A DNA stretch of 61,245 nt, filler included. It is 8 parts of 8 records of this genome, joined end to end, with 100 filler letters (N's around TTAATTAATTAA, not from the genome) between each part and the next. Parts side by side here need not be neighbours in the genome. Positions count along the whole stretch, not along the records: positions 51,470 to 61,245 come from SRR31147125_18941; 7 more parts are not named here. The stretch is one strand, 5' to 3'. The position numbers were made by a program, and so were the translations under genes. The stretch's first letter is position 1. Each line of letters opens with the position of its first letter. This document shows positions 1 through 61,245 of the stretch, in pieces. The notes below the pieces were generated by a model. It did not search any database, was not told the origin of the DNA, and saw only the letters and a program-made list of their open reading frames with translations.

Positions 1-183
1 ACTGTTTGCTTTATCCCAGTTTATCATGGCATGATATTTAACTATTATATTATCTCTTTTTAATTCTTCGATATACTTTACTACTTTACTTTCATCAACA
101 CCTAACATTAAAGCTATTTGATTTGTAGGTGTTAAGGCGTCTTCGTGCAAAATTTCCAGTATTTCTTCTTTTATTTTGTTCAT
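1..183 (-). CDS. Lrp/AsnC family transcriptional regulator (3' truncated)
   Basis: Manual translation MNKIKEEILEILHEDALTPTNQIALMLGVDESKVVKYIEELKRDNIIVKYHAMINWDK is an AsnC-type N-terminal HTH. Not in the ORF track. Confidence 0.85.
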   Translation of the reverse strand, partial: MNKIKEEILEILHEDALTPTNQIALMLGVDESKVVKYIEELKRDNIIVKYHAMINWDKANS

Positions 184-228
184 ATCATCAGCCTTTCATT
201 TTATTTTAATTTTCTTATTATAACTGAA

Positions 229-1527
229 TTAGCTCATCTGTTCAATAACTTCTTCTTCCTCTTCATCAATTTTTGGAGGAACAGGATATGAATGCTGTTC
301 AAGTAATGTGCGTGAAAGAACACCACCTGTATCATTAGCATATACCCTATATACTTTTACGTGATACATATTATTATGCTCTTCTATTACACTTTTTACG
401 TACGTGTATTCTAATGATTCAACAGAATATATTTTGCAGATAAGCCTATGGGAATTATTCGTATTATCATATTCCAAATCCATAATAACAGGATTGGTAA
501 AATTATTTGTGAGGATTAAATCCTTGTCAATATCAAGTACCGCTTCTTGACCATATGGATAATTTTCCATATCGCTTGTTATATAATCTGCTACATAATG
601 TTCATCAGCGGATATACCAACTTGGTGTGCACATCCTAAAATAATGGATGGAACATGAAGGCTTTTAAAACTGTACACATTAGGGTTATACTCATCATAC
701 TTAATGAATTCTTTTATACTTATGCTTTGACTTGGCATAATAAGTATTGGTTCAACTAAATCATTTATTTTTTGCAAATCACTAGAAGGATTGTAATACT
801 CCACACCAAATTCATCTGCTTTTGTGGGGAAAACTTGAGAATAGATATTAGGGGTATCTGCCATATTCATTAGTGATTCAGTTGTAATATCAGGATCTAT
901 TATTTCCATAACTGCATAAATATGAGATGTTTTGGCTACCAATGCTTCTTGCACTGCTGTAGCAGTTTCCCTAACATTTATTTTATATCCTGTTTCGCCA
1001 GAGGATACTATCAGTTTAAGTTGCCCATCAGCAAAACTGTAATCCATAAGTTGGGCATCTGAAGGTGCAGTATAAAAAAGGTGTTGATTTAATTCTATAA
1101 AATTATAAATATTCTGCCAGCTTAAAATGGTTTCGATATCAATATTTACTGGCTTGAATTTCATCTTTATCAAATCAAAATAGCTAATAGGTAAGCTGTC
1201 GCGGTTAGTATTATAAGCTTTTTCAACAAGAGTATCTACATCAATATTTGCAATATTCGATGCGTGAACAGTAAGTTCAATTTCTCCATTAATTACTATT
1301 GTATTATTGTCTAAAAGTAAATCAGATAAATCGTTTACAATAGATTCCTTTGCTTGTGATTTAGTCATTCCGCCGACATAATACCCATTAATGTAAACGC
1401 CGGGGAGTATTTTGTCGCTTGTAGTATGATAAGAAAATAGTACCATCTGTGAAAGCACGCAAATTACAATGACTAAAGTAATTAACGTACAGTAAAGAAT
1501 GATTTTTTTATTGTTGCTTAGTTTCAT
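229..1527 (-). CDS. VanW/YoaR-like membrane-anchored protein with peptidoglycan-binding domain
   Basis: N-terminal TM, ILPGVYINGYYVGGMTKSQA motif, and a degenerate VanW region (YPYGQEA...DLILTNN). The ORF is open to 1581. Confidence 0.65.
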   Translation of the reverse strand: MKLSNNKKIILYCTLITLVIVICVLSQMVLFSYHTTSDKILPGVYINGYYVGGMTKSQAKESIVNDLSDLLLDNNTIVINGEIELTVHASNIANIDVDTLVEKAYNTNRDSLPISYFDLIKMKFKPVNIDIETILSWQNIYNFIELNQHLFYTAPSDAQLMDYSFADGQLKLIVSSGETGYKINVRETATAVQEALVAKTSHIYAVMEIIDPDITTESLMNMADTPNIYSQVFPTKADEFGVEYYNPSSDLQKINDLVEPILIMPSQSISIKEFIKYDEYNPNVYSFKSLHVPSIILGCAHQVGISADEHYVADYITSDMENYPYGQEAVLDIDKDLILTNNFTNPVIMDLEYDNTNNSHRLICKIYSVESLEYTYVKSVIEEHNNMYHVKVYRVYANDTGGVLSRTLLEQHSYPVPPKIDEEEEEVIEQMS

Positions 1528-1663
1528 AAGGCTATTATATATTATATTATTATTTTTTGGAAGATAATTATATTTTTTCATATTTTATAATTTGCAAGAA
1601 GATGCGCAAGATGCTATAATCAAAACTGATTTTGTGTGTAAAGCAGGTGTAATTATTAACAAG

Positions 1664-2023
1664 TTGGCAAAAAAAACGGATATTATTTTAGGAGTTGCTG
1701 TTTTAATGCTGGCTCTTATTGTTTCATTTGTTTTTTGGCTCAGTCCTTTTGAAGGGCAATTGTATGCATGCGTATATATTGACGGTGAATTTATTGAAAG
1801 TGTACCCTTGCAAACTGAGCTCAATCAAATAGATATAAAAACCCAATATGGAACAAATATATTAATTATAATAGATAATAAGGTTTATGTTAAAGAATCT
1901 GACTGTGGGCTTGAACAATGCGTTAACAAAGGAGCGATTTCACGACCTATGCAGTCAATAGTGTGTGCACCTCATGGACTTGTTATAACTATAGAGGATG
2001 AAAGAAGCGCAAAGGATAAATAA
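1664..2023 (+). CDS. NusG domain II protein (DUF1312, EetA-like)
   Basis: TM followed by GTNILII...VKESDCGLEQCVNKGAISRPMQSIVCAPHGLVI. Start uncertain; the ORF is open from 1592. Confidence 0.85.
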   Translation: MAKKTDIILGVAVLMLALIVSFVFWLSPFEGQLYACVYIDGEFIESVPLQTELNQIDIKTQYGTNILIIIDNKVYVKESDCGLEQCVNKGAISRPMQSIVCAPHGLVITIEDERSAKDK

Positions 2024-2024
2024 A

Positions 2025-2549
2025 TTGGGAAAAGTAAGTTCAAAGAAGAATAAAAAAAGCAGACTATTATTACTAGGTTTGTTAGTTATAGTATTGTTCG
2101 CCTTAGAAACGCTTTTTTTAAGTAACATTACTAAAATAGAAGGTGTAAGGATAGGTCTTTATAATATATTTATAGTTTTTGCTATTATGAATATTAAACC
2201 TAAATACGGATATGTTTTAGCAGTAGTTAAAATTGTAGCAAGCCTTTTTATTGTATCGACTGTTTTATTATATCCATTATGCGGTGGACTGTTAAGTGTA
2301 ACTGCAATGGTTATTGCCAAAAAATTATTTAATGAAAAAATCAGTTATTTAGGAATTGGAATTATTGGAGCAATTACTTATAATGTAATTATATATTTAA
2401 TTGCTGCTGCTTCCCTTTCAAGTTTAGCTGTTTTTTATAATATTCCTATGGTATTATTTTTAAGCGTAATATACGGAGCAATAACAGGCGGGTTGGCGTA
2501 TTTACTAGAGAGAAGCAACGTATTTCGCTTAAGGAGTGATGTTGAATAA
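2025..2549 (+). CDS. Gx transporter / heptaprenyl diphosphate synthase component I family membrane protein
   Basis: Multi-TM with GVRIGLYN and GGLLS motifs; canonical partner of NusG-II. The ORF is open from 1998. Confidence 0.8.
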   Translation: MGKVSSKKNKKSRLLLLGLLVIVLFALETLFLSNITKIEGVRIGLYNIFIVFAIMNIKPKYGYVLAVVKIVASLFIVSTVLLYPLCGGLLSVTAMVIAKKLFNEKISYLGIGIIGAITYNVIIYLIAAASLSSLAVFYNIPMVLFLSVIYGAITGGLAYLLERSNVFRLRSDVE

Positions 2550-2656
2550 TTCATTTATGCAACATTCAAAGCAGTAGATATAGTATGATTTCAGCATACT
2601 ATTGACTATATTTATTAGGGAAATGTTGAATAATCCATTTATTCAACTGTCCCTTA
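2538..2656. repeat. Pair of palindromic REP/MITE-like elements flanking a third hairpin
   Basis: GATGTTGAATAA-TTCAT-TTATGCAACATTC (2538-2567) and GGGAAATGTTGAATAA-TCCAT-TTATTCAACTGTCCC (2618-2653), with an ATAGTATG/CATACTAT hairpin between them. Confidence 0.6.
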
Positions 2657-2672
2657 AGACATGGAGAAAAGA

Positions 2673-3602
2673 ATGAAAAAAAGTAAAAAAATAATTATTG
2701 TAATATTATCTATTTTAATAGTATTAACTTCACTTGTTGCATATGCAAGTAGTGCTTTAAGACTTGGGGTATTAAACCCTGGTTTTTATACTAATTTTAT
2801 GCCTGCAATTAATGCATATGACAGTATGTATGATAGTTTCACGGAATATCTATTAGAGCCTATTCAAAGCATGGAAGTTCCAGAAGAAATACAAGGGGTT
2901 CCAGAGGATTTGATTAAGATCGCTATACCTAAAGAGGACTTCAATAATAAAATTGGTAAGACTATAGGTGGTGCTATTGGCTGGTTATTATATAATCATG
3001 ATGAAGTTGAAATTCCTGTTAAATATTTCGCGGACAATTTGTATACAGCCATAGCAAATGATGAAAGAGTAATAAACAGCGAAACAAATATTAAAGCTAC
3101 TATGGATGCAATTGTTGCTCAAAGACTTGAAATATTTGCAGCTGGTGAAGAATATGAACAAACACTTAGAGGATATATATATTATTTCTTATCTTCAGGC
3201 TCACAAGAACGTATGGACTATTTTGATTATTGGACTGATATATGGTTTAATTACTATGGTATTAGGTTAAGTGTAATTACCTATATATCGTTAGGCCTAT
3301 TGGTACTACTAATGGTTTTGTTAATATTAGTGGCTAAAGAAAAGAGGGAAACGCCTATAAAGCTTGCAAAAGTTTTATGTATTTTATATGGAACGCTGAA
3401 TGTATTGGCTGCACTGGTATTATTCTTAATTCCTTGGATAGTAAAACTATTTGATAGTTTGTCTTCATATGCAGAATATATTGATTATGCAAAGACAATA
3501 ACTAACTCATTTGGAGCTTTAGCTTTGGTATATGCATTGCTGTTGTTTGCATCAGCAATAATATTAGGAATCGTACAAAGAAAAGTGATTGCAAAGGATT
3601 AA
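2673..3602 (+). CDS. Hypothetical membrane protein (1+3 TM with large extracellular loop)
   Basis: Long ORF with hydrophobic segments and a GGAG RBS before ATG 2673. Confidence 0.7.
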   Translation: MKKSKKIIIVILSILIVLTSLVAYASSALRLGVLNPGFYTNFMPAINAYDSMYDSFTEYLLEPIQSMEVPEEIQGVPEDLIKIAIPKEDFNNKIGKTIGGAIGWLLYNHDEVEIPVKYFADNLYTAIANDERVINSETNIKATMDAIVAQRLEIFAAGEEYEQTLRGYIYYFLSSGSQERMDYFDYWTDIWFNYYGIRLSVITYISLGLLVLLMVLLILVAKEKRETPIKLAKVLCILYGTLNVLAALVLFLIPWIVKLFDSLSSYAEYIDYAKTITNSFGALALVYALLLFASAIILGIVQRKVIAKD

Positions 3603-3685
3603 ATAATTACAATGGTAGGCATTACTAAATATTTCAATAATTAAAAGCTGCACAAATTGTTTAATAAGTAGAGCAGGAATATATA

Positions 3686-4120
3686 ATGAATGATTTATTA
3701 GATATAAATATTGCAAAGAAATATCGCGATATTGACAAAAACACAATTGCTATTATAAAAGATGGAAATACAATTTATAAAAGCAAAGAAAAAGGAATAT
3801 TACCATTATATAAAGCATATAGCAAAGGAATAGACCTTAGTGGTGCTAGTATAGCAGACAAAGTAGTAGGCAAGGGTGCAGCTATGATAATTGCTGATCT
3901 TAATGTTAAGCGAGTTGATACAATTATTATTAGTAAATCAGCATATGAATATTTACAAAGAAAAGAGATCATGGTATCATATACTAAGTTGACTGACTAC
4001 ATAGCTAATAGAGAAAAAGATGGTAAATGCCCGGTCGAAACTATGGCAGAAACCTCAACTGATTTTGACGCATTTATAAATAAAGTTAAACAATTCTTGA
4101 AAAGATTGGAGCTGATATAA
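3686..4120 (+). CDS. DUF1893 (TM1506-like) protein
   Basis: GILPL, ADKVVGKGAA and NREKDGKCPVE motifs. Confidence 0.9.
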   Translation: MNDLLDINIAKKYRDIDKNTIAIIKDGNTIYKSKEKGILPLYKAYSKGIDLSGASIADKVVGKGAAMIIADLNVKRVDTIIISKSAYEYLQRKEIMVSYTKLTDYIANREKDGKCPVETMAETSTDFDAFINKVKQFLKRLELI

Positions 4121-4121
4121 T

Positions 4122-4523
4122 ATGTGTATGAAAATAGCTGTGATAGATGCAAAAGGCGGAGGTCTAGGAAAAGCTATATGTGAAAAAATAGCAAGTGTAA
4201 TTGATAAAGACGCAAAATTGTACGCACTTGGGACAAATGCTAATGCCACAATGGCAATGATGAAGGGAGGAGCTACAGACGGAGCAACTGGTGAAAACGC
4301 TATCTGCCATATGTCACAGAAGGTAGATATAATTGTTGGATCTATTGCTATTTTGGTAGCTGACTCTATGATGGGGGAAATAAGCCCTGAAATTGCTGTT
4401 TCAATAGCAGCAAGTAAGGCGGAGAAATTGTTATTACCCCTTCAAAAATGTAGCTTAAATGTAGTCGGTATTAAAGATATGAGCATCAATCAGATGCTAA
4501 CAGAACTAGAAAAATTATTATAG
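4122..4523 (+). CDS. DUF3842 family protein
   Basis: IAVIDAKGGGLG, GTNANATMAMMKGGA, GATGENA and MMGEISP motifs. Confidence 0.9.
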   Translation: MCMKIAVIDAKGGGLGKAICEKIASVIDKDAKLYALGTNANATMAMMKGGATDGATGENAICHMSQKVDIIVGSIAILVADSMMGEISPEIAVSIAASKAEKLLLPLQKCSLNVVGIKDMSINQMLTELEKLL

Positions 4524-4563
4524 AGCGAAAATAAAACATAGATATATTTATGAAAGATATATT

Positions 4564-4611
4564 AAACCACGAAGGTAATCACTAAGATTTATCCTACGTG
4601 GTTTTTATTTT
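4564..4611 (+). terminator. Terminator-like hairpin in the leader of the ECF S-component gene (possible attenuator)
   Basis: AAACCACGAAGG...CCTACGTGGTTT followed by TTATTTT, directly before the RBS. Confidence 0.6.
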
Positions 4612-4629
4612 GCTAAGGAAAGGTTTGTT

Positions 4630-5174
4630 ATGAAGGATTCAACTAAAAATTCAATCAGATTTATTACACTATCAGGACTATTTATTGCACTAGGAATTGT
4701 ATTGCCTATTGCATTCCATGCAGTTCCTAACGCTGGGAAAATATTTTTGCCAATGTTTATACCAGTACTATTAGGAGCTTTGTTCTTGCCTTGGCAGTAT
4801 GCCTTACCTGTGGGAATTATAACACCGTTATTGTCAAGCTTATTAACTGGAATGCCTCCTATTTCACCGTTGCCTATGAACATTATGATGGCAGCCGAAC
4901 TTGGTGTGGCTGCCTTAGTTTTATCATTGTTAAAGAACATCAAATGGTTTGATAAGAAGAAATATTTGATAGATATCGCATTAATACCTGCGCTGATAAT
5001 AGGAAAAATAGCTAGCGCAATTGTTTTAGCAATAGCAATCCGATTTTTTGCAGTAAATGACCGAGTATGTGGGTTTACATATCTGGTGCATTTGTTACTG
5101 GAATTCCTGGAATAGCAATACAATTGGTTCTGCTGCCATTGATATATTCTTTGGTTAAAAAAAGACAAGGCTAA
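4630..5174 (+). CDS. ECF transporter S component (frameshifted near 5060, probably a sequencing error)
   Basis: GKIFLPMFIPVLLG and GMPP motifs. The conserved C-terminus MWVYISGAFVTGIPGIAIQLVLLP continues in another frame to TAA 5174. Confidence 0.85.
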
Positions 5175-5387
5175 TTGATAGAATAAATAATTACCTATAT
5201 ATCATATTTATTAATAGGAGCTGCTGAAAAATTAGTTTTACCACGTCCTTTACAGTATGAAATACAAACGTATTTACAAGAACAATTAATAGTTGTATGG
5301 CTGTAGTATTACAAAACAAACTAATAGCACCTAATATGATATTAAAAATAGAGGTAAATTTATGAACAGCAATCTTTACAAAGGCTC

Positions 5388-5487
5388 NNNNNNNNNNNNN
5401 NNNNNNNNNNNNNNNNNNNNNNNNNNNNNNNTTAATTAATTAANNNNNNNNNNNNNNNNNNNNNNNNNNNNNNNNNNNNNNNNNNNN
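5388..5487. other. Artificial contig spacer
   Basis: N44-TTAATTAATTAA-N44. Confidence 0.99.
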
Positions 5488-5541
5488 TTTTTTAATATTT
5501 ACATATTTACTTAGTACAAAGTATTTGATAGAATAAATATT

Positions 5542-6954
5542 ATGAAAAAATTTATGTTAATGATTTTAGCTTCTTTTATACTATTAAGCAGCTGTTCAGA
5601 TAATTCAAAAGATGATATCTACGCTTCTGAAGAAAATCTTGGTACGGAAACTCTAGAAATTACTGAATCACCAGAGCCAACTTTGGAATCCACTATTGAG
5701 ACAACAGCAGAACCTGTGGTTTTTGATATGGATTCAATATCTTCAAGGTCACTGAATGCGCTGTTAAAAGATAAGGATATTCCTGATGAAACTACCCAGC
5801 TGGTTTTTGTTGCAGTTGGACAAAGATATGATAAAATGTATCTGATGGAAAGACATGATAGTGGTATGTGGCAGGTAGTTAATGGACCATTTGATGTACA
5901 GCTAGGTAAGAACGGTTTGGGTAAGGAAAAAGAAGGTGACGGCAAAAGCCCAGAAGGCATTTATGAGCTTGGGTATGCCTTTGGCAGAGGAACTGCACCA
6001 GAGGGAACTGTCTGGCCATGGCGAAGTACAATGCTAGGTGATTTGTGGATAGAGGATAGTAATTCTAAATACTACAATATGTTTGTACAGAAAGATTCCA
6101 TTGAAGATGCTGACTGGAAAAATTACAGTAACTTAAATATAGCTGCTTTCGATAGAGCTATAGAAATAAGATATAATTCTGAATGTGAGCCTGGTGCAGG
6201 TAGTGCAATATTTCTGCACATATGGGCTAGTTCAAAAAAAGATACAAATGGGTGTACAGCCATAAGCAGAGAAAATATTGAAACATTGATTTCATGGCTT
6301 GACCCAAACTCAAAAGCTATGATAGCCCAACTGCCTGCTGAAATTATCGGCTATGGCGAGCTAGTATATCTAAGCGATTTTTCATGTGAAATAATAGCTG
6401 ATATTAAATTTGCAGAGGAAGATAATATTTTAGGAGTAAAATTAGACGGCTATAATGATAATCAAATAATTACTAAGGTGGATGTTGCTAATGCATTAGT
6501 TGAAGCAAACAATATGCTCAAAACTTATGGAGCAAAACTAGTAGTTCACGATGCATACAGACCTGTAGATGCATTTTACCAAATAGAAGATTGGCTAAAA
6601 GATACTGAAGATGTTTTAACAAAGGAAACTTATTATAAAGATAAAAGTAAAGAAGAATTAAAAGAGGAGTATTTTTCCTATAATTCAAATAGACTATATA
6701 CTCGTGCTCAAGTTGTACATGTCTCATTAGCTGATTTGAGCGGAGATCCACTAGATATGGGCAGTGGCTATATGGTTTTTGATGAATTCGCTTCGTATAA
6801 TTGTGATGGATTATCTCAAAAACAAATATACAACAGAGAGTTACTTCATGATATAATGATACAAACTGGCTTTACATCCATAGATAACCAGTGGTGGAAA
6901 TTTGAATATAACCCATATCTTTATGATACAAAATATGATGAGATAATTGAGTAA
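5542..6954 (+). CDS. Lipoprotein: L,D-transpeptidase (YkuD-like) fused to a degenerate VanX/M15D D-Ala-D-Ala dipeptidase domain
   Basis: Lipobox LSSC; KEKEGDGKSPEG and IFLHIW...TNGC; C-terminal HDAYRP, LDMGSGY and NRELL..IM...GF. Confidence 0.85.
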   Translation: MKKFMLMILASFILLSSCSDNSKDDIYASEENLGTETLEITESPEPTLESTIETTAEPVVFDMDSISSRSLNALLKDKDIPDETTQLVFVAVGQRYDKMYLMERHDSGMWQVVNGPFDVQLGKNGLGKEKEGDGKSPEGIYELGYAFGRGTAPEGTVWPWRSTMLGDLWIEDSNSKYYNMFVQKDSIEDADWKNYSNLNIAAFDRAIEIRYNSECEPGAGSAIFLHIWASSKKDTNGCTAISRENIETLISWLDPNSKAMIAQLPAEIIGYGELVYLSDFSCEIIADIKFAEEDNILGVKLDGYNDNQIITKVDVANALVEANNMLKTYGAKLVVHDAYRPVDAFYQIEDWLKDTEDVLTKETYYKDKSKEELKEEYFSYNSNRLYTRAQVVHVSLADLSGDPLDMGSGYMVFDEFASYNCDGLSQKQIYNRELLHDIMIQTGFTSIDNQWWKFEYNPYLYDTKYDEIIE

Positions 6955-7061
6955 CTGGTTTTTTATTCATCATATATCTATAATTTGTTTAATGTGGTTT
7001 ATAAAGGTGTATTATATACGATGAGTGTATTAAAATAAAATTCGCATGGAGAGAGGGATTT

Positions 7062-9023
7062 ATGAAAAAAGGAAAAAAATATTTAGTAGCCATAACATTT
7101 ATGTTAACGTTGCTAGCAGCATATGGTGTTAGTGCTGTTGCATACGCCGCTAGCAATATATCTTCTGGTACCAAGTTTAATATAATGGATATTATCAATG
7201 ATATGAGTTGGAATGATACAGTTCCGCTACGAATCGTTGTTCCTTTAATTATAGCAATAACTATTATATTTATTTTACTTGTTGCTTTCAACGGCAAACT
7301 ACATAAAAAAGTTAAGCGCGGCGGTGGCGCTTATTCTATACAAATAGTACAATCAATAGCAGATCCAATTATCGTAATAAACAAAGGCGGTAACATTACT
7401 TTTGTCAACCCAGCTGTGCTTAGCCTGTTTAATGTGAAAGAACAAGAAGTATTAGGTAAAAAAATTCAGGGTGTAGTATGCTTCAAATCGTCAGTAGCCA
7501 AATATCTAGAAACAAATACACCTGAATTAACATCAAATAGTTTATCATCATGCTTAGAGTATGAAGTTTCTAGAGCACAAAAGGGAATCATTGTAAAAAA
7601 TATACCTGTGAATGTAACAAGAGAATCAGACGAGTCTTTTACTCTTGATATAAATATCAGTCCAATAGATAAATCTGATAAGGAAAAAGGACTGCTTATT
7701 TTCCTTCGGGATGTTACAGAGGAATCAAAAAATAAAATTCGTCTGCAATATTTAGCTAGTCATGATAACTTAACAACTCTATTAAATAGAGATGGTCTTT
7801 TAGACGGAATGAAATCCCTGGATATTTCTATTAACCAATACGGAGTATTAACCCTTACTATAGAAAATATTAAGGAAACAAAGGATGTATACGGACAAAC
7901 CGCTTCTGAGGACTGTATAAAAATATTTGCTACAATCCTAAAAGAGTATTCACCAAACAATGCCTTAGTTGCAAAAACTGGTGATGGTGACTTTATTGTT
8001 GTTATGCCCTATACTGTAGAAACTCAAATAGAAAACGCGGCAAGAAAATTCATTAAACAATCAGCTTTGATAAGAGGAGGTATTTACAATCTTGCAATAA
8101 GTGCTGGTATTTCATATGCACCTAAAAACTCTGCAAGCATTGATGAAATAATAATGTACTCTGAAATTGCTAATACTAATGCATCTAAGCTAGGTAAAAA
8201 TGAACTATGTATTTTCGATCAAAAGATGGTAGATGACATAGTTGAAGAGCACAGATGGGAAAACGAAATTGAAAAGGCTTTCTATGATAATGAATTTATA
8301 ATGTATTATCAGCCAATAGTAGACTTTAAGAAAGAAAAAATAGCTAAGCTTGAAGCGCTGGCAAGATGGAATCACCCTGAGAAAGGCATTTTGTCTCCTT
8401 GGTATTTTATCAATCGTATAGAACACATGTCAATTGTTCATGAGTTTGCTTACATGGTAATTGAAGCTGTGTTTAAAGATTATAATGATTTTGTGAAAAC
8501 AAGATATTGTACCAGCAATCCAGTCAGTATTTCAGTTAACGTTTCACCACAGCAATTGTTCGACGATGAATTCACCACTGTTTTAGCACAGTTGATGAAA
8601 AGATATAATATTCCAAAAGGAGTAATAAATATTGAAGTTACTGAATCGTTCTTTGAAGGTGACTTTACAAGATCATTAAAAGTTGTACAGGAGATTAAGG
8701 ATGCAGGATGCTTAATATCCATGGACGACTTCGGCACAGAATATTCAACATTATCAAAACTGCATACAATTACCTTTGATGAAATCAAACTTGATAAATC
8801 ATTCGTTGATAATATTATGACAAGTGCAATCAGTTTGTCCATTACAAAAATGCTTGTTGAAATATCTGAAAAGAATGGATATGAATTAGTTGCAGAAGGT
8901 GTTGAAACGGAAGATCAGCTGCGCCTATTAACCAGCTATGGCTGTAATCTTTTCCAAGGATACTATTTCTACAAGCCAATAAGTAAAAACGATATAATGT
9001 ATATATTTAATTCAACAATTTAA
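7062..9023 (+). CDS. PAS-GGDEF(degenerate)-EAL c-di-GMP phosphodiesterase
   Basis: HDNLTTLLNR, GDGDF in place of GGDEF, and intact EALARW, DDFGTEYS and AEGVET. Confidence 0.9.
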   Translation: MKKGKKYLVAITFMLTLLAAYGVSAVAYAASNISSGTKFNIMDIINDMSWNDTVPLRIVVPLIIAITIIFILLVAFNGKLHKKVKRGGGAYSIQIVQSIADPIIVINKGGNITFVNPAVLSLFNVKEQEVLGKKIQGVVCFKSSVAKYLETNTPELTSNSLSSCLEYEVSRAQKGIIVKNIPVNVTRESDESFTLDINISPIDKSDKEKGLLIFLRDVTEESKNKIRLQYLASHDNLTTLLNRDGLLDGMKSLDISINQYGVLTLTIENIKETKDVYGQTASEDCIKIFATILKEYSPNNALVAKTGDGDFIVVMPYTVETQIENAARKFIKQSALIRGGIYNLAISAGISYAPKNSASIDEIIMYSEIANTNASKLGKNELCIFDQKMVDDIVEEHRWENEIEKAFYDNEFIMYYQPIVDFKKEKIAKLEALARWNHPEKGILSPWYFINRIEHMSIVHEFAYMVIEAVFKDYNDFVKTRYCTSNPVSISVNVSPQQLFDDEFTTVLAQLMKRYNIPKGVINIEVTESFFEGDFTRSLKVVQEIKDAGCLISMDDFGTEYSTLSKLHTITFDEIKLDKSFVDNIMTSAISLSITKMLVEISEKNGYELVAEGVETEDQLRLLTSYGCNLFQGYYFYKPISKNDIMYIFNSTI

Positions 9024-9045
9024 ACATTTATTTTTAAGATAATGT

Positions 9046-9088
9046 AAACACTAACTACTGGATATTTAACAGTATTTAGTGTTTTTTT
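9046..9088 (+). terminator. Rho-independent terminator
   Basis: AAACACTAA...TTAGTGTTT followed by a T-run. Confidence 0.7.
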
Positions 9089-9147
9089 ATTATAAATATA
9101 ATATAGTATTTACAAATTTAAAAAAAGCCATTCATATATCCTCCGTA

Positions 9148-9186
9148 TTTAACATGAATTTAACATAGCATGTATACATATATAAC
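9148..9186 (+). promoter_or_regulatory. Pho box (PhoP-type direct repeats) upstream of pstS
   Basis: TTTAACA at 9148 and 9159 (11-bp spacing), with weaker repeats downstream. Confidence 0.75.
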
Positions 9187-9246
9187 TTTTCGATAGTATC
9201 ATGACACGGTAATAAAAAATAAGAAATAATTTTTCTTGGAGGTAAC

Positions 9247-10128
9247 ATGAAAAAGATATTAATCGTAGTTTTAGCTTTAGTGCTAGCTTTTGCAATGTTC
9301 TCAGGCTGTCAAAAAGAAGCTGAACAGGAAGCTACAGAAAAGCCAGTAGTAACAGACGCACCAACAGACGAACCAGAGCCAACAGAAGCTCCTCTATCAG
9401 GCGAAATTACTGTATCAGGCTCAACATCAGTTGAAAAGATTGGTCTAGCACTTGGTGATGAATTTATGGCTATGTATCCAGAAGTTAAGTACACATACCA
9501 AGCTATCGGTTCATCAGGCGGAGTTGGCAACGCTAACGAAAACGTAACAATGCTAGGTACTGCTTCAAGGAACATCAAAGATTCTGAAAAAGAATACGGA
9601 ATGACAGAAGTTGTTTTAGCTTATGATGGTATCGCAGTTGTAGTTAACCCATCAATCACAGTTGATGAACTAACAATGGAACAAGTACAAAGCATTTACT
9701 TGGGTGACATCACAAACTGGTCAGAAGTTGGCGGCGAAGACAAAGAAATCGTTGTTGTATCACGTGAAGATGGTTCAGGTACTCGCGGTGCATTCGAAGA
9801 AATCGTTGATTTTGAAAATGCTCTAACAGATACAGCTACACTAAAAGAAGGTAATGGTGGTGTTCAAGCTTACGTTGCAACTACTGATAATGCAATTGGC
9901 TATGTATCATTCACATGGCTAGACGATTCAATAAAGGATGTTAAAATAGCTGGCGTAGAAGCAACAGTTGAGAACGTATTAGCTAATACATATCCTGTAT
10001 CAAGACCTTTCATGATTGTTTATCATGAAGATAATCTATCAGATGCAGCTAAAGAATTCTTGAACTTTATTACAACAGATATAGCTAAAGAAATCATCGA
10101 AGAAAAAGGTGGAATAGCTGTTGACTAA
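9247..10128 (+). CDS. pstS: Phosphate ABC transporter substrate-binding lipoprotein
   Basis: Lipobox FSGC; GSTSV, GSSGG and SREDGSGTRGAF. Confidence 0.95.
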   Translation: MKKILIVVLALVLAFAMFSGCQKEAEQEATEKPVVTDAPTDEPEPTEAPLSGEITVSGSTSVEKIGLALGDEFMAMYPEVKYTYQAIGSSGGVGNANENVTMLGTASRNIKDSEKEYGMTEVVLAYDGIAVVVNPSITVDELTMEQVQSIYLGDITNWSEVGGEDKEIVVVSREDGSGTRGAFEEIVDFENALTDTATLKEGNGGVQAYVATTDNAIGYVSFTWLDDSIKDVKIAGVEATVENVLANTYPVSRPFMIVYHEDNLSDAAKEFLNFITTDIAKEIIEEKGGIAVD

Positions 10129-10157
10129 TATTAGTAGTACATACTAAACACACTTAT

Positions 10158-10198
10158 GTAGAATATGCGAGCATGAATACTATGCTTGCATATTTTGC
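10158..10198 (+). other. Intercistronic hairpin between pstS and pstC
   Basis: GTAGAATATGCGAGCAT...ATGCTTGCATATTTTGC. Confidence 0.55.
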
Positions 10199-10217
10199 GA
10201 TTAAAGGACGGAAAGAA

Positions 10218-11114
10218 ATGAGAAAGAAAAAGATACATGAACCTGCTGTTGAATGGTTATTTGGAATTTCGTCGGTGATAACAATAGCAGTTTTAGCATT
10301 TATTATTATTTTTATTGTAGAAAAGGGTATTCAGCCATTCCTTCCAACTAACGAAGAGGGCACTTATTCTTTTGTAAAATTCATATCAGGATTAGAATGG
10401 CGACCAAATGACGATTTAAGCAAAGCACAATACGGCATATTGTATATGATTGTAGGCTCTATACTTGGTACACTAGGAGCAATAATAATTGGTGTTCCAA
10501 TTAGCATTTTTACATCAGCTTATCTTTCAGAACTAGCACCCCCAAAAATTAAGAAAATTATTAAATCAGGCATTATGCTGCTAGCTGGCATACCATCCGT
10601 TATTTACGGAATATTTGGAATGGGCTTTATTGTCCCAATAATAACAAAAATATCTCCATACCCCGAAGGAGACTCATTGCTAGCGGTTATTATAGTACTA
10701 ACAATGATGATATTACCTACTATGATTGCAATATCTGAAAATGCAATATCAAGCGTACCAAAAGCATATAGGAGCGCTTCCTATGCATTAGGTGCATCTA
10801 CAGTATACACAACAATGCATGTTGTTGTACCTGCTGCAAGGCGCGGTATATTGGTTGGTGTTGTATTAGGAGTAGGAAGAGCAATAGGCGAAGCAATGGC
10901 TGTTGTATTGGTAGCCGGCAATGTTATTGGCGGATTGCCAACAAGCATATTTGATAAAATTAGACCTTTGACAGTAAATGTTGTTATGGAAATGAGCTAT
11001 GCTGCCGGACTGCACGAAGAAATACTGTTTTCAACAGGTGCAATCCTATTGATATTTATCGTTATTATAAATCTAGTATTGAATAGAATAGTAAAAAGAA
11101 TGGGGCAATATTAA
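10218..11114 (+). CDS. pstC: Phosphate ABC transporter permease
   Basis: LAGIPSVIYG and GRAIGEAMAV; position in the operon. Confidence 0.95.
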   Translation: MRKKKIHEPAVEWLFGISSVITIAVLAFIIIFIVEKGIQPFLPTNEEGTYSFVKFISGLEWRPNDDLSKAQYGILYMIVGSILGTLGAIIIGVPISIFTSAYLSELAPPKIKKIIKSGIMLLAGIPSVIYGIFGMGFIVPIITKISPYPEGDSLLAVIIVLTMMILPTMIAISENAISSVPKAYRSASYALGASTVYTTMHVVVPAARRGILVGVVLGVGRAIGEAMAVVLVAGNVIGGLPTSIFDKIRPLTVNVVMEMSYAAGLHEEILFSTGAILLIFIVIINLVLNRIVKRMGQY

Positions 11115-11116
11115 TT

Positions 11117-12214
11117 ATGAAAGCAAAAGCACAAGATAAAATATTTTATGGTTTGATGTTATTATGCTCCGCATTAGTTGTTGGTGTACTGCTGCTTATT
11201 CTAGGCTATGTTACATATCAAGGTGTAGGTCTTATTGACATGCATTTTCTGACCAGCGACTTTGACCCAAAGACCGCATATGTGGATTTGGAGTGTACTG
11301 ATGGTCTTGAAATAGAAATTGATATAGTAGAGTATGATACCAAGGAGTATATACAAATTACAAAGATTAACAAAGGTTCACCTGTTAGCATCGGTATATC
11401 AAACGGTGAAGAATGGCCAGTGAAAATAGGCGACATTATTAGGCGTATTGATACTGTAAATACAGTAGGAATGACAGTGGATGAATTTAATGAGATAGAC
11501 AGCACAATATCAGGGTCAATAAGACTAAAAATTACCAGACCTGGTGAAGGAATTTTCCCTCTTATGATAAATACTTTTTTAATGATTGGGTTAACATTAC
11601 TTATCTCGCTGCCAATATCAATATTCACCGCTATATATTTAGCAGAATACGCAAAAAAAGGCAAGTTCTTAGAGCTAATCAGGTTTACAATAGGTGCACT
11701 TTCTGGGATTCCTTCCATCGTTTTCGGGCTATTTGGAATGTTAGCATTCGTTATAACATTTAAGTTAGGATATTCATTAATTGCTGGAGCATTTACACTA
11801 TCAATTGTTCTGCTTCCAATATTGATTGGCCAGACTGAGGAAGCAATACGAAGAGTTCCAAATACATTCAGGGAAGGTTCGCTAGCATTAGGTGCAACAA
11901 GACTGCAGACTATATTCAAGGTAATACTTCCAAACTCACTATCTGGTATATTAGTCGGTGTTCTTTTAGGTATTGGACGTATAGTTGCAGAATCAGCTGC
12001 TATTATTCTTACTGCTGGTACAGTTGCACAAATACCTAATTCAGTATTTGAGACTGCTTCAACACTAACAGTTAAAGCATATGCAGTAGCTAAGGAAACA
12101 GGGGATATACGCTTAGCTTGTGCAATGGGTCTAGTAACAATTATAATAATTATTGTAGTTAACGCATCTGTAAAGATTGCAGAACGTTTTGATAAAATGA
12201 GAAATAACACTTAA
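11117..12214 (+). CDS. pstA: Phosphate ABC transporter permease with an inserted PDZ-like domain
   Basis: [22 protein letters not shown] and GRIVAESA; about 90-aa insert after TM1. Confidence 0.93.
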
Positions 12215-12236
12215 AAAGCAAGTAATAGGAGTAAGT

Positions 12237-12856
12237 ATGAGTAAAATAGTTAAACCAAAAATTCAAATAAAAGATTTAGATTTTTACTATAGTGATTTTA
12301 AAGCTTTAAAGAAAGTAAATCTTGATATATTGGATAAAAAAGTGACAGCATTTATTGGACCTTCTGGCTGCGGCAAGTCAACACTGCTTCGCACATTGAA
12401 CAGAATTAACGATTTAATAGAAGGCACCAAAGTAGATGGAAAAGTATTGCTAGATGACGAAGATATCTATCAAGAAAATTATGATGTAATAAGCCTAAGA
12501 ACCAAAGTAGGCATGGTGTTTCAAAAACCTAATCCATTTCCAATGAGTATTTACGACAATGTTGCATATGGATCGAGATTAAATGGTATTAAAGCTAAAT
12601 CACATCTTGATGAAATAGTAGAATCAAGTTTAAAATCAGCTGCTCTATGGGGAGAGGTAAAAGATATTCTTTCAAGAAACGCTTTAAGCTTATCTGGCGG
12701 ACAGCAGCAAAGGCTTTGTATTTCTAGAGCATTGGCTGTTTCACCAGATGTATTATTGATGGATGAACCTACCTCTGCACTGGATACAATTTCTACATTA
12801 AAAATTGAGGACTTGATTGCAGAGCTTAAAAAGGATTATACTATAGCTATAGTTAC
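12237..12856 (+). CDS. pstB: Phosphate ABC transporter ATPase (3' truncated)
   Basis: [32 protein letters not shown] and DEPTSALD. Confidence 0.97.
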
Positions 12857-12956
12857 NNNNNNNNNNNNNNNNNNNNNNNNNNNNNNNNNNNNNNNNNNNN
12901 TTAATTAATTAANNNNNNNNNNNNNNNNNNNNNNNNNNNNNNNNNNNNNNNNNNNN
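12857..12956. other. Artificial contig spacer
   Basis: N44-TTAATTAATTAA-N44. Confidence 0.99.
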
Positions 12957-13737
<781 letters not shown>

Positions 13738-13795
13738 TCAGTTATTGTTTAAAGTCTGCAATAATAAAGGACTCTTCTCTTTAAAGCAATAATAC

Positions 13796-13811
13796 ACCTA
13801 ATCGTTTAGGT
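13796..13811. promoter_or_regulatory. LacI-family operator
   Basis: ACCTAATCGTTTAGGT, a CG-centred near-palindrome downstream of the minus-strand promoter TTGACT-N16-TATAAT (13852-13825). Confidence 0.75.
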
Positions 13812-14019
13812 AAATGTTTGACTAATTATAGCACACCATTTTAAGAAGTCAACGTATATAATCAATATTTTAATAAAAATAGTCACATTTAAGTAAAGGG
13901 TAGTGCAAAAAATATGTGCTAATAGTATTGAGTTTTATAAGTGATGGTAAGTATACTGCCTATCAATATACTTGATAGGGATAAAAACTTAATAATAATT
14001 GCAAGCTATCATCTTTATT

Positions 14020-15042
14020 TTACCTAGGCGTATCTATGGATTGCCGCTCATGTAGTATGCATGGTAATAGAATCTGTTTATCAACAATCCTTTTACGATT
14101 AATTTGCTTAAAAATAATTTCAGCACTTTTTCTGCCCATTTCATTTAGAGGTGATTCTACACTTGATATTGATGATGCATAATCTAGATTGTCATATCCT
14201 ACTAAAGAGATATCCTTACCTACTGTAAGGTTGCGTTCCTTACACCTTTTATTTACACCGATTATCATCATATCATTAAATGCAAAAATTGCAGTAACCT
14301 TTTTATTCAGTAAAATATCTGCATTATTATAGCCGCTCATTTTATCCCATTTTCCAATAACAGTTGTGTCTGGATCATATGTGATTCCATGTTCTTTTAA
14401 GGCTCTGAGATAGCCTTTTAATCGTGATTGAGCATTGTAGCTATTTTTTGGACCTGAAATAACACCGATTTTTCTATGACCTTTGGAAATTAAAAGATTG
14501 GCCACGTCATATCCAGCTTTTTCATCGTCAAATAGTACAGAAGGATATATTGGCTCTTTGGGAAAACAGTAAGCATACACAAAAGGTATATTTATTCTAA
14601 ATGGTAGATACGATATCTCTCTACAATGGTAACCTATGTAAATCATTCCTTCCACTTGCTTTGCCATCATATTGCTGATAACCGTATCAAATAGCTCTTG
14701 ATGCTTAGGGGTGTCAGTAAAATCGTTGTTGTAGCGTTTGTATAGACGCATATTTGCTAAAATAATTTCATAACCATTATTTTCGCAAAACTCATCGATG
14801 CCATCTACAATTTCCGGTGTATTAAATACCGTAAGGTCTTCAGTAATTATGCCAATATTGTTTGTTTTTTTCTGTTTCAAACTCTTAGCAAGTGAATTTG
14901 GTCTATATTGCAGTTTTTCTGCAACTTCGAAAATCTCTTTAGATTTAGCCTGACTGGCAGCACCTGCTTTACCATTTAGCACATTAGATACTGTAGTAGT
15001 AGATACCCCTGTCATTTTCGCTATATCTTTAATTGTTACCAT
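14020..15042 (-). CDS. LacI family transcriptional regulator
   Basis: TIKDIAKMTGVSTTTVSNVLN HTH, YRPNSLAKSL hinge and a sugar-binding domain. Confidence 0.96.
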   Translation of the reverse strand: MVTIKDIAKMTGVSTTTVSNVLNGKAGAASQAKSKEIFEVAEKLQYRPNSLAKSLKQKKTNNIGIITEDLTVFNTPEIVDGIDEFCENNGYEIILANMRLYKRYNNDFTDTPKHQELFDTVISNMMAKQVEGMIYIGYHCREISYLPFRINIPFVYAYCFPKEPIYPSVLFDDEKAGYDVANLLISKGHRKIGVISGPKNSYNAQSRLKGYLRALKEHGITYDPDTTVIGKWDKMSGYNNADILLNKKVTAIFAFNDMMIIGVNKRCKERNLTVGKDISLVGYDNLDYASSISSVESPLNEMGRKSAEIIFKQINRKRIVDKQILLPCILHERQSIDTPR

Positions 15043-15190
15043 ACCGTCTCCTTGTTCTTAATACCAATCTGTTTAATATATTTTTGATGTAATCCACATA
15101 ATTACTTGTTAATTAAATGAAATATTACTTTCAAATATCCTAATATTGTCACTAGCTTAAGTTTACTATGAGTAGATAAATATGTCAATT

Positions 15191-15206
15191 AGTAAAACGA
15201 TTAGTT
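15191..15206. promoter_or_regulatory. LacI-family operator (autoregulatory)
   Basis: Reverse complement AACTAATCGTTTTACT, adjacent to the minus-strand TTGACA-N17-TAAACT promoter of lacI. Confidence 0.6.
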
Positions 15207-15390
15207 TAAAGTAGAGATAGTAATAAGACGTTCAAGGTGAAAAGTTTAATTAAAAGAATTTATTTCAAAAATGCTACAAAAAGCTTTTAACGGTGCAAAA
15301 ATCACCTAAAAAATTGATTAAATTATAAGAATTCAATAATTTTTTTAAAAATACTTTACAAAATAAGAAGTATAGGTATATAATAAGTTT

Positions 15391-15406
15391 ACCTAATCGT
15401 TTAGCC
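15391..15406. promoter_or_regulatory. LacI-family operator
   Basis: ACCTAATCGTTTAGCC just downstream of TTTACA-N18-TATAAT (15355-15384). Confidence 0.75.
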
Positions 15407-15457
15407 AAAACGTTACGCCGTAACGTTTAACCTGAATGCGGATTGGAGAGAGGATAC

Positions 15458-17407
15458 ATGAAGTATATGAATCAGCCTATAAAAATTAAAAACATAGAAA
15501 TTACTGATTCGCTGTTTGGAAATTACGTTGACCTAGTTGCAAAAAAAATAGTTCCTTATCAATGGGATGCACTTAATGATCGCATATCAGATGCAGAGAA
15601 ATCTCATTGTATAGAAAACTTTCGTGTTGCTGCAGGCGAAAAAAGCGGTACACATATGGGAGCAATTTTTCAGGATACTGATCTTTATAAATGGCTAGAA
15701 GCAGTTGCTTATTGTATTGAATACGGTAAGGGCGACGAATTTATAGAAATTGCAGATGATTTAATTGACTTAATAAGTCGAGCGCAGGAGCCAGATGGCT
15801 ATCTAAACACCTATTACACTCTTGCAAAGCCAGATAGAAAATGGAAAAACCTAGCCGAAGGGCATGAACTTTATGGTGCAGGACATTTGATTGAAGCAGC
15901 GGTCGCATACTATAATGCTACCGGAAAGGATGCATTACTTTTAGTTGCTCGACGTTTCGCAGATCTAATTTGTACAGTATTTGGTCCAGATGATGGAAAA
16001 TGCAAAGGCTATCCAGGACATCAAGAGCTAGAGCTTGCATTGGTCAAGTTATATCGTGTTACAGATGAAAAACGTTATTTAGATTTAGCAAATTTCTTTA
16101 TTAAGCAGCGTGGTTCTACTCCAAATTATATTATGGATGAAGTAAATGACAACGGAGGATTTGAGTTTTTTCCTGAATTCCACGAATATGATGATGAATA
16201 TGCACAGGTACACAATTTACCTACAGAGCAGACAACTGCCGAAGGTCACGCTGTACGTGCATTATATATGTACAGCGCAATGGCTGATCTTGCCATTGAA
16301 AATAATAATAAGAAATTAGAAAAAGCATGTAAAACACTTTATGAAAATCTTACAACTCGCCGCATGTACATTACAGGGGGAGTGGGATCTTCTGGCAAGC
16401 TTGAACGCTTTACTGTAGATTATGATTTGCCTAATGACAGAATGTACTGTGAAAGCTGTGCATCTATTGGGTTAATGATGCTTGGTCAGCGTATGGCTAT
16501 ATTAACAAAAGATGCACGATATTATGACACTGTTGAACGTGCACTTTGCAACACAGTGCTAGCTGGTATTTCAAAAACTGGTGATAGTTACTTTTATGTA
16601 AATCCTCTTGAAGTTTGGCCGGATAACTGTAAGGAATCCACCTCTATGTCACATGTTAAACCTGTTCGCCAAAAATGGTTTTCATGTGCATGTTGTCCTC
16701 CTAATATTGCACGTACACTTGCATCATTGGGGCAATATATTTACGCAGCAGACGGCGCAACATTGTTTATTAACCAGTTTATTTCATCTGATATTAGCGC
16801 AAACATACAAGGTAATGACGTAAAAATTTCAATGGATTCGACATATATGCAGGATGGAAGAATACGTATCACAATTGCGCCGTTATCTCCTAAGTTGTTT
16901 ACAATGCGCATACGCATACCTGCCTATTTACAATCTCTGGATATAACATTAAATGGAGAGAAAATGTCACCGAATATTGAAAAAGGCTATCTGGTATTGC
17001 CGGTTTCAAAAGGGGGTGAACAAATTTTAGAAATAAATTCCATAGTTCAGCCTGTATTTGTTGCTGCTAATAAAAACGTCAGAGCCGATTTAGGACGTGT
17101 GGCAATAATGAAAGGACCGTATGTGTACTGCATGGAAGAGGTTGACAACGGAAAAAACCTTCCAAGTATATATGTTATGCCTGAAATGCCGATTAACGAG
17201 GAGCCGCCAATAGACGAGTTACCCGGAAAATTGCCGATGCTTTCCTGCAAAGGTGAGAGACTAACTCAAACTATAGAAGATAGTGATAAATTATATGGCT
17301 TGTCGAAGTTCGAAAAAGAGTCTTTAGAGATCAAGGCTGTTCCATATTGTTTGTGGTGCAACCGTACACCCGGAGAAATGCAGGTATGGATAAGGGTAAA
17401 ACTATAA
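15458..17407 (+). CDS. Beta-L-arabinofuranosidase GH127 (HypBA1-like)
   Basis: FQDTDLYKWLEA, HELY, GHQE, GHAVRA, YCESCAS and CACCPPN motifs. Confidence 0.95.
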   Translation: MKYMNQPIKIKNIEITDSLFGNYVDLVAKKIVPYQWDALNDRISDAEKSHCIENFRVAAGEKSGTHMGAIFQDTDLYKWLEAVAYCIEYGKGDEFIEIADDLIDLISRAQEPDGYLNTYYTLAKPDRKWKNLAEGHELYGAGHLIEAAVAYYNATGKDALLLVARRFADLICTVFGPDDGKCKGYPGHQELELALVKLYRVTDEKRYLDLANFFIKQRGSTPNYIMDEVNDNGGFEFFPEFHEYDDEYAQVHNLPTEQTTAEGHAVRALYMYSAMADLAIENNNKKLEKACKTLYENLTTRRMYITGGVGSSGKLERFTVDYDLPNDRMYCESCASIGLMMLGQRMAILTKDARYYDTVERALCNTVLAGISKTGDSYFYVNPLEVWPDNCKESTSMSHVKPVRQKWFSCACCPPNIARTLASLGQYIYAADGATLFINQFISSDISANIQGNDVKISMDSTYMQDGRIRITIAPLSPKLFTMRIRIPAYLQSLDITLNGEKMSPNIEKGYLVLPVSKGGEQILEINSIVQPVFVAANKNVRADLGRVAIMKGPYVYCMEEVDNGKNLPSIYVMPEMPINEEPPIDELPGKLPMLSCKGERLTQTIEDSDKLYGLSKFEKESLEIKAVPYCLWCNRTPGEMQVWIRVKL

Positions 17408-17460
17408 TCTTATTGAAGTTTATACAGCCGAGGCTACTGTGTAATTAATAATATGAAGAT

Positions 17461-17596
17461 ATTCTCCGGGATTTAGATGAGACGGCTACTATTGACGGTG
17501 CAGGACATATGCGTATACTTACAAGCATTATTGTACCTCTGCGATTAAGCCGGCAACGATAGTTGTAGGACTGTTTATTTTATTACACTATGGAAC
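17461..17596 (+). pseudogene. Remnant of a carbohydrate ABC permease
   Basis: ILRDLDETATIDGAGHMRILTSIIVPL / IKPATIVVGLF / WN: an EAA-loop segment spread over shifted frames with no intact ORF. Confidence 0.7.
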
Positions 17597-17774
17597 TGCT
17601 GCAGCAAACAATATATCACAAACCTGATAAATTTACGATAGCTACTATGAATGTTTTTAAGGAACAAGTCCTATATAGGTAAAAACGATGCAAAACTAAA
17701 AAATAAAGTTTTCGGCACTTCGTTGAAAAAAGCAAGTGCTGAGAGTAAAATAAAAAAGTATGGAGGAAAAATCT

Positions 17775-18272
17775 ATGAAGACAAGGTTGAAAATGATGTT
17801 GTGTTTGATGCTGGCTTTTGTGATGGTATTCAGCCTCGCCGCCTGCAGCAAAGATGCAGTGTCATCTGATGATTCGAGTAAAGAAGACGGAACTGCAGTT
17901 TCTCTAACAGTTTGGAACGAACCAAACGCTGACAAAGAAATGGACTGGTACTACCAATGTGAACAATCGACAGGCATAAATGTTGATGTTACAGTTATTC
18001 CGGAATCAGAATACTCATCTAAGCTAAATCAAATGGTTGCTACTGAGGCTGATGCAGATATTATGGTTATTTGGGAATGTGATATTGCAAACTTTGCTCA
18101 AGCTGAGGGGATACTACCACTAGATGATTACTTAGCAAACTCAAGCATTGATCAAGATGACTTTATTGACGCTGTTGCAGATTTATCTGATGGATTAGGC
18201 GCAGTATACGGTTTACCTTGGTGCGCTGCAACTGAAATTCTTTATTACAATCAAGATATGTTCGATGCTGCT
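17775..18272 (+). CDS. Sugar ABC transporter substrate-binding lipoprotein (3' truncated)
   Basis: GGAGG RBS, lipobox LAAC, and YGLPW...LYYNQDMFDAA. Confidence 0.9.
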
Positions 18273-18372
18273 NNNNNNNNNNNNNNNNNNNNNNNNNNNN
18301 NNNNNNNNNNNNNNNNTTAATTAATTAANNNNNNNNNNNNNNNNNNNNNNNNNNNNNNNNNNNNNNNNNNNN
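18273..18372. other. Artificial contig spacer
   Basis: N44-TTAATTAATTAA-N44. Confidence 0.99.
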
Positions 18373-19108
18373 ATCCGTTTTCGCAATAATACTCGGTTTG
18401 AATTGGCGAATGCGATGCAAAACTTGAAGTAAGATTCGCCATTTGGCCACCGGCATATTTAAAAATCATGCTAATACTTTCTTCTGAACCGGTTGAACTA
18501 AAATCGGCCAAAGTCTTAATGTTTTCAGGAACTCCCAATGCTGTTAGCGCAGCAAATACAGGATAAATACCAATATCGAGCAACGAACCTCCGCCAAGAT
18601 TAACATTGTACAAACGCTTATCCTCTATAAATGGAGCATTAAACGCAAAATCGGAACGTACAATTTTTAAAGCGCCCAGTTCGCCGGACTTAACAATTTC
18701 CATAGCCTTTATAAAACTTGGCTGAAACATGGTCCAGAAAGCCTCCATCAGGAAAGTATTATTTTCTTTCGCGCAGGCTAGCATTTCCTGTACTTCAGAC
18801 GAATTTAAAGCAAAGGCTTTTTCGCATAAAACCGGCTTTTTATGATTAAGGCACAACATAGAATGTTCGCGGTGGTGCGAGTGTGGAGTGGCAACATAAA
18901 CAGCATCCACTTTGGGGTCGTTTACCATTTCTTCGTAACTCCCGTAAGCCACATCAAATTCCCATTTACCGGCAAATTCCTGAGCTCTATTTAAATCGCG
19001 CGAAGCTGCTGCATAAAGGTTGGCGTTGGGTAAAAATTTTAAATCGTTTGCAAATTTATTGGCAATGTGGCCGCAACCAAGAATGGCCCAATTATAGGTT
19101 TTCGACAT
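18373..19108 (-). CDS. Gfo/Idh/MocA family oxidoreductase (3' truncated)
   Basis: WAILGCGHIA, VYVATPH, LCEKAF and GGGSLLDIGIY. Confidence 0.93.
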
Positions 19109-19200
19109 TTTTCTGTTTTTGTTGATTTTGGGTAAAGATAAAAAAATGTTTAAACCGTTATCATTTCACAAACTCACGAAGAATCCACAAGAAAACAGAA

Positions 19201-19602
19201 CTATAATTTTAGAATCTGTGCCGGCTTTCCAATTTCAGAAATCGATGCTGTTGCTTCATCTAAATAAAACACCTCAAAAACCGGATTATTTGGCTCTTTG
19301 TAAATGCCTTTTACCAACGGACTTCTTTCAAATACTTTTTCTTTTATTGTTAAATCGTTGGTAAAAACCACCTTCCCTTCCAGGCGTAACCACGACATTT
19401 TCTCTCCCGATGCACAAAGCTCAACATAAGGTTGTTCCTGTAATTCTTTATAAACAGCTTTTGTGTTGCCGGTACAAAACCAAAGTTTTCCTCCATCTTC
19501 AAACATAAACTGAAATGGTCGAACTTTGGGCTTACCATCTAAACCTATAGTTGCCAAATATTGAACCTGGCTTTTTTCTAAATATTCTGCTACTTTTTGC
19601 AT
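19201..19602 (-). CDS. Pyridoxamine 5'-phosphate oxidase family (FMN-binding) protein
   Basis: YLATIGLDGKPKVRPF and FCTGNTKAVYKEL. Confidence 0.88.
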   Translation of the reverse strand: MQKVAEYLEKSQVQYLATIGLDGKPKVRPFQFMFEDGGKLWFCTGNTKAVYKELQEQPYVELCASGEKMSWLRLEGKVVFTNDLTIKEKVFERSPLVKGIYKEPNNPVFEVFYLDEATASISEIGKPAQILKL

Positions 19603-19619
19603 AATTCTCTTAATTAAAA

Positions 19620-20090
19620 TTATTTCGTTTCCGGCATACGCGAATAATGCACATGAACAAGTTTCCAATCGTTGCCAAACTTTTTTACCACTTGTGTTTC
19701 GCGCCCCATAGTTTGCCTGCTTTTGGGATTCTCTCCTGCTGTTATTGCATTAAATTCCCAGTAAAACTCAATAACTGCCATATCGCCGTAAATGGTAATT
19801 GTTTCCTTTTTACTAAGCAATTCTCTCTTCGAAAACCGCTCTCCAAAAAATTTGTAAACCCTGGTTTTAATGTTCTCCCAGCCAATTACATGACCTGCAG
19901 GATTTATAAAACTAACTTCAGGTGTTGTTAACCAGAAAGTTTTTGCCAAAATAATATCAGCATTGTTAATCGATGTTTTGTAGTTTTCGAGCAATGTCTC
20001 TAATGCTTGCCTGTCGTTTGTTTCTGTATTGTTTTGTCCACTGGCATTTACTGTAAATACCAATAAAATGATAATAACCAGATTTCTCAT
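19620..20090 (-). CDS. Secreted NTF2/SnoaL-like protein
   Basis: Signal peptide; GRETQV...WKLVHVHYS. Confidence 0.8.
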   Translation of the reverse strand: MRNLVIIILLVFTVNASGQNNTETNDRQALETLLENYKTSINNADIILAKTFWLTTPEVSFINPAGHVIGWENIKTRVYKFFGERFSKRELLSKKETITIYGDMAVIEFYWEFNAITAGENPKSRQTMGRETQVVKKFGNDWKLVHVHYSRMPETK

Positions 20091-20253
20091 TTTTACGTCT
20101 TTTAAAATTAAACACTACAAAGATGAAGAGAAAACAAAAGCAGGGAAAGGTAAGTTTACGCCCTTGTGTGATAATTTTCTGCCACAGTGCTTAGGTTACA
20201 CACTTATACTTCGCTCGGTGTGGCCTAGTCAACTTTTCTCTTGAAATATAGAA

Positions 20254-21116
20254 TTAGAACTGTTCCCGAAACTCGGAAGGAGTACAATTATTATGTTTAC
20301 GAAAGTATTTTATAAAATTGGTTGGTTCGTCGTAGCCCAGTTCGTAGGCAATTTCTTTTATGTTTTGATTGCTGTGTACCAAAAGGCGTTTGGCCTCTAA
20401 AAGAATTCGCTCGTCGATTATTTGTTTTGGTGTTTTGTCGAGTATTGTTTTGGTAGCTTTATGCAATTGCTTATCCGAAATGCTTAATTCTGATGCGTAT
20501 TTATTTACCGATTTTTCTTCTCTGAAATTTTTCTCCAACAAATCTTTAAACAGAACCAAATAATCGAGATTGGCGCTGGGTTTTATTTCTTCAAATCCTT
20601 GTTTACGCATTTCGCGCTCGGCCTGAAGTAAAAAAATATGCAGCAGGTTATGAAGAATTTGAAATTGGGCGCTGTCGGGTTCACGCAAAAATTCCTTTTC
20701 CATAGCATTTATGAACACCTTTAACTCCGAATTCTTCGGGTTTACTTTTAGCTGCGCAATTTTATAAAGGTTACTAAAAAGAATGGAGCTGCTTAAAAAG
20801 CATGAATCGTTTTGATTCTTCGAAAAAAGTTATCGGTAAAAATAATTGCTTTGCCATGGTAGCTACCATTTTTATCGAAACGATTTACACTGTTTACAGG
20901 AATAAAAACAATACTATTGTCTTCAATCTTTATGGAATTAAAATCTACAAAATGAGTCCCGCTCCCCTTTTCAATCCAAATTAAATGGTAAAATTGTGCC
21001 CTATGCGGAATAGTCATCATTGCATTTTTAGCCTCCAGCCGTTCATGCAAATCAAGTATTTCGAATTCGTGATTTAATTCGCCACTAAATTGGTATTTCT
21101 TTATTGTTTCCTCCAT
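20254..21116 (-). CDS. AraC family regulator (split by one missing base in the A6 run at 20823-20828)
   Basis: N-terminal PHRAQFY cupin part and C-terminal IAYELGYDEPTNFIKYFRK join seamlessly with one added T. Confidence 0.88.
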
Positions 21117-21137
21117 TTTTCTCTTTACTAATTTTCG

Positions 21138-22067
21138 CTAATTCGGATTAAATCTAACCAAACCATCAGAGCTCGCCACCCAAATATCGCCGGTATTACA
21201 ACATGCAAGGCTTCCAACATAAATACTATCGGCAGTCATATAATTCGTCCAGGTTGTTCCATCAAATTTTGAAATACCTTGTTTAGTTCCAACCCAAATA
21301 TTATCGTTCATATCTACATCCATCGATAATATGCAATAATTGGCCAATCCATCTTCTTCATTAAAATGTGTCCAAACATTGTCAGCGTATTTGTATGCAC
21401 CCGAAAGATGACCTATCCAAATATCACCATTCATTGAAATAACAGAAGCCTGTACAAAAACATTCAGATTATTAATGTAGTCACTCCAATTTTCCCCGTC
21501 AAACATCGACAGCCCGCTTATACAACTTCCAACCCAAATATTTCCATCAAAATCGCAGGCAACACTATGTATGTGTCCCATTTCAGCTTCTGTTGAAGCC
21601 TCAGGGTTTACATGATATGCAGTAAAATCTTCCCCATCAAATTTTACAAGCCGATTATTTCTTGTGCCAATCCAAATGTTATTTTCCGTATCGCAAGCCA
21701 AACTACGAATGTCGTTATTGAAAAGCCCGTCATCGGTGGTATAGTTTGTCCACATTTCATTTTCCAATTTCATAACACCTTCATTGGTTCCGCCCCATAA
21801 ATGTCCATTTTGGTCGATCAATAAAACGTTTATGTAGTTACTCAATAAACCATTGGCAACAGTAAAGTTACTCCACACTTCATCGTCGAGTTTATAAATA
21901 CCATTATTCAAAGTCCCAACCCAAACAACATCGTTATGTGTAGTAATTGCTGTTACTACTTTATCATAAGGTTCATTTTTATCAACAATTGAGTCTTCAT
22001 TTTTTTCGCAGCCTAAGAGCAAAAAAAGTGAAACAAACAGAATTAGATAGAAGTTAAAAAATTTCAT
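21138..22067 (-). CDS. Beta-propeller lipoprotein (two-component regulator propeller repeats)
   Basis: Lipobox LLGC; repeated GL.sn.I.sL..D..g.IWiGT..G units. Confidence 0.85.
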   Translation of the reverse strand: MKFFNFYLILFVSLFLLLGCEKNEDSIVDKNEPYDKVVTAITTHNDVVWVGTLNNGIYKLDDEVWSNFTVANGLLSNYINVLLIDQNGHLWGGTNEGVMKLENEMWTNYTTDDGLFNNDIRSLACDTENNIWIGTRNNRLVKFDGEDFTAYHVNPEASTEAEMGHIHSVACDFDGNIWVGSCISGLSMFDGENWSDYINNLNVFVQASVISMNGDIWIGHLSGAYKYADNVWTHFNEEDGLANYCILSMDVDMNDNIWVGTKQGISKFDGTTWTNYMTADSIYVGSLACCNTGDIWVASSDGLVRFNPN

Positions 22068-22184
22068 TATTCAATAATTGGTAATTTTTCCGTGCTAAAT
22101 TAATGACTATGAATTATTTTTTGGTAAAAATATGAGGTTTATATTATTCAAAATTCATAACTTACTATAATAAAATCGACCATT

Positions 22185-22985
22185 GTGAGAAACTTTATTT
22201 TTCTACTATTAATTGCCATACTTACGCTTTTGGTATTATTTTTCATTAGCAATCCTGAGTTACTCGATAAAATTTGGTTATGGCTAATTGGTTTTGCCGG
22301 CGGTATTGCAGGATTATTTAGCAATATAAAAGACGGAATAAAAAAATGGATAAAGCGCGAAGACGATCAGGAAAAGGAATTAGTAAAAGTAAAGGCGCAG
22401 GCAGCCGTTGCAACTCCTTCAAATAACGACACATTAATTAATGCGAAATTAGATACACTACTTAATAATCCGAATATAATAAACCAGCCAACAGAAAAGC
22501 CTTTTGATGGCACTGTACTGACCGTATTACGCTACATTGATGATAAGGAAACAACGCTTGGCTTGCTCTATTTTCGTAACGATTTTTTCTGTTATACGCT
22601 GGAAGACACACACCACGACGTAAAAATTAAACATCAAACCCGAATTCCGGCAGGAGAATACACGCTAGGTTACCAAATGGAAGACACTGGCCTAACTTTA
22701 AAATACAGAGAAAAACACAACTGGTTTCACAGACATTTACACATAAAAAATGTACCCGATTTTTCCGGAGTTTACATTCATATTGGCAATAATCACAAAC
22801 ACTCGTCGGGTTGCTTGCTAATTGCCGATGGTGTTAATGCCGCTTCGGTTCAAAAAGCAATACAACACTCTACCCAGGCCTATAAAAGGCTGTACCTGCG
22901 CTTGAAAGATTTACTGGATAACGACGAAAAAATTAAGCTGGTTATCCGCGATGAAAATTGGTTCAAAAACATTAATAAAACATAA
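22185..22985 (+). CDS. Membrane-anchored DUF5675 family protein (YkuD-like His/Cys peptidoglycan peptidase candidate)
   Basis: Two N-terminal hydrophobic helices; TTLG.L...CYTLED, RIPAGEY and VYIHIGN...SSGCLLI. Confidence 0.8.
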   Translation: MRNFIFLLLIAILTLLVLFFISNPELLDKIWLWLIGFAGGIAGLFSNIKDGIKKWIKREDDQEKELVKVKAQAAVATPSNNDTLINAKLDTLLNNPNIINQPTEKPFDGTVLTVLRYIDDKETTLGLLYFRNDFFCYTLEDTHHDVKIKHQTRIPAGEYTLGYQMEDTGLTLKYREKHNWFHRHLHIKNVPDFSGVYIHIGNNHKHSSGCLLIADGVNAASVQKAIQHSTQAYKRLYLRLKDLLDNDEKIKLVIRDENWFKNINKT

Positions 22986-22996
22986 ATCCAAGTCCC

Positions 22997-23863
22997 ATGT
23001 TTAACGACAAAATAAAAAAGAAGCACTATGCAATTTTCTTAATTGCATTAGGAATACTACTTAGAACAGCATTTCCAATTTTTGTTAGCGGCAAATGGCT
23101 GAATTTTGCATTTGTCTGTGCCTGGATATTAATTGCGTGGGGAGTTATTCTCCTGGCAGACTGGTTAATTAAGAAATGCAGAATCAAACCAGAAACTGAA
23201 GAAAACAAAGAAAAGAAAAGAAGCGATTACCGGGGAATATTTTTCGATACAATGAAATGGATTGTTTGGGTACTATTGGGTGTTGCCATCTTAACAATTA
23301 TTGGCGTTGGATTTATGCAAAACGATATTTACCAGGCACTGGCAATTCTGTTTTTCCTCATCTGGCTGGGTATTTTTATTCGTTATTTTTTGTGGGCAGT
23401 TTACCATTACAATATTAATTACGGACTTACCAATAAAAGCTGGGCAAAAATTGATGAAGCAAAAAAACGGAAACAAGCGGGAATAGAGGTCGACGAGTCG
23501 GAACTAAAGGAGCCGGAATATAACCCGTACCGAAGCCAAACTTTTGGTTTACCTCCGGGAACTGTACGCGGAATGATTGCATTTACATTGTTATTTGGGG
23601 CTGTAACTATTTTAATTGCCGGCATGGGAATGGGACAAGAAGAATTGGCAAACTCGCTGATACGCGACCAGTTCGAATTCTTTAAAACCGCCTTTTTAAT
23701 GATGATAGCCTTTTACTTTGGCGATAAATCGTTGAAGTATCTTCAAAAGAGATGGAAATTGCCTGAATCGGATTCTGATAAATCAAACGATTCTGATGAT
23801 GGTAACGATGGGAATGATGGCAGTTATCCCCCTCCGATTCAGCCAATTACGAGAACGAATTAG
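22997..23863 (+). CDS. Multi-TM membrane domain, probably the N-terminal part of a fusion with 23956-25341
   Basis: About 6 TM; GLPPGTVRGMIA and MMIAFYFG motifs. The acidic linker continues in the downstream frame after the C5 run at 23828-23832. Confidence 0.75.
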   Translation: MFNDKIKKKHYAIFLIALGILLRTAFPIFVSGKWLNFAFVCAWILIAWGVILLADWLIKKCRIKPETEENKEKKRSDYRGIFFDTMKWIVWVLLGVAILTIIGVGFMQNDIYQALAILFFLIWLGIFIRYFLWAVYHYNINYGLTNKSWAKIDEAKKRKQAGIEVDESELKEPEYNPYRSQTFGLPPGTVRGMIAFTLLFGAVTILIAGMGMGQEELANSLIRDQFEFFKTAFLMMIAFYFGDKSLKYLQKRWKLPESDSDKSNDSDDGNDGNDGSYPPPIQPITRTN

Positions 23864-23955
23864 CCGCCGATGACCAAAATCATGTAGATGATGAAGACAA
23901 CTTTGAAAAAGAAGAAAAACAGGTTCCAAATAATATAAGTACTTTAAAAAACCTT

Positions 23956-25341
23956 ATGAATGCTCCTGATTCAGATGAGGAGTTGGAATATATTCAATTA
24001 TTAAGTGAAGATAAAAGGAAAGTTCTTGCGGATGAAGACCTTTTGGATATTATTGCGGAACTTGAAGAGAAGGAAGATATAATACTTGACCTGCCGGTAT
24101 TAAAAGCCATAATAAAAGTTGAGTCGGATGGTAAAGGACATTTGCCTGATGGCCGCGCAAAAATTAGATTTGAAGGACACAGATTTTGGCATTACCTTAA
24201 GGAACATAATAAAAATCCTGAAGAATTAGCCCAACAAGGTAACGAAGATATTATTTACCCAAACTGGACAACTAAATATAACAGAAGTAAAGAAAAAGAA
24301 TACGAGCGTTTCGAGCGTGCTTTTAAGATTGACAAGAAAGCTGCAATTTACTCAACTTCATGGGGTTTATTTCAAATAATGGGCGAAAATTTAGAAAATA
24401 ATATTGAAAAGCGCAATCAGAAAAAAAATAAAGTAAAATCTGAAGACTTTTATAAAAGCATCGACGATTTTGTAAAAAAACAACATCAATCAGAACGTTA
24501 CCACTTACTCGATTTCCTGGCCTTTATAAAAACAAAACCAATTAATAAAAATGTTAAATTAATCAACTATGTTTCGGGCCATAACCCGGAACAATACGAT
24601 TGGGACAAATTTGCTTATGGTTATAATGGCAGCGGATATAAAAAGAATAACTACAACACAAAACTAAAAAATGCTTACGAAGTATTTGCCGAATTAAGAG
24701 ATAAACCAAAAACTCAAAAACAAGGAAGAATACCAATAATTGATGCGGGCCATGGAGGTATGATTAATGACAAGTACACCACCAAAGGCAAACGTTTTAA
24801 ATTTACCGGAAGAGATAAAAATCTGGAAATTTTTGAGGGTGTAATTAACAGAATGATTGCCCAAAAACTTATTGAAAAGTTACGCGCTGCAAATATTGAA
24901 TATTTCGACTTGAATTCGACCGATGAAACTGATATGAGACTGGCTGACAGAGTTGAAAAGGCCAACATGTTATATCGCTCAAATGATGATTACTATTACC
25001 TTTCTATTCATAGTAATTCTGCATCTGCAACACTGGAAGGATATGGCTCTTCAGCTCATGGATTTGAAATTTTCACCAGCAAAGGAGAAACAGAAAGCGA
25101 TAAGATGGCCAAAATTGCCGCCGGTATTTATAAAGACAAATTTCCTGAAAAAACGTTCCGGGGCGTGAAAGAGGCTAATTTTTATGTATTAAAAAATACG
25201 CGCTGCCCGGCCTTACTGGTTGAAAATTTATTTTTCGATAATTACCAAGAAGCTCAATTTCTGAGCAGTAAAGAAGGACAAGATGCAATAGCCGATTGTT
25301 TATTCGAAACAGTAAAAGCAATAGCTGAACAAGATGCGTAA
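23956..25341 (+). CDS. N-acetylmuramidase (DUF3380) plus N-acetylmuramoyl-L-alanine amidase (Amidase_3)
   Basis: Muramidase: AIIKVES, IRFEGH, SWGLFQIMG, YNG. Amidase: IDAGHGG, E, SIHSN, PALLVE. Confidence 0.9.
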   Translation: MNAPDSDEELEYIQLLSEDKRKVLADEDLLDIIAELEEKEDIILDLPVLKAIIKVESDGKGHLPDGRAKIRFEGHRFWHYLKEHNKNPEELAQQGNEDIIYPNWTTKYNRSKEKEYERFERAFKIDKKAAIYSTSWGLFQIMGENLENNIEKRNQKKNKVKSEDFYKSIDDFVKKQHQSERYHLLDFLAFIKTKPINKNVKLINYVSGHNPEQYDWDKFAYGYNGSGYKKNNYNTKLKNAYEVFAELRDKPKTQKQGRIPIIDAGHGGMINDKYTTKGKRFKFTGRDKNLEIFEGVINRMIAQKLIEKLRAANIEYFDLNSTDETDMRLADRVEKANMLYRSNDDYYYLSIHSNSASATLEGYGSSAHGFEIFTSKGETESDKMAKIAAGIYKDKFPEKTFRGVKEANFYVLKNTRCPALLVENLFFDNYQEAQFLSSKEGQDAIADCLFETVKAIAEQDA

Positions 25342-25927
25342 ATTGTTATACATAACGCTTTTTCTAATTCTTGCCTCTGGTTGCAAAAAAGACAACCGGG
25401 CTTTGGTTGTGGGAAAAATTCAGGCGGCCTCGAAACTGGCAACCACCGAATTTACCGTAGATAAAATTGTACACGGCACCAAAGTGAAAAAATTTGCCTG
25501 GGTAGTAAAACTAAATGAAGCACGTTTTCTGGCCTATTCAAAAGCAAGAATAAAAGCAGGCGTTGATTTGAATAAACTCAAAGCTGAAGATGTTAGCATT
25601 GAAGGAGAACGCATTGAACTCACCTTGCCTCCCATCGAGGTGATTAACTTTTCATATCCACCCGATGAATTCCGAATCGACGATGATATTTCGGATACAA
25701 AAAAATTCCTAAATAAAATTTCGATACAGGATCAGGAACGTTTTTTTCAGGATGCAGAAACCGACATTCGTAATAATCTGGAATTTATGGGAATTGTACA
25801 AACAACCCAGAATAATACCCGCACGATGTTGTCGGGCTTATTGCGTGCTATGGGCTACAAAGAAATTTATATTTCTTTTAAAAGCGACGAATTAATTATC
25901 GACAAAATTGAACTAACTGTGCCGTAA
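25334..25927 (+). CDS. DUF4230 family lipoprotein
   Basis: Lipobox ASGC; KLATTE, A.IKAGVDL, IELTLPP and GYKEIYI. Confidence 0.85.
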   Translation: MRKLLYITLFLILASGCKKDNRALVVGKIQAASKLATTEFTVDKIVHGTKVKKFAWVVKLNEARFLAYSKARIKAGVDLNKLKAEDVSIEGERIELTLPPIEVINFSYPPDEFRIDDDISDTKKFLNKISIQDQERFFQDAETDIRNNLEFMGIVQTTQNNTRTMLSGLLRAMGYKEIYISFKSDELIIDKIELTVP

Positions 25928-25928
25928 C

Positions 25929-28121
25929 ATGATATTTCCCTTTCAAAATAAATATGTGAAGAATATTCTGCAGGCAATAGTACTTGTAGCCATTATCCTC
26001 GCAGTATTTCTGTGGAATCCATGGAATATGTTTGGCGGAGGCTTAAAATTTCATCAAACCACAAACCATGTTTCTGCCATTCGCGAAATTGGAGAATTGG
26101 TTACAGCCGAATATTATGGCGAAGCAATTTCAACTTTAAAGCAATCGAAGTTACGATTAATTGAAGCTGACGATATTAATAATAACGCCGATATTCAATT
26201 TAAAGGATTAAAGCAAGACATGCTAAGTGTTTATGCCAATGACCTCTTGCAAAAACAGGAGATAGAAGAAAAGGATGGCAAAAAAGGATTCTGGTCTCTA
26301 AAATGGTTTCGCAGGGCAAAAAAACAAAAGAAAGAGACAATACAGGCAATTCAACAAGATGTTATAAATATTGACACTTTAAATATTTCAAAAGATACAA
26401 TCAGGCAAGAAGTAATTCAATATTATTGGATTTATAAATCTTCTTCATCGTTCGACGATAAAAAAATAGAAAAGAATAAGGTCAATCTTAAAAATGCACT
26501 CTATTTACTTTATGAAGAAGTTAGCCAAAATGCGGAAAATTTAAGTGATACAGATTTTTCGAAATACATGGAAGAGGGTTTACCACAAATAAACGACCGG
26601 GTATTTTCCGATTATCATCATTCGCGAATTGATACAGAAAAAGACAATAAAGAACTTGCAATGATTGGCCGCGGATGGGTAAAAGCCGGGTTCAACTTTG
26701 GCAAACTCGATAAAAGCAATTTTCATTTTAATAAAGAGAAAGGCGAAGTACATATTTTTGGTGTAAAAGCGGAAATTCTGAATGCCGATATCAATCCCTG
26801 GTTTATTCCTGAAAGAAAAATTCCGGGCTTCCAGATAATAGAATCGAAAGGAAAAGTTGATTTTTACGATGCAGTAAAAGTAAAAAAGTATTGCATTGAA
26901 AAATTACGTCGCATGGCGCTTGAAGCCGGAATACTGGAACAAGCAGAAAAACAAGGAAAAGAAGCCATGAAAGCCTTTTTAAGCCTGGTTTCTGATGTGG
27001 AAATAACAGAAGTATATTTTCATTACAACATGTTTGCGGTTTATGCCAACGAAATTATTGCCGACCAATATATTAATTACAACGAAGCCCGGTTGATTGA
27101 TTCGCTGGTGAGCAGAGAAATTGATAGCATTGCAGAACTTAACTTCGCAGTAAAAAACCGTATAAAAAATCAGGACTTAAAAGAACTAAAAATTAAACAA
27201 CTAATAGCCGGTATTAACAGCTTTAAAAACTGTCCGTTTGAAGGACAAAATGATAGTTTTAATTGTTTTTCGTCATTAGGATATAAGTTAAGTGCCGATA
27301 CTTTATTGGAGTATGATGATTATTTGATTTTGGATAATTTGAAATACGAAATTGAAGATGTATTGAATGCCCAAAAGCTATTAGAAAGCGACATTTCCGA
27401 TAAAGAGAAACACAAAATTGAGTACAAAAAGTTACTCAATATTTATTGCTGGTACCCCGATGAAACATTCCGTTATTTTATTGATTATAACAAGGCTCTT
27501 GAAAATATTTATGCAGAAACAAGCTCAATGAAATTCTATTCTGATACAATCTTTGAATCGCAGGAGTCGCTAAAAAAATATACAACGCAATTATCGGAAG
27601 TTGATACTATTATAATAGATTCAACAGGTAATAACTTTTTACTTACCCTTATAACAGACACTTGTCCACACCAATTTTTATATGCTCTTGCCTATCCTTT
27701 ACGAATTTCAGATTGGCATAAAACACTATGCGATAATGAAAATTTCTGGGAACCGCACAAGCAAAATCTTCGTTTGGGAAGATCGATAACCAGCTCATGT
27801 AATTTCAATGGTTCTGAATTAGCGGTTGATTCTATTCATACCAACAATTTAGAAGCTGAATATTCAATGACTTACCTTGAAAAGATAGATAGTCTTTCGG
27901 TTTACGACTTATCTTTTATATTGAATGGAGATACCATACCAAATTCGATTTCTGATGATGAGCAAGAAATTATTGCCAATATGTTCGAGTATTATTATTC
28001 TGAAAATGCGAAGAATCCTATTTCACGGGCAAGTTCAAGATTTAAGGAGCAGCTTAACCAAAGAGTTGAAGAAGTAAAAAAATTGGGAAGCGTGTTAGAT
28101 AAAAATCATCCAAAATCATAA
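25929..28121 (+). CDS. Large membrane-anchored DUF4230-domain protein with insertion and C-terminal extension
   Basis: TM; IREIGELVTAEY, then an insert, then GWVKAGFNF...AGILEQAEKQ. Confidence 0.75.
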   Translation: MIFPFQNKYVKNILQAIVLVAIILAVFLWNPWNMFGGGLKFHQTTNHVSAIREIGELVTAEYYGEAISTLKQSKLRLIEADDINNNADIQFKGLKQDMLSVYANDLLQKQEIEEKDGKKGFWSLKWFRRAKKQKKETIQAIQQDVINIDTLNISKDTIRQEVIQYYWIYKSSSSFDDKKIEKNKVNLKNALYLLYEEVSQNAENLSDTDFSKYMEEGLPQINDRVFSDYHHSRIDTEKDNKELAMIGRGWVKAGFNFGKLDKSNFHFNKEKGEVHIFGVKAEILNADINPWFIPERKIPGFQIIESKGKVDFYDAVKVKKYCIEKLRRMALEAGILEQAEKQGKEAMKAFLSLVSDVEITEVYFHYNMFAVYANEIIADQYINYNEARLIDSLVSREIDSIAELNFAVKNRIKNQDLKELKIKQLIAGINSFKNCPFEGQNDSFNCFSSLGYKLSADTLLEYDDYLILDNLKYEIEDVLNAQKLLESDISDKEKHKIEYKKLLNIYCWYPDETFRYFIDYNKALENIYAETSSMKFYSDTIFESQESLKKYTTQLSEVDTIIIDSTGNNFLLTLITDTCPHQFLYALAYPLRISDWHKTLCDNENFWEPHKQNLRLGRSITSSCNFNGSELAVDSIHTNNLEAEYSMTYLEKIDSLSVYDLSFILNGDTIPNSISDDEQEIIANMFEYYYSENAKNPISRASSRFKEQLNQRVEEVKKLGSVLDKNHPKS

Positions 28122-28539
28122 TTCCCCATTCCTGAATTTTTCAATTATTTCGCCGGCAATACTTCTTTTGCGGGGATATTCAGGTAAATCTTTGCGAGAG
28201 TACCAGGCGGCTTCAACAATTTCTTTTTCGTCAATTTTAATAATTTGGTCCTCATCAGCTTCTGCAGTAAAACCAATCATCATTGAACCGGAAAATGGCC
28301 AGGGCTGGCTGGCATAGTAACGAATGTTTTTTATTTGTAACCCTACTTCTTCTTTTACTTCCCGAACAACTGCATCTTCAATCGATTCGCCAACGTCGGC
28401 ATAACCGGCAACCAACGAGAAAAAACCGTCAGGAAAATGTGCTCCACGTGCCAATAAAATTTTGTCGTTGCAAAGAATAGCAACAATAATTGCCGGAGAA
28501 ATTGATGGGTACAATGTAGTTTCGCACGATGGACAAAAA
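28116..28539 (-). CDS. nudC: NAD(+) diphosphatase (5' truncated)
   Basis: CPSC...YP, Nudix box GESIEDAVVREVKEEVG and SQPWPF signature. Confidence 0.95.
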
Positions 28540-28639
28540 NNNNNNNNNNNNNNNNNNNNNNNNNNNNNNNNNNNNNNNNNNNNTTAATTAATTAANNNNN
28601 NNNNNNNNNNNNNNNNNNNNNNNNNNNNNNNNNNNNNNN
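28540..28639. other. Artificial contig spacer
   Basis: N44-TTAATTAATTAA-N44. Confidence 0.99.
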
Positions 28640-29551
28640 TTTTTGAGCTATTAAAAATTCATCTGAATTAAAAGGCATAGTCTGAGCCTTATTATCTAAT
28701 ATTTTAATGAATCTTTCCGCAAAGCTGACAACTTCACTATAATTATCAGTATCTACATATATTCCCTGGCATGAACTGCAAAATAGCTGATTAGTATCAC
28801 AGATATTATATGCAATACCTTCCAACTCCTCATCAGAAACATTGCTGCCAGATACATAAGCGAAGCTTATTTTATGCCCCCACTCAATAATTCTGGTGTT
28901 AGGCTTAGCTAGTTTCCTAACTGCACTTACGGCATTATCTCCACCCCAAATAATGATTGCATCAGATACTTCTGCCATCTTTTTAATTGATTCAATATCT
29001 TCTGAAGGATAGTCAAAAACGAATATGTAATGTGCTAATTTAGGCTCTATTTCAATTAGTTTTTTTAGAAAAGTAATTGATAAACCGTTATCTGAACCTG
29101 GCAATTTTACGATATTAATATTACCCGTTAAAAGCCCTTCTATAACACTGAAAACAGGCAGGGCGTCAACATTACCTGCGACTATGTGAAAAAGCACACC
29201 TAAAGGTTTTAGTATATGCCTAACCTTATTTTTATAACCCAAGGGAGTATACTCATAATCCCTATTTTTACCTAACTCGATTTCCATCCTCTTTTCTATG
29301 TACTCTTTGCTAAGCATTTGCTTAACAGTTAATAATTCTGCTTTTGCTTTATATTCTGGGATGCCAAGACTAAGCAGTAAAGGAATATATTCATTTTCGC
29401 TTAAAGTTTCAGACATCTTATGGCATGCAGAAACAACTATATCAACGGGTAACTCGCTTTTATATTGGGTATTTATTATTAATTCGTCTAATTTCTCAAG
29501 CTCTTTTTCACTTTGTTTTTTATTAATTAATCTACCAGATATCAAATTCAT
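28640..29551 (-). CDS. LuxC-like acyl-CoA reductase (3' truncated)
   Basis: PLGVLFHIVAGN, WGGDNAV, EWGHKISF and QLFCSSCQ. Confidence 0.88.
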
Positions 29552-30675
29552 TTTTCTGCACCTATATCTTTTAATAATGTTGCTGCATCAGTAGTACATG
29601 TTTTTATTTGCTTAACTCCTGCCCTTCCTTTTAATTCAAAATATGGTGTTTTAATTTTACAACCGCATTCTTTATGATTATGCAATACTGCTAAATCATC
29701 AGTCATAATACTAGTTATTGGTACGCTTGAAACTAGAGGAGAAACAAAACTTAAAAGTCCTAGCTTGCCGTTTTCTACCGGCTCTAGTGTGTATACATCC
29801 CTAATGATTACACGACTGTAAATTGGTACATGAAAATTTCCGTTTTCGCATTTACAGTAAGGCAGTGGATGCTCAACAGCACTAAAAAACTCTAGGCAGT
29901 TACTCCGTTTTATACCTAATGTCTCTTCTATTATGTTATAGAAACTTTCAGTATCTATTTGCTCATTAGTGAACTGTTTCCAACCACCGCCTAATAAAAT
30001 TTTTGATTTTGGATTAAGATTTAGCTTAATATTGTTTTCTTTTAGTGCTTTTGCTAAAAAATACATATAGGATGGAAATCCCACAAATCGAACAGGAAAT
30101 GGCTGTTTTGCGTATTTTAATAATGATTTTTTTATACCTTCAATATTTATTTCGTAACTCGTTCCAGTATCTTTTAGGGCATATTCCCTGTGTAATGCAG
30201 GAGCAAATTTTGTAGTGCCGTAGGCCGTTTTTATTGCACCTATATTCGTATGTTTGCTCGGCTCATATCCTAAAACAATGTAATTTGTAGGCAATATGGA
30301 AATTACCTTATGATATGAAAAAAATCTATACATCATTAAAATACCATAAATCAAACTAGATTTATCAAATCCAACAAAACTATGCTGACCTTTTGTTCCC
30401 GATGATGTAGCTTTTATTATTAGCTTATTTTCTGGTACAGAGAGCAGCTTGTTTCGCTTAAGGTATAAAGTAGATATCGGGGGGATTTTATGTAAATCAT
30501 TTTCATAATTTAACTGGCTTAATTTAAACTTTTGTGCTTGTAGTATTTTTGCATACTCATCACAGTTTTCAATGTGAAAACGAATATTATTTTTTACTGC
30601 ATTAATAAAGAAATCTTTTGTACTCTCAATATCGTAAGGGTTAGAGTGCAAAAAAAGTTTTCGCCTATAGTTCAT
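29548..30675 (-). CDS. LuxE-like acyl-protein synthetase
   Basis: TSSGTKG, GGGWK, SIMTDDL, and GRAG...KTC (C-terminal Cys); 4-nt overlap with the luxC-like gene. Confidence 0.9.
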   Translation of the reverse strand: MNYRRKLFLHSNPYDIESTKDFFINAVKNNIRFHIENCDEYAKILQAQKFKLSQLNYENDLHKIPPISTLYLKRNKLLSVPENKLIIKATSSGTKGQHSFVGFDKSSLIYGILMMYRFFSYHKVISILPTNYIVLGYEPSKHTNIGAIKTAYGTTKFAPALHREYALKDTGTSYEINIEGIKKSLLKYAKQPFPVRFVGFPSYMYFLAKALKENNIKLNLNPKSKILLGGGWKQFTNEQIDTESFYNIIEETLGIKRSNCLEFFSAVEHPLPYCKCENGNFHVPIYSRVIIRDVYTLEPVENGKLGLLSFVSPLVSSVPITSIMTDDLAVLHNHKECGCKIKTPYFELKGRAGVKQIKTCTTDAATLLKDIGAEK

Positions 30676-30770
30676 AAAACTCCTCCAGTATTATATCCGA
30701 AGTATACCACTTATAATTATATACAGCAAATTATTCCTAGTAGTTTGTTTTAAATAAGAATACTAAAAGC

Positions 30771-30808
30771 AAAAAAATCACTAGTCATAAACCTACTGAC
30801 TAGTGATT
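30771..30808 (-). terminator. Rho-independent terminator
   Basis: AATCACTAGTCA/TGACTAGTGATT stem with an A-run on the left. Confidence 0.75.
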
Positions 30809-30869
30809 CTGTTTTGTTCTATTACTATTATGATAAATTAACGTGCCCACCAAGAACGGAAGTTGAATT

Positions 30870-31253
30870 TTATTTTTTCCTTTTTGTTGGTTCTTTGCTG
30901 CCTTCATCCTTGTCATCTATTGTTTCATCACTCTCTTTGCTCTCAACAGTTTCAAAAATTTTTGTATCTTCTTCAATTGCTTCAATTGCCGTAAATTCTT
31001 CAATTTTCTGTGCAGCAAGTCTTGTTAATATTTCTGGTGCTGAAAATCCGCATAATACAGCAGGCAGATATTCTGTAACATTTAACAGCCATACCACAAA
31101 ACCCCCTAAAAGACTTAAGCACACTAAGTTAACATAATATAATGGTTCTTTTAAATATTCATTATTTTTAATATCATTATAATTCTTTGTGAATCTAATA
31201 ACTTCTGGTAATAGTCCTCCTAAACAACCTAATAAAAAAATACTTACGCTCAT
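30870..31253 (-). CDS. Hypothetical 3-TM membrane protein
   Basis: GAGGAGG RBS, three hydrophobic helices and a charged tail. Confidence 0.75.
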   Translation of the reverse strand: MSVSIFLLGCLGGLLPEVIRFTKNYNDIKNNEYLKEPLYYVNLVCLSLLGGFVVWLLNVTEYLPAVLCGFSAPEILTRLAAQKIEEFTAIEAIEEDTKIFETVESKESDETIDDKDEGSKEPTKRKK

Positions 31254-31313
31254 AATAACCTCCTCTTGTAAACTTATTCAAAAGGCAAATTTAATATGAT
31301 TGATTTATTAATC

Positions 31314-31350
31314 TGGGGTTGTTGAATAATAATATTTTTCAACAGTCCCA
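31314..31350. repeat. Palindromic REP/MITE-like element, possibly the terminator of leuD
   Basis: TGGGGTTGTTGAATAAT...TTTTCAACAGTCCCA has the same core as the copies at 2538-2656. Confidence 0.55.
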
Positions 31351-31352
31351 AT

Positions 31353-31835
31353 CTATGTTTTTGTTTGAAGCTTGTAATTTATAATACCGCCTGCATCCAA
31401 AACCTTCTGAACAAATTCAGGAAAAGGTTTAATTTTATAAATTTTAGATTTTGTAATATTTTTAATTACACCATTTTTAAAATCTATAGAAATCTCATCT
31501 AAATTATCTATATCATCTGTGTTATCACACTCAATAACAGGCAGACCCAGATTAATAGAGTTCCTGTAAAAAATCCGTGCAAAATTTTTGGCTACTATAG
31601 CTTGAACTCCTTTGTATTTTAACACAGCAGGAGCTTGTTCCCTCGATGAGCCACACCCAAAATTTTCACCCCCTACACATATATCGCCTTCTTTGTAATT
31701 AGACAAAAAGTTATCATCATATTCAAAAGTATACTTTGCAATGTCATCAATTTTTAGCAAGCTTAAGTGCTGTGCAGGGATAATTTGATCGGTGTCTATA
31801 TTATCACCAAATTTAATTGCTTTTGAAGTTATCAT
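31353..31835 (-). CDS. leuD: 3-isopropylmalate dehydratase/homoaconitase family small subunit
   Basis: DNIDTDQIIP, NFGCGSSREQA and FARIFYRN. Confidence 0.9.
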   Translation of the reverse strand: MITSKAIKFGDNIDTDQIIPAQHLSLLKIDDIAKYTFEYDDNFLSNYKEGDICVGGENFGCGSSREQAPAVLKYKGVQAIVAKNFARIFYRNSINLGLPVIECDNTDDIDNLDEISIDFKNGVIKNITKSKIYKIKPFPEFVQKVLDAGGIINYKLQTKT

Positions 31836-31848
31836 AGTATTCTCCTTT

Positions 31849-33099
31849 TTATTGTTCAGGTATTGTAATTACGCCCGTTATTGCCGATGCAGCAACAACA
31901 GCAGGACTAGCAAGATATATTTTAGCATCTGGGCTGCCGACTCTGCCTTTGAAATTCCTATTTGCAGTAGTAAGTAATTTTTCGTTTTTACCTAATATGC
32001 CTACACTGCCTCCAAAACATGCACTGCATCCAGGATTGCTGATCATTGCACCAGACTCCATTAAAGTCTGAAGCAATCCGCTGTTTGCCGCTTTAATATA
32101 TATCTCTTTTGATGCAGGCGTTACTAATAGGCGAATACTTTTTGATATTTTCTTGCCTTCTAATATTCTTGCTGCAATTTCTAGATCTTCATATCTTCCA
32201 TTAGTACATGCACCTATAAAGCATTCATCAATCGGCATTCCTTCATAAACTGAAATATCATCTACATTGTCTACAGAATTAGAAGCTGCTATTTGAGGAA
32301 CCAGTTCAGATACATCATAGGTATAAATCTGCTCATATTCAGCATCTTCGTCATCATAATATTTTGTGTAGTTATCTCGACCTCCATCATTCATATATTT
32401 ATCAACTACCTTATTGGGAGGAATATATGTGAATTTCGCACCTGCTTCAATTCCCATATTGCACAATGTAGCTCTTTGAGAGATGCTTAAATGTTTGATA
32501 GCTTCCCCTGTTATAACTATTGCTTTGTAGGTTGCCCCATTTGAAGTTATATCCTTAATAATTTTTAGTATTAAATCTTTAGGATAAACATTTTTTGGCC
32601 ACTTTCCGTTAACCTCAATTTTTATTGCCTTTGGCACTTTCATCCATATCTTACCATCAGTCCAAGCTACTGCAATATCTGTTGAACCCATCCCCGTGGA
32701 TAGTGCAGAAAGCGCACCATAGGTACAGGTATGCGAATCTGCTCCTATAATTATCTGCCCTGGACGCACATGGTGCTCCATCATTAGCTGATGGCAAACA
32801 CCGCATCCATCATAAACATTTTTGATATTTTGCTCATTACAGAATTCTCTCATTTTGTTATGTGTATCCGCAGCGGCTATAGATGAGCTGGGAGTATAAT
32901 GATCCATTACAACTACCAGCTTTTCACTATTGAATACTTTTGACTTTTTTAGCTTATTCTTAAATACATCGATAGCTAAAGTAGTTGTTACATCATTTGA
33001 CATAATGCAATCAAGATCAACATCAACCATATCGCCAGGTTGAACAAAATTCTTTTTGGAATGTGATGTCATAATTTTTTCGATAACATTCATTTGCAA
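31849..33099 (-). CDS. leuC: 3-isopropylmalate dehydratase/homoaconitase family large subunit
   Basis: DH, GVCHQ, GADSHTCT, GACTNGR, CSAC and NRNFKGR. Confidence 0.9.
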   Translation of the reverse strand: MQMNVIEKIMTSHSKKNFVQPGDMVDVDLDCIMSNDVTTTLAIDVFKNKLKKSKVFNSEKLVVVMDHYTPSSSIAAADTHNKMREFCNEQNIKNVYDGCGVCHQLMMEHHVRPGQIIIGADSHTCTYGALSALSTGMGSTDIAVAWTDGKIWMKVPKAIKIEVNGKWPKNVYPKDLILKIIKDITSNGATYKAIVITGEAIKHLSISQRATLCNMGIEAGAKFTYIPPNKVVDKYMNDGGRDNYTKYYDDEDAEYEQIYTYDVSELVPQIAASNSVDNVDDISVYEGMPIDECFIGACTNGRYEDLEIAARILEGKKISKSIRLLVTPASKEIYIKAANSGLLQTLMESGAMISNPGCSACFGGSVGILGKNEKLLTTANRNFKGRVGSPDAKIYLASPAVVAASAITGVITIPEQ

Positions 33100-33271
33100 T
33101 ACCTTCTTTCAATAAAATTATAAGTTTACACATTCTTTAAAATGCATAATATGCTTACCTACATTTAGCAAATGTAAACATGTTTCGCATTTTAAAATGT
33201 GTTGAGTATTGATTAATAATATTGTATAATAATTGATAATATAAATAAAATATATATTATTTATACATAAC

Positions 33272-33286
33272 ATAACTAGGGGTTAT
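33272..33286. promoter_or_regulatory. LysR-type binding site (T-N11-A)
   Basis: ATAAC-TAGGG-GTTAT palindrome overlapping the lysR RBS. Confidence 0.6.
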
Positions 33287-33289
33287 AAT

Positions 33290-34168
33290 ATGATTAATAC
33301 TGAACTATATAAAGTTTTTTACTATGTTGCCCAGTATAAAAATATCTCCAAAACAGCAGAAGCACTGTATATTTCCCAGCCTGCTGTAAGTAAATCTATA
33401 AAAAAATTAGAAAAAATTACAAAATGCACATTGTTCAAAAGAAGCTCAAAGGGTGTAACATTGACCTCTGAAGGCAAAGTATTGTTTAAATATGTTAATG
33501 ACGGATTTACGCACCTTATAGACGGAGAAGAGATTTTGAAGAAAATAGTAAATATGGAAAAGGGAATTGTTAAGATTGGTATTAGTAATACATTATGTAA
33601 ATATTATTTCTTGCCACACTTGCATAAGTTCCATAATCTATATCCCAATATAAAAATACAAATAGTAAATCGTCCATCACCAAAAACATTTGAGCTATTA
33701 AATAAGGGGGAAATTGATTTTGCAATAATCAGTATACCTGATAAAAAAGATGATTATGAATATATTCCTTTAATGACCATTCAAGATATTTTTGTTGCTG
33801 GCAGAGAATTTAATAGTAGTCAAAATATATCTTTAGACGAGCTAGCGAAATTTTCACTGATGATGATGGAAGAAGGAAACCAAACACGCATCTATGTAGA
33901 TAGATTTTTAACTGATAATAACTTAATAATAAAACCAGAGATAGAAATAGGCAGCATGGACTTTTTAGTTGAGTTTGCAAAAATAGGAATAGGTGTTGCA
34001 TGTGTTATAAAAGAATTTGTTTTAAAAGAATTAAAAAACGGCACATTAAAGCAAATTCAAATATCACCGTCGTTAAAGTCTAGAGAGATAGGGTTAGTCA
34101 TAAAGAAAAAAATACCCCTATCACATGCTGCTAAGAAATTTATTGATGGGCTGATAAAAGTAAATTAG
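33290..34168 (+). CDS. LysR family transcriptional regulator
   Basis: ISKTAEALYISQPAVSKSIKKLE...LFKRSSKGVTLT; divergent from leuCD. Confidence 0.96.
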   Translation: MINTELYKVFYYVAQYKNISKTAEALYISQPAVSKSIKKLEKITKCTLFKRSSKGVTLTSEGKVLFKYVNDGFTHLIDGEEILKKIVNMEKGIVKIGISNTLCKYYFLPHLHKFHNLYPNIKIQIVNRPSPKTFELLNKGEIDFAIISIPDKKDDYEYIPLMTIQDIFVAGREFNSSQNISLDELAKFSLMMMEEGNQTRIYVDRFLTDNNLIIKPEIEIGSMDFLVEFAKIGIGVACVIKEFVLKELKNGTLKQIQISPSLKSREIGLVIKKKIPLSHAAKKFIDGLIKVN

Positions 34169-34179
34169 TTATAAATTAA

Positions 34180-34204
34180 TAGGGTGCTCTAAAAGTACAC
34201 CCTA
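34180..34204. terminator. Hairpin between convergent genes
   Basis: TAGGGTG...CACCCTA. Confidence 0.5.
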
Positions 34205-34227
34205 CTAAAATCATACTAAATTAGCAG

Positions 34228-34605
34228 TTAGCTGTGTTTTTCTTTATAATCCTTAATTGCTTCATGCAATGCTTCTTCTGCTAAAACTGAACAGTGGATT
34301 TTTTCAGGCGGCAGACCGCCAAGCTTTTCAATTACCATTTTATTAGTGAATTTTAATGCTTCATCTACCGTCATTCCCTTAATCATTTCAGTTGCCACTG
34401 AAGATGTTGCTATAGCTGCAGCACACCCAAAAGTCTTGAATCTTACGTCAACTATTTTTTCATCTTCCACTTTTATGTAAAACTGCATTATATCACCGCA
34501 TTTTGCGTTGCCTACTGTGCCTACGCCGTTAGCGTCATCTATTTCTCCAACGTTTCTTGGATTAGCAAAATGATCCATAACGTTCTTGCTATACATATCA
34601 CTCAT
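34228..34605 (-). CDS. iscU: Fe-S cluster scaffold IscU/NifU
   Basis: DHFANPRNVG, CGD, FGCAAAIA and KIHCS. Confidence 0.95.
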   Translation of the reverse strand: MSDMYSKNVMDHFANPRNVGEIDDANGVGTVGNAKCGDIMQFYIKVEDEKIVDVRFKTFGCAAAIATSSVATEMIKGMTVDEALKFTNKMVIEKLGGLPPEKIHCSVLAEEALHEAIKDYKEKHS

Positions 34606-34661
34606 AATTTTTCTCCGATCAAATAAATTTAATTACTTAGCTTTAATTAATAAAATCTTAT

Positions 34662-35200
34662 TTATCCCAGTGGCGACATCGCTCTTAGTCGTTCAACTAT
34701 TTTAGCCATGCTCTCTACTGTGTATTCAACATCTTCCATTGTGTTCATTCGCCCGAATGTGTACCTTACACTTCCGTGTGCTATTTCATGGGATAGCCCT
34801 ATTGCCAAGAGTACATGAGACGGATCCAAAGATCCTGATGAACATGCTGAACCTGATGAAACACCAATCCCCATCATGTCAAGGCTCAATAATAATGCTT
34901 CGCCTTCTACATATCTGTAGGATATATTCACATTATTGCATAGCCTGCTTGTAGGGTGCCCATTTAATTTAATATTTGGTACGCGCTCTGTCATTCCCTT
35001 AATAAGTGCATCGCGTAGTTTTATCTGTCTTGCACATTCTTTATCCATTTCTGCTACAGCCAAATCTATGGCTTTGCCCATTCCAATAATACCTGTATGG
35101 TTTAATGTGCCTGCACGGCGATTTTTTTCATGTGCTCCACCCTCTATTAGTCTTTCTAGTTTAATGCCCTTTTTAATATACATAGCACCAACACCTTTTG
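34662..35200 (-). CDS. iscS: Cysteine desulfurase (5' truncated)
   Basis: RAGT and SSGSACSSGSLDPSHVL. Confidence 0.95.
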
Positions 35201-35300
35201 NNNNNNNNNNNNNNNNNNNNNNNNNNNNNNNNNNNNNNNNNNNNTTAATTAATTAANNNNNNNNNNNNNNNNNNNNNNNNNNNNNNNNNNNNNNNNNNNN
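35201..35300. other. Artificial contig spacer
   Basis: N44-TTAATTAATTAA-N44. Confidence 0.99.
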
Positions 35301-35349
35301 TTCTTAATTTTTTCATTTGTTTTCTCCTTTGTTTGTATTAAAAAAGAAC

Positions 35350-35583
35350 TTAATTGTCTAAGTTCTTAATTTCTTTTCTCAAGTCATCTATTTCTTCATC
35401 GTATCTATCCTGTCGATGATGAGCAGATTTTGTGGATTGTTCCACAACGACCATCCTTTCTATTAATCCGTTATGTTTATCCATCTTTTTTTCTAGGTAA
35501 TTAATTTTTGTCAATATCATACCTGTAAAACTACCTATTGATATTGCGTATACTACCATTTGGATCCAAAATTCTGTTGACAT
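35350..35583 (-). CDS. Phage holin-associated/XhlA-like small membrane protein
   Basis: TM plus LEKKMDKHN..IER...VEQSTKSAHHR; lies at the start of the lysis module. Confidence 0.7.
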   Translation of the reverse strand: MSTEFWIQMVVYAISIGSFTGMILTKINYLEKKMDKHNGLIERMVVVEQSTKSAHHRQDRYDEEIDDLRKEIKNLDN

Positions 35584-35603
35584 GCAGTTGCCCTTTCTTT
35601 TGT

Positions 35604-37577
35604 TTATGAATCATCTCGAATCAAATGCCCTGAAAACCAACTTAATGCATATGTTCCTTTTATCACTTCGGTGCTTTCAAAATTCGCTTTGCATTGCAAG
35701 TAATCGCCCGCATCTAGTTCAATCAACGTTGTGGCGTCTGGTATAGCATAATTACCCCCAGATGCGTAATCTCTTGCGGTCATAACTCTTGTTGATCCGT
35801 TTTTATATACGTCTATTCCGTAGCGGTCTTTATCCGTTGGATTTGCAGCCATTACATGAACTGAAATTTGATATAACCCGTCTACCGGGGCAGTAAATTT
35901 TTTTGTACTTGTGTTATACGTATTTCCCGTGTTAAAAAGAGTTGCATTAAATTGAATAACATCCCCGTTCGATTCGGTATAGTCGGAGCTTCTGTACGCT
36001 CTAAATGCACAAATTGAAGCCGGATTAGTATATGAATATGAATATTTGGACGCTAAAGTTTGACCACCTTCGTATATGGCTCCCGAAAACCTCCCATCTC
36101 CTTCAACATCAAGTGAACCATTACCTTCTTCGTATACTTTAAAAAAAGCAATGCCGTCCGGCGTAATATGCATAATAGGTTTGCCTTTTTTTAATTCAAA
36201 TTCTACTGTTGTGCTATTCAACTCATCCGTCAAAGTAAACTGAATATCGAAACTTTTCGTGCTGTCAAATCCTGACCCGGCAATATCGCCTATTATTGAT
36301 TGCTCAGCCGCGTTTCCAATATCCCAATTATCACTGTTTAAACTTATAGTAATTGGGCTAGTGCCATCGGTGTAAGTTGAGATGTCAGTAGTCTTATATT
36401 TATAGGTCGCTGTCAAAGAATTGACAGTAACCCCAAAATCGATGTTCTTGAAGGTTCCAGCTAGTTTTACATAGGTTGTTTCATCAACATCATTCTCCCT
36501 TGTCGCTGCGGCGTTGGCTACTATAGGATTATAGTATTCAATTAACGTTGCCGATAGAGCAACAAGTGTTTGAAGCCCTCTGCTATCTACTGCATATACA
36601 TTTATAGCAGCACTTGGAGCATTTTCTATATCTATGTTAACGTCTTCCGTCTCAGAATAGACCGCACTGTTTTGTTTCGTTCCGATGATGACATTATACG
36701 AAGCCATTGATGCGCCGTTTTGTGCAGTCGCTGCATTGGCTACCGAAATAGTAACTCGAACTGTACTGTTGTCCTGTATTAATATTTGATTATCGCCTGT
36801 TAGTGCTACTGTTGCAGTATTAATATCAGAATAAGAGCAATTAGAGAATATCGGATTACTATTAGTAACATTGACTGTGCCTGTTTTTGATGCCGTACCA
36901 AATGATGTAGAACCATTAAAAGTTTCAAATATAACTTCTATTGTCCCGGTCGACGAATCCGGCAGAGCATTATACATCGCCTCAATTTCGGTGCTATCAA
37001 ACTCAATTGTACTACTCGTGAAATCCTCTATCGTTTTTATAGTTATCCCGGCGATTTTAATTGTTAAGTTATCTGTATATGAACTATTTGCTTTTGTTAT
37101 ATTAACAGTTAAATTATCCCCTATAATATAAGAGAACCCGCCAACCGGGGCAGTTATCGTAGAAACCCTCGGAATTGTCGGTAAACTAATTGTTGGAGTT
37201 ACTGAGTACTTATATGCGCCATAATCGCCTAAATAAGAACGTACTCTGCCTCTTATTCGGCAATTGAAGCTGCCTGAACCGTCAGCGTTATGATTTACAG
37301 TATACTGTTGGGTTGTCATTGTATATGTTCCGGAGCTGGATACGCCTTTGGAAAAATTATAACTTATGCTACCATTAAAATATATATTACCGTATACTGC
37401 ATCCCCTGAATCCGCACTTGACACTTTAGCTCTTAGCCTAATTTCAATTAAGCTAGTATTACTTACGGCATCTTGTGAAACGAGATAAACCGTCATATCA
37501 AAAGAGGATGCTGTAAAAGGTGTGTCAGCTACGGAAGATGTCTGTGTAGTATATGGGCCATCTAATAATGTTGACAT
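35604..37577 (-). CDS. Phage tail fibre/minor structural protein (DUF859-like) with C-terminal C1q-like domain
   Basis: HNADGS and LPTIPR.S motifs; C-terminal AFRAY...F...FNTG..YNTST.KFTAPVDGLYQI...LDAGD...WFSGHLI. Confidence 0.8.
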   Translation of the reverse strand: MSTLLDGPYTTQTSSVADTPFTASSFDMTVYLVSQDAVSNTSLIEIRLRAKVSSADSGDAVYGNIYFNGSISYNFSKGVSSSGTYTMTTQQYTVNHNADGSGSFNCRIRGRVRSYLGDYGAYKYSVTPTISLPTIPRVSTITAPVGGFSYIIGDNLTVNITKANSSYTDNLTIKIAGITIKTIEDFTSSTIEFDSTEIEAMYNALPDSSTGTIEVIFETFNGSTSFGTASKTGTVNVTNSNPIFSNCSYSDINTATVALTGDNQILIQDNSTVRVTISVANAATAQNGASMASYNVIIGTKQNSAVYSETEDVNIDIENAPSAAINVYAVDSRGLQTLVALSATLIEYYNPIVANAAATRENDVDETTYVKLAGTFKNIDFGVTVNSLTATYKYKTTDISTYTDGTSPITISLNSDNWDIGNAAEQSIIGDIAGSGFDSTKSFDIQFTLTDELNSTTVEFELKKGKPIMHITPDGIAFFKVYEEGNGSLDVEGDGRFSGAIYEGGQTLASKYSYSYTNPASICAFRAYRSSDYTESNGDVIQFNATLFNTGNTYNTSTKKFTAPVDGLYQISVHVMAANPTDKDRYGIDVYKNGSTRVMTARDYASGGNYAIPDATTLIELDAGDYLQCKANFESTEVIKGTYALSWFSGHLIRDDS

Positions 37578-37589
37578 TATTCACCTCAA

Positions 37590-39443
37590 TCAATCGTTAA
37601 TATTAATAAAATAGCTTCCGTCACTCGTCTCAAAAATCCTTAATTTATTAACCGATACGCTTTCCTCGGCGTGCACGGTTTTTGCAGACAACCCATTTTT
37701 ATCAAACTTTCCCGCAATTTCATCTGATGCAGTATCTATTATTTCAAACGCATTATCAGCCGACATTTTGATTTTAGTATTCAATATTGATGATATGATT
37801 TCGATATATCCGCCACCGATTCTAACCGTATCAGTATATACTTCATTTGGGGATTGCTGCCACGGCAAAGCCGTATCGCCTGTGTTCATCATTAAATCGA
37901 GATATGAGAAACCATTGTCTGTGTCGCATTCAAATCGTATGGATATTAAATTATTTACTACATTTACTATTTGGACAATTTCAGTTAATTCACTGGTTGC
38001 TGTCAACGAAATCACATATGTCTGTTCAGCATTAATATATAAAGTGGCATTGGACGGTATATTTTGCCGATAGCTTAAACTAATTACAGCTTGCCCATTC
38101 GAAACTTCTTGAACTGTTTCCTCATAGCCATTGCCAAGTTTTTGCTCTTTTTTGGATATCGCATCTGTCACATTATCAATTGTAGAGCCTGCATAGTTTT
38201 CGCTATAGTCCCACATTGAATCTCCGTACCTTTTGGCGGAGTTTTCCAGCATATTAACTCCGCCTTTGCTTTCTATGGAGAACCCCCACCCCTCCAGAGT
38301 TTGAAGCATTTGCGTTATAATCTCACTCTGCGATGTTTGCTCAGATATTATATTTGTAATCTGTGCCAAGGCTTGGTCGACAATAACTTGTGTCTTTTTC
38401 ACTGCCTGTTCAACAGTTGACTTGCCGTATAGATACTCAACAGTAGCTTTAGTTATCGATTTAGCTCCTATTATACTTTCAAGTCCTGTAGGGCTTGAGA
38501 AAATTTGTTCAAATAAATAAGATGTGAACACCTCTCCTTGTGTATCTGTTATTAGCAGTTTCTCCCCTAATTTCCAAGATGGATTACCCTGCCCCTCTAA
38601 CTCAAACGCTGTATAGCCGAAGCCTACTACCTGATTATAAAGGGGTTCAATCAGTTCGAGTTGTTTTTCCCTCGTGTATGCGAAAGGGTTATCTTCAACA
38701 GTAAAATAATTTTTATCTGTTATTTCGCTTTGGTCACTAGGAAGAGAAACGTTATTACCACTAATATCGGAAGAGGTAAGAGCAACAATGTTTATCTGAT
38801 GCGTTCTTCTTTTCCTGTCAAGCTCGTGATAATCAGCTTGAGTTATCGTATGAGTAACTGTATCATCTGTAAGCTTAAAAATTAATATGTCATTTTCTAT
38901 TGTTGCATATGTGCCAGATATTTGTGCTATCGCTATAAGGACATCCCGGCAGGTTGCATCATTAAATTGGTTGCTGTCAACGATAAAATCTTCATTTGCT
39001 AGAGTTTGCGCTGTCCGGATTACTCCGGCTAATTCGCATATTTCGTCAAGCACATCGGCAATTGTTATTTCGCCGCTATCATAATTCAGGGTACTTTCAT
39101 AACCAATGTTGAATTTTAGCATATAATCATATGCTTTTATTGTGCTATATCCTTCTACATCTTTTTCTCCGATGTCTTGCGTTATGAAAGTACCATCACT
39201 TTCATAGTAGTAGGTACCATCACTTTTTAATTGTCCATATTTATATTCTAATTCTGTCTCTTCTAAATCATCCGTTAACAAGATATCGAATTGCAAATAC
39301 TTAGCTATAGCTGTTCCAATTACATGAGAATTAGTGTCATCGCATTCGTAGCAAGTATGTTCTCTTTCAACATTTTTTACATCATACTCAATGCTATCAA
39401 TTGTAACTTGGTCAACATGGACAGGTTCATGCTCATAATTCAT
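37590..39443 (-). CDS. Phage baseplate/tail minor structural protein
   Basis: Position after the distal tail gene; AYDYM, DNPF and GNP motifs plus a coiled coil. Confidence 0.7.
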   Translation of the reverse strand: MNYEHEPVHVDQVTIDSIEYDVKNVEREHTCYECDDTNSHVIGTAIAKYLQFDILLTDDLEETELEYKYGQLKSDGTYYYESDGTFITQDIGEKDVEGYSTIKAYDYMLKFNIGYESTLNYDSGEITIADVLDEICELAGVIRTAQTLANEDFIVDSNQFNDATCRDVLIAIAQISGTYATIENDILIFKLTDDTVTHTITQADYHELDRKRRTHQINIVALTSSDISGNNVSLPSDQSEITDKNYFTVEDNPFAYTREKQLELIEPLYNQVVGFGYTAFELEGQGNPSWKLGEKLLITDTQGEVFTSYLFEQIFSSPTGLESIIGAKSITKATVEYLYGKSTVEQAVKKTQVIVDQALAQITNIISEQTSQSEIITQMLQTLEGWGFSIESKGGVNMLENSAKRYGDSMWDYSENYAGSTIDNVTDAISKKEQKLGNGYEETVQEVSNGQAVISLSYRQNIPSNATLYINAEQTYVISLTATSELTEIVQIVNVVNNLISIRFECDTDNGFSYLDLMMNTGDTALPWQQSPNEVYTDTVRIGGGYIEIISSILNTKIKMSADNAFEIIDTASDEIAGKFDKNGLSAKTVHAEESVSVNKLRIFETSDGSYFININD

Positions 39444-39820
39444 GATTCAACCTCATTTGTTTGCTCCAAGGTCACCGAAAAAGGTGCATGATATATAGTT
39501 TCAGTGTCTAATCCTACAACAACCGAAATGTCCGGGGGAGCTTCAACAGCAAATGTCTTTGTTAAATGCGTTTTATATTTCGGAGACCAAAATGTATAAT
39601 CTCCATCTACTAACGCTTGTAAGTATTCGCTTGTTGTATCTTGATTGCATCCAATAAAATTTATTGTTATATTTGTTTTTGGCATGGGAGCAAAATTTCT
39701 CCGTATGCTCCCGTCTGCCATTTCAAACCTGCATACCTCTTTTTTTATATCTTCGGTAATTACATAGTTTTCTCTTTGAATATGTTCAAATTCTAAATCA
39801 CCTTTTTTCAAAAAGTACAT
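39440..39820 (-). CDS. Putative distal tail protein
   Basis: 126 aa directly after the tape measure gene; MADGSIRR. Confidence 0.55.
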   Translation of the reverse strand: MYFLKKGDLEFEHIQRENYVITEDIKKEVCRFEMADGSIRRNFAPMPKTNITINFIGCNQDTTSEYLQALVDGDYTFWSPKYKTHLTKTFAVEAPPDISVVVGLDTETIYHAPFSVTLEQTNEVES

Positions 39821-39822
39821 AA

Positions 39823-41688
39823 TTACCTCCCATATTGTAGAGCTATTTTTCCTAAATATTTATTAACACCTTTTGCAAGCTTAAGTCCGTCAAGGTCAAG
39901 TACTGTTGTAGGCGCAATATCCCATATGGCTTGTGCTAAAGCTTTGTAATCTATACCTACACTTTGGCTTGAATTCACAGCAGGTTCAATAGACATTGTG
40001 TTATAAGTCGCTTGCGCTACCTTCTGAGCAGATTGTTTAACCAAATATGAATTTTTATCAATTCCTTCCGCGTATCCCTCCATCATATGCACGGGGGATT
40101 TATCAAAATCAGAAAGCGGCCCTTTGTCCGGAATAGTAAATCCCAAGAAATCTTTAACCAAATTAGCAGCATCAGTTACTATTTTTTTAAGATTCTCGAA
40201 TTTCTCTTTTATTCCGTCAATAAATTCTTGAATCATATCTTTGCCCCAAGTTTTTGCCTTATCCACTAAACCTGTAAATTTGCTTTTTATGTTGTCAAAT
40301 GTATTTGCAAAATAATCTTTTATACTATTCCATACACCTGACACTTTTGTTTTTATTGCATCCCATGTAGTAGACAACTTATTCTTTATACCTAGTACAA
40401 CACTTACTACTTTTGACTTTATATTGTTCCACGTATTCACAAAAAATTCTTTAATTGCAGTGAGTACAGATTTGATTTTCTCTCTTTGTTTTTCCAACAT
40501 ACCTACATACCAATCTCTTAGCTTTGTAAATGTATTTACAAAAAACTCTTTTATCTTTGTCCATGCATTAATTATCCACTCTTTTACCACATCCCAATTT
40601 TTGTATAACAAAATACCTATTGCTATTAGTGCTGCAATCGCAAGGATGATAAGGGTTATAGGACTTGTTAGGAAAGTAAAAGCCGCTCCTAATGCTGTAG
40701 TCGCTACCGTTGTAGTTCCTTGAACAATTGCTAGTATTTCAAGAACGCCGGCTGTGATTGCCGAAACAGTATTAAATATAATGATAGCCGCAACCAATGA
40801 ACCTATAATAATAGCTAATGTCTCTAACAAAGGGGAATGTTCCGTTATCCAAGTACCAAAATTTTGTAAAGCCGGCACCAGAGTATCAGCAATCCATGTT
40901 GCTAAATTTGAAAACGCCGGAATAGCTGTATTTGTCAAAAAATCAATGAATCCCGAAGCAACAGGCATCAGTTTTTCACCCACCTCAGCTTTTAATGTTT
41001 CCATTTCCCCTTGCAATAATCTTTGTTTGTTTGCCAAACTATCAGATGTATCCGCAAAGTCACCTTGCGCATCAGCTCCCCTATCCATTATGTAATTATA
41101 GCGGAGCGTTACCTTCTCTGCCTCTGTCATATCACTATATGCAGTCTCTATGCCTTCGCTTAATCTGTAACTTTCGAGACTTGTTGCTGACATACCGTAA
41201 CCTAATTCGTTTATTGATTCAAAGTTTCCGTTTATGGCACTCCGAATCTTATTAAACATTGTTTCATGGTCCACATTATAAAAACTCGAAAAGTCACCAG
41301 TTGCGCCTGCTAAAGCAGTGGACATATCAACGGTGGCATCTTCTGCTACCCCTGCTCCTTTCATTACCGCACCAAGTGTTGAGGAATATTTCTTCGCTTG
41401 CAATTCTGTAAGACCAAAATTGTCCATTGCAGTTTGCGAGAATTCCTCTACCTTACTGGCACTTCCCTCGAATGTAGTATCAACAACATTCTGTACTTCC
41501 TGTAAATCACTAGCAACAGAAATAGAATCTTTTGCAAAATCAATAATAGCCTTCGTTCCAAAGGCTATTACTGCCGAGGTGGCTATATCTCTTAAGAGGG
41601 TATTTATGCCGCCGAGTTTTTTTTGAGCCTGTTTAGTATTATAATTTACTAAAAACTCTATTACTTTACTTGCTATGCTCCTCACCAC
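39823..41688 (-). CDS. Phage tape measure protein
   Basis: ASDLQEVQNVVD, GDFADTS, a TM region and periodic W/F repeats. Confidence 0.92.
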   Translation of the reverse strand: MVRSIASKVIEFLVNYNTKQAQKKLGGINTLLRDIATSAVIAFGTKAIIDFAKDSISVASDLQEVQNVVDTTFEGSASKVEEFSQTAMDNFGLTELQAKKYSSTLGAVMKGAGVAEDATVDMSTALAGATGDFSSFYNVDHETMFNKIRSAINGNFESINELGYGMSATSLESYRLSEGIETAYSDMTEAEKVTLRYNYIMDRGADAQGDFADTSDSLANKQRLLQGEMETLKAEVGEKLMPVASGFIDFLTNTAIPAFSNLATWIADTLVPALQNFGTWITEHSPLLETLAIIIGSLVAAIIIFNTVSAITAGVLEILAIVQGTTTVATTALGAAFTFLTSPITLIILAIAALIAIGILLYKNWDVVKEWIINAWTKIKEFFVNTFTKLRDWYVGMLEKQREKIKSVLTAIKEFFVNTWNNIKSKVVSVVLGIKNKLSTTWDAIKTKVSGVWNSIKDYFANTFDNIKSKFTGLVDKAKTWGKDMIQEFIDGIKEKFENLKKIVTDAANLVKDFLGFTIPDKGPLSDFDKSPVHMMEGYAEGIDKNSYLVKQSAQKVAQATYNTMSIEPAVNSSQSVGIDYKALAQAIWDIAPTTVLDLDGLKLAKGVNKYLGKIALQYGR

Positions 41689-42340
41689 CTTCTTTTAGCG
41701 CATCCCTGCGAGCCTGATAAGCAATCAAACTTTGCGCCATATTGTGTATGCCATTATCAATAATTTGTCTTACTTGCTTTTTAGTGAATTTTAAAGCATA
41801 TTTGCGCTTCATCTTCATGTAAAAAGCGTTTATCTTATTTTCTTGAGTTTTTGAGTTCCTTGATGGTTTTTCGTAGTGCCTATATGCAAGCATTTTACAA
41901 AAAGAGCATTTGTTTTCTAACAAAAGCCCTTCTAACATAGTGGTAAATTCCCACCATAGCACACGGTCTTTATTCAAATCTACATTACGGTACGCTTTGA
42001 AACTGTCCCATATTAAACTATAATCCGCCATATAATCAAAATCCGGAAGACTATCATCTTCCTGTTCTTTATTTGGCTCTTTCGGTACTTGTTTTTCTTT
42101 GTTTTCTTCGTCAGATTCATCAACATATAAACGGTTATGTAACGCATCTATAATGTTAACCTTATCTACATCGTCAATAAATCCATCAAAAGAGGGAAAA
42201 TATCTTTGGAATATTTCCGATATAGACATTTCCCCGAACATGACGCAAAAAACATTATTAAAAGTTAATTCAGCTTTATACGGTTTGCCGTCAATAATTA
42301 CTAGATTGTAATCATTTATATTTAATGGTGTTACTTGCAT
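41666..42340 (-). CDS. Gp15-like phage tail assembly protein
   Basis: FDYMADYSLIWDSF...VDL....LWWEF..ML.GL. Confidence 0.8.
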   Translation of the reverse strand: MQVTPLNINDYNLVIIDGKPYKAELTFNNVFCVMFGEMSISEIFQRYFPSFDGFIDDVDKVNIIDALHNRLYVDESDEENKEKQVPKEPNKEQEDDSLPDFDYMADYSLIWDSFKAYRNVDLNKDRVLWWEFTTMLEGLLLENKCSFCKMLAYRHYEKPSRNSKTQENKINAFYMKMKRKYALKFTKKQVRQIIDNGIHNMAQSLIAYQARRDALKEGGEEHSK

Positions 42341-42659
42341 TTTTCACAGCCTTTGCGTTAAGCAGTTGAATAATATACCCGGCTAATTGCTGTTGGAATT
42401 CCCAAAAACCATAAGGACCTAAATCTCTTTTCACTTGAGTTATGCTGCTTTCGCCCTTAAATAATATTGTATTGAGTTTTGATTCCATTTCCTTTTGTTT
42501 CTTTTGACTTAGGCTGTCTACATCCAAATCTTTGAATCTAAAGAAAAAGTCAGCCTCTTCACTATCCAACGATAGTCTTATTATCTTCTTTTCTCCAGCT
42601 TTTGAATAATAGGCTATATCCTCATCTATGATTTTCTTTTGTGTACGGAATTCAAACAT
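42312..42659 (-). CDS. Putative tail assembly chaperone
   Basis: Position between the major tail and Gp15-like genes. Confidence 0.6.
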   Translation of the reverse strand: MFEFRTQKKIIDEDIAYYSKAGEKKIIRLSLDSEEADFFFRFKDLDVDSLSQKKQKEMESKLNTILFKGESSITQVKRDLGPYGFWEFQQQLAGYIIQLLNAKAVKNASNTIKYK

Positions 42660-42661
42660 AT

Positions 42662-43417
42662 CTATACCTCAAAATTAAGTGTTGTGCTATCAGAAATACC
42701 AGCGTAAGCATTGCCGCTCAAATCCTTAATAGCAGTACTATCAATGTTCACATAATAGCTCCCAGCAGGCAACACAGTACTGCGTGGTACTGTCACGTTA
42801 GTGCCATTAAATGTAGCAACATTAATGTTTCTAACATCGACAATACTGTCATCTGATGCGTCTTTGATTATCACATTGCCATATCCCGCAACAACATCTT
42901 CACTGAATACAAATAATAGGTCCGTATCTCCTGTAATACCTGTATCACCGTCAGCCGGTGTGCTGCTGGATAATGTTGGTGCCACTTCGTCAAGGTCATC
43001 TATGTTCATATCACCGTAGGGTTTTAATCCTATAGATATTTCTGTAACTGTAGTCAATTCAGGTGAGAAACTATCATCTATTATCGTGAATAGACCTGTT
43101 ATTACCTTGCCAAGTAGCCTGTCTACAATGCGGCAGTCAACAACTGCTTCTTCAAGTACAGCCATTCTTTTAGAAAGGATTAATTGAAGTGCAGCATTTG
43201 TTCTCTCACCTTTCAATGTCAATGCGTATTCTGGATCCATACCTGTTTTAACCGATTTTGAAGTGGTAGAATCTATCGTATAAAAAGTATCTACCTCTGG
43301 ATTAGTATTATCATCATATCCAGTAATCAACTCTTTAAGGTCCGTGTATACCTTATTAGTCTCTGTTCCGGTGTTTATACCGAATTCATTACCGTATCCT
43401 GTTACAAATTTAAGCAT
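42662..43417 (-). CDS. Major tail protein with C-terminal Ig-like (Big_5-type) domain
   Basis: N-terminal tube-like domain; APTLSSSTPADG...FSEDV...IKDLSGN. Confidence 0.75.
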   Translation of the reverse strand: MLKFVTGYGNEFGINTGTETNKVYTDLKELITGYDDNTNPEVDTFYTIDSTTSKSVKTGMDPEYALTLKGERTNAALQLILSKRMAVLEEAVVDCRIVDRLLGKVITGLFTIIDDSFSPELTTVTEISIGLKPYGDMNIDDLDEVAPTLSSSTPADGDTGITGDTDLLFVFSEDVVAGYGNVIIKDASDDSIVDVRNINVATFNGTNVTVPRSTVLPAGSYYVNIDSTAIKDLSGNAYAGISDSTTLNFEV

Positions 43418-43418
43418 A

Positions 43419-43799
43419 TTAACTCCTTGTGTATGTCGCTTTTCCTGTTAACGAAAAAACGTGTCTAAGTTTCTCATCAAATCCTAAATATTTAGGTTCT
43501 GCTACTGTCATACCGTTAAGAAAACCACCATCATAATCTTGAGGTGGTACAAATTTAACGCTTTCATATACATTGTCTACCAATGCTCTTGTAGCTTGGT
43601 TATTATCTGTTCCCCTAATCGTTATTGTCACCTCTGCTTCGTTGTACATTACATTTCCATCCATTCCGTAGACTGGTTTAGGTTTTACATCAACTTTTCC
43701 GCAGTTTTCATATTCTGTTGAAAATTTATTTGATGTTACCTTGGTTAAATCCGTAGTAATGGAAAGAAAAGACATAAAAAACTTAGTAAAATAGTCCAT
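43419..43799 (-). CDS. Phage tail terminator/minor capsid-type protein
   Basis: PKYLGFDEKLRHVFS motif and synteny. Confidence 0.65.
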   Translation of the reverse strand: MDYFTKFFMSFLSITTDLTKVTSNKFSTEYENCGKVDVKPKPVYGMDGNVMYNEAEVTITIRGTDNNQATRALVDNVYESVKFVPPQDYDGGFLNGMTVAEPKYLGFDEKLRHVFSLTGKATYTRS

Positions 43800-43802
43800 T
43801 CA

Positions 43803-44177
43803 TTACTCCTTATGATATTTATTAGCGATTTTTTCGATAATTTTTATCCACGACTTTTGATAGTCTCTTACCGTCGGCTCCCACCATTCCTTTTTTGCTG
43901 TAGGATGTGTAGGGTTAGGGGTTCCCCCTTCATGATATCGCCTTTCAACATATGGTGTAGATTCACGCACGATGCCTTTTTTAAACTCTGAAAAGATTAG
44001 GGCAGAATTATACATCGTTCCTGAATTTGTATAAGGATTCGCCGGGTCACTTATATACGTGTACTCCTCACTATCTTCCCAAGCTTTCAAAGAGATTCGC
44101 TCATGAACCTCTTCCTGTATCTCTAAGTTTTGTTTCTTTAACCAAGCCAAAGCAGCTTCATAACTACCAAATCTCAT
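43803..44177 (-). CDS. Phage neck (minor capsid 2-like) protein
   Basis: SGTMYNS, TPYVERRYH and HPTAKKEWWE. Confidence 0.7.
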   Translation of the reverse strand: MRFGSYEAALAWLKKQNLEIQEEVHERISLKAWEDSEEYTYISDPANPYTNSGTMYNSALIFSEFKKGIVRESTPYVERRYHEGGTPNPTHPTAKKEWWEPTVRDYQKSWIKIIEKIANKYHKE

Positions 44178-44506
44178 TACTGCAAAGTCACTTCCTGTTG
44201 CCTATTACCCAACTTAGCAACATTTATCACCGTATACCAATTATCATTAATTTTTACTTTATCTTTTTCTTTGAACTTAATATTAGATGGAATGCTCTTA
44301 GTTTCACTATATATCATCCATGATAAACCTTTTACCGTATTCCCTTTATCTCCGTAAACAAGTTGAGTTTGCTCTTCAAAATATACTCGTTTAACCTTAA
44401 CAGCATCATTGTAGTCACCATCTTCACCAAGTTCTTTGTTCCATCCGCAATATTGAACAGTATTCGTTAATAAGAATGTAGGAATATTTGGAATACCAAT
44501 AGTCAT
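44177..44506 (-). CDS. Phage head-closure (minor capsid 1-like) protein
   Basis: Size, synteny and a beta-rich sequence. Confidence 0.65.
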   Translation of the reverse strand: MTIGIPNIPTFLLTNTVQYCGWNKELGEDGDYNDAVKVKRVYFEEQTQLVYGDKGNTVKGLSWMIYSETKSIPSNIKFKEKDKVKINDNWYTVINVAKLGNRQQEVTLQ

Positions 44507-45030
44507 CTTATATCAAAGCCCCCACTCACATATTGTTCTAACTTTAATGCTGCCCTGCTACTCTTTAAATATTGTCCTGCCTCTTGAGAATATGGACTAT
44601 ATCCATAACTTGCCGACTGGCTTTTCATTGAATAGCTTTGCAGCCCGCTACGAATACGCTCGTAATTTTCTGTGTCGGTAGAAGGCTCTGCTAGTTCCAA
44701 AGCTTCCTCTATCTGTGCCTCTTTTACACTGTCGGGTACATCTATTTCACAGTGATATCCTGAGTTTTCTATTTCGTACCACTCTAAAGGAAGAAAATAA
44801 GCATTTTTATAACATCGAGGAAAGGACAGCGTTTGTTCACTGTCCTTTTTACTGCCTAGTAACGGCATATTTTCAATAGAACATGTTGCGTTTCGCAAAA
44901 CAATCTCTTTGTCATCTTCCTCCAGAGTTCCCCATGCTGTCCTCCGTGCATCAGTAGACATATAATGATTAGATATGTATGTATCAGCCTCGACTACTGT
45001 TACATAGCTGTCTTTGCCTACTGTTAACAT
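44503..45030 (-). CDS. Phage head-tail adaptor (DnaT-like family)
   Basis: DSYVTVVEADTY, QTLSFPR and VPDSVKEAQIE. Confidence 0.8.
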   Translation of the reverse strand: MLTVGKDSYVTVVEADTYISNHYMSTDARRTAWGTLEEDDKEIVLRNATCSIENMPLLGSKKDSEQTLSFPRCYKNAYFLPLEWYEIENSGYHCEIDVPDSVKEAQIEEALELAEPSTDTENYERIRSGLQSYSMKSQSASYGYSPYSQEAGQYLKSSRAALKLEQYVSGGFDIR

Positions 45031-45165
45031 CTAATCACCGTCCTCGTTATCAGGAGTTTTGGATGACTTTGCATCTTCAATCATTTTCTCAAGCTTTTTG
45101 TTGGTTGTCTTATCCGTGTATTCAAGGTTAAGTTCATCTGCTTGTGCAGTCAACTTTTCTCTTTC
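45031..45165 (-). CDS. Small phage protein, HeH-like C-terminus (5' truncated)
   Basis: Manual translation EREKLTAQADELNLEYTDKTTNKKLEKMIEDAK...; the stop abuts the next ATG. Confidence 0.6.
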   Translation of the reverse strand, partial: EREKLTAQADELNLEYTDKTTNKKLEKMIEDAKSSKTPDNEDGD

Positions 45166-45166
45166 A

Positions 45167-45266
45167 NNNNNNNNNNNNNNNNNNNNNNNNNNNNNNNNNN
45201 NNNNNNNNNNTTAATTAATTAANNNNNNNNNNNNNNNNNNNNNNNNNNNNNNNNNNNNNNNNNNNN
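45167..45266. other. Artificial contig spacer
   Basis: N44-TTAATTAATTAA-N44. Confidence 0.99.
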
Positions 45267-45267
45267 A

Positions 45268-45828
45268 AATGAATTTTCAGTTAATCAAAGTAAATTTGAA
45301 AAAGTATGTAAAATTATTACTAAAAAAAATGAATTTTTTGTTGCTAAAACAGACTCTGTAATAAAAAAATTAATTTCAGAGATTATAGAAGCTTATGAAA
45401 TGAAAAATGATAATATTATTCGTCTGAGGGCATATGAACTCTTCTTGTATGAAATGAATAGTATTGAAAAGAAAATAAGTAATCGAAGAGAGTATTTTTC
45501 CAGATCAACAATTGAAAAGATAGATCAAATTAAGAGATATATCGATGAGAATTTAGATCAGAAATTATCTATTGCTAATTTGTGCGAGAGGTTTGAGATT
45601 AGTAGGGATTTATTAAAAAGATGCTTTAAACATACGTATGGAAATGCAGTTTATTCATATATAAAAGAGGAGAGACTTAAGTTAGGTAGAGAACTATTAC
45701 ATAATGAGAATATAAAAATTATTGAAATCGCCCTTAGCTGTGGTTATGAAAATCATCATAGTTTCTCAAAAGCATTTAAAAAATACTATTCTCTAAGTCC
45801 TAGAGAAGTAAGAAGAAATAGCGGTTAA
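45268..45828 (+). CDS. AraC family regulator (5' truncated)
   Basis: Frame open from the contig edge; IALSCGYENHHSFSKAFKKYYSLSP. Confidence 0.92.
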   Translation, partial: NEFSVNQSKFEKVCKIITKKNEFFVAKTDSVIKKLISEIIEAYEMKNDNIIRLRAYELFLYEMNSIEKKISNRREYFSRSTIEKIDQIKRYIDENLDQKLSIANLCERFEISRDLLKRCFKHTYGNAVYSYIKEERLKLGRELLHNENIKIIEIALSCGYENHHSFSKAFKKYYSLSPREVRRNSG

Positions 45829-45835
45829 AATATTT

Positions 45836-45890
45836 AAAATAAGCAATTAGAGATATTTGTATAAAAAATATCTCCAATTGCTTATTTTTT
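45836..45890 (+). terminator. Rho-independent terminator
   Basis: AAAATAAGCAATT.GAGATATTT/AAATATCTC.AATTGCTTATTTT. Confidence 0.75.
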
Positions 45891-46177
45891 ATTTCCTGAT
45901 ATCCTAAAGTTATATTTTCTAATGTAAACTCTCATTTAAATTAATAAAATAATTCGAATGTTAAATTTTCAAGAGTATAGCAGAGAGAATAGTAAAATCA
46001 AATAAAATAATTAGAATTCTATATAGAAATATTTGACAATCAAAACAATTCTCGGAATGGACACTTTTTCAGCTTTTTGCGTAAGAAAAAAAGCTATATT
46101 TTTATTAAAATATATAATAAAGGTTTGGATGAATGGCATAAAACTTTAGTAATTTTAATAGAAAAAAGGAGATCAAA

Positions 46178-48568
46178 ATGAGGATAACGGAGATTAATAG
46201 GTTTTTCAGAAAAGTTGGAGAATATCAGCTTAAGTACAGGTGGTTTTTTCTAATATTCGCACTTTTACTATTGTTGGTTGGAATGAAAGGAATGAAAAAA
46301 GTTAATGTGGTTAGTTCTAATGATCAGTGGTTTAATAATACAGAAGCGATAGAAATAGCTACTAAAAAATTTGAAGATCAATTTGGGAATAATGAATCAA
46401 TTGCACTGCTTATTGAAGCTGACAATGTATTTCACCCTAAAGTTTTGAAAATGATAGAAGAGATAGGAGATGAGCTCCTTGAGAAAGTTCCATATTCTGA
46501 TGAGATTACATCCCTTACGGAGATTGAGATCTCTGTTGGAACAGAGGAAGGAATAGAAGTTATTAATCCATTTGAAGATGGTATACCTGAAGATCTGGAA
46601 GAACTGAAGGAGATAGAGGAGTTAGTTTTATCCAGAAAATCAATTAAAAACAAAATAGTATCAAGTGATGCAAAAGAAACATGGTTAATCCTCTCATTAA
46701 TGGAATATCCTGAGAGAGAAGAATGGGAGAAATCAGGGGAAACTCAACCGATGTTTTTAGATGGTGAAGCTGCTATAGCGGTGGTGACTGACAAAAAATG
46801 GAAAAGTGATCTTTACACTATAAAAGCTGTAGGAATGCCATATACAGAAACTGAAGAGAGAGATTATTTTGGTAAAGAAGCAAAACTTCGTGTTATGTCA
46901 GGTTTTGTGGTTATGATAGTGTTGTTAATTATATTTTTAAGGTCATTAAGAGGAGTACTTGTCCCTACATTTACAACGATATCAGGTATAATTGTTGTTT
47001 TTGGTTTTATGGGTTGGTTAAATATAGCAATTGACTCTAACTTTATGACTCTACCTGTTCTACTGGGAATGGCTCTGTCGGTAGGTTACTCAATACATCT
47101 GGTTAATTCATTTAAAAATCATTTTAGAGTTCATGGCAAAAGGAAAGAAGCTTGTATTCATGCAGTTGAAGAAACAGGTTGGCCGATTTTCTTTACTGCT
47201 GTAACAACAATTGGTTCTGTAATGTCATTTGCAGCAGCAGGAATCATCCCTATAACCTGGCTTGGATTTACTTGTGCAGCAGTTGTATTCACTGACTATA
47301 TATTTATAGCTCTTCTTATACCGATACTAATGAGTTTCGGTAAAGATAAAAAAGATAGTATTAAAGTTAAAAATGAAAGAACAGTTCTTGATTCTTTAAT
47401 GGAAAAATTAGGAAGAGTAATATTAAAACAGAAAAAAATACTGTTGGTTGCTTTCATGATACTAACAATAGTTTTACTGCCGGGAATATCCAAAATCTCA
47501 GTTAATATGGATATGTTTAAATTTATGGGTTTAAAGATACCTTATGTTGCTCGAATACATTCTATAGTAAACTCACAGTTAGGTTCATACATTTCATACA
47601 ATGTTGTAGTAGATTTTGAAAAGGAAAATGCAATTAAGGATGTTGAAGTGTTAAAGAATTTTGAAGAACTGATGGGGATTGTTGCGGAGTTTGATTTAAC
47701 TAAAAAAAATGAAGGGGTTCCCAAAATATTTTCTGTACTAGATATCATAAAAGATATGAATCAGTCAATAAATGAGGATAAAAAAGAGTACTATGAGATA
47801 CCGGAAGAGAATGATCTGATAGCACAGCTTTTATTTCTATACGAAATTTCCGGTGGTACGAAAACTTTGGAATGGGTAGACGAAGATTACTCTATGCTTA
47901 GAGCAAGGGTAGAGCTTTGGAAATTTGAAGCAAATGGAATTAGTGAAGAATTGAATAGTGTGTTGGAAAATGGAAAGAGATTATTTCCAAATGCAAAAGT
48001 TGAGATAATTGGTTCAGCTGTAAAATTTGCTGAGATAAACAATAAAATAGTTTTTGGTGAATTAAAATCATTTTTAACTGCACTGATTGTAATAGGAATA
48101 CTTCTAATGATTGTTTTCTCTAGTGTAAAAACAGGTCTTATTGGAATGATACCAAACCTGACGCCTTTAGTTGTAATAGGCGGGTATATGGGGTATACGA
48201 ATACACATCTTGATATGATGAGTATGACAATTATACCTATGCTTCTGGGGATCGCTGTAGATGATACTATACATTTTATCACACATATCAAATATGAGTA
48301 TGAGAGTCACCTGGATTATACAGAAGCAATAATCAAATCATTTAGGGTAGTAGGAAAAACACTTTGTATGACTACAATCATCCTTGCAGCTACATTTGGA
48401 ATGTATATGTTCTCGCCAATTGCTGTATTTTTTAGAGTAGGATTATTGGCTTCACTTGGTCTTACAAGTGCACTTGTAGCAGATTTCATTGTAACACCTA
48501 TATTGATTTTTTATACTAAACCATTTGGTAGAAGGGAGAAAGAGATATGTCAAGAAGTAAAAAATTAA
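46178..48568 (+). CDS. MMPL/RND family transporter
   Basis: Two-repeat RND topology; GIAVDDTIHF and PNLTP. Confidence 0.92.
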   Translation: MRITEINRFFRKVGEYQLKYRWFFLIFALLLLLVGMKGMKKVNVVSSNDQWFNNTEAIEIATKKFEDQFGNNESIALLIEADNVFHPKVLKMIEEIGDELLEKVPYSDEITSLTEIEISVGTEEGIEVINPFEDGIPEDLEELKEIEELVLSRKSIKNKIVSSDAKETWLILSLMEYPEREEWEKSGETQPMFLDGEAAIAVVTDKKWKSDLYTIKAVGMPYTETEERDYFGKEAKLRVMSGFVVMIVLLIIFLRSLRGVLVPTFTTISGIIVVFGFMGWLNIAIDSNFMTLPVLLGMALSVGYSIHLVNSFKNHFRVHGKRKEACIHAVEETGWPIFFTAVTTIGSVMSFAAAGIIPITWLGFTCAAVVFTDYIFIALLIPILMSFGKDKKDSIKVKNERTVLDSLMEKLGRVILKQKKILLVAFMILTIVLLPGISKISVNMDMFKFMGLKIPYVARIHSIVNSQLGSYISYNVVVDFEKENAIKDVEVLKNFEELMGIVAEFDLTKKNEGVPKIFSVLDIIKDMNQSINEDKKEYYEIPEENDLIAQLLFLYEISGGTKTLEWVDEDYSMLRARVELWKFEANGISEELNSVLENGKRLFPNAKVEIIGSAVKFAEINNKIVFGELKSFLTALIVIGILLMIVFSSVKTGLIGMIPNLTPLVVIGGYMGYTNTHLDMMSMTIIPMLLGIAVDDTIHFITHIKYEYESHLDYTEAIIKSFRVVGKTLCMTTIILAATFGMYMFSPIAVFFRVGLLASLGLTSALVADFIVTPILIFYTKPFGRREKEICQEVKN

Positions 48569-49323
48569 TAATACTGAGTTTAGTGTTGATCTCTGCGTAT
48601 GCCTATGCCGGCAATATTACAGGGAAAGAGATAATGCAAAGAGTTGATAACAGAGAAAGCGGATATGATAGTAAAGGGAATACGATAATTAAACTGATAA
48701 ATAAAAAGGGAAAAGAGAGAATAAGAAAAGTTATATCATATACAAAAGAGTATGGAGAGGATGAGAAAAGTATAATGTATTTTACTTATCCAAAAGATGT
48801 AAAAGGAGTCGGTTTCTTAAGTTATTCCTATGATGATTCCGATAAAGATGATTCGAAATGGCTATATATGCCTGCGATGAAAAAAGTAAGAAGAATATCA
48901 GGATCAGCAAAAAATGATTACTTTATGGGGACGGATTTTACATATGATGATATGGGAGATAGGTCTGTAGACGACGATATACATACTCTACTTAGGGAAG
49001 AGGAGTTAGATGGTAATAGGTGCTGGGTAGTTCAGTCAATTCCAAAAGATAAAAAAGATATGTATTCTAAAAAAATTGTTTGGGTTAGACAGGATATTAA
49101 TATGACTGTAAAAGTAGATTATTATGACAGAAAAAAGAAACACTTGAAAACACTTGTAGTATCTGAGATTAAGAAGAAAGATAATATCTGGACAGCGTAT
49201 AAACTGGAGATGAAAAATTTACAGAAAAAACATACGTCAATTATTGAAATAGCAGATGTTAGTTATAATCTGGGAATAAAAGATTCAAAGTTTAGAGTAT
49301 CCAGCCTTGAAAGAGGGATTTAA
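48547..49323 (+). CDS. LolA-like outer-membrane lipoprotein-sorting protein
   Basis: Signal peptide; P.DVKGVGFL, WLYMPAMKKVRRI and FMGTDFTYDD. Confidence 0.9.
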   Translation: MSRSKKLIILSLVLISAYAYAGNITGKEIMQRVDNRESGYDSKGNTIIKLINKKGKERIRKVISYTKEYGEDEKSIMYFTYPKDVKGVGFLSYSYDDSDKDDSKWLYMPAMKKVRRISGSAKNDYFMGTDFTYDDMGDRSVDDDIHTLLREEELDGNRCWVVQSIPKDKKDMYSKKIVWVRQDINMTVKVDYYDRKKKHLKTLVVSEIKKKDNIWTAYKLEMKNLQKKHTSIIEIADVSYNLGIKDSKFRVSSLERGI

Positions 49324-49325
49324 AG

Positions 49326-50693
49326 ATGGATAGAGAATTCATTCTAAAAATAGTTAAAAGAAAGTTATTATTTTTAGTTGCTGTTTTACTTGTAACACTA
49401 GTGGCAATAGTTTACGGAGAAGAGCTGGAAGTTAGCGGTTTTGCAGATACCTTTCATGCGTATAAAACGAGTGGTTCCGGAGACTTGATAACATCTAAAA
49501 CAAGACTTCGTTTAGAGGGAAATATAGATAATGAAGATAGTTTGGTTTTCTTTTCACTTAATGCACAGGAAAATAATGTAATAGAGGAACAAAATGAAAT
49601 TGAACTAAATGAAGTTTATTATGATTATTATTCTGATGTTTTTAATTTGAGAATGGGTAAACAGATAGTTGTTTGGGGGAAATCAGACGGAATTGATATA
49701 ACGAATATCATATCACCAAAAGATTATGAAGAGCAGTTGGGAGTGGAGTATGATGATACCAAAATGGCAGTAGATGCTTTTAAAATTACTGTGCCAAAAG
49801 ACAGCTATACTTTAGAAGGGATTTGGATCCCTGCGTATAAAGTACCTGAATACCCTGATTCAGATAACCCCTGGTATTCCAAAGCAAACACTCTGTCTGA
49901 TAGTGTGAAAATAGGTAGTGATACTCTAAATGTAACTGAAAATTATAGTTATGAGGATGTAGAGGACTCATTTTCTGATAGTGAGATAGGATTTAGATTG
50001 TCAGCTTATCTGCCATTAATAGATTTTTCAGTATCAGCTTTTTATGGTTATAATGATGACCGATATATTGAGCGAAACATAGATGTATCGTCAGATGAAG
50101 TAAATATTGATTCTGAGGTGAAATATTATAAGACTTTTATGCTTGGCTTTGATATAGCTATGCCAGTAAGTAGTTTTGTATTTAGAGTAGAATCAGCATA
50201 TTTTAATGATATTTATTTTAGTAAAGATTTGGAATCAATAACATCATTGTCAGGTAAAAGTGTATCTGACTTATCTGTTGCTGATATAAACCAGATAGAG
50301 GAGGAGTTAAATCCGGTAAAAAGTGATGAACTCAAATTTTTACTTGGTATGGACTGGAGTCCGGGAAATGATTGGAGTTTAACTTTTCAAATAGCTGATT
50401 CAACAGTAATGGATTATGAAGATAGCTTAGACAGGGAGGATAATGAAGTTAAATTAACATGCAGGGTATCCAAAACTCTGCTTAGAGAGTTGGTTGAGAT
50501 TGCGGATATGACCTATTATGATGTGAATGGCGGAGATAGTTATAATAGATTTAACATTGATTATTCATTAAGTGACTCATTACTTGTGTCAGTGGGAAGT
50601 GATGCATTTATTGTAAATAATGATAATAAAGGAAATTTTGAAACTTATGAAGATAATACTTGTGTTTGGCTAAAAGGAAAATATGATTTTTAA
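49326..50693 (+). CDS. Putative outer-membrane beta-barrel (DUF1302-like)
   Basis: Signal peptide; LRMGKQIVVWGKSDG and C-terminal KYDF; usual partner of MMPL and LolA-like genes. Confidence 0.75.
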   Translation: MDREFILKIVKRKLLFLVAVLLVTLVAIVYGEELEVSGFADTFHAYKTSGSGDLITSKTRLRLEGNIDNEDSLVFFSLNAQENNVIEEQNEIELNEVYYDYYSDVFNLRMGKQIVVWGKSDGIDITNIISPKDYEEQLGVEYDDTKMAVDAFKITVPKDSYTLEGIWIPAYKVPEYPDSDNPWYSKANTLSDSVKIGSDTLNVTENYSYEDVEDSFSDSEIGFRLSAYLPLIDFSVSAFYGYNDDRYIERNIDVSSDEVNIDSEVKYYKTFMLGFDIAMPVSSFVFRVESAYFNDIYFSKDLESITSLSGKSVSDLSVADINQIEEELNPVKSDELKFLLGMDWSPGNDWSLTFQIADSTVMDYEDSLDREDNEVKLTCRVSKTLLRELVEIADMTYYDVNGGDSYNRFNIDYSLSDSLLVSVGSDAFIVNNDNKGNFETYEDNTCVWLKGKYDF

Positions 50694-50804
50694 ATTTCTA
50701 GAAATTTTAATGAAGATTGAATAACGGCACAAAGCACTGGTAATTCTATTACGCTTGTGCGAATAATTTACTCTTCATTAATAAATAAAGTTCAAAACTT
50801 TAAT

Positions 50805-50849
50805 AATAAGCTTTATATGATAACTATAATCATGTAAAGCTTATTTTTT
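50805..50849 (+). terminator. Rho-independent terminator
   Basis: AATAAGCTTTATATGAT...ATCATGTAAAGCTTATT followed by a T-run. Confidence 0.7.
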
Positions 50850-51022
50850 AATCTTTCGCCAGGAGAAATAATTTCAATACTTTGAGAAGGAATTTTGAAT
50901 TAAAATGGAAATATATATATATGTATATATTTTTTTAGAGCTTTCTACAGATCATTTTGATTTAATATTATGAATAAATAGAAAGCCTAAATAACTCAGG
51001 AAATAGAAGGCTGTGTGATAAG

Positions 51023-51369
51023 ATGAAAAGAAAAATGATTAATCTCATATTTTTAATTTTAAGTATTATCTTTTTTTCTATAAAAATTAGTGCAAAAGAG
51101 AAGTTATCTGTACTGTTTATAAGTTCATATAGTCCTAACTTTCCAACATTTATTGAACATTATAAAGGAATAAATGAGGTATTTGATTCTCAAAAGTTTC
51201 AAATACATATGGAGTATTTAGATACAAAAGAGTATCCAACAGGAGAAATAAGGGGAAAAATTGAAGAAATTCTGTTAATGAAATTAAATAAAAACTTCAA
51301 TTATGATACAGTAATAACAGCAGATGATAATGCCTTACATTTTATTGAAAAATATTATAGTGATTTTTT
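51023..51369 (+). CDS. Periplasmic sensor domain of a signalling protein (3' truncated)
   Basis: Signal peptide; VLFISSY, EYLDTK and DDNAL, typical of ABC-SBP-like sensor domains of kinases and cyclases. Confidence 0.7.
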
Positions 51370-51469
51370 NNNNNNNNNNNNNNNNNNNNNNNNNNNNNNN
51401 NNNNNNNNNNNNNTTAATTAATTAANNNNNNNNNNNNNNNNNNNNNNNNNNNNNNNNNNNNNNNNNNNN
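51370..51469. other. Artificial contig spacer
   Basis: N44-TTAATTAATTAA-N44. Confidence 0.99.
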
Positions 51470-53537
51470 CCGGCATCTGCAGATCCATCAGCACGGCATC
51501 ATACGGCGTGCCGTGTGACAGGGCCTGTTTTATCGATTGTAGCGCTTCCAGACCGTTTTGGGCGTCCTGCACATCTATTTCCACGGCCTCCAACAATTCA
51601 ACGGCCACTTGCCGGTTGATTTCATTGTCTTCCACCAGAAGAACCCGGGCACCGCCGATCGTCTGCACCCCTTCAACGGGGTTTGGTAAATACCGGGATT
51701 TAACGGTTTCACCCATGTCGGATTTTCCGAAAACCTCCATGACACTATCAAATAACAAAGAGCGATTCACAGGTTTTACCAAAAATCCCTCGATCCCCAC
51801 GGACAGGGGGTGTTTCAATATCTCTTCCCGACCGTAAGCGGTCACCATCAAAATGTGCGGAATGTGCAGCAGAGTGTTGTTTCCCTTTATTTTACGAGCC
51901 GCTTCAATGCCGTTCATTCCCGGCATTTTCCAGTCCATGAGCACCAACTGATATGGCGTTCCATGGATGGTCCGCTCAAGTTCAACAATGGCTTCCGGCC
52001 CGGAAGCCGCTTGAGTGACATCAAAGGAAAAGGACTCCAGGGCATTACAGAGAATTTCCCGAGCCACGGGATTGTCGTCCACCACCAGGGTTTTCAAGCC
52101 GTGTAGCTCTTCCGGACAAATCAACGGTTCGTCCTCTTCATTACCTGTACGGTCAAAGCAGGCGGTGAAAATAAATTCACTGCCCTTGCCGTAATTGCTC
52201 TTCACCTCTATCCCGCCCCCCATCATCTCCACCAGGCGCTTTGAAATATTCAAGCCCAAGCCGGTTCCGCCGTATTTCCGAGTGGTGGAGGTATCCGCCT
52301 GTGAAAAGGACTCGAACAGATCTGACATCTGCTCTTCGGTCATGCCGATTCCCGTATCCTTGACGGAAAATCGTAAGACAATATTACCTTCAATACTGCC
52401 TTCCGAATCGTTTTTTGCCATACGGGCATCTTTTTTATCCATTTCAATTTTAACGTGAAGATGCCCCTTTTCAGTAAATTTGACGGCATTATTGCATAAA
52501 TTGATCAACACCTGTCCCAATCGCAGCGGATCACCCGAAAGCGTCAAGGGAACATCTCTGTCCACATTGAACAACAGTTCGATTCCTTTTTCATCGGCTT
52601 TCATGGTGATCAAGTTGGATAAATTATCCAGCACATCCTCGAGATTGAAGGGCACCGATTCCATTTGGAGTTTGCCGGCTTCAATTTTGGAAAAATCGAG
52701 AATATCATTGATAATCCCCAGTAAAGACTGGGCGGAGCACTCGATTTTTTTCAGATAGTCCTGTTGTTTTTCCGTCAGTTCGGTTCTAAGCGCCAGCCCG
52801 GAAAGGCCCATGATGGCATTCATGGGGGTGCGAATCTCATGGCTCATGTTCGCCAAAAAGCGACTTTTGGCCTGATTGGCCTCTTCCCCCTTTTTAAGGG
52901 CCGCCTCCAATGCCAGGTTTTTTTGATCCAGCTCCCGGGTTCGCTCCGCCACCTTGGATGTCAGTGTACGGTTGTACTCTTCGAGCTTTTCATTGCTCTC
53001 TTGCAGTTTCACCCCGGTTTTTCGGAGGGTTTCCACCAACACTTCATTGTGATGAATTTGATGATGATAATCCACGGCATGCTCCAAAATTCCCAGCAGC
53101 ACATGGAAATTGCTCCCTTTGGTCACATAACCAAACGGGCGAAATTCGTTCATCACATCGTAGGGATCTTTCAGATCCTGATAGGCGGAGTGAAAAATAA
53201 TGGGCAGGTGAATGTAGAGCTGTTTCAGCTCTTTAAAGGTTTGAAACCCGTCTTTTTCCATCTTGATATCCAGAATGACGGCTGCCACATCCCCGCTCAC
53301 CGCCGCCACTCCCTGGTCGCCGTCGGAACAGGTGATGATCCTGAATTTGTCCCTCAACACCAGTTGAAGGGACTCCCGGATACCGGCATCATCGTCGATG
53401 ATCATTATCAGGGGGAGTTCATCGGTCCGGGCAAAATGTCCGGGGGACGACCGGCCGGTCAGCGGTTCGCTGGATTCGGTTTTATCTTTTAAATCAGATG
53501 TTCTTTCACGAAAGATATCAAATTCATCCACAGGCAT
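51470..53537 (-). CDS. Hybrid histidine kinase REC-HisKA-HATPase-REC-REC (3' truncated)
   Basis: [27 protein letters not shown] and three receiver domains. Start ATG 53537 follows GAGGA. Confidence 0.93.
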
Positions 53538-54003
53538 GGGAGACGTCCTCGTATTTTTGAAATGCGGTTTGAATGGTGACCAGCAGTTCCGAAACCGAAT
53601 ATTCTCCTTTGGTGAGGTATCCGTCATGGGGAAGTCCGGCAGTCGAGTCGGCATGGGCGTTGTCACCGGGATAGGCGGAGTGGAAGATGATTCGAATGTT
53701 CGGATTCAACCCTTTGAGCAGACTGAAAATCGTAATCCCGTCTTTTTGGGCCATTTTGATGTCCAGCAACGCCACTTTGACTTTGGCGGCCACGGCCTCG
53801 GCATCTTCAAAACAGTGGTGTGCCGACAGGCGATAGTGGGGTTTCAGAACCGTATGCAATGCCTCTATGACCTCGGGATTGTCATCGATGATCAACAGAT
53901 CTTCCTTGACTTTGGAGGTCAGCGATTCCGGGGGCTCTCTGAAAATCGAATCACGTATGGATTGAATGGTTTCCATGGCTTCGGATTTCCTCATTTGGAT
54001 CAA
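53524..54003 (-). CDS. Single-domain response regulator
   Basis: IIDD, LLDIKM, FHSAY and YLTKG. Confidence 0.88.
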
Positions 54004-54030
54004 CTTCGGTTACGCAATCTCTATGCAGGT

Positions 54031-57000
54031 TTACAGGTCTACCGGTAATTTCACATTAAAAGCGGCTCCATGTCCCAATTCGCTCTCAACAAAGATATCT
54101 CCCTTATAGAAAGAGATGATTTTCCTTACCACTCCCAAGCCAAGACCGGTACCGGTTTCGGGCTTGGTGGAAAAAAAGGCCTCGAAAATTCGGGGCTGAT
54201 GCTCAGCGGAAATTCCCACACCATTGTCACTCACTCGGACTTCATAACTAAGATCGGAAGCACTGGAAACAATTCGGATCTTTCGCGGATGATTCGCCGG
54301 CAATGATTCATCCAGCACGGCATCCCGGGCGTTCAAGATCAGATTTGAAAAAACGGATATAAAATGAGACTCTCTTCCGGTGATACGGCTGTTGTCGGCC
54401 GTCAATTCAATTTCCAGTTCAATGCCGTACCCGGCAAAATCGGATCGATATCCCTGTACCACGTCAAAAATGAGTTGATCCAGATGAAGGGTTTGACCAT
54501 TGGCGGTTTCCCGACCCAGGCGGGCATAATCCATGATTTGCTGGGTAATGGACAACCCCTGGAACACGGATTTATACGTGATATCCAGCACCTCATCCAC
54601 ATACTCTTCATTGGCAAATATTTTTTTCATGGTGGTCAGGACGTGATCCATATCCTCATCCGGCAGACGCCCTTTCAGGTAGAGAAAGATCTCTTTGAGG
54701 CTCCGACTGTTTTGCAAGGATAAACTGACATGGGGTTCAGGCTTGTCATATCCCAACGCCTGCTCAATGACCAGTTTCGACCCCACCAGGGCATTTCGCA
54801 TCTCATGGGCAAACCCCCCGGCCATCTGCTGCTCTGTGGCCTCTTTTTCAAGGGCAACAATCTGATCGTGCGCTTCGTTAAGCGCCTCTGTGCGCTGTTT
54901 TACCTTCTCTTCCAGGTTTTCCACCAATTCGGTGTTCTCCATGGAAATGGCGATCTGGGCCGACAGAATCCGCAACACCTCAAGCCTGGCTTCGGTAAAA
55001 GCCCCTTCAACCAGATTGTTCTCCAGGTACAAAATGGCAAAGAGTTCCCCTTTACTCAAGATCGGAAAGCACACTACGGATTTCGGCTGTTTTTTTCGAA
55101 TGTAGGGATCTTTTGCATAATGGCTCTCTTTACCGATATTCACAAATACCAGCTCTTCTTTGGTTCTGGCCACAAGATTGACAACGGATAAGGGAACGCT
55201 CCCGTACTCTTCCACAGCCAGGGACTGCATCACGCCGGTTACGCCGTCAACGTTGCCTTCCGCCTGAATGATGAGTGAGTCATTTTCACTTTTAATCAAC
55301 AAACTTCTTTGGGCACCGGCATTCTCAATGAGAATCGCCATCATTTTTTCCAGCAGATTTTTGAGTTTGACCTCCCCGGAAAGGGTTTGGGAAGCTTTCA
55401 TGATGCTTTGGATATCTAAGGCCGATTCCCTTGATACTTTAGGTTCTCTTGCCGATGTGATTGGAACACTTGGTTCGAGATATTTGGGATAACTGTTTTC
55501 CAGATGCTTTACCTTGGCGGTTGCCCCCATCGCCGGTAACAGTGGTACGCTTCCAGCAGAAAGAAAGAAGCGGATCTGGATTGCCCCGCTCCATATAAAA
55601 CTTTGCAGCCAGTTCACCGGCCAAAGCAGCCTCGTTGATATAACTGTTTTCATATGCCGTTTCCATGGCCTTTTCGTAAAATCCCGCCGCTTCGGTATGA
55701 TCCCCAGTTATTCGAAAATATTCAGCCTGCAACAAATAAAATTTATGCAAAAAATTTACCCGGCCGAACTCCGCCCATTCCTCAAGGGTTTTCATAGCTG
55801 TTACAGCTTTATTGAGGTAAATTTCTTTTTCATTGGGATCGGATGTTATGGTGTAAAGGCGCATGTAGGCCAAAGGAACATAAAACAGCGTATCACTGAT
55901 GACATAAGTCATGGGGACATTGAGATTGGTTCCATTTATCTCAGCGTCCGACAAGTGACTCGGAAGATCCTTATCCTCTTCAAACAGATAGGCGAGGATG
56001 ATGTTTTTAATATTGATCTGCCAGGTGAAGAGTTTTATCGTTCCCTCCTGGTGTCCTTGGAACAACTGTTCAAGATCGAGTTTCAGGGCGCCGGGATTTT
56101 CACTCTTCCCAAGTAACGCCTCATTATACGCAATTTCCAATGTCAGCGGCGGGGTCAATACCGATTGGTTTAATTGAATGATGCCGTTTAGATTGGCCTT
56201 GGCTTTTTCTCCGATTTGACTCAATTGCGTATCCGTACGGCTGAGGCACATAATATAGTTGGTAAGCATGTAGGCGGCATATTCAAAATCCCCAACATTT
56301 AAAGTGACAGGGTAGTGATTCATCATTTTTTGACAAACGTCCTGAAAATGGTGCTTTTGTCCAAACGTGTAGATGCATATAAATGCCACCGAACGTCCTT
56401 TGACCTCCTCATTACCAACCCCTTTATCCATCAATTCAAGTGCTGTATCGCTCAATTGATACGCGCTGACGATGTCCCCCATCAAAAGCCGAACAAAGGC
56501 GAAAAATGCAATGAGGTAGGGCGTCTCCTGTGAAAGTCCCTTTTTTAAAGTCAGCTTCATCAAATGGCCGACCACCACGGGAATAAGCTCGGTACCCGCC
56601 CAGATAAATGCCACTGCACCGATGTAAAACAGTCGCATTACCAGTTGATTGTCACTCTCTTTCATCCAAGAAAGCCGCTGAATGGATTCAACACCTTGTT
56701 GCGCCAGTATGTCATTGATTTCAGTTAGAATTGCCACGGTTTGCTCTTGCGTCGGGTTTCTCGGGATTTCAATATCCAGAGAAGCAAAAATTGCCAGCAA
56801 CGCATCAATGGCCCGAAGCGGTTGGTTTTGTGCAATGAGACTGAGCAGACGATACTCATAAGCGATGGAGCGCTCCTCCATGGCGTGTGTCGAAACCAAC
56901 ACGGTTTCAACCAAAGAATCCATCTCTTTAAAATCACCGCTGAGATAGGCGATTTGAACAGCTTCGTCATGGAGGGCCAGGGTCAAACCATGCTGGGTCT

Positions 57001-59325
57001 GCCAATGCCCCGACGGCAATAGACGGATTGCGCTTCGAATATATTCTGCGGCAAGTTTATACGCCGCAGATACTTTTGCGTGTCGTCCGGCCCGTAAGTT
57101 CAACTCCGCCAACTCCAACTTTTGGGTTTCATCGTCGATTAGAGCCATGCCGACATTCAAATGATTCACGACATTAAACAGCATCTCTTCCCTGTCTGCG
57201 GAGTGTAATGTCTCTTCAAGGGTTTTATAATTATCCAGCAATAAAAAACCGATTTTCAAATGCAGGGGAGGCCTGGCTTCTTGAGAAATCATGGAGTACG
57301 CTGCTTGCTGGATGCGATCGTGGATGAAACGATAATGGCCGGCATGTTCAGGCGTCAACAGCTGTTCCATGGTTGCGGCTTCAAGGGCGGCTTCCAAATA
57401 TTCGATACTTTTTCTCGAAATAATACTCAGGGTGGGGATGTCAAACCGATTACCGATACAGGCGGTCAGCTTCAAGATCTCCTGAACGTCGGAAGATAGC
57501 CCTTCGATCTTATTGCAGAGCAATTCAACCACATTGTCCGTAAGGTTTTTCTTTTTAATCTCGGTCAAATTCCATACCCACCGTTCTTCCCCGTGGTCGA
57601 ACTTTAACAGGTTCTCCTTAAACAGATTTTCAAAAAATGGATCGTAAAAAACGCATTACCTCCGGTTTTTTCATAAATGAGTGTTGATAGTTCCAACACC
57701 ATTTTTCTATGCGCCCCTTTTCTTATTCGTAATGTATCGGCCACCCAATCCTGGATGTTTTCGAATGAAAGATTTTCCAAAGGTATGGTGTTGACGGCAA
57801 TATGGTGTTGTTGAACCTCCTTCAACATCATCATCAATGGATGCACCGGAGAGACCTCGTTATCCCGATAGGCACCGATGAATAAAAGAGAATCGGTTTG
57901 CCGGTTCTCCATTAAAATCTGAAGCAAGTCCAATGAACCGGGATCTGCCCACTGCAGATCATCGATAAACATGACAAGCGGATGATCCTTGACGGATATG
58001 GCTTCAAAAAACCGTTGAAACACATAGTTAAATCGTCTTCTGGATTCATCACCACCAACAGTGGGAACATCCGGTTGCGGACCGATCACCGCCTCCAGTT
58101 TCGGAATAATGTCCGTCAATACTTTTCCCGATTGCCCCACTGCTCTTAGGATTCTCTCTTGCCAACGGATCAATTCACGCTGTTTTTCCGACAGCACCAG
58201 TCGACAGAATTGATTTAGGGCCTGTATAAAAGCGGCATAGGGGGTCGTCCGCTGCAATGGATTGAACTTTCCACTAATAAAATATCCATTGTCTTTGGTG
58301 ATCGGCCGATGGATTTCATTCACCAACGCCGTTTTTCCGGTACCGGAATAACCGGCAATCATCAAAAGCGTCTTACCGCCCTCCCTGACATCCTGATAGG
58401 CCTTCAATAGGTGGTCTATTTCTTCTTTGCGACCGTATAGTTTTTCAGGAATCCGGGGGATTCCGGAAATGTCTTTCTCCCCTAATTCAAAATCCGCCAT
58501 TCCCCACTTTTTCACCTTCTCCAAATCGTACTTCACCCCTAAGGAGGACTGGTAACGATCTTCCGGGTTTTTCGCCATCAGTTTTAAAATGATATCGGAA
58601 ATCACAGGGGGAATATTGGGATTTACGACATTGGGAGGTTCTGGCTCCCGTGCCAAATGGGCATATATCATTTCATTTGAATCTTCAGAAACAAAAGGAG
58701 GTTGACCCGTGGCCAATTCATAAAAGACCACACCGGCACTGTAGAGATCTGCCCGTTGATCCACAGTATGGTTCATACGCCCGGTTTGTTCCGGTGAAAT
58801 GTATGCCAGGTTTTCGGGGATACGCGTGACACTCTCATAGTATCCGATTTTCAACTGAATTTTGGATGCCCCGAAAAAATTGATTATTTTCAGGCTTTTT
58901 GTGTCAGGATCCCAGACGATATTTGCGGGAGTAATGGAGCCGTGGATGATATTCCGGGAATGGATGTCGGACAGTCCACTTGCGATGCCGTGTGCCAGCT
59001 CCACAAAAAGCGCCGTATTGAAAGACTTTAAAGGTAAATTGTCCTGCATCAAAGAACCGGGGGCATCCGCCATGACAACGGCGGGGAAAACAGAATGCTC
59101 GATCCATTCAACAGCGTCAATCACATTTTGAGAATCCACCTCTTCAAGAAAATTGAACTCTTGATGCAATTTTTTCACAATAGTTGGATCGGATGCACTC
59201 TTTTTTTCCAACAGCTTGATCATGCAGGGGCGATTATGGACAGTATGAACGGCGCGGTAGAGTAACGTATCGTCGTCTTGATGAATTACCTCTTTCAGTT
59301 GAAAATCCGGTATCCTCATCGTCAT
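54031..59325 (-). CDS. Giant S/T (pseudo)kinase-AAA ATPase-helical-GAF-histidine kinase, about 1765 aa, split by three homopolymer frameshifts
   Basis: YISPEQTGRMN, GYSGTGKT, FIDDLQWAD, WGATAKV, GAF (YLENN...AFT), AHEMRN and GTGLGL. Single-base losses near 57630, 55585 and 55526 restore one frame. Confidence 0.88.
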
Positions 59326-59467
59326 ACACCTCGGTTTTTGATGTAGTCGGTTAATTCAAAAATGGGGGATGCCCAAATCCATTGAAACGGTGAAAGCAAC
59401 GCAACACGCTACCCCTAGATCTAAGACCGATCATCAACAGGATCGGGACACGCTCCCCAAATTACGA

Positions 59468-59977
59468 TCAACAAGAACTTAGAATAATTTCAGCTTCAGG
59501 TGCATTCTTGAATTTATACTCGGTGAGCAAATCCGTCTCCATTGTGAAATACGGCATTACGATCACCATAGTATCACACTCATCCCGTTCAAAGGGAATA
59601 TCTACATTGAGTAGACCGGCATCCACCCGCTCGGAAACTTTTTGATTCAGCTTTCCATTTTGCTCAAAAACACTTTCGGTAATGGATAAAGGTCCTTCAA
59701 CATATTGCACCTCTCCTTTGTCTTTGTGAAAACTGGCAACGGGCCACCGAGTTCCATACGGGTCCAATTTGACAATGGCATCTTCGGGTATTTTCATTCC
59801 GACAAATTCTTCCAGCAACGGACGCGGATCACTCTCAAAAAATTCACGGATCCCTTCATTGGCGATGCAAGATGCCATCAACAGCATGTAACGTTCACAG
59901 ACCTTTTGCAATTTGAACTTGGGGTGAGCTTCTTCGAGCAATGTCAAAATGTTGTCCAATTTCATACTTTCAGCCAT
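59468..59977 (-). CDS. Nitrile-hydratase-leader-like (NHLP-like) protein; candidate radical SAM substrate; possible Sec readthrough to 59462
   Basis: LMASCIANEGIREFFESDPRPLLEEFVGMKIPED resembles NHLP leaders; ends EIILSSC-TGA-TCG-TAA; GAGGA RBS before ATG 59977. Confidence 0.65.
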   Translation of the reverse strand: MAESMKLDNILTLLEEAHPKFKLQKVCERYMLLMASCIANEGIREFFESDPRPLLEEFVGMKIPEDAIVKLDPYGTRWPVASFHKDKGEVQYVEGPLSITESVFEQNGKLNQKVSERVDAGLLNVDIPFERDECDTMVIVMPYFTMETDLLTEYKFKNAPEAEIILSSC

Positions 59978-60128
59978 AATTTTCCTCATAAATTAAGGTT
60001 TGGGGTATTTTCCGGAAATGAACCGGAAAGGGTGGTATGAAAGATTTCAATTCGTACCCAATCCACTGTCAGTGAATTTTCGATAAATGAAATCGAATCA
60101 TTCTTAGCGTGCCCGTATCCATGAAGAT

Positions 60129-61245
60129 CTAAATATAGGCAGTCTCAAACTGTGTCAATAGTAATGAAGATGCCGTGACAAGGGGAATGTACCAATCGTC
60201 GACAGCGATACCGAGCTTCTCTTTTACGGCCCAGCTTTGGTACTCTGTTTCCTGAAACTTTGCAGACACCATGATCTCCCTTGCCGTATCAAAATCGAGC
60301 ATATGGTGTTTTGTTTTCCCTGAACACGGCCGGGTATCCGCAACCAAATATCCGTTTGCAAAGGGCTTCATCACCAGATACGATTCTTTCCAGGATTTTT
60401 TCCATTCCGCCACTTTCGCAGCGATTTCCCGGATCAGTTCAGGACAATCATGGGCGCCGCTGGGATAATCTCCGATAAACCGATAGGCTGATCGGCTCAC
60501 ATCGATGTGATCGGGATAGACCATTTGATAGACCGCCCAGGGCCTCAGGTTCTGGATATTGTGTTCTTTCGGGTGCTCGAAATAGGTGCAGAAGCGATCC
60601 AAAGACAAATGCCGAAAAACCTCGGGAGGATTTAAATGATACAAGAGTGGCAACAAATCAACTGTTTCCCTGTAATCTTCGATCCGGTCATTTGGAAACC
60701 CCCAAAGCAGGTTATATGAGACAAAGAGTCCCAAAGCAGCGGCATTTCTCAACAATAATATATTTTGACGGACAGTTGCCCCTTTGTTGATGCTTTTCAG
60801 CAAACGGTTGGACAACGCTTCAATACCCGGCTTGATCACTTTGATATTGGTTTTTTTCAGATCGATGAGCTCCTGAAGGGTGAAATCCGCACGCAGCTCA
60901 CAAGTCTTGGACGAGGCGGCTGAACAACTGCCGAGCATCGGCAGAAGGTCTTTGCAAAAATCGGCAGGGAGCATCTTGTCCACAAACAATATGGGGTAAT
61001 TGGGGTATTTTTCCGAAAGGAACTCCAGCTCCTTGGCCACTTTATGTCGTGTTTTTTGTCGGAATGCAGCACGCTTGCCGTTCATCCCGCAAAACCGGCA
61101 TTTGCCCCACTCGCATCCCCGGGTGGCTTCATACCCCAGGGTAATCCCTTTGAGCGGACGCTCTTTAAAGAACGCCCCCATTTGATCAAAATAACTTTGA
61201 TACTCCGGCAAAGGGACGGCATCCAGATCCAGGACAGGATCTCCT
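60129..61245 (-). CDS. RiPP-maturation-type (B12-dependent class) radical SAM protein (5' truncated)
   Basis: EATRGCEWGKCRFCGMNG (CxxxCxxC), PGIEALS, YNLLWGFP, LYHLNPP and LDRF. Confidence 0.85.
   Translation of the reverse strand, partial: GDPVLDLDAVPLPEYQSYFDQMGAFFKERPLKGITLGYEATRGCEWGKCRFCGMNGKRAAFRQKTRHKVAKELEFLSEKYPNYPILFVDKMLPADFCKDLLPMLGSCSAASSKTCELRADFTLQELIDLKKTNIKVIKPGIEALSNRLLKSINKGATVRQNILLLRNAAALGLFVSYNLLWGFPNDRIEDYRETVDLLPLLYHLNPPEVFRHLSLDRFCTYFEHPKEHNIQNLRPWAVYQMVYPDHIDVSRSAYRFIGDYPSGAHDCPELIREIAAKVAEWKKSWKESYLVMKPFANGYLVADTRPCSGKTKHHMLDFDTAREIMVSAKFQETEYQSWAVKEKLGIAVDDWYIPLVTASSLLLTQFETAYI

Follow-up and report, generated by a model that had tools for sequence, protein, structure and literature searches.

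Does the set of RiPP-like modification enzymes encoded at this locus make a peptide for export, or a protein that stays in the cytoplasm and serves the giant kinase encoded beside it? We analysed a window of 61,245 nucleotides, which consists of eight joined contigs, and the locus occupies the last of them. The artificial joint (51370..51469, unstranded) was read from the sequence and the list of N-runs as N44, TTAATTAATTAA (a 12-nt stop linker) and N44, and everything to the right of 51469 is a separate contig of 9,776 nt (9.8 kb). The GC content of this contig was 0.470, versus 0.303 to 0.368 in the other contigs, and its tetranucleotide correlation with them was 0.33 to 0.62, versus 0.81 to 0.95 among the others. 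The joint and the outlying composition therefore indicate that the remaining window is not the genomic neighbourhood of the 9,776-nt contig. An independent assembly from the same run (X1), a Logan contig of 14,884 nt, reached 5,102 nt past the rSAM end of the window contig.

The first-pass annotation had reported five co-directional, closely spaced genes, and the ORFs agreed with it. All five lie on the minus strand in the order radical SAM enzyme (rSAM), small protein, giant kinase, receiver (REC) protein and hybrid kinase, with gaps of ~140 to 150 nt on either side of the small-protein gene, a gap of ~55 nt between the kinase and REC genes, and a 14-nt overlap of the REC and hybrid kinase genes. 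That description needed amendment: the giant gene is split into three ORFs as deposited, the contig is separate, and the NHLP assignment of the small protein is below threshold. The rSAM gene (60129..61245, minus strand) has lost ~270 codons of its 5' part at the contig end. It had previously been called an rSAM, and a profile match slightly under the cut-off points to the B12-binding radical SAM enzymes of TIGR03975 (RiPP maturation radical SAM C-methyltransferase). The fragment of 371 aa scored 277.9 bits over profile positions 230 to 551 of 606 (cut-off 281.85) and is 82% identical to residues 268 to 634 of the 649-aa ortholog in L001, a Desulfamplus MAG. The full-length orthologs scored 389.3 (L001), 384.1, 375.9 and 381.3 bits, and the cut copy in locus L002 scored 313.2 bits. 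The radical SAM cysteine triad (C44, C49, C52) was invariant in the five aligned orthologs; the window and L001 enzymes have the spacing C-x4-C-x2-C, the remaining ones C-x7-C-x2-C. The B12-binding domain PF02310 matched the L001 enzyme at only 20.7 bits (cut-off 32.1), and the corresponding N-terminus is absent from the window copy.

The giant gene (54031..59325, minus strand) was deposited as three ORFs of 573, 709 and 540 aa in three frames, over which the Pfam domains are spread: Pkinase and AAA_16, a helical region, then GAF and HATPase. In tblastn, the intact 1769-aa L001 ortholog, which holds Pkinase, AAA_16, GAF and HATPase in one ORF, aligned through residues 3-570, 568-1251, 1253-1272 and 1259-1769 in frames -1, -3, -2 and -1, respectively. 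The Logan contig has one extra base each behind 57631, 55583 and 55523, all in homopolymers, and insertion of these bases yielded a single ORF of 1765 aa; the three frames thus result from single-base homopolymer differences. The proposed kinase-AAA-GAF-HisK architecture therefore holds, and the gene encodes a giant cytoplasmic protein with a pseudokinase, an AAA_16 (STAND-type ATPase), a helical/TPR region, GAF and histidine kinase. The Walker A (GYSGTGKT), Walker B (FIDD) and H-box (FAHEMRNAL) motifs are present. The earlier designation as a pseudokinase was confirmed as well: HGS replaces HRD and NFF replaces DFG, so that the domain lacks both Asp residues needed for catalysis, one in the catalytic loop and one that binds metal, but retains the beta3 Lys and alphaC Glu. 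The motif stretches are HGSITPAN and NFFG in the window, HSYMSPIN and NFIG in L001, and HGAITPAN and NFFD in P0074. Both Asp residues were retained in 118 of 122 kinase domains compared (the 120 best relatives, the window and L002), and the kinases of L002 and of the Desulfobacter type retain them. Of 8,000 candidates scored for the giant architecture, 7,666 reached E <= 1e-10. With so common an architecture, most members of this kinase family cannot depend on such a small-protein partner.

The stand-alone REC protein (53524..53976, minus strand; ~150 aa) matched Response_reg at 41.9 bits and is 76% identical to the 142-aa REC protein of L001, by homology to which its start was placed at 53976. 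The hybrid histidine kinase (51471..53537, minus strand; REC-HisKA-HATPase-REC-REC...) matched HisKA, HATPase_c and three Response_reg stretches in Pfam, in line with the earlier calls of both genes. Translation probably begins at 53537 and not at the GTG at 53666. The gene runs off the contig at the position of residue 685 in the 985-aa ortholog, which leaves it without its 3' end, and this is why the Hpt domain carried by the L001 ortholog is missing from the window copy; over residues 1-685 the two are 75% identical. The claim that the signalling parts lack TM segments was supported by a Kyte-Doolittle hydropathy scan, used rather than a dedicated TM predictor, in which no 19-residue window exceeded 1.81.

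Five related loci were compared with the window. L001, with 72 to 83% identity, is fully collinear with it and has the order REC, fused YcaO cyclodehydratase-docking (CD) protein, rSAM, small protein, intact kinase, REC and hybrid HK-Hpt. L002, whose small protein is 49 to 54% identical, has rSAM, YcaO, small protein and kinase. L008 to L010 (~30% identical) have genes for a SiaC-family protein, hybrid HK-Hpt, REC-GGDEF, small protein, Pkinase-AAA_16-GAF-SpoIIE, rSAM and YcaO. The TIGR03975 rSAM and a fused E1-like/YcaO TOMM cyclodehydratase were both present in 5/5 related loci. The fusion scored 256 to 272 bits with TIGR03604 (cut-off 219) and 136 to 139 bits with TIGR03882 (cut-off 36.9), the "TOMM precursor leader peptide-binding" domain. 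The first-pass annotation had noted that no YcaO was visible, and tblastn indeed found no match anywhere in the window; however, this is because the contig ends inside the rSAM gene, and absence of YcaO is not a trait of the module. Standard export and cyclodehydratase machinery beside the homologs had been named as evidence against the proposal: the cyclodehydratase is there, in all five related loci, and the export machinery is not. No transporter or peptidase was found in the window contig or in the flanks of the five fetched loci, as had been claimed for the visible genes. The loci contain no dehydrogenase; unlinked SagB-family genes were found in 4/4 genomes, and the SagB family also matched in five control genomes.

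The small protein (59468..59977, minus strand; 169 aa) starts at an ATG at 59977 preceded by a GAGGAAA ribosome-binding site. It consists of an N-terminal helical part, a beta-rich domain of ~100 aa and an invariant C-terminal tail, ...EIILSSC. Its family comprises seven close relatives and 66 representative clusters, with members of 160 to 170 aa, and the protein is single-copy per locus, with one match per genome in G001, G820, G822 and G827. The window protein had no Pfam or NCBIfam match at E <= 10, and the family had no curated match above cut-off. The earlier NHLP-like call found partial support: the window protein itself did not match TIGR03793 (NHLP leader peptide family) at E <= 10, but sub-threshold matches of 16 to 32 bits (best relative 31.9, cut-off 50.9), always in the N-terminal helices, came from two of the eight close members and from 27 of the 59 distant ones. 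These helices therefore appear remotely similar to nitrile-hydratase-type leaders, as a sub-threshold likeness at the level of the NHLP clan only. Two AF2 models had pLDDT values of 83.4 and 85.6, and in the second one residues 30-120 exceeded 90. Foldseek found no structural relative at E <= 0.001, and the best VIA Z scores (4.6 and 5.2) gave no convincing match to a solved structure. The last residues formed a short strand in both models (168-172 and 168-170; last-block pLDDT 60 to 64), not a free tail, which, if real, would limit enzyme access. A Ser/Thr/Cys-rich end is a textbook cyclodehydratase target. On visual inspection, most of the C-termini listed conform to a family ending of ...E[IV][IV]L[ST][STC]C(C), and this tail is among the stretches that the family conserves best, not hypervariable. 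The small protein is presumed to be the substrate of the YcaO and rSAM enzymes. No Gly-Gly type cleavage motif, as defined in Table 3 of PMC2887384, was conserved in the 44-sequence consensus of the family.

The small-protein gene lies directly upstream of a gene for a Pkinase-AAA_16-GAF giant protein in 6/6 loci, the window included. These represent three lineages (83%, 49 to 54% and ~30% identity) from one bacterial family or from metagenomes, while the remaining ~55 representative clusters lie outside this gene-context count. The YcaO and rSAM genes do not keep a fixed order among the loci and the flanking genes differ between genomes, yet the adjacency, which the first-pass annotation had proposed to check across genomes, is kept. 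Between lineages, identities were 52 to 58% for YcaO, 39 to 48% for rSAM, 42 to 47% over ~1490 aa for the kinase, 42% for the hybrid HK and 47% for the upstream REC protein. The pairwise identities of small proteins and kinase domains co-varied (Mantel r 0.84, reached by 2 of 5000 permutations), partly driven by close relatives. For five small-protein/kinase pairs, source and exact size of the longest contig were the same, which we count as further, indirect support. The output varies: it is a histidine kinase with a phosphorelay in the window, and Desulfobacter-type genomes have a PP2C phosphatase accompanied by SiaC and GGDEF genes. The comparison thus supports a predicted wiring of the modification cassette to the giant kinase; of the earlier interpretation this part stands, whereas a module without YcaO does not.

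Homology and synteny show the composition of the putative module: the YcaO fusion, the TIGR03975 rSAM, the small protein, the giant kinase immediately after it and two-component parts. We give about an even chance to our best explanation as a whole, namely that the window contig covers the downstream two-thirds of a module that is conserved and cytoplasmic, in which the fused YcaO cyclodehydratase and the TIGR03975 rSAM modify the tail of the small protein, and the protein works with the giant kinase. The leader-binding domain of the YcaO enzyme would dock on the NHLP-like N-terminal helices, the enzyme would then cyclise the conserved Ser/Thr-Cys tail to one or more azolines, and the radical SAM enzyme would methylate the tail. 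The product would be neither cleaved nor exported and would remain a folded intracellular protein with an unusual C-terminal group. It may act with the STAND-type kinase as a ligand, co-sensor or regulated partner; in the window clade the catalytically dead kinase domain could only bind. The signal would pass from the histidine-kinase domain to the REC protein and the hybrid kinase, and in the Desulfobacter-type branch the same core would act through PP2C phosphatase output and the SiaC-family and REC-GGDEF genes, i.e., on c-di-GMP control. From gene content alone, the first-pass annotation had suggested that the modified protein may stay in the cell as a ligand or redox switch. In a more speculative and rather doubtful extension, the RiPP-type enzymes would not make a secreted peptide but would equip the last residues of a dedicated folded protein with a small heterocyclic group, possibly active with metals or in redox reactions. 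This protein would be the ligand or sensory subunit of a giant (pseudo)kinase of the STAND type. If so, a prosthetic tail assembled after translation would gate the phosphorelay in the cytoplasm or, in the PP2C/SiaC branch, c-di-GMP synthesis.

The small protein could instead be the precursor of an ordinary secreted peptide of the TOMM or proteusin type, whose leader is removed and whose export depends on a protease and ABC transporter encoded elsewhere, with the kinase and phosphorelay regulating production or immunity. Its enzymes do belong to standard RiPP families (TIGR03604/TIGR03882 and TIGR03975), and its N-terminal region has the NHLP-clan likeness. Moreover, the local absence of an exporter is weak evidence, since the transporter for an NHLP-type precursor is often encoded elsewhere. 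Such precursors can be distant from their transporters (Haft 2010, PMC2887384, Figure 2 legend). However, neither a Gly-Gly nor another cleavage motif is conserved, the presumed core of 3 to 5 residues is conserved instead of hypervariable, the ~100 residues between leader-like part and tail fold confidently, and the five fetched loci hold no transporter or peptidase. Furthermore, given the lack of a clear transmembrane segment in the hydropathy scan, none of the signalling proteins could sense an external peptide. We consider secretion unlikely for these reasons.

Both enzyme types modify large proteins elsewhere, in McrA thioamidation (TIGR03266) and MCR glutamine methylation (TIGR04014), families that appeared as weaker matches in profile searches of the module enzymes. 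The small protein might by analogy be an adaptor or chaperone, e.g., a nitrile-hydratase-like scaffold, while another protein such as the giant kinase or a response regulator is modified; its partly strand-like modelled C-terminus would fit. We regard this as improbable, because the YcaO proteins hold the TOMM leader-binding domain, the loci encode no NHLP-like protein other than the small protein, and its tail, so typical of cyclodehydratase targets, is among the most conserved family features. The retained Asp residues in L002 and the Desulfobacter type, together with weak lanthi_synth_IV matches (53.4 bits in the window, 82.4 in L002), could suggest that the kinase domain is itself biosynthetic, as in class III/IV lanthipeptide synthetases, phosphorylating tail Ser/Thr for elimination while the rest of the giant protein is a scaffold. 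These matches, far under cut-offs of 650, are due to the kinase fold in general, neither a lyase nor a cyclase domain is present, and the window, L001 and P0074 have lost both Asp residues with the module otherwise intact, leaving this role very improbable. Finally, so common a kinase architecture might lie beside a RiPP-like cassette by coincidence. Adjacency in six of six loci and three lineages, despite reordered enzymes, unrelated flanks and a differing output domain, and the orthologous hybrid kinase and REC genes that also travel with the module make chance barely credible.

Among known systems, the NHLP-leader RiPPs or proteusins (TIGR03793 precursors and TIGR03975-type B12-radical-SAM C-methyltransferases) are linked to polytheonamide-type pathways. 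The module shares with them the nitrile-hydratase-like leader region and the rSAM family (TIGR03975 376 to 389 bits in full-length orthologs), but differs in its TIGR03793 scores below cut-off and in lacking a Gly-Gly motif, a hypervariable core and a transporter; its product is probably the whole protein. The NHLP-Burk or 'two-chain TOMM' clusters (TIGR03795) of Burkholderia, Delftia and Acidovorax, with the TOMM kinase/cyclase fusion TIGR03903, were predicted from genomes (Haft, Basu & Mitchell 2010, PMC2887384), and we found no functional study of them in the literature searched. Both systems have a long nitrile-hydratase-related precursor-like protein with a Cys or Cys-Cys end (PMC2887384), a fused CD protein (5/5 related loci) and a very large Ser/Thr-kinase-type protein (6/6). 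An RNP_Burkhold cluster was among the weak look-alikes of the small protein in a protein atlas (score 0.80). However, one gene encodes the small protein of the module, where the NHLP-Burk clusters have a tandem or fused pair; the small protein contains an additional beta-rich domain of ~100 aa, and a B12-radical-SAM enzyme belongs to the module core. TIGR03795 (cut-off 41 bits) gave no match in 8 close members (E <= 10), 59 distant members (E <= 0.01) or genome G001. Membership in TIGR03793 or TIGR03795 was rejected on these scores and on the absence of a cleavage motif, variable core and tandem pair. The giant protein has GAF and a histidine-kinase or PP2C output, with no cyclase domain by Pfam. 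The L001 kinase scored 122.1 bits with TIGR03903 over its kinase and AAA_16/helical parts (profile positions 483-870) and the window fragment 89.7 bits, far under the cut-off of 705.75, and we rejected assignment to that fusion. The module also differs in its dedicated phosphorelay or SiaC/GGDEF genes and its Desulfobacterota hosts.

SiaABCD is a partner-switch control of a diguanylate cyclase in Pseudomonas aeruginosa. Desulfobacter-type loci resemble it: they encode a phosphoprotein of the SiaC family (PF09345, 126 bits) and a GGDEF protein that is similar to SiaD below threshold (159 bits), and they combine a protein kinase and a PP2C phosphatase in a single polypeptide. In contrast to SiaABCD, SiaC and GGDEF genes are absent from the window and L001, the NF038265 score (88.9 bits) is below the cut-off of 150, and the kinase, of the Hanks type, forms a fusion with a STAND ATPase. 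The giant kinases matching ours carry the NCBI name 'trifunctional serine/threonine-protein kinase/ATP-binding protein/sensor histidine kinase', and CP1-type bacterial Ser/Thr (pseudo)kinases have been linked to the COG3899 ATPase (review PMC12599244, section 10); the review names no partner of RiPP-like kind ('RiPP' and 'lanthi' occur 0 times). The likeness to the CP1 type is by architecture, not by that review's own profiles: Pkinase, AAA_16 and GAF, no membrane segment and often degraded catalytic motifs. In contrast to the CP1-type kinases as reviewed (PMC12599244), the giant kinase described here is tied to a small-protein cassette with predicted modification.

We re-examined the five closely spaced, co-directional genes that the first-pass annotation had described in the last contig of the window (51470-61245). 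The genes are real and all lie on the minus strand, with four corrections needed to their description. The radical SAM gene (60129-61245), cut at its 5' end, encodes a B12-radical-SAM enzyme that matched TIGR03975 with 277.9 bits (profile positions 230-551 of 606). It is followed by the gene for a small protein of 169 aa (59468-59977), with a ribosome-binding site, GAGGAAA, ahead of the ATG at 59977, and by a giant kinase gene (54031-59325) with the Pfam domains Pkinase, AAA_16, GAF and HATPase and a helical part between AAA_16 and GAF. A REC gene (53524-53976; Pfam Response_reg) and a hybrid kinase gene (51471-53537), which is cut at its 3' end and matches its 985-aa ortholog up to residue 685, lie downstream. 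A scan for promoter-like sites (3 against 9.4 expected) and terminator-like sites (10 against 7.4 expected) was uninformative. The intergenic RNA 3' of the small gene gave a folding z of -1.2, and no conserved element was found there in the alignment to the related locus of a Desulfamplus metagenome-assembled genome (MAG).

The giant gene appears in the window as three ORFs: Pkinase and AAA_16 lie in the first (573 aa), the helical part in the second (709 aa), and GAF and HATPase in the third (540 aa). In a tblastn alignment, an intact 1769-aa ortholog covered it end to end through frames -1, -3, -2 and -1. A Logan contig of 14,884 nt, assembled from run X1, spanned the whole contig stretch with zero base differences and carried one additional base behind each of 57631, 55583 and 55523, all three sites being homopolymers. 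With these bases added, the giant gene became a single 1765-aa ORF, after which we dropped the reading of the three frameshifts as a pseudogene; the splits are best read, from the sequences compared, as consensus errors. As run X1 is possibly the source sample, the Logan contig counts as an independent assembly and not as an independent sample. In the hybrid kinase gene, the Logan contig has an in-frame TTT behind 53252, giving one residue more than the window. The summed X1 depth reached 480-830 at 52449-53100, the HisKA/HATPase region of the hybrid kinase, compared to 105.6 elsewhere; it reflects many short contigs of other X1 organisms piling up on a conserved domain and not copy number.

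Seven joints (5388-5487, 12857-12956, 18273-18372, 28540-28639, 35201-35300, 45167-45266 and 51370-51469), each consisting of N44, a 12-nt stop linker and N44, split the window into eight contigs of 5.3-10.2 kb. The GC content of contig 51470-61245 was 0.470, compared to 0.303-0.368 in the other seven, and its tetranucleotide correlation with them was 0.33-0.62, compared to 0.81-0.95 among themselves. Its nearest relative was a Desulfamplus MAG contig with a GC of 0.467. The last contig probably derives from a different organism than the other seven, which suggests mis-binning. Given the differing GC and tetranucleotide use, the genes left of 51370 are not its neighbours.

Comparison with related loci showed that the small protein lies next to the giant kinase in the Desulfamplus MAG locus (L001), in a metagenome contig (L002) and in three genomes of one bacterial family (L008-L010), with differing flanks. 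The genes of L001 are collinear with those of the window, with protein identities of 72-83%. Its radical SAM gene is preceded by genes for a REC protein and a 752-aa fused cyclodehydratase (YcaO; TIGR03604, 270.9 bits; TIGR03882, 135.8 bits), and a complete hybrid kinase with Hpt is encoded downstream. The order in L002 is radical SAM, YcaO, small protein and kinase, and its small protein is 49-54% identical. One member of L008-L010 matched a protein named by NCBI as uncultured Desulfobacter, and L008 and L009, the one pair compared, were ~95% alike. These Desulfobacter-type loci encode, in order, a SiaC-family phosphoprotein, a hybrid HK-REC-Hpt protein, a REC-GGDEF protein, the small protein (161 aa, ending in EIILTSC), a Pkinase-AAA_16-GAF-SpoIIE protein, the radical SAM enzyme and the YcaO enzyme. 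Identities between the lineages were 52-58% for YcaO, 39-48% for the radical SAM enzyme, 42-47% over ~1490 residues for the giant kinase and 42% for the hybrid kinase, and the REC part of the REC-GGDEF protein shared 47% identity with the upstream REC of L001.

The Logan contig runs 5,102 nt past 61245, upstream of the cut radical SAM gene, which lacks ~270 codons in the window, and the missing YcaO gene of the window should lie in this extension. The REC-GGDEF proteins of L009 (8523-9752) and L008 (8472-9701) end in a 4-oxalocrotonate-tautomerase-like domain (PF01361, 44.2 bits), an unusual fusion; the copy in L010 is shorter, at 349 aa. In a single genome (L008 1472-3528), the module is preceded at a distance of 3 kb by two corrin/porphyrin methylase genes of the cobalamin synthesis type, and their closeness to a B12-dependent enzyme may be a coincidence.

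The small protein had no Pfam or NCBIfam match at E <= 10, and a word-indexed search of 5.8 billion proteins returned only 7 matches. Among 1.84 billion representatives, a profile search gave 66 relatives at E <= 0.001 (34 at E <= 1e-10), nearly all of 150-190 aa and matched over their full length. It had been called NHLP-like, a label that suits its first ~70 residues only: sub-threshold matches to the NHLP leader model TIGR03793 (E of 9e-8 to 8e-3; 16 to 32 bits, where the cut-off is 50.9) occurred in 27 of 59 scanned relatives and fell on the N-terminal helices every time. None of the 59 matched TIGR03795, and the remaining ~100 residues form a beta-rich domain. AF2 models built from 8 and 44 sequences agreed (mean pLDDT of 83.4 and 85.6), and neither had a solved relative at E <= 0.001 in a Foldseek search of the PDB or a wide VIA-align search. 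The best VIA-align Z scores, 4.6 for an FF domain and 5.2 for a galectin CRD (rmsd of 4.8 Å over 78 residues), are too weak to name a fold from the whole models. An identity as nitrile hydratase alpha subunit was also dropped, as only one of the 59 relatives touched TIGR01323 (16.7 bits) and a CxLCSC-type motif was not visible. A close homolog of 169 aa (P0004) and a distant, paralog-type protein of 158 aa (P0201) come from one source and each have a longest contig of 4,110 nt, which hints that two family members lie side by side in some organisms, as in NHLP-Burk.

The giant kinase of the window retains the beta3 Lys and alphaC Glu, and its HRD and DFG motifs are replaced by HGS and NFF. We compared 122 kinase domains, those of the 120 best relatives, the window and L002. 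Both Asp residues were present in 118; the exceptions were the window, its orthologs in L001 (P0073) and P0074, and a further relative, P0121. The earlier pseudokinase call is thus correct as judged by these motifs, and the loss is a derived trait of the window's clade. In the Desulfobacter-type giant protein (1757 aa), the HRD and DFD motifs are intact. Walker A, Walker B and histidine-kinase H-box motifs were found in the window's protein. Its hydropathy peaked at 1.81, in the helical domain, with no clear membrane segment, in agreement with the earlier statement that the signalling parts lack transmembrane segments. The architecture is very common, with 7,666 of 8,000 scored candidates at E <= 1e-10, and its output domains differ (HATPase, SpoIIE, cyclase, GGDEF). 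When the small protein was modelled in complex with residues 1-570 of the kinase, without family alignments, the score was 0.00, which has no bearing either way.

Sequence comparison establishes which genes are present, to which families they belong, that the adjacency is conserved and that export genes are lacking locally; that a conserved module exists is much firmer than its mechanism as a whole. For the latter, we propose that the leader-binding domain of YcaO would recognise the NHLP-like helices, that the Ser/Thr-Cys tail would be cyclised to azoline(s) and C-methylated, and that the small protein, kept whole and intracellular, would have the giant STAND-type kinase as its target or partner. 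The kinase fold of the window's clade would serve for binding only, and the histidine-kinase domain would pass the signal on to REC and the hybrid kinase. SiaABCD is a system in which the phosphorylation state of SiaC controls a diguanylate cyclase. By analogy, the live kinase and PP2C phosphatase of the Desulfobacter-type clade probably set SiaC-family phosphorylation and thereby diguanylate cyclase control. Taken whole, this mechanism of a tail-modified intracellular protein working with the giant kinase seems to us evenly balanced between right and wrong.

The first-pass interpretation of a RiPP-like module wired to signalling held in its signalling part and in the lack of export; the suggestion that standard cyclodehydratase machinery is absent did not hold, since the YcaO gene is part of the module in the related loci. 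A secreted RiPP with export encoded elsewhere is the most serious competitor, and an unlikely one. The small protein has leader-like helices; no transporter or peptidase was found among the flanking genes of the related loci, which vary by genome (ribosomal L21 and Obg, corrin methylases, a TPR protein, glucokinase, alanine racemase), and the family alignment contained no conserved Gly-Gly motif. That YcaO and the radical SAM enzyme act on another substrate is improbable; the C-terminus of the small protein, P[FY]F...D.L.E.KF.D..E[IV][IV]L[ST][STC]C, is among the most conserved family features, the second Cys being present sometimes. SagB-family genes (TIGR03605) occurred in all four genomes, distant from the loci, and in five control genomes as well, and therefore do not tell whether azolines are oxidised. 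We found no match to TIGR03793 or TIGR03795 in the genome of L001, nor in the control genomes.

That the giant protein is a LanL-like biosynthetic kinase is highly improbable. Adjacency of the small protein and the kinase by chance is the least probable reading of all. Indirect support for a wider linkage comes from five small-protein/kinase pairs whose two members have one source and a longest contig of identical size: P0002 and P0074 (2,481,701 nt), P0016 and P0090 (7,584 nt), P0193 and P0084 (9,604 nt), P0023 and P0086 (16,349 nt), and P0024 and P0091 (14,381 nt). For P0008, P0011, P0012, P0015, P0017, P0027 and P0030 (contigs of 7-19 kb), no partner was found among the best 120 kinases. 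Identities of small proteins and kinase domains co-varied over nine pairs (Mantel r of 0.84, reached by 2 of 5000 permutations), a value that close relatives drive in large measure. A family-level search found a small-protein member in 4 of 161 genomes, three of which are those of L008-L010. In sampled searches, the genome of L001 was alone among 401 genomes of its order (narrow profile) and 401 of its phylum, and a tblastn search of 72,556 plasmids with two family members gave no match.

The module joins two unknowns, the giant kinase-ATPase-GAF proteins and the kinase-linked TOMM clusters of 2010. It is compact, conserved and apparently export-free, with readable outputs (HK and phosphorelay, or PP2C and SiaC/GGDEF), and makes testable the hypothesis that RiPP-like protein-tail modification is an intracellular signalling device. 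If true, YcaO and radical-SAM "natural product" enzymes would gain a role in building sensor cofactors, and a very common bacterial kinase architecture would have its first ligand class.

The giant protein fits the description of the CP1 kinases (COG3899 ATPase link, GAF/PAS, cytosolic), about 40% of which are pseudokinases and whose function is unknown according to a 2025 review; for these giant cytoplasmic kinase-ATPase-GAF proteins, numbering thousands, the review records no known input (PMC12599244). Among described systems, the NHLP-Burk TOMM cluster comes closest. Kinase-linked TOMM clusters were predicted in 2010, and no functional study of them was found in the literature searched; a 2015 survey restates the NHLP-Burk description and adds no new function (PMC4603692). 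A paper on an NHLP-YcaO-pseudokinase or SiaC-YcaO module was likewise not found, subscription journals and preprint supplements lying outside the search. Unlike NHLP-Burk, the family described here falls outside the TIGR03795 and TIGR03903 models and is encoded by a single gene. Furthermore, the module adds the beta domain and the B12-radical-SAM enzyme, and its giant protein carries GAF and HK or PP2C outputs. The module represents a new and uncharacterised branch of a type that was first recognised in 2010.

Follow-up and report, generated by a model that had tools for sequence, protein, structure and literature searches.

In the 61,245-nt stretch of DNA analysed here (the window; eight parts joined by filler letters), a radical SAM gene is followed by a gene for a small NHLP-like protein whose reading frame reaches a TGA directly after a cysteine codon. 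The locus raises the question of whether the protein continues past this TGA, as the initial annotation proposed in reading the codon as selenocysteine, and of what its neighboring enzymes would act upon if it does not.

The features concerned lie on the minus strand (Table 1). The two genes had been described as lying 150 bp apart on the same strand, and the spacer between them measures 151 nt. Direct reading likewise returned both the expected 169-aa protein (ORF 59468-59977) and the reported 3′ end, ATT ATT CTA AGT TCT TGT TGA TCG TAA, in which the TGA occupies positions 59470-59468 and the TAA positions 59464-59462. An ORF opened at an upstream in-frame ATG would span 59468-59989 and encode 173 aa, but the second ATG, at 59977, is most likely the start, because an AGGA ribosome-binding site is located 7 nt upstream of it and homologs begin there. 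The spacer also contains an inverted repeat, TTCCGG..CCGGAA, approximately 35-55 nt before the small-gene start. This repeat is common to the window and the corresponding locus of Desulfamplus sp. (L001) and absent from two other loci, L002 and L021, and thus it may only reflect close relatedness. The small gene is present in a single copy within the window, and the hybrid His-kinase/response-regulator gene comes after the kinase gene, as it does in L001.

Table 1. Features of the locus, in window coordinates
Feature	Position	Strand	Remarks
Radical SAM gene, C-terminal 371 codons	60129..61245	(-)	TIGR03975, PF04055; ORF 60129-61244, open at window end, stop TAG
Spacer between radical SAM gene and small gene, 151 nt	59978..60128	(-)	
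Gene for 169-aa NHLP-like folded protein (..EIILSSC), TGA stop included	59468..59977	(-)	
TCG TAA 3′ of the TGA, non-coding; second stop two codons on	59462..59467	(-)	Conserved in 0 homologs
Inverted repeat GGGA-GCGTG-TCCC	59457-59445	(-)	Direct reading
Inverted repeat CCGATC-N8-GATCGG, overlapping the GGGA/TCCC repeat	59446-59427	(-)	Direct reading
Ser/Thr-kinase-like/AAA_16 STAND gene, first piece, 573 aa	57604..59325	(-)	Pkinase 8.6e-27, AAA_16 1.3e-42
Kinase gene, second and third pieces (TPR-like, GAF, His-kinase ATPase), other frames	54031..57568	(-)	L001 alignment
Hybrid His-kinase/response-regulator gene	51414..53666	(-)	75% identity to L001 residues 1-685; interrupted by masked N runs

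The codon after the terminal cysteine

The TGA is almost certainly an ordinary stop codon, and the encoded protein truly ends Ser-Ser-Cys. DNA was available for six loci, representing about three lineages of a family with 66 representatives, and in each of them a stop codon stands directly after the terminal cysteine: TGA in the window and in L001, and TAG in L002, L021, L022 and L023. Comparison of these C termini at the DNA level revealed neither a Cys/TGA continuation nor a conserved hairpin. Read-through past the TGA would add a single serine before the next stop in the window and 18 unrelated codons in L001. Moreover, the window and L001 are identical at 77 of the last 90 coding nucleotides (86%), whereas over the 140 nt past the stop the identity falls to 86 of 158 positions with gaps (54%), and the indels in this region are not multiples of three.

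Several features of the region would nevertheless suit the incorporation of selenocysteine, with an ..SSC-U-S end serving as a redox-active or modified core. A TAA is found two codons past the TGA in the window, the small GGGA/TCCC hairpin begins 13 nt past the TGA with a similar GGG..CCC element in much the same position in L001, and related genomes carry selB (G001, 366 bits) and selA (G001 and G822). However, G822 terminates its own copy of the small gene with TAG even though it possesses selA, and a cysteine-containing tail is the natural end of the protein across the family. TGA closes three of the 30 long open frames in the window. Both downstream repeats that had been pointed out in the initial annotation are indeed present, but the RNA that contains them shows no unusual tendency to fold: the 74 nt beginning 3 nt before the TGA yield -16.2 kcal/mol where shuffled sequences average -18.05 (z +0.72), with 157 of 200 shuffles folding at least as well, and the region downstream of the L001 gene gives a z of -0.23. 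An Rfam search of the downstream RNA produced no SECIS-type match, the only match being a chance one to a snoRNA (E 7.8), and no terminator was found when the downstream repeats were scanned.

The selenocysteine reading is refuted because the homologs end Cys-TAG and the downstream sequence is unconserved, and we assign it a very low probability. The likeness to bacterial selenoproteins that end in Cys-Sec is limited to the superficial pattern in the window of a cysteine, a TGA, one codon and a stop; the conserved UGA, the conserved coding sequence after it and the stable, conserved hairpin of those proteins are all absent from the small-gene loci compared here. An SSC-U-S tail is thus rejected, which removes the claim of a seleno-RiPP as a false lead.

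The small-protein family and its fold

A profile search (E<=0.001) places the small protein in an unnamed family with 66 representatives at 50% identity, 34 of them at E<=1e-10. The family is mostly metagenomic, and its hosts are Desulfobacterota-type MAGs. The earlier view of it as undescribed held up: no Pfam or NCBIfam model exists for the family, the small protein alone matches nothing in these two collections even at E<=1, protein-cluster annotation offers nothing beyond 'hypothetical protein', and no published description was found in the literature searched (supplements aside). Wider genome samples contained very few matches: one in 401 genomes at the order level and two in 401 at the phylum level, the second of these two being a classic NHLP. 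A tblastn search of plasmids with the small protein gave no match.

From 72 distinct homologs we drew an alignment of 69 sequences, leaving out P0013 (88 aa), P0045 (2121 aa), and P0048 and P0054 (76-77 aa), the last two of which comprise the N-terminal part only. The protein opens with a helical, NHLP-like domain (residues 26-90 or so in the 173-aa numbering) and continues with a body rich in beta structure; its C-terminal part consists of a conserved segment, P-[YF]-F..D.L.E.KF..E-I-I-L, and a tail of three to four Ser/Thr/Cys residues. This tail is the only Ser/Thr/Cys-rich part of the protein, and it is conserved in type and variable in detail. It ends in Cys in 46 of the 69 sequences and in Cys-Cys in 15, and a Cys occurs within the last four residues in 58, counts that include two members with unrelated ends (P0047 and P0072); the 11 tails with no Cys among their last four residues keep Ser/Thr there. 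The seven close homologs all end LS[ST]C, and the E-I-I-L that precedes the tail is conserved to an equal degree. Elsewhere in the protein, Cys41 is conserved in 58/69 sequences and Cys138 in 32/69.

An AlphaFold2 model of the small protein (pLDDT 88.7, pTM 0.79) confidently predicts a well-folded body with a flexible tail, the last three residues scoring approximately 60. Two structural statements of the initial annotation are upheld, namely that the protein contains a long beta-rich insert (about 55 residues), and that it lacks a Gly-Gly cleavage site, given that no Gly-Gly motif occurs in the protein or in the aligned homologs. Structural comparison of residues 26-87 with the NHLP structure 8tb1 aligned 59 residues at an rmsd of 2.5 Å (Z 4.0), a weak match at rank 44 that lies below the tool's meaningful level. 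The same limit applies to the best structural match of the beta part, to galectin-like sandwiches (VIA-align Z 5.3, rmsd 4.9 Å, 77 residues), and a Foldseek search of the PDB returned no match at E<=0.001.

The description of the protein as NHLP-like is also supported by profiles. Among known structures, the family profile matches a nitrile hydratase alpha subunit (1v29_A, E 0.0033) and an NHLP (8tb1_A, E 0.043), and it also retrieves classic Gly-Gly NHLPs from other genomes. Among the 69 members, 28 match the leader_NHLP model TIGR03793 at E<=0.01, with a best value of 8.8e-8, although the window protein itself gives no match to this model at E<=1. The nitrile hydratase models TIGR01323 and PF02979 are each matched by one member. 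A possible assignment to TIGR03795 failed, with none of the 69 members matching that profile at E<=0.01. Judged by these profile relationships, the family is an unnamed branch of the NHLP clan, and its similarity to TIGR03793 points to homology at the level of the clan rather than to membership.

Conserved partners and the probable fate of the tail

The radical SAM gene is, by profile match, a B12-binding-type member of the TIGR03975 family of RiPP maturation C-methyltransferases. The window fragment matches TIGR03975 at 1.7e-82 over profile positions 230-551 of 606, its score of 277.9 bits remaining below the cut-off of 281.85 because the gene is cut by the window end; it also matches PF04055 (3.7e-10) and shares 82% identity with the L001 ortholog (649 aa) over residues 268-634 of the latter. 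Full-length orthologs exceed the cut-off (L001, 389 bits; L021, 376; L023, 381), as does the cut copy in L002 (313). A TIGR03975 gene co-occurs with the small gene in every locus seen, in agreement with the pairing first noted in the window.

A second partner is found in the relatives, where a fused E1-like/YcaO cyclodehydratase of the SagD type, with an E1-like leader-binding domain, is encoded near the small gene. The proteins from L001, L002 and L023 score 260-272 bits against TIGR03604 (cut-off 219.25) and 136-139 bits against TIGR03882 (cut-off 36.9), and G820 and G822 also carry orthologs. In the window this gene is out of view because the sequence stops within the radical SAM gene. Among the 161 genomes of the G001 family, the small gene occurs in four, which are exactly the four with a YcaO ortholog scoring >1450 bits. 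None of the matches to the SagB-type model TIGR03605 in G001, G820, G822 and G827 falls in the cluster, each being either on a different contig or separated from it by ~330 kb or more, and this model also fires in nine of 14 control genomes, over its cut-off in four.

The third partner is a protein of ~1760 aa (1769 aa in L001) with Ser/Thr-kinase, STAND, TPR, GAF and His-kinase parts, which is accompanied by two-component partners. In 6/6 loci, the next gene downstream of the small gene is the kinase gene. Although the set of YcaO, radical SAM and kinase partners is constant in the relatives, three gene orders are observed: YcaO, radical SAM, small gene, kinase in L001; radical SAM, YcaO, small gene, kinase in L002; and small gene, kinase, radical SAM, YcaO in L021 and L023. 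L022 has the same ORF layout as L021 and L023, with its YcaO gene confirmed by ortholog search. The flanks consist of housekeeping genes that differ between loci. The small protein is genetically locked to the YcaO fusion, the TIGR03975 radical SAM enzyme and the giant kinase.

These linkages, together with the family names of the enzymes, suggest that the Ser/Ser/Cys tail is probably modified by the neighboring enzymes, and we consider it likely that the YcaO and radical SAM enzymes together use the small protein as their substrate. In this respect the initial annotation, which had proposed the tail as a modified or redox-active core, was near the mark: Ser/Ser/Cys forms the end that the family conserves and that is probably modified. 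A YcaO cyclodehydratase recognizes structured NHLP leaders, according to the available text of Wakeel et al. (2025; PMC12455567). By this scheme, the E1-like domain of the YcaO protein would dock on the NHLP-like domain, ATP-dependent cyclodehydration by the YcaO domain would turn the tail Cys, and possibly the Ser residues, into thiazoline or oxazoline, and the radical SAM enzyme would methylate an unactivated carbon near the tail. Against this scheme, YcaO enzymes do not usually act on three residues attached directly to a folded domain, and in 11 of the 69 tails the final four residues contain no Cys.

Alternatively, the small protein might play an accessory, scaffolding or regulatory part, such as partnering the (pseudo)kinase, with the YcaO and radical SAM enzymes acting elsewhere; its terminal Cys, perhaps together with Cys41 and Cys138, would then bind metal or form a redox switch. 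The predicted well-folded structure, the conservation of the two internal cysteines, the invariable position of the gene directly upstream of the kinase gene, and the binding of metal through Cys by nitrile hydratase alpha relatives are all in keeping with such a role. However, no other candidate precursor was seen in the loci, the small gene being the only NHLP-type gene in each, and the co-occurrence of the small gene with an orthologous YcaO is a perfect 4/4 phyletic match. In addition, the tails that lack Cys keep Ser/Thr, which fits cyclodehydration better than metal binding. We therefore regard a non-substrate role as very improbable.

If the small protein is a substrate, its ~165-residue body might still be a very large leader, from which an unlinked protease frees a tiny azoline-containing or methylated tail molecule in the manner of a classical RiPP or cofactor pathway. 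The freed molecule could be a signal for the neighboring GAF/His-kinase protein or an exported metabolite. Short C-terminal cores yield small molecules in the mycofactocin and PQQ pathways, NHLP domains are known leaders, and sensor proteins are always adjacent to the small gene; the confinement of Ser/Thr/Cys-rich sequence to a tail of constant type and variable detail would also be expected of a core. Against this, no protease or transporter gene occurs within about 10 kb in L001, L021, L022 or L023, and neither a Gly-Gly site nor any other evident cleavage motif is found. The E-I-I-L just before the tail, being as conserved as the tail, suggests that it belongs to the functional end of the protein. 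Release of the tail by this route seems unlikely.

The preferred reading, which we hold with good confidence as the best overall explanation, combines an ordinary stop codon, a folded protein of the NHLP branch, and modification of the tail by azoline formation and methylation. No azoline dehydrogenase was found near the small gene in the relatives, and no ABC or HlyD genes were seen in the locus flanks. Because genes for a dehydrogenase, a protease and an exporter are all missing from the neighborhood, the product may remain in the form of a modified protein or be a small molecule derived from the tail; more speculatively, in either form it would work with the adjacent sensor kinase rather than as a secreted antibiotic.

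A functional link of the small protein to the kinase system is, on balance, somewhat doubtful. In both the window and L001, the catalytic residues of the kinase domain are gone; in the window, HGS replaces HRD and NFF replaces DFG, such that the catalytic Asp and the DFG Asp are missing. The window gene is also split over three reading frames: its first piece is 73% identical to L001 residues 3-570, while the counterparts of L001 residues 568-1251 and 1259-1769 lie at 57637-55586 in frame -3 and at 55569-54034 in frame -1, respectively, the frame breaking near 57630 and 55580. Given these losses and frame splits, the kinase link may be regulatory, degenerate or irrelevant. The fullest version of the proposal, in which YcaO and the B12 radical SAM enzyme, instead of producing a peptide for secretion, install a heterocycle and a methyl group on the three-residue C terminus of a folded ~19-kDa protein that serves inside the cell as partner, ligand or switch of the STAND (pseudo)kinase/GAF/His-kinase sensor, is rather unlikely. 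If true, it would represent azoline modification at the protein level for signaling, and the kinase/cyclase clusters of NHLP-Burk would then provide a second case, independent of this one.

Comparison with known systems

Nitrile hydratase alpha subunits (TIGR01323, PF02979) share with the family only a distant helical-domain similarity of ~60 residues. According to the available text of Cox et al. (2015), these subunits bind metal via Cys in a CxxCSC motif; this metal site is missing from the corresponding position of the small proteins, and their loci contain no gene for a beta subunit.

Proteusins, as represented in the accessible portions of the sources cited, derive from classic NHLP precursors (TIGR03793) and employ YcaO and/or B12 radical SAM C-methyltransferases, with examples including nostatin A (PMC11583998), polytheonamide PoyB/C (cited in PMC11583998) and MprE/MprC (PMC12455567). 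Their likeness to the small-protein family extends to a structured NHLP domain, recognized in proteusins by an azoline-forming YcaO, and to a class B cobalamin-type C-methyltransferase in the cluster. As described there, classic NHLPs have a leader of ~80 residues, a Gly-Gly site, a hypervariable core of 14-59 residues and usually a peptidase-transporter, whereas the present family has a folded body of ~165 residues, a tail of three to four residues and no cleavage motif, and its loci lack a transporter, protease or dehydrogenase.

The closest known system is the NHLP-Burk TOMM system (TIGR03795), whose clusters occur in Burkholderia, Delftia and Acidovorax in the available text of Haft, Basu and Mitchell (2010; PMC2887384), and for which we found no experimental characterization in the literature searched. 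To the extent covered by that text, the two systems share an NHLP-related protein without a Gly-Gly leader cleavage site, a long conserved part followed by a suffix that is very short (in NHLP-Burk, 108 and 11 residues, respectively), an adjoining fused cyclodehydratase-docking protein and large Ser/Thr kinase, and the lack of a cognate transporter. They also share a C-terminal Cys or Cys-Cys, and the statement in the initial annotation that BMA_0021-type proteins end Cys-Cys agrees with this source. There, the NHLP-Burk genes form a tandem or fused pair, whereas the small gene is single in the window, G001 and L021-L023. The family further differs in its extra beta-rich insert, in its Desulfobacterota-type hosts, and in the GAF and His-kinase modules of its kinase; this kinase matches the kinase/cyclase model TIGR03903 through its kinase and STAND parts only (122 bits against a cut-off of 705). 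The loci of the family also have a further constant member in the TIGR03975 radical SAM gene, whereas 'radical SAM' does not appear as a term in the available text of Haft et al. (2010).

The family is thus a set of protein-sized NHLP relatives with a tail of three to four Ser/Thr/Cys residues, tightly linked to YcaO, a B12 radical SAM enzyme and a sensor kinase, in loci without the export and cleavage genes typical of antibiotic RiPPs. It offers a compact test case for how YcaO enzymes cope with a substrate that is folded and has only a minimal core, and it bears on whether the kinase-bearing NHLP-Burk-type clusters predicted in 2010 are signaling devices rather than bacteriocins.

The stop codon of the small gene

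Direct reading of the window bears out the initial annotation's account of a radical SAM gene, a 169-aa gene, the end codons of the latter and two inverted repeats behind it. The radical SAM ORF covers positions 230-551 of the 606-position TIGR03975 profile (1.7e-82; 277.9 bits, the cut-off being 281.85) and matches Pfam Radical_SAM at 3.7e-10; a spacer of 151 nt separates it from the small gene downstream. The ATG at 59977, which has AGGA 7 nt upstream and is the same start as in all close homologs, was taken as the likely start of the small gene, giving the originally described length of 169 aa.

Features in and around the small-gene locus of the window
Feature	Position	Strand	Remark
Radical SAM ORF	window end to 60129	minus	truncated TIGR03975 protein, 5′ part beyond the window end
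Inverted repeat TTCCGG..CCGGAA	~60010-60035	minus	35-55 nt ahead of the small gene; L001, ~9955-9980
Small gene, longest ORF	59468-59989	minus	173 aa
Inverted repeat 1 after the small gene	59457-59445	minus	named in the initial annotation, present
Inverted repeat 2 after the small gene	59446-59427	minus	named in the initial annotation, present
Kinase protein gene	54031-59325	minus	split over three reading frames
Hybrid His-kinase ORF	51414-53666	minus	interrupted by a pair of N runs

The gene ends ATT ATT CTA AGT TCT TGT TGA TCG TAA, and the TGA had been proposed to encode selenocysteine, giving an SSC-U-S tail. This proposal was not borne out: the TGA that follows the terminal cysteine is a plain stop. 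The close homologs, seven in number with 49-83% identity and lengths of 168-171 aa, all end in ..LS[ST]C, and the DNA of the gene ends was compared between the window, which served as reference (TGT TGA TCG TAA), and five other loci. In L001, from a Desulfamplus sp. MAG (83% identity to the window protein), the gene end reads TGC TGA TCT AGA AAT and continues for 18 codons without a stop. The metagenomic locus L002 (49% identity) ends TGT TAG, and L021, L022 and L023, from three genomes of the bacterial family of genome G001 (~30% identity, a 161-aa member), end ACA AGC TGT TAG; the last three are almost identical to one another and were therefore counted as one lineage. Four of the five other loci thus end in Cys-TAG, and the sequence after the stop is not conserved: identity between the window and L001 is 77/90 over the last 90 coding nucleotides and 86/158 with gaps over the 140 nt after the stop, where indels are not multiples of three. 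This DNA-level comparison gave the very outcome that the initial annotation had named as contrary to its proposal.

The hairpins after the TGA are unremarkable. For the 74 nt beginning 3 nt upstream of the TGA, the folding energy is -16.2 kcal/mol, as compared with -18.05 +/- 2.56 for shuffled sequences (z +0.72); of 200 shuffles, 157 gave folds as good or better. A terminator scan found none, and Rfam gave nothing but a snoRNA match of the kind expected by chance (E 7.8). The lineage could make selenoproteins, as Sec machinery occurs in relatives: G001 carries selB (366 bits, cut-off 242), and selA is present in both G001 and G822, although the small-gene copy of G822 ends in TAG. Of 30 long open frames within the window, 3 stop at TGA.

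Two further structures flank small genes. In L002, a strong G+C-rich hairpin (4005-4040; -29 kcal/mol, z -2.94) directly follows the small-gene TAG, ahead of the kinase gene, and may serve as an attenuator or a stabiliser between these two genes; the window showed no counterpart. The TTCCGG..CCGGAA repeat is common to the window and L001 and absent in L002, L021 and L023, and could be an operator or merely a mark of close kinship between the first two.

A folded NHLP-clan protein with a short tail

The window protein had no match in Pfam or NCBIfam at E<=1. A family profile built from eight close sequences was searched against 1.84 billion representatives. It matched 66 proteins at E<=0.001, of which 34 reached E<=1e-10 and 6 reached E<=1e-30; most have 150-190 aa and align through their last residue. 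The resulting alignment, A3, comprises the window protein and 68 homologs, with four rows omitted (an 88-aa fragment, a 2121-aa protein and two N-terminal pieces of 76-77 aa). Cysteine is the terminal residue in 46 of its 69 members, 15 of them ending Cys-Cys, and occurs within the last four residues in 58; the tails of the remaining 11 hold just Ser, Thr, Ala or other residues, two of them with unrelated ends. The consensus C-terminus is E-I-I-L-[ST]-x-C, at times followed by one residue (S, T, A or P). In the numbering of the 173-aa ORF, conserved positions are Y34, C41, F51, P55, L59, G64-M65, I67-P68, D76, W82-P83, E98, P146, D153, L155, F160, E167, I168, L170 and C173.

Kinship with nitrile-hydratase-leader-peptide (NHLP) proteins is evident from TIGR03793 (leader_NHLP), matched by 28 of the 69 members at E<=0.01 (best 8.8e-8), and from family-profile matches to nitrile hydratase alpha (1v29_A, E 0.0033) and an NHLP NMR structure (8tb1_A, E 0.043); weak profile matches in genomes are textbook NHLP precursors, ..ELTDEELELVSGG followed by a core. 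AlphaFold2, given the 69-sequence alignment, returned a confident single domain (mean pLDDT 88.7, pTM 0.79) with helices at 11-20, 26-43, 45-53 and 56-63 and strands at 71-76, 84-89, 92-99, 102-109, 114-120, 140-146, 156-158 and 168-170, confidence falling to ~60 at the last three residues. Foldseek found no PDB match to the model at E<=0.001. In VIA-align, residues 26-87 superposed on 8tb1 with Z 4.0, at rank 44, over 59 aligned residues (rmsd 2.5 A). For the beta part it offered only generic galectin-like sandwiches, the best at Z 5.3 over 77 residues (rmsd 4.9 A), under the tool's meaningful level. The small protein therefore belongs to the NHLP clan: it is folded, carries a beta-rich extension and ends in a short, flexible tail of Ser/Ser/Cys. 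The NHLP-like helix and beta-rich insert originally described were right.

Cross-matching also brought up a separate NHLP subfamily at L018, L019 and L020 (G933, G889), with ~200-aa precursors carrying a tandem pair of NHLP-like repeats, a Gly-Gly site and a hydrophobic core with a Trp end.

A four-gene module and its kinase protein

In the window, the radical SAM gene alone lies upstream, and a Ser/Thr-kinase/AAA_16 gene and then a hybrid His-kinase gene lie downstream; the window's own YcaO gene falls beyond its end. L001 runs response regulator, fused E1-like/YcaO (752 aa), TIGR03975 radical SAM (649 aa, 389 bits), small gene, 1769-aa protein (Pkinase, AAA_16, TPR, GAF, HATPase_c) and hybrid His kinase, its YcaO matching TIGR03604 (1.6e-80, 271 bits, cut-off 219) and TIGR03882 (1.5e-39, 136 bits, cut-off 36.9). 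L002 reads radical SAM, YcaO (753 aa), small gene, kinase. In L021 and L023 a hybrid His kinase and a response regulator-GGDEF precede the small gene; the 1757-aa kinase protein comes next, then the radical SAM (618 or 609 aa, scoring 376 and 381 bits) and YcaO (753 aa), and L022 was assigned the same order through its identical ORF layout. The same four genes are thus kept together across three different gene orders.

The family is rare, occurring in 1 of 401 genomes of an order sample; in a phylum sample, 2 of 401 had a profile match, the second being a weak NHLP match. Among 161 genomes of G001's bacterial family, four have a strong small-protein profile match, and the YcaO ortholog (>1450 bits) occurs in the same four and no others. 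In G928 (L024 6975-11152), the next-best YcaO, a fused gene of 749 bits, adjoins a classic 99-aa NHLP gene, not one of the long family. In G927 (L025 660-4910), of the same bacterial family, a fused YcaO of 532 bits lies beside a 636-aa ORF, and an NHLP-like gene was not detected. The module is flanked by unrelated housekeeping genes (Obg, L21, ferredoxin, glucokinase, alanine racemase, cobalamin synthesis), with no protease, ABC or HlyD transporter genes seen in the flanks. In G822, cobalamin biosynthesis genes (L021 1672-3728; a CbiE/CbiT fusion and CbiF) precede the module by about 6 kb, a suggestive association with a B12-type radical SAM enzyme, seen in one lineage alone.

The kinase domains of L021, L023 and L002 keep H-[RK]-D..N and D-F-x, whereas those of the window (catalytic loop at 58900-59000(-)) and L001 (10786-11700) read HGS/HSY and NFF/NFI at these motifs. 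Both catalytic aspartates (HRD, DFG) are lost and the domain is otherwise conserved, so that in this lineage it is probably a pseudokinase. This speaks for a role in binding or regulation, and against a phosphorylation step in biosynthesis. The window gene is an ortholog of the single L001 ORF for the 1769-aa kinase/STAND/GAF/His-kinase protein; its frame breaks, close to 57630 and 55580 where the sequence is rich in A/T homopolymers, stem from indel errors in the assembly or from decay of the gene. N runs occur at seven sites (5388-5487, 12857-12956, 18273-18372, 28540-28639, 35201-35300, 45167-45266 and 51370-51469), each consisting of two 44-nt runs with 12 bases between, and look like masked stretches rather than biology.

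Predicted chemistry and relation to known systems

E1-like/YcaO fusions of the TIGR03882/TIGR03604 type dock the leader and then cyclodehydrate peptide Cys, Ser and Thr. Judged from the gene content, the YcaO enzyme would turn the terminal Cys of ..LSSC, and possibly the Ser residues too, into azolines. These would stay azolines, as no dehydrogenase is linked to the cluster; SagB-type matches lie far away. A folded NHLP leader is recognised by the YcaO MprC via protein-protein contacts (PMC12455567), and TIGR03975-class enzymes are cobalamin-type C-methyltransferases of proteusins, as discussed for NstA and PoyB/C (PMC11583998). The radical SAM enzyme is predicted to methylate a carbon near the tail. 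More speculatively, the modified product would act with the adjacent sensor protein.

In the literature searched (main texts, few subscription journals), we found no description of this small-protein family and no characterisation of NHLP-Burk (TIGR03795). The latter is the nearest described system: according to Haft et al. (2010), it is an NHLP relative without a Gly-Gly site, with a very short suffix and a Cys or Cys-Cys end, encoded near a fused cyclodehydratase and a large Ser/Thr kinase and without a transporter. On paper, the small-protein family resembles this layout. It is not, however, a member of NHLP-Burk: none of the 69 A3 sequences matches TIGR03795 at E<=0.01, the small gene is single whereas NHLP-Burk is a gene pair, the protein has an additional beta-rich body, the loci have a constant radical SAM partner, and their output is a His kinase rather than a cyclase. 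Nor is the small protein a classic proteusin precursor, because it has neither a cleavage motif nor a variable core. As read from its sequence, the locus is a variant within a kind of TOMM-type system that is known yet still uncharacterised; its putative substrate is unusually protein-like, and the core is minimal.
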